Shown here: positions 1 through 24,035 of the stretch, piece after piece | How the letters are laid out: every line of letters begins with the position of its first letter | Numbering within the stretch: the stretch's first letter is position 1 | From: Chlamydiota bacterium | Lineage (GTDB): Bacteria; Chlamydiota; Chlamydiia; Chlamydiales; SM23-39 | Assembly (NCBI GenBank): GCA_048498835.1 | Contig: JBEHXF010000029.1 | Coordinates: 1-24,035, forward strand | Direction of reading: 5' to 3' | DNA: 24,035 nucleotides | Notes under the pieces: generated by a model | What the model was told of the DNA's origin: nothing | Database searches by the model: none | The model's input: only the letters and a program-made list of their open reading frames with translations | Program-made: the position numbers and the translations under genes

Positions 1-84
1 GTCGATCGAGCTCCCGACTTTCTCGCCGCTAAGCTAGTTTATAAAATCCTTTCCTATCAATTTCAATCCAAGAAGAAACCATGA
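1..84 (+). CDS. speB: C-terminal end of a probable agmatinase (ureohydrolase family), partial; not in ORF track
   Basis: Frame 1 reads VDRAPDFLAAKLVYKILSYQFQSKKKP*. DFLAAKLxYK resembles the agmatinase terminal helix. The TGA (82-84) overlaps the next ATG (ATGA coupling) of a DHS-like gene, a common pairing. Confidence 0.65.
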   Translation, partial: VDRAPDFLAAKLVYKILSYQFQSKKKP

Positions 85-1046
85 CGATTCGCGAATTCAT
101 GAAAAAAAATTACAAACACTTCAATGCGGCGATTTGTGTAGACGCGGCTGAAGGGTGGATTGATCTGTTGAAAAAAAAGGGAAAAATGCTGGTCACTCTC
201 GCTGGAGCGATGAGTACCGCGGAGCTTGGGATTTCTCTCGCAGAGATGATTCGACAAGATAAAGTTCATGCTATTTCGTGCACGGGAGCTAACTTAGAAG
301 AAGATATCTTCAACTTGGTTGCTCACAATCATTATCAAAGAATTCCCGATTATCGTTCGCTGACTAAAAAAGACGAATTTAAGCTCCTCAAGAAGGGGAT
401 GAATCGAGTCACGGATACTTGTATTCCCGAAGAAAAGGCATTTCGCCGCATCGAAAAGGAAATTCTCGCTCTTTGGGTCAAGGCTGATAAGGCTAAAAAA
501 AGTTACTTTCCCTATGAATTCATGTACCAGCTTTTAGATCTTCCTTCCATTCGCAAAACGTTTGAGATCGATCCGAAACATTCCTGGGTTTTAGCGGCAA
601 AAGAGAAGAATCTCCCTATCCTTTCTCCTGGTTGGGAAGACTCGACCTTAGGCAATATTTTCGTCTCTCATGTTATCTCGAAGGATCTGAGCCGTTTCAA
701 TATCGTCAAATCGGGCTTGGAGCAGATGGCGTTTTTTATCGACTGGTACAAAAAACATTCGCGCAAATCGAAAATCGGATTTTTCCAAATAGGCGGGGGA
801 ATTGCTGGCGATTTTCCCATCTGCGCGGTACCGCTCATTCGGCAAGATCTCGGACAAAAGGTGCCATACTGGGGTTATTTTTGCCAAATCAGCGATAGCG
901 TCACTTCGTTTGGTTCCTACAGCGGTGCTGTGCCTAATGAGAAAATCACCTGGGGCAAGCTCGATGCTGACACCCCGAGCTTTGTGATTGAATCCGATGC
1001 GTCCATTGTGGCGCCACTCGTGTTTCACTACGTTCTCGATCGTTAA
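81..1046 (+). CDS. Deoxyhypusine synthase-like protein (probable homospermidine biosynthesis enzyme)
   Basis: Motifs LAGAMSTAELG, ISCTGANLEED, DSTLGN, IGGGIAGDF, GSYSGAVPNEKITWGK (active-site Lys region) and IESDASIV. Confidence 0.92.
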   Translation: MTIREFMKKNYKHFNAAICVDAAEGWIDLLKKKGKMLVTLAGAMSTAELGISLAEMIRQDKVHAISCTGANLEEDIFNLVAHNHYQRIPDYRSLTKKDEFKLLKKGMNRVTDTCIPEEKAFRRIEKEILALWVKADKAKKSYFPYEFMYQLLDLPSIRKTFEIDPKHSWVLAAKEKNLPILSPGWEDSTLGNIFVSHVISKDLSRFNIVKSGLEQMAFFIDWYKKHSRKSKIGFFQIGGGIAGDFPICAVPLIRQDLGQKVPYWGYFCQISDSVTSFGSYSGAVPNEKITWGKLDADTPSFVIESDASIVAPLVFHYVLDR

Positions 1047-1110
1047 TAAATCTTTTTTGTAGCGCTGAAGAAAAGATAATCACAGAGTTATACAGAGAAG
1101 AAAATGAATC

Positions 1111-1189
1111 TTCGATTCAGATTGAGGGTATAAACGAGAAAGATATCAGCGCAGAGGAAAAGCAGAGGCGCTGAGACGCAGAGAAAAAA
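1111..1189. repeat. Dispersed CGCAGAG-type repeat, copy 1
   Basis: GCGCTGAGACGCAGAGAAAAAA (1168-1189) is the exact reverse complement of 13501-13522. AAACGAGAAAGATATCAGCGC and TTCGATTC further left also resemble the reverse complement of 13519-13561. Confidence 0.8.
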
Positions 1190-1223
1190 TGCGAGAGTAA
1201 TCAAAATTCAGAATTTCTTAAGG

Positions 1224-1300
1224 AACAGGATAAGTAGGATCGACAAAGTGGGCATGAGCAGCAGGATTATCTTTGGGTTGCAGGGCTTCCCTGCATCTTG
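1224..1300 (+). repeat. 77-bp direct repeat, copy 1
   Basis: AACAGGATAAGTAGGATCGACAAAGT...TTGCAGGGCTTCCCTGCATCTTG recurs at 1430-1506 with 2 mismatches. Confidence 0.95.
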
Positions 1301-1315
1301 TAATTTTATCGTTCC

Positions 1316-1415
1316 CATCGTTATATCGTTATATCGTTTTTTAGTCCTATTCCTCGAAAATTGTTCTGATTTAAGTAAAAAAACAACGATTAAACGATAT
1401 AACGATATAACGATG
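1316..1415. repeat. Perfect 24-bp inverted repeat built from 8-mer tandem units
   Basis: CATCGTTATATCGTTATATCGTTT (1316-1339) and AAACGATATAACGATATAACGATG (1392-1415). Confidence 0.95.
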
Positions 1416-1429
1416 AGAAAAGAACTTTA

Positions 1430-1543
1430 AACAGGATAAGTAGGATCGACAAAGTTGGCATGATCAGCAGGATTATCTTTGGGTTGCAGGGCTTCCCTGC
1501 ATCTTGCAAATCCTACCTGATCCTCCCGCGAAGCGGATCCTGT
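1430..1543 (+). repeat. 77-bp direct repeat, copy 2, plus complementary right arm (MITE-like unit)
   Basis: Repeat at 1430-1506. Left arm ACAGGAT..GTAGGAT is complementary to ATCCTAC (1510-1516) and ATCCTGT (1537-1543), with a CCGC-GAA-GCGG mini-hairpin (1526-1536) between them. Confidence 0.85.
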
Positions 1544-1697
1544 CTTTCTTTTCGACTTAAACTTTCTTTATAGAACACCTTCTTTGAGAATTGCAGAAAA
1601 AGCCCCTTCGAAGGAACTTTTTCTTTCATATAAATTTAAAAGATCTTAAAATTAGACCGAATAAATTTTTAACAGTTTCATACAAATGGAGGTTAAA

Positions 1698-2084
1698 ATG
1701 GATTTCTCTTTGAAAAATGTAATTCATCACGGTGTTGAAGCCGCGGCTTGCATTGGAGTGGGATCTTTGGTTATTTCCAGTGTTACAAGCGCAACAATTG
1801 CGTATGGAACAGCGAAAATTTCTTATATGGCTACTCGGAAGCTATTAAGTAACTATATGCCTAATATGTCGCTCAGCCTCAATCAAAATATCAGCTGGGG
1901 CGTTGGTTTGCTCGCAGGGGGAGGCGCTTTGTATAAAGCTACCCACTTGTTAGCAGGTCCTGCACTCAATGCGTTGGAAACGATTGGAGCCGAAGTTGTA
2001 ACTACCGTGAGTGGCATGGGTGTGCGCGCTCTTGCGGATAAGAGTTTTGCTTACTTCTCACCGAATGAAATGAAGCGAGCTTAA
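1698..2084 (+). CDS. Hypothetical small hydrophobic (membrane) protein
   Basis: GGAGG at 1688-1692 favours the ATG at 1698. Ala/Gly/Val-rich hydrophobic stretches; no family recognised. Confidence 0.7.
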   Translation: MDFSLKNVIHHGVEAAACIGVGSLVISSVTSATIAYGTAKISYMATRKLLSNYMPNMSLSLNQNISWGVGLLAGGGALYKATHLLAGPALNALETIGAEVVTTVSGMGVRALADKSFAYFSPNEMKRA

Positions 2085-2102
2085 CTTTCAAGAGGCTGGA
2101 AT

Positions 2103-2816
2103 TTATTCCAGCCTTTCTAAATACGAGTTGATCACTTCGTCGACCGCTTGTTTGAGTTGGCTATTGACCGGAGGAAGTTGATCGACCACTTGCTGTGCCC
2201 AGAGGAAATATTCATCAATTCTTTTCTGCGGCCAATCTGTTGGTGGATTTTGTGATAAATCGGTCAGATTGTAGAGCTTATCCGAGAGCTTAATCAGAGC
2301 AGCTCCCGAAGATTTGTGGTGTGCATCGGCAATTTGCAATCTTTTTCTCTCTTCTTTCGATAGCGATTTATCATCAGTTACCTCGCGAACATATCCCTCA
2401 ACCTTTAGTCCAAAACGAGCGCTAATCTCTTCAAAGGTTGTATCGGTATCTTCGACGGTATCGTGGAGAAGGGCACCAATCAAAACATCCGCATCACGCA
2501 CTTGCCCTAGATGAGCTAAGGTATAAGAAACCCCGATGGGGTGAATAATGTATGGCGTGCCCTGTGGATCTTTTCTTTTTTGGTATTGATGTTTTTCGGC
2601 AGAAAAGACCATCGCATCGAGAATTCGAGCTGTATCTGTTTCGCTAATTTCTCTTTTATCGACTAAAGCTTGCACAAAACCGAGATACTTCTCACACGTC
2701 AGCATGACTTTTGAGTGGCTGTTTGAATGCGTCCGCACAGCGTCTTTAACTAAAGACAGAGGTGTTGTAGCAAAAGAGCTGCAAATCAGTAGAGAAGCTG
2801 CAAAAAAAGGGACCAT
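2103..2816 (-). CDS. Mesh1/SpoT-type HD-domain hydrolase (small alarmone hydrolase-like) with N-terminal signal-like peptide
   Basis: Motifs HQYQKRKD, TPYIIHP, ALLHDTVEDT, EVTDDKSL, ERKRLQI and IKLSDKLYNL. ATG at 2816 follows GGAAGGTGG; the longer track start runs into a repeat element. Confidence 0.88.
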   Translation of the reverse strand: MVPFFAASLLICSSFATTPLSLVKDAVRTHSNSHSKVMLTCEKYLGFVQALVDKREISETDTARILDAMVFSAEKHQYQKRKDPQGTPYIIHPIGVSYTLAHLGQVRDADVLIGALLHDTVEDTDTTFEEISARFGLKVEGYVREVTDDKSLSKEERKRLQIADAHHKSSGAALIKLSDKLYNLTDLSQNPPTDWPQKRIDEYFLWAQQVVDQLPPVNSQLKQAVDEVINSYLERLE

Positions 2817-2889
2817 AAACCACCTTCCATTTAAAGATTTGGGTAGCCCTAAATATGTCATGCTGAGCTTATCTACAAAAGTCCAAAGT

Positions 2890-2985
2890 AACGATAACGC
2901 CACGAAGCGTGGCTAACGATATAACGTCGGGGAAGCCCCGAACCCCCTTTTATTTTGCAGGGCTTCCCTGCATCGTTCTATCGTT
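2890..2985. repeat. Palindromic MITE/REP-like element related to the 1224-1543 repeats
   Basis: AACGAT(AT)AACG left arm, hairpins CCACGAAGCGTGG and CGGGGAAGCCCCG, then TTGCAGGGCTTCCCTGCATC (2955-2974, identical to 1278-1297 and 1484-1503), then right arm ATCGTTCTATCGTT. Confidence 0.85.
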
Positions 2986-3050
2986 GAATTCGCTTTACAG
3001 TACCAAAGCTCTAGGACCTATTTAAGACTACCGAGTTTTGGGGAGAGAAA

Positions 3051-3626
3051 TTAATAGCTTCTTAGGATTTTTTGTGCTTTTTTTACTTGTGCAAGACGCT
3101 CTTTTTTCCATGCATCGGCAATTTCTTTTCTCTTCGCGTTTGGATTTTTCTCTAAGTAGTGTTGAATGAAATTGAGATAAGCCCACTCTTTTTTAGGTGT
3201 TGCGGTTCTCTTTTGTCTGGTTTCGTATTCTCGTTGCCAAAAATTTGCAAATTCCTGGTAGGTGGGCGGCGTACCAGCTAGCCATTGCTCTTTGATCCAA
3301 TCTTGTCCAAAGGCGGTAAAATGGAAGTGGGTTCCCACTAATTTTTGCATAAAAAGACGGGTGTTTTGATCGTTCTTATAGCTTCCGAGCAAGATTAAGG
3401 TTTTGGGGGAGAGGGGGTAGGCTACCCCTTTTTTGGCTTTGGAAACTGCAGGTATAAGGGGAGAAGTTAAAATTTCGCCAGATTTGAGGAAGTATAGAAT
3501 TCTTCGGATCACTTCTCCTTTTTTGCCTGAAAAGGGGATGTGCAGATGCTCACAAACATCTTTTAGCTCTCCCATATTCAGGTAGTGAAGAGCTGTTTGC
3601 AATTCTGAGATATTTTTTTGGCTCAT
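3051..3626 (-). CDS. SAP-like / DUF6434-like domain protein
   Basis: N-terminal LNMGELKDVCEHLHIPFSGKKGEVIRRI is SAP-like. YKNDQNTRLFM..VGTHFHFTAFGQDW and AYLNFIQHYLEKNP resemble DUF6434 proteins. Start moved to ATG 3626 to avoid overlap with the divergent gene. Confidence 0.7.
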   Translation of the reverse strand: MSQKNISELQTALHYLNMGELKDVCEHLHIPFSGKKGEVIRRILYFLKSGEILTSPLIPAVSKAKKGVAYPLSPKTLILLGSYKNDQNTRLFMQKLVGTHFHFTAFGQDWIKEQWLAGTPPTYQEFANFWQREYETRQKRTATPKKEWAYLNFIQHYLEKNPNAKRKEIADAWKKERLAQVKKAQKILRSY

Positions 3627-3717
3627 AGCGCAATTGTAAGGGAGATGTGGGAAATTTTCTAGACGTTTAAAGTGGGTGTTGATAAAAATTTTAACTTTAA
3701 TCTTGGGAAAAAAATCC

Positions 3718-4785
3718 ATGACAACTGCAATACAAAACATGGCTTCAAAAGTTCGTTTTTGGGGTTATAGAACATCCACAGTTCTTAAATCGTTTAAAAC
3801 TCTCTACACTTTGCCTCAATCAAAAATTGATGCATTTTTAGATTCTTATGTGATCTATGATCATGACTGGGCAGAGGAAAAAGAGCTTCTCGCTAAACTC
3901 GGCCCCAATTATGAGCAGGAAATCCAGAAGAAATTGGTCGATTACTACTCTGTTCTCAATCATCTCTGCTCGATTGGACAGGTGGAAAAGATGTATATCC
4001 CTCCTGCGATTGATCTGTCCAAGAGCATCATCGCCAATCAAAAGCTGTTTGAGAGATTGTTGTGCCGCGATTTGGGTCTGACCTCGGAACATCGCGTTTT
4101 GGATATCGGATGCGGCAGGGGACGGGTTGCTAGCCATTTAGCGCAAGCGAGTGGCGCTCGTTTGGTCGGTATGAATATCGATCCTGATCAGCTAGAAAGC
4201 GCAAAAAAATTCGCCGCAGGAAATGGCCTTTCCAAGCGTTGCGAGTTCATCCGAGGAGATCTCAATCAGATACCTTATGCTTTTGCAGATGCGTCTTTCG
4301 ATCATATTTATGAGATCCAATGTATCTTCAGCCTCTCAAAAGATTTAGGGAAGACATTTAAAGAGATCCACAGGCTGTTGAAGCCAGGTGGAAGATTCGG
4401 CTGTCTAGAGTGGGCGAGCCTACCTGCTTATGATCCCAAAAATTCTCATCATGCCGATCTCATGAGAAGGATTAAACCGCTCATTGGAGCGATCGGCACC
4501 CATTCAGTGGAAAATTGCATCCGACTTTTGGAAAATGCTGGCTTTAAGATCATCAAAAACGAAAATGCGAGCATAGGAGGATATCAAGCTCCTCTGATTC
4601 AAAACGCCGATAAGTTCTTCACCCGAATCAATCGGTTGATCAACTTGTCTGTCGCTTGCAAAATCTTGCCGGCCCATTTCAAAGCGCTGTTCGATCGTCT
4701 GACCAAGGACGGAGAGGCATTTGTCGAAGCAGATCGTTTAGGATTGGTGACGACAAGTCAATATATCGTAGCAGAGAAGATTTAA
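3718..4785 (+). CDS. Class I SAM-dependent methyltransferase, sterol C24-methyltransferase-like
   Basis: VLDIGCGRG (motif I), DASFDHIYEIQ, EIHRLLKPGGRFGCLEW, YDPKNSHH and the C-terminal LVTTSQYIVAEK parallel ERG6/SMT segments. Confidence 0.8.
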   Translation: MTTAIQNMASKVRFWGYRTSTVLKSFKTLYTLPQSKIDAFLDSYVIYDHDWAEEKELLAKLGPNYEQEIQKKLVDYYSVLNHLCSIGQVEKMYIPPAIDLSKSIIANQKLFERLLCRDLGLTSEHRVLDIGCGRGRVASHLAQASGARLVGMNIDPDQLESAKKFAAGNGLSKRCEFIRGDLNQIPYAFADASFDHIYEIQCIFSLSKDLGKTFKEIHRLLKPGGRFGCLEWASLPAYDPKNSHHADLMRRIKPLIGAIGTHSVENCIRLLENAGFKIIKNENASIGGYQAPLIQNADKFFTRINRLINLSVACKILPAHFKALFDRLTKDGEAFVEADRLGLVTTSQYIVAEKI

Positions 4786-5534
4786 TCTATTGCAAGAGGT
4801 CGGGAATGTTCCCGATCTCTTAAAATCTGATGAGAGTAGAATTCTCGGTAAGAATCGATTTTGTCGTCAATTCTAACCATTAAAATGGAATTTGATGCTT
4901 CTATTGAAAAGCCCGATTTATCATATCCATTTATAATGATCAGAGTAAAATCTAATTTAGGGAAATAGTTCCTCAGTGCACGATTGAGTTTTTCTGCGTA
5001 GTTGTAGGAAATCTCCACGTTTTCCTCAAATTTCCATATGCGGTGTGGATCGGAAAGCGAAAGAGGTTGCGCTGTTCTGACGAAAAAAACTTTTCCCGGA
5101 TAATTGGCGAGTTGTCTAAAACGATCGATTCTTCTCTGGCATTTCAGCGTAAATTCTTTGACATTGTAATTTGCATCTTCCCAATCTCCTTCATTGAGAA
5201 ATTCCAGGTGATAATGCAAATTCAATAGGGATTGTCCTGAGATTTTAAGCATGTCGACATTTAAAAAATAAAGAAAATCTTCCTCTAAAAGCTCGATCAG
5301 CTTTTCACCATCAAAAGAAATAATCCAATCAAACGGAAAAGCTGCTTTTCTAATTCCGCATTCTCTCTGCATCCGAGCGGTGGTGCAAAAAGATCCCAAG
5401 CTGACAAAGAGAGGTTCACGCCTTATTTCATATTCAATATCATCTCCCAAATTTGAATCTTTTGTCTCGGCACTTAATAGAGAAGCAGAAATGAATAAGG
5501 AGAGACAAAAACCTCTGAACTTAAATCTCTTCAT
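4782..5534 (-). CDS. DUF1796-family putative papain-like cysteine peptidase with signal peptide
   Basis: VSLGSFC, AFPFDW and RRIDRF motifs; N-terminus MKRFKFRGFCLSLFISASLLSA. Confidence 0.75.
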   Translation of the reverse strand: MKRFKFRGFCLSLFISASLLSAETKDSNLGDDIEYEIRREPLFVSLGSFCTTARMQRECGIRKAAFPFDWIISFDGEKLIELLEEDFLYFLNVDMLKISGQSLLNLHYHLEFLNEGDWEDANYNVKEFTLKCQRRIDRFRQLANYPGKVFFVRTAQPLSLSDPHRIWKFEENVEISYNYAEKLNRALRNYFPKLDFTLIIINGYDKSGFSIEASNSILMVRIDDKIDSYREFYSHQILRDREHSRPLAID

Positions 5535-5545
5535 CTAATTCGGTA

Positions 5546-8500
5546 TTAAAAAGAGTATCCAATTTTTCCATAGAATTGATTGGAACTATAGCCACTTCCA
5601 AATTCTCCGTCGTAGCTAATGGAGCCGTAACCGTTCCAGTTCGTTTGCCAAAAGAGTTCAATGGCAGGAGAGAAGAGACTTTGCGCAGAGGTAAAGGACT
5701 CAACAACAAAGGATGTAGGAGCGCTCACGATGGCTGCATTGACCTGACCTACGTTATGGGGCTTTTTGTAGACGTAGCTCAACTTCGCTTGGGCGATGAA
5801 GGTTCCCCAGTTGTAGGTAGTTGTATTGTACCCATTGAGTCCTGTCTCGAAGCGCAACATCCACGATGTGCGAGAAGAGATCTTCATATTGTAGGGAGCG
5901 GCTCCTTTTTCTGAGTAGCTGGGATCCCATTCGCAAACCCAGTCTAGCAAAGCGAAGGGTTCGATGGTGCCAGTGGAGATGTTGAAATCGTAACCTGTAC
6001 CAAAATGGAGATCGAGTTGTCCCGCATGGTAGGAGCTTTTCGCCGTCTCATCAAATCCTGGGTAAGAAATAGTCCGTTTTTGATCGACGCCCATATATTG
6101 ACCCCAAATGGCTGCATCGAGGTAAAAATCGGAAAACGATTTCATTCCATAGACGCTTATGTAACCGGCATTCAGCTGACTATTGCCCACGGAGTTATGC
6201 TGTTGGATGGATGTGTGAGCATATCCAGCAAGCGTTCCGATGCATCCCTGATCGGTATTGCCGTAATCATAGGCGACAAAAAAGCCACCGTTATTGAAGT
6301 GAAAGCTCGGGGTTTGATCTTGAGAATTTTGACTATTAAAACCGCCAAAGCCCGTTGCCCAAATTTGGGAGGAAGTGTTCTTGGGTGGTGCATACATGGT
6401 GTCGCGGGGGGAGGGATTAGAATGAGCAGGGCGGCTCATAGCTAACTCTTCGTTTTCTGCCAAAAGAGCCGTTTCTTGGATCTGTCGATTTTTTTTCTGC
6501 TTAGAGGCCAATCGACGTTTGGTAAAGTGGGTTCCGAGCGACTCGGAAAACATAAACATCACGTTTTGGGCAGCAAAGGTGGAAATAGAAGTTCTAGCGG
6601 GGCTAATTGCTTCCAAAGCGTTTTCATATTCTGAAAAAGGGAGATTGTTTAGTAATTCATATTGATCCCTCAATCCCAATGATTCAGCCTCTGGACGTAG
6701 GGCATTGAGATAATTGGCCACTCTTCTATTGTTACCACGAAGTCCTTGCGTGGAAAGAACCGGAGGAAGATCGCTGGAGAATTCAAACTGCACATAAGTG
6801 GGCATTCCAAGGGGTAAATAGGAGAGTGAGTAACTCGTCGGAATGAATTGTGGAAAAAGGACAGAATCAAAAGTACCTGTAAGACCCGAAGAGGTAAGAA
6901 GGACGTATGATCCGGGCAAGGCGTTTGAGTCTAGATCGATCTCTAAAAAACCAGCCAACGCGGCAGTGTCGGTCACTGAAACAGAAGAGGTGCCTTCGGC
7001 ATCGATTTCGATATGCACGAGGCTTCCTAAGCTACCGCCTCCTTCGGGATTTAAGGTCAAACTGCGAAGAGTGAGTATTTGTCCCGGGTCTGGAGAAATT
7101 ATTCCAGAGTTGACAAAGACCATTCTATCAATGGTTCCATTTCCGCTTAATGTTCCCCTTTGTCCTGTTATTCTACAGACCGAAACTTGTTTTCCTATTG
7201 CGGACCCGATTAGGCCATTTACTTTGAAGTTTGCACTATTGATTGTGAAGTTTCCTTGAAAATCGGTTGTTCCGTTGTAAACAACCGTTCCATTTCCATC
7301 AATATAGATGTCCGTGCTTCCTCCTCCAAAAGATGTGTCATCGACAAATGAGACCTCTTCACCGAGTGTCAACAGATCGTTGGTGTCTTCCGCAGTCAAG
7401 AAAAGTCTAGAGCCTTGCCTCATAAAAATACTATTTCCTAGAGCTGATCCAGGATTTCCTGGTTCTGCTCCTGAAGCTCCCTCACCCCCGTTTCCAGCGA
7501 TTGCGAGTGTATTGACTGTATTGAAGAGAGTAGGAACACCTGAAAGCGCTTTTATCGTTAAATCTATACCACTATCGATAAAGATTGCCCCCCCAAGCCC
7601 GCTTCCGCCGCCGCCTCCTCCTCCCCCTGAACCCGCACTGACAACTGTAGCTCCGATTCCTCCAGAACCTCCGCCGAGATAGCCTATATCCATTCCGCCT
7701 GGAGACGCCGTGGAGCCATTAGTAGGCCCCCCGCCTCCGCCTCCACCTCCGCCTAAAGAATTACCACCGTTAGCTAGGGTGTCACCCGAACCATTGACTC
7801 CGCCGCCGCCTCCACCACCACCCGTTCCTCCTACACCACCTTCGACAGTATAGCCGCTCGCTTCATCACTTCCTAATCCAGCGCCACCGCCGCCGCCGCC
7901 ACCGTAACCTCCATTTCCGGCTGCTCCACAGATTAAATTGGATATTCCGTTAATGACAACACCGCCGCCGCCGCCACCACCGCCATCGGCTCCAGATCCT
8001 CCTGAGGGGGTAAAGCTAAATCCAGGTGCCCGGCCTCCTCTAGGTGGTTGTCCTTCTGTACCGCCAGCGCTTCCTCCGCCGCCCCCACCTCTCTCTCCGC
8101 TCTCTGTCATCGCATTTCCACCACCACCACCGCCACCATTCGCCCCGGGAGCATAGCCACCACCTCCCATGCCAGGCGAATTGACAAGGCCATAACCATT
8201 TCCTGCTAGTCCATCCTCTTGGTTGCCATCATCTTGATCTCCCCCGCCTGTTCCGAGATTCATAAGCATCCCAATGGTTGCGCGAGATCCGAAGCCACCT
8301 CCACCTCCGCCCCCGCCTCCTAGCGGATCATCAATAGGAGTAAGAACAGTCCCGCCATTTCCACCAAAACCGCCCCCGCCTCCACCCCCAGAACTACCGA
8401 CTACGGAAACACTTCCTCCATTACCCCAAAAACCACCTCCACCACCCGCTCCCTGAGTGCCTGTCCCCCCATCGTCGGAATAAGCTCCTCCAGTTCCACC

Positions 8501-9028
8501 TTCAGCAGTACAATTTTCGATCGATACATTCATTAACGTAATGGCAGGACTTCCAGAGATCAAAAAATTACTGGGTGCGTAGATGGCACCCCCAGCCCCT
8601 AGCCCACCGCCACCGCCAGAGATTCCATTTCCGCCATCTCCTCCTTTAGCTGTTAAGTTTTGAAACTTCATGTTTTGGATGGTGACAATTCCTGCAGGAA
8701 TAAAAAAACCGCCATACGTGCCTCCGTTCCCATCAATCGTAGTGGTAGCGGTGGAGCCAGAATTGCCGATGGTGATATTGACATTTAGCATGGAGTTATT
8801 GACGACCGGCAGAAGTCCATTGAGTTCAATTGTCATCGGCATGTCAAAAACGATCGCATAATCCTCTGCTGACGTTGATAAGTTTGTATTCATGGTGTTT
8901 ATGCACCATCTCAGATCGCCTGAATCTCCAAAGCCGCCGGGATTTAAGTCTGTCGGTAGGGATACATGAAGTGTTGTTAAGCCGAATAAGGAGTGAGCTG
9001 TGAAGAGAAATAGCCAATTTTTATACAT
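5546..9028 (-). CDS. Glycine-rich autotransporter (Pmp-like), paralog 1
   Basis: Signal-like N-terminus from ATG 9028, long Gly-rich passenger with GGAIY/GGAIF, and a C-terminal beta-barrel ending YGKIGYSF. Confidence 0.88.
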   Translation of the reverse strand: MYKNWLFLFTAHSLFGLTTLHVSLPTDLNPGGFGDSGDLRWCINTMNTNLSTSAEDYAIVFDMPMTIELNGLLPVVNNSMLNVNITIGNSGSTATTTIDGNGGTYGGFFIPAGIVTIQNMKFQNLTAKGGDGGNGISGGGGGLGAGGAIYAPSNFLISGSPAITLMNVSIENCTAEGGTGGAYSDDGGTGTQGAGGGGGFWGNGGSVSVVGSSGGGGGGGFGGNGGTVLTPIDDPLGGGGGGGGGFGSRATIGMLMNLGTGGGDQDDGNQEDGLAGNGYGLVNSPGMGGGGYAPGANGGGGGGGNAMTESGERGGGGGGSAGGTEGQPPRGGRAPGFSFTPSGGSGADGGGGGGGGVVINGISNLICGAAGNGGYGGGGGGGAGLGSDEASGYTVEGGVGGTGGGGGGGGVNGSGDTLANGGNSLGGGGGGGGGPTNGSTASPGGMDIGYLGGGSGGIGATVVSAGSGGGGGGGGSGLGGAIFIDSGIDLTIKALSGVPTLFNTVNTLAIAGNGGEGASGAEPGNPGSALGNSIFMRQGSRLFLTAEDTNDLLTLGEEVSFVDDTSFGGGSTDIYIDGNGTVVYNGTTDFQGNFTINSANFKVNGLIGSAIGKQVSVCRITGQRGTLSGNGTIDRMVFVNSGIISPDPGQILTLRSLTLNPEGGGSLGSLVHIEIDAEGTSSVSVTDTAALAGFLEIDLDSNALPGSYVLLTSSGLTGTFDSVLFPQFIPTSYSLSYLPLGMPTYVQFEFSSDLPPVLSTQGLRGNNRRVANYLNALRPEAESLGLRDQYELLNNLPFSEYENALEAISPARTSISTFAAQNVMFMFSESLGTHFTKRRLASKQKKNRQIQETALLAENEELAMSRPAHSNPSPRDTMYAPPKNTSSQIWATGFGGFNSQNSQDQTPSFHFNNGGFFVAYDYGNTDQGCIGTLAGYAHTSIQQHNSVGNSQLNAGYISVYGMKSFSDFYLDAAIWGQYMGVDQKRTISYPGFDETAKSSYHAGQLDLHFGTGYDFNISTGTIEPFALLDWVCEWDPSYSEKGAAPYNMKISSRTSWMLRFETGLNGYNTTTYNWGTFIAQAKLSYVYKKPHNVGQVNAAIVSAPTSFVVESFTSAQSLFSPAIELFWQTNWNGYGSISYDGEFGSGYSSNQFYGKIGYSF

Positions 9029-9078
9029 GAGGAAGCCTAAATTATTCTTGGCTATCGTAAGGTGTAAAAAAAAATTAT

Positions 9079-9945
9079 TCAATGACTAAAGCTGGGAAGT
9101 AAACTGAAGTCGATTCTTGGAGAGCTGTAATTCGGTCTCATCGCGAAAGCGATCGTTGCATAACGAGCGTTTCCACTCTCTAAAACTATGTGGGGAGTGG
9201 GGTAGATGGAAAATTCTGCGAGTAAAGTTCCGGGAATTAAAAGAATAGAATTCTGATCTTCTTGCCGTAAAAACTCTCTGTGAGCTGAAGAAAAATCTTC
9301 TGCTATGAAAGAGGATTTATAAGGAGATAAAAGAAGGGAGTCATTGTCTGTACTATCGAGAAAAAGAGAAAAAGCGGTGCCATCGTAATGAGGGATTGTA
9401 GCGAGATAAGAGGGGAGATATTTGATCACTTTGAGGAGAAGCGGAGGGTGCCCGTCTAGGGAAGAAAAAATCGAGTCGATGCCCAATTCCGTGGCCGCCT
9501 GATTAAACAGGCTTCCATATGGTTTTTGGATCTGTAAGCATGCCTCAAAAAAATGGAAAATTTCGGGGGTTTTTTTGAATTCTGGATAATGAGACCAGAT
9601 AAATTCATGGAAATGAGTCGAATAATAGAAAGAGATGTGGTTTCTTTTTTCTCTATTTGACTCATCGTAGAAACCAAAAAAATCGGTGGAGTAATAATTT
9701 TTGGCTTTTGAGCGGATAAAGCGCTCTTTCACGAGAAATAACTTTTGTTTCCATTGCGGATTTCTCTGAAGAAATTCAATGAACTCATCGAAAGAAGCAT
9801 AGAGGGCATTGAAAGCGATTGTTCCATTGTTTTGGTCGCAAACTTCAGCATAACCAGTGCGTTCAAATTGTTCAGCAAGTGGTATGTTAGAATGGGATGA
9901 AAAGGCCAGGAAAGTTGATAGAAAAAAAATCTTTTGAATGAACAC
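9079..9945 (-). CDS. 2OG-Fe(II) oxygenase-like protein with signal-like N-terminus
   Basis: HxD (PHYDG), distal His (PTPHIV) and RYATIAF match the facial triad and 2OG-binding Arg. Start is uncertain; GTG 9945 avoids overlap with the divergent gene. Confidence 0.68.
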   Translation of the reverse strand: MFIQKIFFLSTFLAFSSHSNIPLAEQFERTGYAEVCDQNNGTIAFNALYASFDEFIEFLQRNPQWKQKLFLVKERFIRSKAKNYYSTDFFGFYDESNREKRNHISFYYSTHFHEFIWSHYPEFKKTPEIFHFFEACLQIQKPYGSLFNQAATELGIDSIFSSLDGHPPLLLKVIKYLPSYLATIPHYDGTAFSLFLDSTDNDSLLLSPYKSSFIAEDFSSAHREFLRQEDQNSILLIPGTLLAEFSIYPTPHIVLESGNARYATIAFAMRPNYSSPRIDFSLLPSFSH

Positions 9946-9988
9946 GGAAACATCGTATGATCTGTCCTCCGAATTTGTCAAGAAATGG

Positions 9989-11107
9989 ATGTTTACTCGT
10001 CTTTTTATTCTCTTCAGTATTGGTAGTCTTTGTGCCGAGTTGAAACATCCGGCAGATGTTTCGTATCTCGTAGCTGATTTTAAATACAGTCAACAGCACG
10101 GGCTGAAAATCTGTGAAGTACAACATGGAGCTCTTTCTGCAGTAACAGGAGATCTCTATCTTTCGGGAGGGGATGGCGCAATTTCACCACGTGTCGCCGA
10201 CTTTTTTTCCTCCTTTCCCATAAAAAAATGGGCTGTCGGATTTCTTTATGCACCTCTTAAAAGGGCTTTTGCTGCTAAAGAATGGGAAATACAAGACTCG
10301 ATGAATCATCTTTTAAAAGATCCCGCTTTTTTACAATGCGCAAAGACGCCCCCTATCGATCCTTTTTCGATCGCGTCTTATGGAGGGATCGTTTATGGCG
10401 CTTGCAATGTGATCCACAATTTTGATTTCTATCGGAAAGCTTATCCAGGAATTTTGTTTATCGATGAAGCGACTTTTCCCTTTTGGAAGAATAAATACAA
10501 GATGAGCGCTCTTTTTGATCAAAGCGAGGAGTTAAAGCAGTTTAAAGCCGATTGGAGACTCTATCCCAAGAAATATGACCCACTCTTGCACATCAAAATT
10601 CAAGAAGATATGCCTTCAGAGTTTTATGTCATCAAGCCTAAAAAACAATGTTTGGCCAATGGTGTAATCGTTGTTGCAAATGCTGATTTAGATGCTACCC
10701 TTCAATTCATTTTAACACCTTCAGAAGCCCTTCGGAAACATCCGGATAAGAAGTATACTTATTGGCAGACAAGCGGTGAGGATAGCTTTCTGATCGAAAA
10801 GTACTATCCCTCCGACTTTTTCACGTTTACTTCCCCCTTGAGCCTTTCCCCACAGCTTTATGACGCAACTCTACGCCTTGCCTTTATCCTTCAATGCTCC
10901 GAAGGGCAGCTGAGCTATCACTGTTTGGGAGGATTTTGGAAGCTCCCTCCTAAATCTCTGGATGAAGAGGGTACGCTCAATGAAAAGACCATCTCTCTTT
11001 GCGAGCCCCCTTTCTATGCGCCAATTGATCCAGAACTTTTCGTGGAAATCAATCCGCAAATGGAGCGGGCTATGCTGCTTCTCTATGAAGTTATGCTTAA
11101 GAGGTGA
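9989..11107 (+). CDS. Hypothetical exported protein, circularly permuted ATP-grasp-like
   Basis: NKYKM, YVIKPKKQCLANGVIVV and FLIEKYY resemble ATP-grasp nucleotide-binding elements. ADFKY...GLKICEVQ near the N-terminus resembles the usual C-terminal D...ExN strand pair. Signal-like MFTRLFILFSIGSLCA. Confidence 0.55.
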   Translation: MFTRLFILFSIGSLCAELKHPADVSYLVADFKYSQQHGLKICEVQHGALSAVTGDLYLSGGDGAISPRVADFFSSFPIKKWAVGFLYAPLKRAFAAKEWEIQDSMNHLLKDPAFLQCAKTPPIDPFSIASYGGIVYGACNVIHNFDFYRKAYPGILFIDEATFPFWKNKYKMSALFDQSEELKQFKADWRLYPKKYDPLLHIKIQEDMPSEFYVIKPKKQCLANGVIVVANADLDATLQFILTPSEALRKHPDKKYTYWQTSGEDSFLIEKYYPSDFFTFTSPLSLSPQLYDATLRLAFILQCSEGQLSYHCLGGFWKLPPKSLDEEGTLNEKTISLCEPPFYAPIDPELFVEINPQMERAMLLLYEVMLKR

Positions 11108-11188
11108 ACAGACAATTACATATTTAGGGTAGGCAAAAAAAGTTCAAGTTGCTTAACTGCTGAGATGTTTAACCAATAAGGAGGCTTT

Positions 11189-11401
11189 ATGAGCATCTCA
11201 CGTGTATTTGGTATTATTTTGTTTTTTATTGGAATTCTTTGCTTGTGGATGGGATTTAATGCGACACAAGCTCCCTTAGACCAGATTACCGAAACGGTCA
11301 CCGGTCGCTTAACAAAACAGACGACGATTTACATCATCGGTGGGATCATCATGTTTTTTGTAGGTGGCGCTCTGTTTTTACGTGGACGTCCTAGACCTTA
11401 G
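11189..11401 (+). CDS. DUF3185-family small membrane protein
   Basis: Two TM helices flanking ITETVTGRLTKQT; RBS AGGAGG upstream. Confidence 0.8.
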   Translation: MSISRVFGIILFFIGILCLWMGFNATQAPLDQITETVTGRLTKQTTIYIIGGIIMFFVGGALFLRGRPRP

Positions 11402-11528
11402 TCTTCTTGGAAGGTGTCCAAAAATCAATTCTTTGGTTTTGGGGCATCTTCTTCTCATTTCGTTAGCTTTATTTTCGATTGTCCTAAAAACAAGTGCATG
11501 TAATACACAATTTTTAGGAGAAAATGAG

Positions 11529-13037
11529 ATGAATCATTCTCGTTCTGCAGGTCAACCAGATGTGATCTTAGTGGGTAGCGGCATCATGAGCGCTACACTC
11601 GGGGTATTTTTAAAAGAATTGAGCCCTGAACTCAAAATTGAGATGTACGATGCATTAGAGGGAGCTGGATTAGAGAGCTCGAATGCTTGGAATAATGCAG
11701 GAACGGGACATGCAGCCAATTGCGAGCTCAATTATACGCCCGAAAGAGAGGATGGAAGTGTAGATATTTCTAAAGCTTTAGAAGTGAATGTCGAATTTGA
11801 CCTTTCAAGACAGCTCTGGTCTTACTTAGTCAAAAACAAAAAACTCCCCGATCCGAAAACCTTTATCCACCCTGTGCCCCACATGAGTTTTGTAACCGGG
11901 GACAAAAATGTTGCCTTTCTCAAGAAACGGTATGAAGCAATGAGCCATCACCATTGCTACCAGGGAATGGAATATACCGAGGATTTAGAGCAATTGCGGC
12001 AATGGGCTCCTCTAGTTGTGGAGGGCCGCGATCCGAAAGAAGCTTTTGCAGCGACTCGCATGATGACAGGAACGGATGTCGATTATGGTTCCTTGACTCG
12101 TAGTCTGGTTAGTCATCTCCACACTTTGGAGGGTTTTACAGTCCACTACTCACACCGTGCGACAGATATTCAAAGAGAGCCGGATGGATCTTGGCGAGTT
12201 GAGTTTAAAGATGAAAAAACCGGTAACGATGTATCGCGCAGAGCTAAATTTGTCTTTTTAGGAGCCGGAGGGGGGGCCCTTCCTCTTTTGCAAAAATCTC
12301 AAATTCCTGAAATACGAGGCTATGCCGGCTTTCCAGTCAGTGGAATTTGGCTTCGGTGCGATAATCCTGAAATCAGCGCTCGACATCAAGCGAAGGTGTA
12401 TGGAAAAGCCTCGGTCGGCTCGCCGCCTATGTCTGTACCGCATCTGGATACACGAGTGATTGAGGGAAAGCGCTCGATTCTTTTTGGTCCCTATGCAGGC
12501 TTTTCGACCCGATTTTTAAAGCATGGCTCTCTGCTAGATTTTTTCCGCTCTATTCGCTTGGACAATATCAAATCCTTGTTGGCAGTAGCTCGTGATAATA
12601 TGAATCTCACCGAGTATTTAATTGGACAGATCTTCCAATCATCTCATCATCGATTTGCTGCCCTGCAAGAATACTACCCAAAGGCCAGACCCGAAGATTG
12701 GAGATTGGAAGTGGCTGGCCAGCGCGTTCAGATCATTAAACCCGATGCAAAAAGAGGCGCGCTTTTGGAATTCGGGACCGAGCTCGTCTCCTCATCGGAT
12801 CATTCTCTGGTGGGATTGATGGGCGCCTCACCCGGCGCTTCGACAGCCGCATTTATCGCAATCCATCTCTTAGAAAAGTGTTTTGCCAAAAAACTTCCGA
12901 GCTGGCTGCCTAAATTAAAAGAAATCATCCCTTCTTATGGACAATCGATTCAAGATGATGAAGAGCTGTGTAAAAGGATTCGCGCTGATACGGCTGCAGT
13001 CTTAAAGTTAGAAAATAGAAATGAGAGCGTAGGATGA
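11529..13037 (+). CDS. mqo: Malate:quinone oxidoreductase
   Basis: LVGSGIMSATLG, ESSNAWNNAGTGHAANCELNYTP, SVPHLDTR, AGQRVQIIK and GASPGAST; AGGAG precedes ATG 11529. Confidence 0.96.
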   Translation: MNHSRSAGQPDVILVGSGIMSATLGVFLKELSPELKIEMYDALEGAGLESSNAWNNAGTGHAANCELNYTPEREDGSVDISKALEVNVEFDLSRQLWSYLVKNKKLPDPKTFIHPVPHMSFVTGDKNVAFLKKRYEAMSHHHCYQGMEYTEDLEQLRQWAPLVVEGRDPKEAFAATRMMTGTDVDYGSLTRSLVSHLHTLEGFTVHYSHRATDIQREPDGSWRVEFKDEKTGNDVSRRAKFVFLGAGGGALPLLQKSQIPEIRGYAGFPVSGIWLRCDNPEISARHQAKVYGKASVGSPPMSVPHLDTRVIEGKRSILFGPYAGFSTRFLKHGSLLDFFRSIRLDNIKSLLAVARDNMNLTEYLIGQIFQSSHHRFAALQEYYPKARPEDWRLEVAGQRVQIIKPDAKRGALLEFGTELVSSSDHSLVGLMGASPGASTAAFIAIHLLEKCFAKKLPSWLPKLKEIIPSYGQSIQDDEELCKRIRADTAAVLKLENRNESVG

Positions 13038-13420
13038 TACGCTGTATACGCCTTTGGAGTGGAGCTGATCAAAATTCCTATTTTGAAGAGGGGCTGATTG
13101 AACTGAAACCCGGCTCTAAAACCGATTTAGTCAGTGGAGCGTTTCCCATTCAAAAGTCCTTTTTTCAAGAGACACCTTCTGGAGGATCTTTTGATTGGCA
13201 TACAGCGCCCGTTAGACAGTTTGTGATCACTTTGAGTGGGGTATTGGATTTTAAAACGCGTACAGGAGAGCATTTTCAACTATCGCCGGGTATCGTTTTA
13301 TTTGCCGAAGACACGATTGGAACAGGTCATTCATGGAAACTGGTAGACAAAGATCCGTGGTGTCGTCTTTATTTGGTTCTGACCAGGGATGCGATTATTC
13401 CATTCAGAAAGCTCTCTTAG
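13034..13420 (+). CDS. Cupin-domain protein
   Basis: WHTAPVRQFVITLSG and LFAEDTIGTGHSW; ATGA overlap with mqo. Confidence 0.8.
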   Translation: MIRCIRLWSGADQNSYFEEGLIELKPGSKTDLVSGAFPIQKSFFQETPSGGSFDWHTAPVRQFVITLSGVLDFKTRTGEHFQLSPGIVLFAEDTIGTGHSWKLVDKDPWCRLYLVLTRDAIIPFRKLS

Positions 13421-13458
13421 AGGTCGTTCTGTCTAACATTCATAAATAATGAGAGATA

Positions 13459-13561
13459 AAAAATATCAGCGCAGAGTGTAACCGAAAAGAGAATCATTTC
13501 TTTTTTCTCTGCGTCTCAGCGCTGATATTTTTCTCGTTTCTCTTCCTTAACTCGAATCGAA
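13459..13561. repeat. CGCAGAG-type palindromic repeat, copy 2, between convergent genes
   Basis: 14-bp perfect inverted repeat AAAAATATCAGCGC (13459-13472) / GCGCTGATATTTTT (13519-13532); 22-bp identity with 1168-1189 on the opposite strand. Confidence 0.82.
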
Positions 13562-13564
13562 CTC

Positions 13565-14956
13565 TTAAACCATTTTTCTGGGGTCTACAATGCGATCAAA
13601 ATCAGATGCGGAAATAGCCTTCAATTTCAAGGCGGCCTCTTTGAGAGATAGATCATGGTCTAGGGCGTAATGAGCCACTTCAGAGGCCTTATCGTATCCG
13701 ATGGTAGGAGAAAGAGCCGTTACGAGCATCAAGCATCGGCTTACATAGAAATCGAGTTTTTCTTGATTGATCGACATGCCCTGGACAAGAAACTTGTTAA
13801 AGTTCTCCATGCTGTCCGATAAGGTGCGGATCGATTTCATCACATTGTGAAGAATGAGGGGTTTGTACACATTCATCTCGAGATATCCGCTTGCGCCGCC
13901 AAACCCGACGGCTACGTCGTTCGCCATGACTTGAACAGCCACCATGGCAAGCGCTTCACACTGAGTGGGATTTACTTTACCCGGCATGATGGAAGAGCCA
14001 GGCTCATTGGCTGGAATGAGCAGCTCCGCGAGGCCTGTATGAGGCCCAGAAGAGAGGAGGCGAATGTCATTGGCGATTTTGTACAGTGAAACAGCTAACG
14101 TTTTGAGGGTACCAGAGAGTTGAACTAGAGCGTCGTGAGCTCCTTGTACAGTGAATTTATTCGGTGCTGAAACGAAAGGCAGCTTGGTAATAGACGCTAC
14201 CTGAGCGGCGATTTCCTCGGCAAACCCGGCCTCGGCGTTGAGTCCAGTTCCCACTGCCGTTCCTCCGGCTGCGAGATGATAGACATCGGCTAAAGCAGCT
14301 TGGATTCTCTTCTGGTTATCGTCGAGCATTCCCACGTAACCAGAAAATTCTTGACCCATGGTGATGGGAGTCGCATCTTGGAGGTGAGTGCGCCCAATTT
14401 TAATGATTTGTTTCCAAAGTTTAGCTTTATCTTGCAGGCCATCTCTTACCTCTTTTAAAGAGGGGAGTAAATGCTGCGTGACTTGGATCGCAACAGTGAT
14501 ATACATCGCAGAGGGGAAAGAGTCATTGGAAGATTGAGCCATATTGACGTCATCATTCGGATGGACTGGCGTTTTCGATCCTAAAGGCTTTCCCGCAAGT
14601 TGAGAGCAGCGATTGGCGATCACCTCATTCATATTCATATTGAATTGGGTTCCGCTGCCGGTCATCCAGACATGCAAAGGGAATTGATCGGCATGCTTTC
14701 CCTGAATGATTTCATCGCATACTGCAATGATGAGATCCGCTTTCTCTTTCGATAGACGACCTAGCTTTTGATTGGCGAGCGCTGCGCTTTTCTTTAATAT
14801 GGCATAGGGACCGATCAACTCTTTTGGTATGAGATCTTCGCCGATGCTAAAATGCTTGAGAGATCTCTCAGTCTGTGCTCCCCATAATTTATCTGCGGGA
14901 ACTTGAACTTCACCTAAGCTATCTTTCTCAGTTCGGAAATCTCTCTTTTCTAGCAC
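13565..14956 (-). CDS. fumC: Class II fumarate hydratase
   Basis: [15 protein letters not shown] signature, [24 protein letters not shown] and [13 protein letters not shown] start after AAGAGG. Confidence 0.97.
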
Positions 14957-15037
14957 TGATAAGTCCTCTTCAAAATTAATATTCGAAATAACAGAACCGC
15001 ATTTTTAAAAGAACGAGAATCTAGAGGTTGTTTGAAC

Positions 15038-15745
15038 CTAGATTCTTTGTAATTCTGACCAAAGATGTTCGAAAAGCTCTTCTAATTCTTCGGAAGGGGG
15101 AGCGGATTTATGTTGGTGAGTGTACTGATTTGGATCTAGCTTGTAATAAGGCCGGAAGAAATCACAAAGTTTGGAAATGGGATCTTTTTCAATGTCAAAT
15201 ATCAGCAAATCTCCAGGTCGATCTTTGAAATATTCTAGAACGGCTTCATGGTGGTGATCCCACTCGAGACTCCATTCAGAGAACATTTCTAAAAGGCTAA
15301 GGCCATAAACGCGAGCCGAATCTTCCAGATAATGACCCTGTCTATGTGATACTCTACTTTTCAGCCACTTTTTTTTGTCTCTTGTGTTGAGAATGAATTT
15401 ACTTCCGGGATATTGCGAATCGAGTTCTTTAAAAAGCAGTTGGGCAATGTAGAGTTTCTCGTGTACACATTCTAGGTCGAAAAAGGCGACGATGTCTTGA
15501 TATTTTGGCCCAATCAGAGGCAATCCTCTTAAATAATTTTCATGGATTGAGCTGGCGAGAACTCCTCTATTCCAGTGGATACTTTTGATGTTGTTGTTTT
15601 GAAAAAACCGACTTAGAGAAGCGGTTCCGCAGCGATTAAAGCCAATTTGAAAAATCTTGGGTCGAGAGACGCTCCTCTGATCATTTGCTCGAGCTACCAT
15701 TCCAATGGGGAAAAAGAGAATCAACAACAAATAGAAGGTTTTCAT
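15038..15745 (-). CDS. Sulfotransferase-family (P-loop) protein with signal peptide
   Basis: KIFQIGFNRCGTASL (PAPS-binding-like), YPGSKFILNTRD..WLKS, YFKDRPGDLLIFDI and LCDFF. Confidence 0.78.
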   Translation of the reverse strand: MKTFYLLLILFFPIGMVARANDQRSVSRPKIFQIGFNRCGTASLSRFFQNNNIKSIHWNRGVLASSIHENYLRGLPLIGPKYQDIVAFFDLECVHEKLYIAQLLFKELDSQYPGSKFILNTRDKKKWLKSRVSHRQGHYLEDSARVYGLSLLEMFSEWSLEWDHHHEAVLEYFKDRPGDLLIFDIEKDPISKLCDFFRPYYKLDPNQYTHQHKSAPPSEELEELFEHLWSELQRI

Positions 15746-15859
15746 CGCGCCTCAATCACACGTTCGTTTTTCAAGAAGATGCCCTTTTTGCCATATAGAG
15801 TTTATACTAGAATACAAATTCCATATCGGAACGTTTAAGAGGAACATTCCAACATGGGA

Positions 15860-15917
15860 CTCACCTCCGGGCCCAGAATTTTCTGGGCTTTATTGGAGGT
15901 GGAGAGACGCATTTAGA
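15860..15917 (-). repeat. tmRNA 3'-end duplicate (att-like site D) within a fold-back
   Basis: TGGAGGTGGAGAGA at 15894-15907 equals 22651-22664. It is preceded by CTCACCTCC and the GCCCAGA/TCTGGGC hairpin. The flank CGCATTTAGA resembles TGCATTCAGA at site C. Confidence 0.85.
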
Positions 15918-16065
15918 GGGTGTTTGGTAATAAAATTTCGATCGCTTTTTCGGTTTGGCAACTTTAAAAAACAGTCTCTTAAGGTTAGCTAATGCTATTT
16001 TTCTTGAATTGCTAATTTTTTTTTTGCTTTATAGATAAAAGCAAGAATGAACACGGTCTGGTGAT

Positions 16066-19000
16066 ATGCAAAAAATCCTTTTTCACGCACAACTAATGTT
16101 TGCTGCCTGTATTTTATCGACCCATTCAATAGACGCCGCAACGAGACTTGTCATAAGTACTTCAAATGATCAGAACATGATGGGTACGTTGCCTTATTGG
16201 CTTCTAAATGCTGAAGACGGCGATATCATTGACTGTCATTCGATTGCAGGACAATCGATTCTTTTAACCTCTTCGCTCCCTGCGATCACGAAAAGCTATA
16301 CGATTCAAGGCGCCGGAATCACCATCGATGGAGCGAATAACTATCAAGCTTTTCAGGCGGCCTCAGGAACGACCGCGATCAATCATGTTATTATCCAACA
16401 TGCAATTTCTAAAGGAGGAAATGGTGGTAATGGATATTCGGGTGGTGGAGGTTCTGTCGGAGGAGGAGGAGCTCTTTACATCCATGGAGATGCTAGTATA
16501 ACCCTAATGACTTCTAGCCTTCTCAACAATACGGCTCAAGGTGGTGATGGAGGCTCCGGAAATTTGAATGGAATCAGTGGCGGCGGCGGCGGTGGTGGAT
16601 TTGGAGGGGGATCTGGGGGAAATTGTGTGCTCTTCGTGACCACAGGTGGGGGTGGAGGGGGGCATAGTAATGGTGGAAAAGGGGGAACTGACCCGGATAG
16701 TATCTCGAATGCAAATGGTAGTAACGGAGTTTTTTTTGGCGGCGGTGGTGGCGGCGCTGGGGGGAATTCAATGTCACATGGAGGCGTAGGTGGAAACGCA
16801 GCTCTCAATGGCGCATTTATAGGTGGCAACCAATCGGCCGGTAATGGCGGAGGGGGAGCAGGAGATAGTGAAAATGGTATTTCGGCGAGCGGCGGAGCGG
16901 GAAGCGGGGTGGCTGGAGATGGAGGCAGCGGGATTGGATCTGATTCTTTATTTGGAGGCGGTGGTGGCGGAGGCTCTTCAATGGAAAGCTCAAATCCTGG
17001 AGGGACTGGTGTAGGAGCTGCTGGAGGTGGCGGCAGCTCTATTGCTTCAGGAGGAGCGGGAGGGGTTCTCGGCGGCGGCGGTGGAGGCGGTGGTGTTATA
17101 GGTATTGGAGGGACGGGAGGATTTGGAGCTGGCGGTGGCGGGGCAGTCACTGGCGGCTTAGGCGGCGGTGGATTTGGAGCGGGAGGGGGCAATGGAGGAT
17201 CGGATCCAGTTGGAATAGCAGGTGGGGGCGGTGGTTCCGGATTGGGAGGAGCCATTTTCATCCAAAGCAATGGCAGCTTAACGATTGTAGATGCTGTGCA
17301 AATTTCTGATAATACAGTCATTGCTGGACTCGGAGGATCTTCAACTAGTTCAACCGACCCCGACTACATACCAGCTGGCGATGGAGCTGCTATGGGTTAT
17401 GACATCTTTGTCCGTGAGCAAGGGTCGATTACCTTTAATCTGAGCAATACATTAACGATTGAAACTCCTATTGAAGGAGATCAAACGAGCGGGCCGTCTA
17501 CAAGCGGAGGACTCAATAAACTCGGAAGAGGTAGATTAAACCTAACTGGGGAAAATACCTATTCAGGGACTACAGCAGTGGATGGCGGTACTCTCAACTT
17601 AAATGGAAGTGTGATCGGAAGTACTATAGTTGGCGTTGGAGCCACCTTTTCAGGCAATGCCACAGTGTTGGGCAATCTTACAAGCTCGGGCGTTTTAGCG
17701 CCTGGGAACTCGATTGGGACAATCCATACAACCGATCTGCTATTGCATTCATCCGGTCGACTAGAAATTGAAGTAGCCTCTGATGGGACAAACGATCTCA
17801 TTGATGCGACAGGAACGGCAGAGTTAGCTGGCCGCCTGGAGATGGATATCGATCTAGCTGCACCAACTGGAGCCTACACAGTTCTTACATCAGCGGCTAT
17901 TATAGGTTCTTTTAACTCTATTGCATTTACTGGAATCACGCCAAAGTATGCCATTTCCTATCTGCCAGATGGAGCTCCTACGTATGTACAATTTAATTTT
18001 TTAGGATTTCCAATCCTCCCTACGCAAGGTCTCTCTGGAAACAATTTAAGAGTTGCCCAATATCTCAATCAATTAATTCCCTACGCCAAATCGCTTGGGT
18101 TAGGAGATCAATATATTCTATTGGAGGGCCTTTCTGATTCTGCCTATCAAAACGCACTTCAATCAATCAGTCCTACAAGAAATTCGAGTCTCACATTCGC
18201 TGCGCAAAACATGATGTTTATGTTTTCCGATTCGCTTGAGTCCCATTTTACCAAAAGAAGGCTCGCTTATAGTCAAAAGAAATCGAGTCAGAAAAAGGAG
18301 CTAAGCTTCTTAGCAGACGAGGAACTTTTGGCAGCCAATCAACTCCCTCGTAAGACCTCCTCTTCTCCCAAAACTTCTCAAATTTGGGCAACCGGTTTTG
18401 GAGCTTTCAGCCGTCAAGATTCTCAAAATCAAACACCCGGCTTTAATTTCAATAGCGGCGGCCTCTTTATAGCGTATGATTACGGAAACACCGATCAAGG
18501 TTGTATCGGCGCGCTAGGTGGATATGCCCACTCATCGATTCAGGAAGACCATTCGATGGGAAGCGGCGATATCAATGCCGGATTCCTCAGTATCTACGGG
18601 ACACGATCTCTGTCTGATTTCTTTGTCGATGTGGCTATTTGGGGACAATGTATGGGAGTGGATCAAAAACGGAATATTTTCTTTCCGGGATTTGACAGCA
18701 CCGCCAAGAGTTCTTATCACGCAGGCCAACTCGATCTCCATTTTGGCACCGGCTATGATTTCAATCTCTACACTGGGACTATCGAACCCTTTGCGCTCTT
18801 AGACTGGGTCTGCGAATGGGATCCGACTTATTCAGAAACAGGCGCCACTGCCTATAATATGGAAATCTCATCCAAAAGTTCGTGGATGTTGCGCTTCGAA
18901 ACTGGTTTAAATGGTTATAACACCACCACATTCAGTTCAGGAGTTTTAATTGCTCGAGCAAAGTTAAGCTATGTTTACAAAAAGCCTCATCATGTAGGAA

Positions 19001-19200
19001 CTCTCAATGCAGCAATTGTCGGCGCTCCCATCTCCTTTTTTGTCGAAGCCTTTAGCGCCGATCAAAGTCTTGTTTCTCCTGCCGCCGAACTGTTCTGGCA
19101 AACAAATTGGAATGGTTACGGATCGATTAGCTATGACGGAGAATTTGGAAGCGGTTACACCTCGAATCAATTCTACGGAAAATTAGGCTATTTCTTTTAG
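16066..19200 (+). CDS. Glycine-rich autotransporter (Pmp-like), paralog 2
   Basis: Signal peptide, Gly-rich passenger with GGALY/GGAIF, a PATR-like repeat (LNKLGRGRLNLTGENTYSGTTAVDGGTL) and a beta-barrel ending YGKLGYFF. Confidence 0.9.
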   Translation: MQKILFHAQLMFAACILSTHSIDAATRLVISTSNDQNMMGTLPYWLLNAEDGDIIDCHSIAGQSILLTSSLPAITKSYTIQGAGITIDGANNYQAFQAASGTTAINHVIIQHAISKGGNGGNGYSGGGGSVGGGGALYIHGDASITLMTSSLLNNTAQGGDGGSGNLNGISGGGGGGGFGGGSGGNCVLFVTTGGGGGGHSNGGKGGTDPDSISNANGSNGVFFGGGGGGAGGNSMSHGGVGGNAALNGAFIGGNQSAGNGGGGAGDSENGISASGGAGSGVAGDGGSGIGSDSLFGGGGGGGSSMESSNPGGTGVGAAGGGGSSIASGGAGGVLGGGGGGGGVIGIGGTGGFGAGGGGAVTGGLGGGGFGAGGGNGGSDPVGIAGGGGGSGLGGAIFIQSNGSLTIVDAVQISDNTVIAGLGGSSTSSTDPDYIPAGDGAAMGYDIFVREQGSITFNLSNTLTIETPIEGDQTSGPSTSGGLNKLGRGRLNLTGENTYSGTTAVDGGTLNLNGSVIGSTIVGVGATFSGNATVLGNLTSSGVLAPGNSIGTIHTTDLLLHSSGRLEIEVASDGTNDLIDATGTAELAGRLEMDIDLAAPTGAYTVLTSAAIIGSFNSIAFTGITPKYAISYLPDGAPTYVQFNFLGFPILPTQGLSGNNLRVAQYLNQLIPYAKSLGLGDQYILLEGLSDSAYQNALQSISPTRNSSLTFAAQNMMFMFSDSLESHFTKRRLAYSQKKSSQKKELSFLADEELLAANQLPRKTSSSPKTSQIWATGFGAFSRQDSQNQTPGFNFNSGGLFIAYDYGNTDQGCIGALGGYAHSSIQEDHSMGSGDINAGFLSIYGTRSLSDFFVDVAIWGQCMGVDQKRNIFFPGFDSTAKSSYHAGQLDLHFGTGYDFNLYTGTIEPFALLDWVCEWDPTYSETGATAYNMEISSKSSWMLRFETGLNGYNTTTFSSGVLIARAKLSYVYKKPHHVGTLNAAIVGAPISFFVEAFSADQSLVSPAAELFWQTNWNGYGSISYDGEFGSGYTSNQFYGKLGYFF

Positions 19201-19301
19201 AAATTAGGAAGGTGGCTTGGCTTTTCGCAACGCTTAAAATGCCAAATCTAGTCGCCAAAAGTTAAGGCTTTAAGTCGAGGTTAAATTTTTTTAATACAAC
19301 C

Positions 19302-20039
19302 CTACTTATAGACAATTTTAATCACGTTTTCTTCTTTGTAGGTAGGCTTTAATTGGGGATTCTTATGATAGTAAATGACACGCTGTCCATAGCGTTCGCA
19401 AGCTTTCGCAACAGGATGGATGGTAGCTTGAGAAACTTCATTTCCAAATTTTGACTTAACTAAACCATTTTTGAGATAGAGTCCCATGTGTGTAAGATCT
19501 TCTTTAAAATATAGGACAAGATCTCCTTCTGCTGGAGATTGCGTAACTTCGTACCCCCATCTTGATAATCGCTCTTCCATTACCTTTTTACACGACCGTT
19601 TGCCAATAGGAGTAAAAAGGTTTTCTCTGACTGCTCTATCGCCAACCGCAAGCAAGGTATAATCAAAGCAAGAAAGAGTTTGTTTAGATAAAATCTTTCC
19701 CCATCGAGCTTGGAATTTTTGATTAATCGCAGAAATTTCCACTTTTAAATAACCTAATATTGCAAGATCTCTCTCAGAAAAATCATCGATTTTAGCATCA
19801 GATTCAAGATTGGTATCGAGTTTCAAATCATTTGCATCTTTTGCTGGATCTTTCCGCAGAAGGCAAACTGTTTTATGTGTTGGCCAATGAGCTTTTTGGC
19901 ACGATACCCCACAGTAGATCGCGGAACGACATCTTGCACATCGTTGTGTTGCGTCCTTTAGCCTGTCGCAATTTGGATTAAAACATTTATTTGCAAAGTG
20001 TTCTGGTTTGTTAGGGAAAGAAACTGGCAGAGCATTCAT
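19302..20039 (-). CDS. MYND zinc-finger protein with a possible papain/NlpC-like C-terminal domain
   Basis: CFNPNC...CARCRSAIYCGVSCQKAHWPTHKTVC is a MYND finger; the C-terminal part has SCFDY, GDLVLYF, THMG and SKFG. Confidence 0.85.
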   Translation of the reverse strand: MNALPVSFPNKPEHFANKCFNPNCDRLKDATQRCARCRSAIYCGVSCQKAHWPTHKTVCLLRKDPAKDANDLKLDTNLESDAKIDDFSERDLAILGYLKVEISAINQKFQARWGKILSKQTLSCFDYTLLAVGDRAVRENLFTPIGKRSCKKVMEERLSRWGYEVTQSPAEGDLVLYFKEDLTHMGLYLKNGLVKSKFGNEVSQATIHPVAKACERYGQRVIYYHKNPQLKPTYKEENVIKIVYK

Positions 20040-20186
20040 AAAATCCTATTTTTTGAATTTTCTGCAGGTAAGTATAGTCGATCATTTGTAATTAAGAATA
20101 GATACGGTTGCTTGACTACTTTCTGAGTAGTAGGAAGCGATTTGTGAACATCTCTTCCGATGATGCATCGGTGGGGACGCCGGTAG

Positions 20187-20274
20187 CGCAAAGCAAACTG
20201 TTGCCTTGCTCACCTCCAAAAAAAAATTGGGAAAACCTGGGTTTGTTTTTTGGAGGTGGAGAGATGCATTCAGA
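20187..20274 (-). repeat. tmRNA 3'-end duplicate (att-like site C) plus a copy of the tmRNA trailer
   Basis: 20187-20264 is a diverged direct repeat of 22583-22664 and includes TGGAGGTGGAGAGA at 20251-20264. Confidence 0.92.
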
Positions 20275-20302
20275 ACCGGCGACCAACGCAAGTTCACTTG
20301 TT

Positions 20303-21107
20303 TTAGTCTGCTCGTAAAAGAACGTTATCTAATATATACTGATATGAGAATAAGATATGAGTAGACGAAACTGCGTTTTGTTGTAACATATTAAGGGTCC
20401 AAGTAATTGCTTGGATATCAGAGTCTGTAGTAAGTAGCTGATATTCACCAATATTTACTGCTATTTTCTGAGCGGTTTCTCGGTTTTGAATCGTCCATCC
20501 TTCCGTGATACGTACAATACAACATTTTCCTGCAACATGAATAATATTGGGTCTTCGCGTTAAAGGAATATCTGGTTTTTCTCGATAAAATTCATTCAAA
20601 TGTGAAAGAAGGGTTGTGGGTAGTATGCTTTCGGTTGCATAAATTATTTTGAGAGGCCAGTCCTGATAATTTGGAATATTTAAAAGAGGCATCACGCGCT
20701 TATCCAAGGGCGACATTAAAGGAACGGAAGCTATTCCTTCCAAGGCATCAAATAGTTTGTTCCTTGTTAAGGGTCGATTTAACCGAAACAACGCCTAGAG
20801 TACCTTCTATTGGTGAAAATGATTTTTCTACTCCAGGTGTCGGCTTAAAACGTGGGGTCGTATCCGTTGTGATGATGATGTCTAATTGTCTTGATTCATT
20901 TTCTTTTTCATCAAAGACAAACCCTCCGAGAAAAACATTACATTTAGATGGAACGTGATTACGTAAAAACTCGGCATAAACACCTTCACGTGATAACCCA
21001 ACATCAGATGTATTGGGAAAGATGGAGGCGGCATCGGCCTCCCCTCGAAGGACTGCTGCTATTTTCTCATAATATTTACGCAGTCGTGAAAAGATGGGTG
21101 GGGGCAT
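20303..21107 (-). pseudogene. DUF6602-like (PD-(D/E)XK-type) protein split by a +1 frameshift
   Basis: N-part has GLSREG..EFLRNHVP, GGFVFD, SRQLDIII and SVKSTLNKEQ. Removing one A at 20756-20758 gives KEQLFDALEGIASVP and joins both track ORFs into 267 aa. Confidence 0.75.
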
Positions 21108-21184
21108 TTTTGGCAGTCTTCCTTATGAAAAAGAACCGGGAAAATTCCTAGGTCTACCATCTTTATGGATTGGGGGACGTTCGG

Positions 21185-22261
21185 TCATTTTTTGTTTCGC
21201 TCAGTTTGGTTTTTTTTTGATTTTTCCTTGGATAATTCAGCCTCAATCTGTTCAATTGTTGGCAAGCTGGTTTGTAGGTCATTGGGGAGAGACTCGATTA
21301 GCTTTGTTGTATAAGTCGCAACTCCAATTGGACGTCGGTTTTCTTGAAGAGTATATTCAACCATCAACTTCTTTTTTGTTTTGCATAGGATCATTCCAAT
21401 AGAAGGTGCGTCGCCAGGACCTTTAAGTTGAGCGTCGACTGCACTCAGATAAAAACCAACTTTCCCTGCATACTCAGGCTTGAATGGACCGCTCTTTAGT
21501 TCCACAACCACAAATCGCTTCAGCTTGAAATGATAGAACAGCAGGTCAATTAAAAATTCCTCCCCCTCAACTTCAATTCGATACTGTCGTCCGACAAAGG
21601 CAAAGCCAGTCCCTAACTCGACTAAAACTTTTTGAATATGTTCGACGAGCCCATTTTCGATTTCTGCTTCATCGGCCTTCTCTCGCATTCTTAGGAAATC
21701 GAAGCAGTAGGGGTCTTTGAGTTCAGCTTGAGCTAGATCTGAATCAGGGTGCGGGAGGGTTACTGCAAAATTTGTAATGGCTTTCCCTTGCCGGCTGTAT
21801 AGATCTGACTCAATCCACATTTCCAGAGTGTTGCGACTCCAGCCATTCTCAATTGTCTTTTTAGCATACCAAAATCGCTCTTCTATAGTTGTTAGCTTCT
21901 GGAGGAGAAGAATATTGTGCCCCCACGGAATTTGGCCAACAGCCTGTTGGCTAATTGCCAAATCCGGGTATTCTCTAGCAAATTGGACCATGTATTTGAT
22001 GTTAGTCAGTGAAAAACCTTTCATATCGGGAAACGCTGATCTAAGGTCTTTGGCAAGAGTTTCCACTGTTTTTGATCCCTAACCCTCATTTTTTTGCTTT
22101 AGAAGAATTTTTGTCCCTATTTCCCAGTAGAGACTAAGTAATTCACAGTTGACTGCTAAAGCAGCTTTGATCTGAGATGTGCGAATCCTCTCTCTCAAGA
22201 TTTCAAGTAACTCGGGATAGTCGATAGGGATTAAGTTTTGACTTTGGGTTGTTGTATTCAT
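21185..22261 (-). pseudogene. yhcG: YhcG/DUF1016 PD-(D/E)XK nuclease-like gene with an in-frame TAG
   Basis: LYWEIG, GFSLTNIKYM, KDPYCFDFL, ELGTGFAFVGRQY, IDLLFYH and VELK. The two track ORFs are in frame across TAG 22079-22081 (EG*GSK, where the family typically has GWG). Confidence 0.88.
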
Positions 22262-22436
22262 AACATGCCAATCATCTTTTTTGATTAAAGCATTGCAGTG
22301 TATCGGTGGGTAGGTAAAAAATCAAAAAAGATCTATGAAGTTCTGAAGCGCTAAAAAAGCGGGAGTTTTTAAATAAGACCTTTCAGAACTTGTAACTAAT
22401 GATTGTAAGCTTTTCTTTATAAGTCGATTGAGTGCT

Positions 22437-22469
22437 TAAAAGAGGGTTGGATGCTGATTGCATCCAACC
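22437..22469 (-). terminator. Probable intrinsic terminator after tmRNA-end copy B
   Basis: 10-bp stem GGTTGGATGC/GCATCCAACC (22445-22469) followed on the minus strand by CTCTTTT. Confidence 0.6.
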
Positions 22470-22472
22470 AAT

Positions 22473-22485
22473 TGGAGGTGGAGAG
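22473..22485 (-). repeat. tmRNA 3'-end duplicate (att-like site B)
   Basis: TGGAGGTGGAGAG is identical to 22651-22663. Confidence 0.85.
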
Positions 22486-22650
22486 CAGTCCTCCGGCGGG
22501 CGAAGCGCCCGTCCTGCCAGGCCGGTCGGTCTCGGTCGGTTTTTCGATGCGAAAAACATCGACCTTGGGCTCAATTCTCTCACGCAAGCCAAACTATTGG
22601 CTTGCTCACCTCCAAAAAAAAACCCGGGAAAACCCGGGTTTGTTTTTTTT
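22486..22650. other. GC-rich multi-hairpin non-coding spacer downstream of tmRNA
   Basis: Hairpins GGGCG-AAG-CGCCC, GGTCG.GTTTTTCG-ATG-CGAAAAAC..CGACC, GCAAGCCAA-ACTA-TTGGCTTGC and CCCGGG-AAAA-CCCGGG flanked by A and T runs. Confidence 0.8.
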
Positions 22651-23019
22651 TGGAGGTGGAGAGAATTGAACTCTCGTCCTTAGCAAGCTCGATCAACAGT
22701 CTCTACATGCTTAGAGCCTTATTGTAAGATAGCCTTGCTGCAAGGTGCGGCACTTGGGGCTAAATAAACCTTCTAGTTTCTCGGACTCCCTATTAGATGG
22801 TTCTAGAAGTTAGGGTCCATACCAAGATGTATGACGGTAAGATTCTGAAACTCTCGGTCTGATCTCAGGCTACCGCCAACCTTAAGCCGCTAGGCCTTCG
22901 AGTTGGAACTCAGAATTGTGTTCTGCGTTTATTAGTTAATCGGATTTTTTAGGAGGCCAACCGATCATCCTCCGCATGCAACCGATGCCTTACTCCCAAG
23001 TCGAAGCCTTGACACCCCC
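22651..23019 (-). ncRNA. ssrA: tmRNA
   Basis: 5' GGGGGTGTCAAGGCTTCGAC and 3' GAGAGTTCAATTCTCTCCACCTCCA form an acceptor stem with G3:U70 and a T-arm; CCA is not encoded. Tag frame 22926-22882 reads AEHNSEFQLEGLAA*. Confidence 0.96.
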
Positions 23020-23121
23020 GCAAAAGATACGATCCTCGTACCTTAAGCGGGAAGGTAAATGCTTAAGGAATATAGCTCTATTTTATCATGGAAAGGGGAT
23101 TTAATGCTAAATGATTGGCTA

Positions 23122-23595
23122 TCAATGCATCATTTGGCTCACTGGTCCCGCTGCGGGAGCTGGTTTTTGAGCGACGCAACAGTTAAAGGCATAACAGCAT
23201 TTAGAGCAGGTATAACCAAATTTCTTATTGCAACAGGTGATGTTGTCGCTGGCTGAGAGGTTGCCGATGTCTTGATTTTCGGAGGCGGTGATGAGGCCGT
23301 TGCAGCAGCTGATGGAGTGGCTTTCGGAAAGGGGGCCTTGTTGATCAGCGGAAGTGCAGAGACCATTGCAGCAATTCATTTTGGAAGAGTTGTCGCAGAG
23401 TCCCACTTTTTGACTGCACTGGCAGATTCGGCAATCGAGGCTGCAAGCGCAGCGGATGTTGGCTATTTTATCGCAACAGGCGGGGATGGCTTTCCAACAA
23501 TGCCCTAAACAAGTGCCTATTTTTTCTCAGTTGCGCGCCAAGAAGGGGAGGCCTTCTTTCGCTACACAGCAAACACAATCTACCAAAGCAGCCAT
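23122..23595 (-). CDS. Cysteine-rich protein (157 codons) interrupted by one in-frame TGA; pseudogene or recoded gene
   Basis: GGAG RBS then ATG 23595: MAALVDCVCCVAKEGLPFLARN*EKIGTCLGHCWKAIPACCDKIANIRCACSLDCRICQCSQKVG, continuing in frame into the track ORF 23122-23406. Ends TGA TAG. Confidence 0.65.
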
Positions 23596-23744
23596 AGTCG
23601 CTCCGCATTATCTTAATTATATTTTGATAAATTTAGAGACTTTGAGGATTTAAGACAATGGGCAGGTCATAATCGGCTTTTTTACATAAAAGAAAAAAGG
23701 TGCCTGTTTGCGAGCCGCTCTCCAGTCAGATCGGATGAAAACGA

Positions 23745-24035
23745 TTAAGAAGTTTTTGCTTCATCCGGATTAGGTGCCTCAAGCTTTCCCATGGTTTGAT
23801 TCCAAGCAACCTCGAAATAATTTTTATCTAAGTTTTCTTTCATAACTTTCAGATAAGCTAAAAAGGCTTTATTAATAATTTCGTCGGGTATTCTTGTTCC
23901 ATCTTTATATTGGTATGTATTATAGCTATAATCGGTGCGGAATGTGTTGTAAGTGCAGTTTGGTAAGTATTTTTGATCCAAAAAAACGTGCTTTACTCTC
24001 ACGGTACTCTTTGAATCTGGAGATGCTATAATATG
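23745..24035 (-). CDS. Hypothetical protein, C-terminal part (continues beyond the window)
   Basis: Frame is open to the window edge (HIIASPDSKSTVRVKHVFLDQKY...). Confidence 0.6.
   Translation of the reverse strand, partial: HIIASPDSKSTVRVKHVFLDQKYLPNCTYNTFRTDYSYNTYQYKDGTRIPDEIINKAFLAYLKVMKENLDKNYFEVAWNQTMGKLEAPNPDEAKTS

Follow-up and report, generated by a model that had tools for sequence, protein, structure and literature searches.

Tandem tmRNA 3'-end repeats in a Chlamydiota genome as likely junctions of two unrelated kinds of mobile DNA

Introduction

In Dehalococcoides, islands with the serine integrase DsiB stand in tandem behind the tmRNA gene ssrA and are bounded by repeats of its 3' end; 15 of the 31 ssrA islands have no integration module, according to the accessible parts of the report (PMC3146451). 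Accretion arrays are likewise described in streptococci, where the available text presents CIMEs as deletion derivatives of ICEs and IMEs (PMC7563491). For the tycheposons of Prochlorococcus, the sections at hand give mostly tyrosine recombinases (910 of 937; 10.1101/2020.12.28.424599).

Here, we analyzed a stretch of 24,035 bp ("the window"; contig JBEHXF010000029.1, assembly GCA_048498835.1) from a Chlamydiota genome, probably that of an environmental chlamydia, that is 97% complete in 88 contigs. The original prediction for this DNA described a tandem array behind ssrA, built by one element family with common ends and unrelated cargo. Based on the comparisons reported below, the four repeats are likely junctions of two unrelated kinds of mobile DNA, inserted successively at the tmRNA 3' end, and judged by their sequences they do not delimit one single element family.

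Results

Four copies of the tmRNA 3' end

The tmRNA-end 13-mer occurs only four times in the 1.97-Mb genome (15894, 20251, 22473 and 22651; Table 1), against 0.045 copies expected by chance per genome. Its positions and uniform orientation agree with the prediction, as do the repeat-to-repeat spacings of 178 bp (A-B), 2222 bp (B-C) and 4357 bp (C-D), for which about 170 bp, 2.2 kb and 4.3 kb had been proposed. A 14-nt version is present at A, C and D. The trailers of A and C are alike over ~65 bp with 78% identity, again as predicted, and a remnant of this trailer also follows site D. An Rfam scan of positions 15500-24035 returned the tmRNA only, the other seven matches lying under the gathering score, and a test for a promoter at the array head gave 7 promoter-like sites compared to 12.4 in shuffles. 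Comparison of the ssrA regions of relatives showed breakpoints at the repeats, and the arrays found there support the predicted successive insertion of unrelated cargo. Among 12 loci compared within the genus, cargo and flanks were not in common, so no empty-site strain was found among them.

Table 1. Features of the tmRNA locus and the downstream array (positions in the window).
Feature	Position	Strand	Basis or remark
tmRNA gene, tag AEHNSEFQLEGLAA	22651..23019	minus	ARAGORN; target for both mobile systems
Site A, native tmRNA 3' end	22651..22663	minus	13-mer search; tRNA-equivalent positions 61-73
Mini element A-B, gene-less	22486..22650	minus	strongly folded: z -11.4 as DNA, -9.8 as RNA, computed together with the tmRNA T arm
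Terminator-like hairpin of mini element	22620..22641	minus	
Antisense copy of tmRNA acceptor strand	22607..22614	minus	positions 66-73
Covarying hairpin, 25 nt	22582..22606	minus	lies between the two antisense parts, at the acceptor/T-stem junction
Antisense copy of tmRNA T stem and T loop	22571..22581	minus	positions 55-65
Site B	22473..22485	minus	direct copy closing the mini element and left junction of block B-C
Trimmed, non-coding LSR left end	22335..22472	minus	plus strand: decayed last codons of LSR gene
Terminator hairpin within trimmed left end	22445-22469		
Two inverted AGTTCTGAA motifs in trimmed left end	22382-22391 and 22339-22348		
yhcG (DUF1016/PD-(D/E)XK), broken	21185..22261	minus	Pfam; in-frame stop 22079-22081
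DUF6602 gene, split	20303..21107	minus	Pfam; frameshift near 20757-20770
LSR-type right end at C	20264..20286	minus	12/17 to consensus, outer part lost
Site C core	20251..20263	minus	13-mer search
Second mini element, internally deleted 5' part	20150..20250	minus	terminator, antisense arm, hairpin 20186-20210
zf-MYND protein, 245 aa, intact	19302..20039	minus	Pfam
Glycine-rich autotransporter, 1044 aa, intact	16066..19200	plus	Pfam
Truncated end of 174-bp MITE-like repeat	15913..15955	plus	cuts the right end at D
LSR-type right end remnant at D	15907..15915	minus	
Site D core	15894..15906	minus	13-mer search
Trailer of D	15860..15893	minus	hairpin and antisense acceptor arm

Recombinases in the source genome

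No recombinase family was detected among the 23 ORFs of the window scanned with Pfam, in line with the prediction. Searches of the genome for Y1 transposase, resolvase, IS110 and the LSR (large serine recombinase) domain found none, and the LSR protein query described below gave no match, so that the cognate family was not found in the rest of the genome either; tblastn with the LSR yielded one weak match on C28 (25%, E 0.006). Three PF00589 matches correspond to two Xer-sized proteins and a 422-aa integrase at tRNA-Asn, for whose island a separate repeat lies at a distance of 8.8 kb, and the only GIY-YIG match is one 611-aa frame, UvrC-sized.

A tmRNA-targeting serine recombinase in relatives

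Relatives encode a tmRNA-targeting LSR with Resolvase, Recombinase and Zn-ribbon domains, and its gene runs through its own attachment site. LSR tails lying at the native tmRNA end finish in WRWR-ESNSRP (26/120 matches) and those on the right-end motif in WRWR-DAFRT (2/120). The window junctions B, C and D read like these tails, C giving WRWR-DAFRT on the plus strand as the LSR C-termini P0018 and P0034 do. By this likeness, B, C and D are assigned to the ends of tmRNA-targeting LSR islands. Our literature searches, which mainly covered sources other than subscription journals, found no description of a tRNA-associated LSR whose C-terminus contains attP.

At least 16 of 80 LSR loci adjoin the native tmRNA end. 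Five islands were complete, measuring 6.6-10.3 kb and all having the same right end, and the ORFs next to the LSR (26 in seven islands) include SpoVG, AAA_25/DnaG-zinc or DUF927, and HTH proteins. Target identity of the islands begins at position 60-61, while a symmetry peak lies between positions 71 and 72 in 5/5 islands (a weak signal, 9-13/25); a core variant differing at positions 62-64 recurs within tmRNA arrays (e.g. G035), and such variant cores point further 3'.

Scars in the form of this right end were counted in 58 of 103 family genomes, with up to 11 per genome, whereas a close, near-full-length LSR is present in five. What matches the LSR in the family is mostly C-terminal pieces that vary in length, as plain decay predicts, and this counts against the explanation preferred below. 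In total, 54 blocks larger than 400 bp were delimited in 31 loci and 42 of them finish in an LSR-type right end. Of these 42, 35 contain no LSR trace (median 1.3 kb), and the right end of LSR-less blocks is conserved at 15.1 of 17 positions compared to 16.0 in complete islands. An LSR-type left end was found in only 10/42, the others starting with terminators or other sequence; two-ended mobilisation in trans is therefore not the general rule. The arrays of relatives also hold a second type of right end, which comprises a complete copy of the T arm together with arm-like repeats. Their cargo (96 ORFs) consists mostly of GNAT, Fic, RhuM, toxin-antitoxin, regulator and hydrolase genes or genes of unknown function, which does not bear out the suggested accumulation of host-interaction genes.

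The two cargo blocks of the window

Pfam agrees with the cargo first proposed (YhcG, DUF6602, MYND protein, autotransporter), but yhcG carries an in-frame stop and the DUF6602 gene is frameshifted, its closest relative being a single 270-aa protein. Both lesions could be assembly errors. A paralogue of the zf-MYND protein was looked for in the genome and not found, and the autotransporter has one at 5546-9082 with 55% identity.

Recombinase and transfer genes are absent from both blocks, as in CIMEs. With regard to attachment ends on both sides, block B-C has an intact left end and a right end matching 12/17 of the consensus; the left end of C-D is absent and its right end is cut by the MITE-like repeat. 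Damage is thus present in both blocks, which are probably immobile now. The inner flank proposed to be shared by C and D holds for the ~9 nt of the island end, but the following 'AGA' belongs to the 174-bp MITE-like repeat, of which four other copies exist in the genome. The second mini element, following C, keeps a remnant of an inner palindrome that is whole in another genome (G020), and the trailer of D is likely the remnant of a third.

At the DNA level, two motifs of the LSR tail show no variation in 41/41 genes, where most other conserved residues vary synonymously; the pair could form a stem in RNA instead of a site for protein. B keeps 18/18 motif bases against ~50% identity around them, with chance level reached past nt 140. 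The same trimmed, one-base-shifted left end was found at six other loci (G011, G442, G375, G358, G452 and L205) with different cargo; since it is common to them, block B-C likely travelled without a recombinase. These trimmed ends stand after four kinds of junction, a right end is visible in only 4/7 blocks, and the L205 block matches the right kilobase of the complete island L095 at 79%. The left end at B has the look of a non-autonomous end that was conserved, more than of a product of random decay.

A gene-less mini element with target-matched arms

The A-B unit consists of a terminator, a split antisense copy of the host RNA end and then a direct copy. It matches the LSR right-end consensus at 4/17 positions and has no LSR tail; the predicted common ends thus apply to the right ends of the cargo blocks and not to A-B, and an LSR as its mover was rejected because the LSR motif is absent. 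We also rejected a MITE, as terminal inverted repeats and a short target duplication are lacking: the inverted sequence is an internal target copy and the repeat comprises 13-18 bp of the RNA gene end. The arms are not copies of the tRNA's own 5' strands either, as they follow the complement at 23/28 wobble or mismatch positions.

Copies of the mini element measure 110-260 bp and were found in 26 of 91 family genomes; within the genus, two of six genomes have one at the tmRNA. In the source genome, ten of its hairpins were detected compared to none in three shuffles, seven of them at most 50 nt past a tRNA or tmRNA gene. In metagenomes, it stands behind 36 tRNA/tmRNA types. The antisense arms match their own gene in 56/110 metagenome copies versus 3/110 when swapped, and Watson-Crick pairing of the free hairpin is kept in 110/110 and 33/33 copies. 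The closing direct copy was found in only 42/82. Four near-identical units stand in tandem in G020 and could have arisen by slippage between repeats.

Among 105 ORFs neighbouring mini elements, no recurrent family emerged that would qualify as a mobilising enzyme, the set including one GIY-YIG protein and one weak reverse transcriptase. No such hairpin was found in viral contigs, Rfam reported only tRNA/tmRNA at 12 metagenome loci, and literature searches, largely of sources outside subscription journals, gave no description of the element. The element appears to represent a type of mobile DNA not described before.

Discussion

We consider it most probable (roughly 0.68) that two unrelated mobile systems, blocks of LSR islands and a gene-less mini element, are stacked behind this tmRNA gene. 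Blocks B-C and C-D would carry the right arm of a chlamydial LSR island family at their ends. Complete islands would be transient visitors that likely integrate near the last bases of the tmRNA, in which case each "copy" would consist largely of island sequence that imitates the target. B-C would represent a recombinase-less class whose trimmed left end, with two predicted binding motifs, allowed a helper island to move it in trans, while a deletion probably removed the left end and the enzyme of C-D. A-B is a copy of the gene-less element with host-matched antisense arms, as are the remnants following C and, probably, D. Insertion likely takes place at the T loop, with the element in the form of folded single-stranded DNA, its arms presumably pairing with the target and its hairpin binding an enzyme supplied in trans; the element also provides a terminator.

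A more specific proposal, which we put forward only tentatively, is that A-B is a DNA-guided miniature insertion element: arms rewritten for each tRNA or tmRNA target would form, together with the fixed hairpin, the guide for a candidate trans-acting enzyme. Chlamydiota would share such elements with other uncultured bacteria of groundwater and sediment. At the tmRNA they would interleave with LSR cassettes, and their insertion or partial deletion would swap island left ends for a terminator-bearing, target-like junction, so that array growth continues.

It is unlikely that the blocks are plain relics, each having arrived as a complete LSR island that lost its enzyme in place and was at most mobilised in cis beside a neighbouring island. 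The original prediction named simple decay of a complete integrase-bearing island as grounds for its own rejection, and this applies by half. Complete islands do exist in relatives, genes are broken and ends damaged in the window blocks, intact LSR genes are far outnumbered by fragments of many lengths, and a block in G008 starts with a 150-bp copy of the host trailer, suggesting a local origin; the accessible parts of PMC3146451 and PMC7563491 give the same fate for module-less islands. However, the trimmed left end is shifted by one base in the same way at all seven loci that share it, retains the two motifs and ends right after them, LSR-less right ends are conserved as well as those with an LSR, and a 1.2-kb rhuM unit recurs with both boundaries in different genomes at 76-79% identity.

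Doubtful, too, is an integron-like system, in which single-site cassettes (terminator, gene, right-arm site) would be excised and re-inserted at ssrA by the LSR in trans, like IntI acting on attC. Many blocks of relatives do hold just one gene in 0.55-1.5 kb, their left end being of the terminator type and their right end intact, scars are widespread and numerous, and LSR-less blocks come after complete islands in L095, L097 and L127. Yet most genomes have no resident integrase at the array head, the two window blocks differ in anatomy, no attC-type fold is seen at C and D, and serine integrases normally require matched site pairs. As a class for the locus, the integron-like platform once proposed is not supported, the enzyme being a serine recombinase on islands of its own.

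For the mini element, a cis-acting RNA structure on the precursor tRNA or tmRNA, serving processing or termination and co-evolving with each gene, is quite improbable as a substitute for mobile DNA. The element does lie in the read-through transcript, terminator first, and folds well as RNA; against this stand its patchy presence in close genomes, the tandem copies and direct repeats, arm mismatches without G-U preference (23 G-U, 32 A-C) and antisense arms located beyond the terminator. That a resident tyrosine recombinase (the 422-aa tRNA-Asn integrase or XerC/D) made the junctions in trans is very improbable, although these are the sole recombinases found in the genome and the second right-end type of relatives would suit it, given the LSR-type end at C and D, the LSR tail at B and the separate repeat of the tRNA-Asn island; it is a possible option for the mini element only.

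Preferring two stacked systems, we see in the LSR system a way in which intracellular environmental chlamydiae, long thought genetically isolated, gather accessory genes at one site, with the enzyme in few genomes at a time. Island finders requiring one integrase per unit overlook these tmRNA arrays. The trimmed left end offers a minimal site pair for testing, and a tmRNA-directed serine integrase could be a useful integration tool. If the arms of the mini element are a reprogrammable guide, they would represent a new mode of targeting, and its presence in Chlamydiota adds hosts whose long contigs and tandem copies suit a search for its enzyme.

Comparison with known systems

Integrons hold small accessory-gene units with a common end in an array. 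Unlike them, the locus has no IntI beside the array, the enzyme travelling on a passing island, and by inspection and Rfam scan C and D consist of an LSR arm and a tmRNA-like core with no attC fold. The attP of CTX phage and attC are recombination sites formed by one folded DNA strand, which yields a duplex resembling the target and an extruded feature; the arms of the mini element, in contrast, are reset per tRNA, and no dif-like or attC-like sequence was seen in it.

Tycheposons and tRNA-seeded islands share transient elements, partial tRNA copies and accretion of remnants with this locus, whereas an antisense mini element is not described in the available sections (10.1101/2020.12.28.424599). 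Staphylococcal SCC, as far as the accessible text goes, likewise comprises LSR islands that sit where an essential gene ends (3'), with composites in tandem and recombinase-less att pairs, but uses CcrAB/C, the rlmH target and a TATCATAA core, its likeness to the LSR here being shared Pfam domains (PMC13739063). Streptococcal CIMEs resemble the blocks as recombinase-less units with att ends in tandem, and gene-less microCIMEs of 130-220 bp resemble A-B in size (178 bp between repeats); A-B differs from them, in the portions at hand, by having no island end, by target-matched antisense arms and by one backbone at many tRNAs (PMC7563491).

The Dehalococcoides islands, in the accessible parts of their description, differ by a six-gene module (DsiA, RecF-like, ParB, Mom, large protein), none of which is found among the 26 LSR-adjacent ORFs of seven islands; the module here comprises a SpoVG-like protein, primase/helicase, an unknown protein and the LSR, without DsiA, ParB or Mom (PMC3146451). 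The units here are much smaller, crossover is likely in the acceptor end rather than mid T loop, and the trimmed left end is a defined feature with no counterpart in the available text (PMC3146451). Shared are tandem ssrA 3'-end repeats (13-14 bp here, 20 there), a reverse-strand LSR gene whose 3' end lies over attL (here in relatives, the window having only the decayed tail at B) and a conserved motif directly before the repeat, albeit another than the published 15-bp one (PMC3146451, same parts). By analogy, the LSR arrays here would work like the Dehalococcoides ssrA islands, minus their gene module.

tmRNA 3'-end repeats and downstream content

The last 13 nt of the tmRNA occur four times in one orientation (A, the native end, to D); the 88 contigs (1.97 Mb) of the host genome contain no further copy, and 0.045 copies would be expected by chance. 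The repeats are present as originally described, and the gene families assigned to the blocks between them were also correct, but yhcG has an in-frame stop and DUF6602 a frameshift. The array is real, composite and explained in part. The assignment of all units to a single element family was not supported, since no motif of the large serine recombinase (LSR) described below was found in the A-B unit, whereas B, C and D read as LSR ends.

We mapped the tmRNA in 60 related genomes and retrieved the downstream DNA for a part of these. The content behind the gene differs in each of five genus mates: blocks of 2.4 and 4.5 kb in one genome each, a pair of mini elements in a third, a recombinase tail in a fourth and, over the 2.3 kb of downstream DNA covered, no repeat in the fifth; none of the five shares the window cargo. 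A further relative, G020, has 16.2 kb holding 14 repeats. Blocks above 400 bp numbered 54 in 31 loci, by a lenient motif match that misses repeats with more than one mismatch and includes the window's two blocks; 42 close with a conserved right end, 8 with a full T-arm copy and 4 otherwise. A scan of 96 cargo ORFs, taken from 23 of the 31 loci, gave no match to an integrase or recombinase Pfam family (E 1e-6); one of these ORFs is a transposase HTH and another, without Pfam match, is a recombinase tail. This cargo from relatives is mainly generic accessory material and host-interaction genes are not its main part, contrary to the proposed accumulation of such genes. A second integrase-less block type, with tandem arm-like repeats and then a full T-arm copy, was observed at the tmRNA in L045 (from G020), L040 and L097.

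Features of the window, of host-genome contigs (G000:C) and of fetched loci (L)
Feature	Location	Strand	Observation
tmRNA gene	22651-23019	minus
tmRNA-end repeats A, B, C, D	22651, 22473, 20251, 15894
Second autotransporter	5546-9082		glycine-rich, inverted; beta domain 74% DNA identity to cargo gene
MITE-like family, ~174 bp	15913-15955; G000:C2, C5, C11, C83		terminal inverted repeats, TTA/TAA-type flanks
Direct repeat, 80 nt	1132-1509, 2955-2974, 13459-13539		206 bp apart, plus third partial copy
Short palindromic repeats	1132-1189, 13459-13539		common to both
Orphan tmRNA fragment, 37 nt	G000:C22:16470-16506		beside arm-like repeat of second right-end type
LSR-type right end	G000:C46:12400-12620 (L080)		then degenerate tRNA-Leu-like end and Leu-type mini element, no annotated tRNA nearby; probably the distal portion of a tRNA-Leu array
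Island at tRNA-Asn, ~8.8 kb	G000:C3:14300-23253 (L083, L033)		intact 422-aa tyrosine integrase; long repeat of tRNA 3' half
Block behind tRNA-Met, 4.4 kb	G000:C6:46100-50656 (L082)		long tRNA repeat as boundary; 972-aa and 300-aa ORFs, no integrase
Mini element at contig end	G000:C39:18850-18965, L312		arms fit neighbouring hairpin, no annotated tRNA; layout also in G437
98-bp tandem repeats	G000:C15:28800-29073		after tRNA-Thr(cgt); anticodon arm, T arm and palindrome resembling insert of some mini elements
GIY-YIG gene, small	L233:1425-1943		just beyond one mini element; single case
Reverse-transcriptase-like gene	L186:530-1453		beyond another mini element; single case

A probable serine-recombinase origin for junctions B, C and D

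In several relatives, the C-terminal part of an LSR runs into the tmRNA on the opposite strand. The fragment from one same-genus genome has relatives in Chlamydiota, which makes an environmental chlamydia the likely host. Full-length LSR relatives are ~496 aa long and carry Resolvase, Recombinase and zinc-ribbon domains. The LSR frame crosses the repeat, which is translated as WRWR; beyond it follows antisense tmRNA in 26/120 LSR matches and DAFRT, the translated conserved right end, in 2/120. Translated from the plus strand of the window, C gives WRWRDAFRT, D gives WRWRDAFRG and B is a decayed tail with HPTNWRWR at its end. The native tmRNA end adjoins at least 16 of 80 LSR loci, and tRNA-Tyr, tRNA-Leu and further tRNAs adjoin others. 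Five complete islands (6.6-10.3 kb) terminate in the right end common to the tmRNA blocks; this motif also occurs before tRNA-Tyr copies (L112, L120). Weak symmetry around positions 71/72 (tRNA-equivalent numbering) in 5/5 islands, together with a core variant recurring inside tmRNA arrays such as that of G035, suggests that the LSR crossover would lie near these positions.

The right-end scar was found in 58/103 family genomes, with 0 control matches, and an LSR match in 28 of the 103, five with a close near-full-length gene (one with a stop). Our search of the host genome found no LSR gene; complete LSR islands are present in relatives. Members of this LSR clade also adjoin the 3' ends of tRNAs in records from Patescibacteria (L129-L164), so the LSR spans both phyla.

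Blocks without a recombinase

LSR-less blocks could be decayed islands or a recombinase-less class moved in trans. Against the second reading, an LSR-type left end opens just 10/42 right-end blocks, and LSR matches are mostly fragments of varying length. However, the trimmed left end recurs in shifted form with both motifs intact. This 9-bp motif occurs at the right end and as two inverted copies inside the LSR tail. Its six codons there are identical in 41/41 genes while neighbours vary synonymously (other conserved residues mostly show 33-94% modal-codon use; one more Glu codon is invariant), which places the constraint on DNA or RNA. The left end at B, now non-coding with a one-base shift, keeps 18/18 motif bases at ~50% identity around the motifs, falling to chance level beyond nt 140. 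A pattern for the trimmed left end matched 8/103 family genomes (six shifted, two coding) and also L205; cargo differs in every such block, and a right end is visible in 4/7, with none within 7-15 kb in three. Because the shifted, motif-keeping left end recurs with different cargo, these comparisons favour a trans-mobilised, recombinase-less class for the B-C type.

The window's cargo blocks are probably fixed now, since the right end at C lacks its outer portion, C-D starts with a mini-element remnant and a truncated MITE cuts D. A related autotransporter (63%) lies immediately inside an LSR-type right end in G235, making autotransporters a plausible cargo type.

The A-B mini element

The 178-bp A-B unit consists of a terminator, an arm antisense to tmRNA positions 66-73, a 25-nt hairpin, an arm antisense to 55-65, further hairpins and the direct copy. 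This layout, with locally matched arms, also occurs behind tRNA-Lys, two tRNA-Leu and three tRNA-Ser genes of the host genome. The hairpin has 10 matches there, seven of them at most 50 nt past an annotated RNA gene, and none in three shuffled genomes. The tmRNA form was found in 9/401 genomes of the order (two families) and the general pattern in 26/91 family genomes, with 0 control matches.

A metagenome scan yielded at least 122 loci; 13 matches at locus edges were excluded and 110 analysed. Among those listed, 82/110 lie within 130 nt behind a tRNA or tmRNA, with 36 types represented. In 56/110, at least 15 of the 18 arm positions pair with the gene that the element follows, compared with 3/110 after swapping genes. 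An exact 10-nt direct copy follows 112-256 bp further on in 42/82 listed matches, and 23 of these copies begin at position 56. Of 24 listed cases passing an 85% filter, 18 have the hairpin at 65/66, a junction counted among the attachment subsites in the Islander paper (PMC4383910). Hairpin pairs unconstrained by the search pattern are Watson-Crick in every match, as are 1385/1550 arm positions, without G-U bias, in the 82/165 matches passing arm filters among those listed. Neighbouring ORFs yielded no linked enzyme, and our literature search no description. The unit belongs to a widespread, apparently undescribed element family with no known enzyme, whose arms would guide insertion as folded single-stranded DNA.

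Comparison with known systems

Classing the tmRNA array as an integron is not supported, as neither IntI nor attC was found in it. MicroCIMEs (PMC7563491) match the mini element in size alone. SCC composites (PMC13739063) and CIME arrays (PMC7563491) work in a like manner to the array, and Dehalococcoides ssrA islands (PMC3146451) share its mode of working but differ in their gene module and motif, neither of which was found here. The cargo array is a variant among such known systems, damaged in the host genome.

Follow-up and report, generated by a model that had tools for sequence, protein, structure and literature searches.

Work on E. coli describes tRNA-linked repeats (TLRs), which have been known since 1978 and are given no known function (PMC8144298). 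They are defined by an 18–19 bp repeat of the gene tail and occur in one to five copies per locus; the paper covers the direct repeat, and the word "inverted" has no match in it (PMC8144298). The E. coli set comprises the 178-bp tyrT/tyrV repeats (RtT) and the lys, arg, serX and rrA/B/F repeats. According to the same paper, read-through transcription covers the rrn repeats (rrA/B/F), and processing then yields a small RNA (PMC8144298). A mobilome preprint reports raised coverage over tyrT/rttR, which it does not describe as circular DNA (10.1101/2024.07.17.603846). In IS608, a protein-bound hairpin carries a DNA guide at its foot and base pairing picks the target; extended pairing 3' of the hairpin can be engineered, and the intermediate is a ssDNA circle (PMC5934647). 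For islands at tRNA and tmRNA genes, a restored gene followed by its displaced tail is the standard signature (PMC4383910).

We analyzed a 24,035-nt stretch of DNA, hereafter the window, from a genome (G000) that is 97% complete. A first-pass annotation had noticed that TCAATTCTCTC (22571-22581) and CACCTCCA (22607-22614), put together, are exactly complementary to the final 19 nt of tmRNA (22651-22669). Our analysis confirmed this; the 19 nt extend to the discriminator. The 25-nt insert with a 9-bp side hairpin that it described between the two segments is present as AC, a 22-nt hairpin (22584-22605; 9 bp, 4-nt loop) and T as read along the window, and so is the A-run/CCCGGG-AAAA-CCCGGG/T-run stem (22615-22650). 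Its proposal of a long branched hairpin held when 22540-22700 was folded in silico on both strands, with z between -9.5 and -11.3 and 0 of 200 shuffles equalling each fold. The energies were -78.6 kcal/mol for RNA of the minus strand (z -9.5) and -50.7 (plus) and -55.0 kcal/mol (minus) for DNA (z -11.3 each). Structure runs on beyond this hairpin as far as 22472-22485, where the tmRNA tail is repeated in direct orientation. The split antisense is the left half of a 178-bp gene-less unit, itself containing no ORF, between the tmRNA gene and the tail repeat. The features are as follows.

22651-23019, minus strand: tmRNA (ssrA) gene, the target, with tag AEHNSEFQLEGLAA (ARAGORN; Rfam RF00023, 130 bits)
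22651-22669, minus strand: 19 nt paired by the antisense arms, comprising the tmRNA T-loop (55-60), T-stem 3' strand, acceptor 3' strand and discriminator (sequence; folds)
22473-22650, minus strand: entire non-coding unit, 178 bp (direct repeats; homologous units; empty site in G005)
22615-22650, minus strand: spacer of A-run, GC hairpin and T-run, a two-way intrinsic-terminator-like stem that differs between units (terminator check; alignment)
22607-22614, minus strand: antisense arm 1, complement of the acceptor 3' strand and discriminator (positions 66-73) (sequence)
22582-22606, minus strand: fixed insert of A, 22-nt hairpin 1 (22584-22605) and GT, a predicted protein-binding site (conservation)
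22571-22581, minus strand: antisense arm 2, complement of the T-stem 3' strand and T-loop (positions 55-65) (sequence; tracks the host position-57 allele)
22534-22564, minus strand: core hairpin 2, a bulged stem (folds; two-sided change in 5 of 12 pairs)
22490-22523, minus strand: core hairpin 3, GC-rich (alignment; covariation)
22472-22485, minus strand: direct repeat of tmRNA positions 61-73 plus one A, the right end of the unit (repeat search)

Behind tmRNA, the unit therefore reads terminator-like spacer, arm 1, hairpin 1, arm 2, hairpins 2 and 3, tail repeat. The arms are split at the boundary between T-stem and acceptor stem. The fixed insert is the family's most sequence-conserved part and has one covarying pair (GC/CG/AU).

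Like the E. coli TLRs, the unit belongs to gene-less stretches of 100–200 bp that stand directly behind a stable-RNA gene, end in a copy of its tail and often occur in tandem. The K-12 TLRs also keep the order seen in the window, with a hairpin, an antisense T-arm, small GAA-loop hairpins and a repeat that starts in the T-loop. Among 12 K-12 genes at 4 loci, the antisense T-arm measures 10 nt at tyrV and 8 nt at tyrT, serX and argV, and lysQ has 10 nt against the T-loop; by eye, lysT/W/Y/Z and argQ/Z have only 5–7 nt or imperfect antisense, and argY is without a unit. However, the E. coli TLRs lack the fixed 22-nt hairpin and the full acceptor arm, and their target is not tmRNA. The tail repeat is 14 bp at the window locus against 18–19 bp in TLRs, although many relatives come close (start at 56 or 57). 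Homology searches against the E. coli units gave a best nhmmer E of 0.34, and blastn returned hairpin-level matches of 20–23 nt only (4 K-12 loci of the 10 named, rrn excluded). Judged from sequence, the window unit is a variant built like an E. coli TLR and cannot be called a member, because homology is undetectable, hairpin 1 is missing in E. coli and the repeat here is 14 bp. The literature searched held no description of the split antisense; older primary papers may mention the complementarity.

A unit stands directly 3' of tmRNA in 5 of the 54 tmRNA loci from 61 related genomes (G000, G003, G011, G020 and G042; two families). More near-full-length copies, also in two families, came from a DNA search of 400 genomes of the phylum, and a tmRNA-specific pattern matched 20 stretches of named Chlamydiales-type genomes, which overlap each other and the other sets. 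Tandem arrays contain 2–4 identical copies, and some copies are displaced behind later islands. Multiple copies (2–4) occur in G003, G331, G295, G020, G380 and G353; the window has one intact copy. The DNA beyond the repeat in G000 aligns over about 150 nt with the sequence directly behind tmRNA in G005, a genome of the same genus, and such a trailer directly follows tmRNA in 5 of 54 loci. The G005 trailer corresponds to the DNA after the G000 repeat, so G005 shows the empty site, and the unit would bring its own terminator. In 14 tmRNA-type units, 96% of cells pair and 17 of 59 pairs show two-sided change. This level was reached by 0 of 500 shuffles, a test that kinship among units inflates, and slid controls gave 3–6 pairs.

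At one locus in G020 (L051, G020:C5:199500-219400), 13 tmRNA tail repeats lie within 16 kb, and arrays of 215–216 bp units are interleaved with integrase-less cargo blocks that, by eye, carry LysR regulators, exporters and toxin-antitoxin-like pairs. A different element, a long bulged hairpin of about 120 nt with a conserved inner stem, lies directly behind tmRNA in L043 (G008), L064 (G037) and L015 (G040), and past the repeat in L083.

Partial matches of the DNA search proved to be related units behind tRNA-Tyr, -Thr, -Lys, -Ser, -Leu and -Trp, with arms altered to fit each gene. G000 itself has units behind tmRNA, two tRNA-Leu, tRNA-Lys and three tRNA-Ser genes, and orphans on contigs C39, C46 and C70. 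Of 401 genomes of the phylum, 44 contain the exact hairpin-1 pattern; 40 of these, together with G000, belong to two families, and controls gave 0 matches. A metagenome scan returned at least 123 stretches. In the first 80 of these stretches and one viral locus, 63 of 81 distinct hairpin matches had a called tRNA or tmRNA end no more than 400 nt away. Pooling the loci gave 295 distinct gene ends, 130 of which have hairpin 1 within 120 nt and represent 19 gene kinds; being selected by the hairpin, this set gives no frequency. Our results show a conserved gene-less family that is real and widespread. Three pattern scans of a viral collection gave 0, 2 and 1 loci, all in coding or unrelated DNA without tRNA, and these were dropped.

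In the 130 units, the own gene beats every tail of another kind for the arms in 97 (mean 16.9 vs 12.0 of 20), and the fit lies within the top 5% in 106; about a fifth of units are poor, and related units do not count as independent. Arms match perfectly (20/20) in 24 and at 18/20 or better in 60. They also track the allele at position 57, as A57 is opposite T in 23 of 26 units, and G57 is opposite C in 74, A in 21 and T in 8 of 104. Hairpin 1 interrupts the antisense between positions 66/65 in 70 units and 65/64 in 57, and is flanked by a fixed A and GT (GT in 118/130). A variant with a GA/GA mismatch opposite the T-loop occurs in 16 units and in the E. coli tyr and serX repeats. According to the first-pass annotation, an antisense without conservation or covariation in relatives would point to a one-off inverted duplication. 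Here it is conserved and covaries, and across the 19 gene kinds most arms fit the adjacent gene, so it is not such a duplication of the tmRNA end. The family refutes this reading, which has just the single-locus view in its favour and which we leave with next to no probability. In G000 (C20:18071-18400), two tandem units with different spacers and cores follow one tRNA-Ser, both matched to tRNA-Ser, and are two separate arrivals.

The tail repeat was found in 85 of 130 units (8 had too little flank), with a median unit length of 174. It starts at positions 56-60 in 78 of 85, and at 56 or 57 in 45, while T54 and T55 are almost never part of it (8% and 4% match). Cores can be nearly the same at different genes: a tmRNA unit (L132) and a tRNA-Thr unit (L140) share 91% identical cores with targets alike at 4 of 13 positions, and a tRNA-Ser unit (L270) and a tRNA-Ala unit (L305) share 97%. 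Among 88 cores, the nearest neighbour stands at the same target in 18 cases and at a different one in 9. L270 looks like a rewriting intermediate: arm 2 matches tRNA-Ser in the copy next to the gene, and the distal copy has the arm 2 seen in L305. Since near-identical cores stand at unrelated targets, we infer that the target-matching parts would be replaced faster than the core drifts, by copying. Replacement would not occur at every move: in L202 and L235, arm and repeat agree mutually and disagree with the gene, and a displaced G178 unit retains an arm of the A57 type, although the tmRNA of that genome has G57, so rewriting is not obligatory. Mobility of the units is strongly indicated. The tRNA cluster at L202 (3780-4762) also contains a tRNA-Ser-like 5' part fused to the right end of a unit, and one unit there has arms and repeat that fit another tRNA-Ser than the adjoining gene.

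Where gene and repeat differ, the arm sides with the gene at 79 positions, with the repeat at 8 and with neither at 8. There is a bias in these numbers, since the gene was used to fit the register and many of the differences in the repeat reflect 3' decay. This count bears on a passive origin of the arms, according to which the unit moves or duplicates otherwise and the arms copy the neighbouring gene through fold-back synthesis and quasi-palindrome correction, guiding nothing. Arms would then follow the nearer inverted repeat, which is the gene; an uninterrupted palindrome runs from the gene tail through the spacer into arm 1, long perfect spacers accompany a good arm 1, and the 24 perfect copies fit as well. 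However, a conserved hairpin with its fixed A and GT flanks interrupts the copy at a constant place, and pure copying would not yield the GA/GA variant shared by 16 units and the E. coli tyr and serX repeats. We regard such a passive by-product as rather unlikely.

Of 90 cores, 76 have the better fold on the tRNA-sense strand with DNA parameters (12 went the opposite way), and 65 do so with RNA parameters. As the bias appears under RNA parameters too, it does not separate DNA from RNA. Arm mismatches have little strand bias (G.T 97 vs A.C 71; 74 vs 71 without position 54). One of the two inferences in the first-pass annotation was an RNA switch competing with the tRNA-like domain. It is physically possible, as predicted pairing of the tmRNA acceptor stem falls from 0.997 to 0.0 when the transcript runs through the antisense. 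However, a terminator-like hairpin stands ahead of the antisense in the tmRNA transcript, and a transcript stopping at the U-run is predicted to keep its acceptor stem. Spacers of at least 35 nt have a T5 run in 61 of 84 units and acceptor arms matched at 7.0/8; with shorter spacers, the values are 6 of 46 and 5.0/8. In our reading, RNA-level pairing is costly and is either shielded or weakened, and this speaks for a DNA role; better correction of continuous palindromes also explains the association of spacer and arm. The switch is disfavoured because the terminator precedes the antisense and terminator-less units have weaker acceptor arms.

An RNA function could also take a wider form, in which read-through arms invade the T and acceptor stems and attenuate or decay the precursor, or a small RNA with a tRNA-like tail is released, as for RrB and RtT. 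The predicted loss of the acceptor stem, the better RNA fold of the sense strand and the read-through and processing of the E. coli rrn repeats (PMC8144298) agree with it. The order of terminator and arms speaks against it, and the patchy distribution (5 of 54 tmRNA loci), the 19 gene kinds and the tandem or displaced copies far from promoter-bearing genes fit a selfish element better. No Rfam family matched the unit at threshold; allowing E up to 10 gave only terminator-type chance matches, and RtT was not among the 32 weak matches. Taken together, we consider an RNA function quite unlikely. Four RNA runs contained only tmRNA pieces of other organisms and left the unit uncovered (all 12 candidate runs had <10% of words).

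The tmRNA-tail 14-mer occurs 4 times in the window (15893, 20250, 22472 and 22650; 0.13 expected), and G000 has no further exact copy outside the window. Three neighbouring features are marked by these copies or adjoin them.

20265-22471, minus strand: neighbour outside the unit, a recombinase-less tmRNA-island remnant with a YhcG/DUF1016 gene and a DUF6602 fragment (domains; relatives)
20187-20264, minus strand: second unit copy, shortened and decayed, with tail repeat, spacer, arm 1 and hairpin 1 and no arm 2 (E 3e-17)
15858-15906, minus strand: third remnant, with tail repeat, short hairpin and 7 nt of arm 1 (repeat search)

Three blocks are stacked behind tmRNA between 15893 and 22650, each ended by a tail repeat. 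The first is the unit; the second, of 2.2 kb, has YhcG/DUF1016 and a DUF6602 fragment, and the third, of 4.36 kb, encodes a MYND-finger protein and a glycine-rich autotransporter. Neither larger block has a recombinase, and both end in a short motif common to the serine-recombinase islands of relatives. The left end of the 20265-22471 block is the sequence found directly behind tmRNA in unit-less relatives. In G295 (L321, G295:C1, 17400-18710), a 436-aa large serine recombinase (PF07508) lies directly behind tmRNA; the left end of this island equals that of the window block (22280-22471), and it resembles the Dehalococcoides DsiB islands. The block at 20265-22471 has the ends of a G295-type island, and these differ from those of the unit. 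A second palindromic repeat of about 35–40 nt sits in the hairpin 2 loop of several units (window 20140-20190; L051; L086; L093); it truncates the copy at 20187 and also occurs behind tRNA-Thr on C15 of G000.

As in tRNA and tmRNA islands, including those at ssrA in Dehalococcoides with the DsiB serine integrase, the locus has a restored gene with a displaced tail, a T-loop junction and tandem stacking (PMC4383910 and PMC3146451). Unlike these islands, the unit is 178 bp long, has neither integrase nor cargo, carries an inverted copy of its target and has one core at many genes. It shares with integron attC (PMC5027507) and with CTX attP an imperfect hairpin, unpaired features and a folding strand bias. 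The GTTRRRY/RYYYAAC pair of attC, in which crossover falls within AAC, is absent from the stem ends, the only match lying in the end of the neighbouring island; AAC is opposite 55-53 in 16 of 130 units. No R-box consensus and no L-box or extrahelical-base pattern was recognised, one arm is the host gene itself, and the junction falls in the T-loop at 56-60 and not at the G|TT of attC. As to an integron integrase and cassettes, the window has no integrase ORF and the unit no ORF at all. The best dif matches reach 8/11 and 7/11 against XerC/XerD arms of E. coli type, from which chlamydial dif may differ.

The unit could nevertheless be a collapsed integrase-island remnant (attL and attR joined), or an attC- or CTX-type substrate of XerCD or an integron integrase. 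A gene followed by its displaced tail typically marks an island (PMC4383910), relatives carry serine- and tyrosine-recombinase islands at this locus, an island hot spot, and G000 has three tyrosine recombinases. A longer form with the same ends was not found around 76 metagenome loci or among 15 units with distant repeats, however, and the serine-recombinase islands end differently. One site-specific recombinase would not serve 19 targets at 4/13 identity, attC boxes and dif arms are absent, and the repeat leaves out T54-T55. We hold this origin to be distinctly improbable. The folded-ssDNA recombination substrate, the other inference of the first-pass annotation, fits as an analogy and is our best reading; the attC and CTX models that it named fail the motif tests, and no recombinase is tied to the unit.

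In the search for a partner enzyme, the 21 scanned ORFs of the 36 listed for the window contained no recombinase or transposase domain. Around 76 of the at least 123 metagenome loci, no mobility gene was shared among 476 ORFs; clustering these yielded housekeeping genes, spurious ORFs that overlap tRNAs or the unit, and a pair of short GIY-YIG-like ORFs. Of the 15 units whose repeats lie far away, none was an enzyme-bearing long form, and by eye the enclosed cargo had no mobility enzyme. The G000 genome has no Y1, IS110, RT, large serine recombinase or resolvase match. It has one GIY-YIG protein of 611 aa, probably UvrC by its size, and three tyrosine recombinases (PF00589), judged by length and context and all on other contigs. 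Among hairpin-positive genomes, 14 of 44 have Y1 (PF01797), against 153 of 356 among the remaining genomes (Fisher p 0.19); Y1 transposases do not co-occur with the units. On C3 of G000 (L034, 1840-7167), a tRNA-Asn island encodes a 422-aa tyrosine integrase and, by eye, primase- and helicase-like ORFs.

Other designs were set aside. The mini-tRNA reading, with the arms as a copy of the tRNA 5' strand, fails because arm 1 carries A opposite U70, a position at which the tmRNA 5' strand carries G, and because the T-loop is present as its reverse complement. A tRNA primer-binding site was dropped, as there is no complement to CCA and no RT. IS110 bridge RNA and TIGR were set aside since both arms match the same strand.

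IS608 is the closest working analogy. The foot-of-hairpin guide architecture of IS200/IS605 or REP/RAYT elements fits the unit, with binding and cleavage predicted only. Unlike IS200/IS605 (IS608) and REP/RAYT, the unit has no transposase gene, its guide is about 19 nt on both feet and not 4 nt, and its direct repeat is 14–20 bp. We lean, by slightly better than even confidence, towards the unit being a non-autonomous mobile element that acts as folded ssDNA, with the arms as a base-pairing guide and hairpin 1 as the predicted site of an enzyme supplied in trans. The guide role and the ssDNA route, taken for themselves, are likewise just on the probable side. In this model, the folded strand would be the tRNA-sense strand. 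Having bound hairpin 1, the enzyme would cut in the T-loop, some 10 bp away from the three-way junction. The unit, consisting of a new gene tail (56-73), terminator, guide and core, would be inserted at the cut, and the old tail would be pushed downstream as the direct repeat. Arrays may then arise through repeated insertion or re-entry of a circle. At a new tRNA, tail and arms would be rewritten by copying of the target, during insertion or in a later hairpin-templated correction. The terminator would keep the antisense off the tmRNA transcript, which could account for tolerance by the host.

We tentatively suggest, as a conceivable view that falls short of probable, that the units are a widespread and uncatalogued minimal mobile DNA with a natural 19-nt two-armed DNA guide on either side of a fixed protein-binding hairpin, T-loop insertion and a guide reprogrammed for each target, and that the E. 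coli TLRs are worn members or analogues. The units are a possible explanation for the unexplained tRNA-linked repeats of E. coli. The arms, fixed hairpin, T-loop junction, empty site and cores shared across targets allow the TLR puzzle to be tested as a case of mobility, and the 22-nt hairpin, folded together with its arms, could be used as bait for finding the enzyme. If the arms direct insertion, this would be a naturally reprogrammable, base-pairing-guided integration system with a long guide. Units inside tmRNA and tRNA island arrays also add spare attachment tails, which could mislead island mapping.

Other repeats were observed in the window. Regions 5546-9082 and 16066-19200 encode paralogous glycine-rich autotransporters in opposite orientation, whose last 824 nt are 74% alike; a close homologue lies behind tmRNA in G042 (L074) with the same upstream gene. 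Intergenic palindromic repeats are found at 1132-1509, 2955-2974 and 13459-13539. They include an 80-bp direct repeat whose copies, 206 bp apart, flank an inverted pair. One hairpin family is common to 1132-1189 and 13459-13539.
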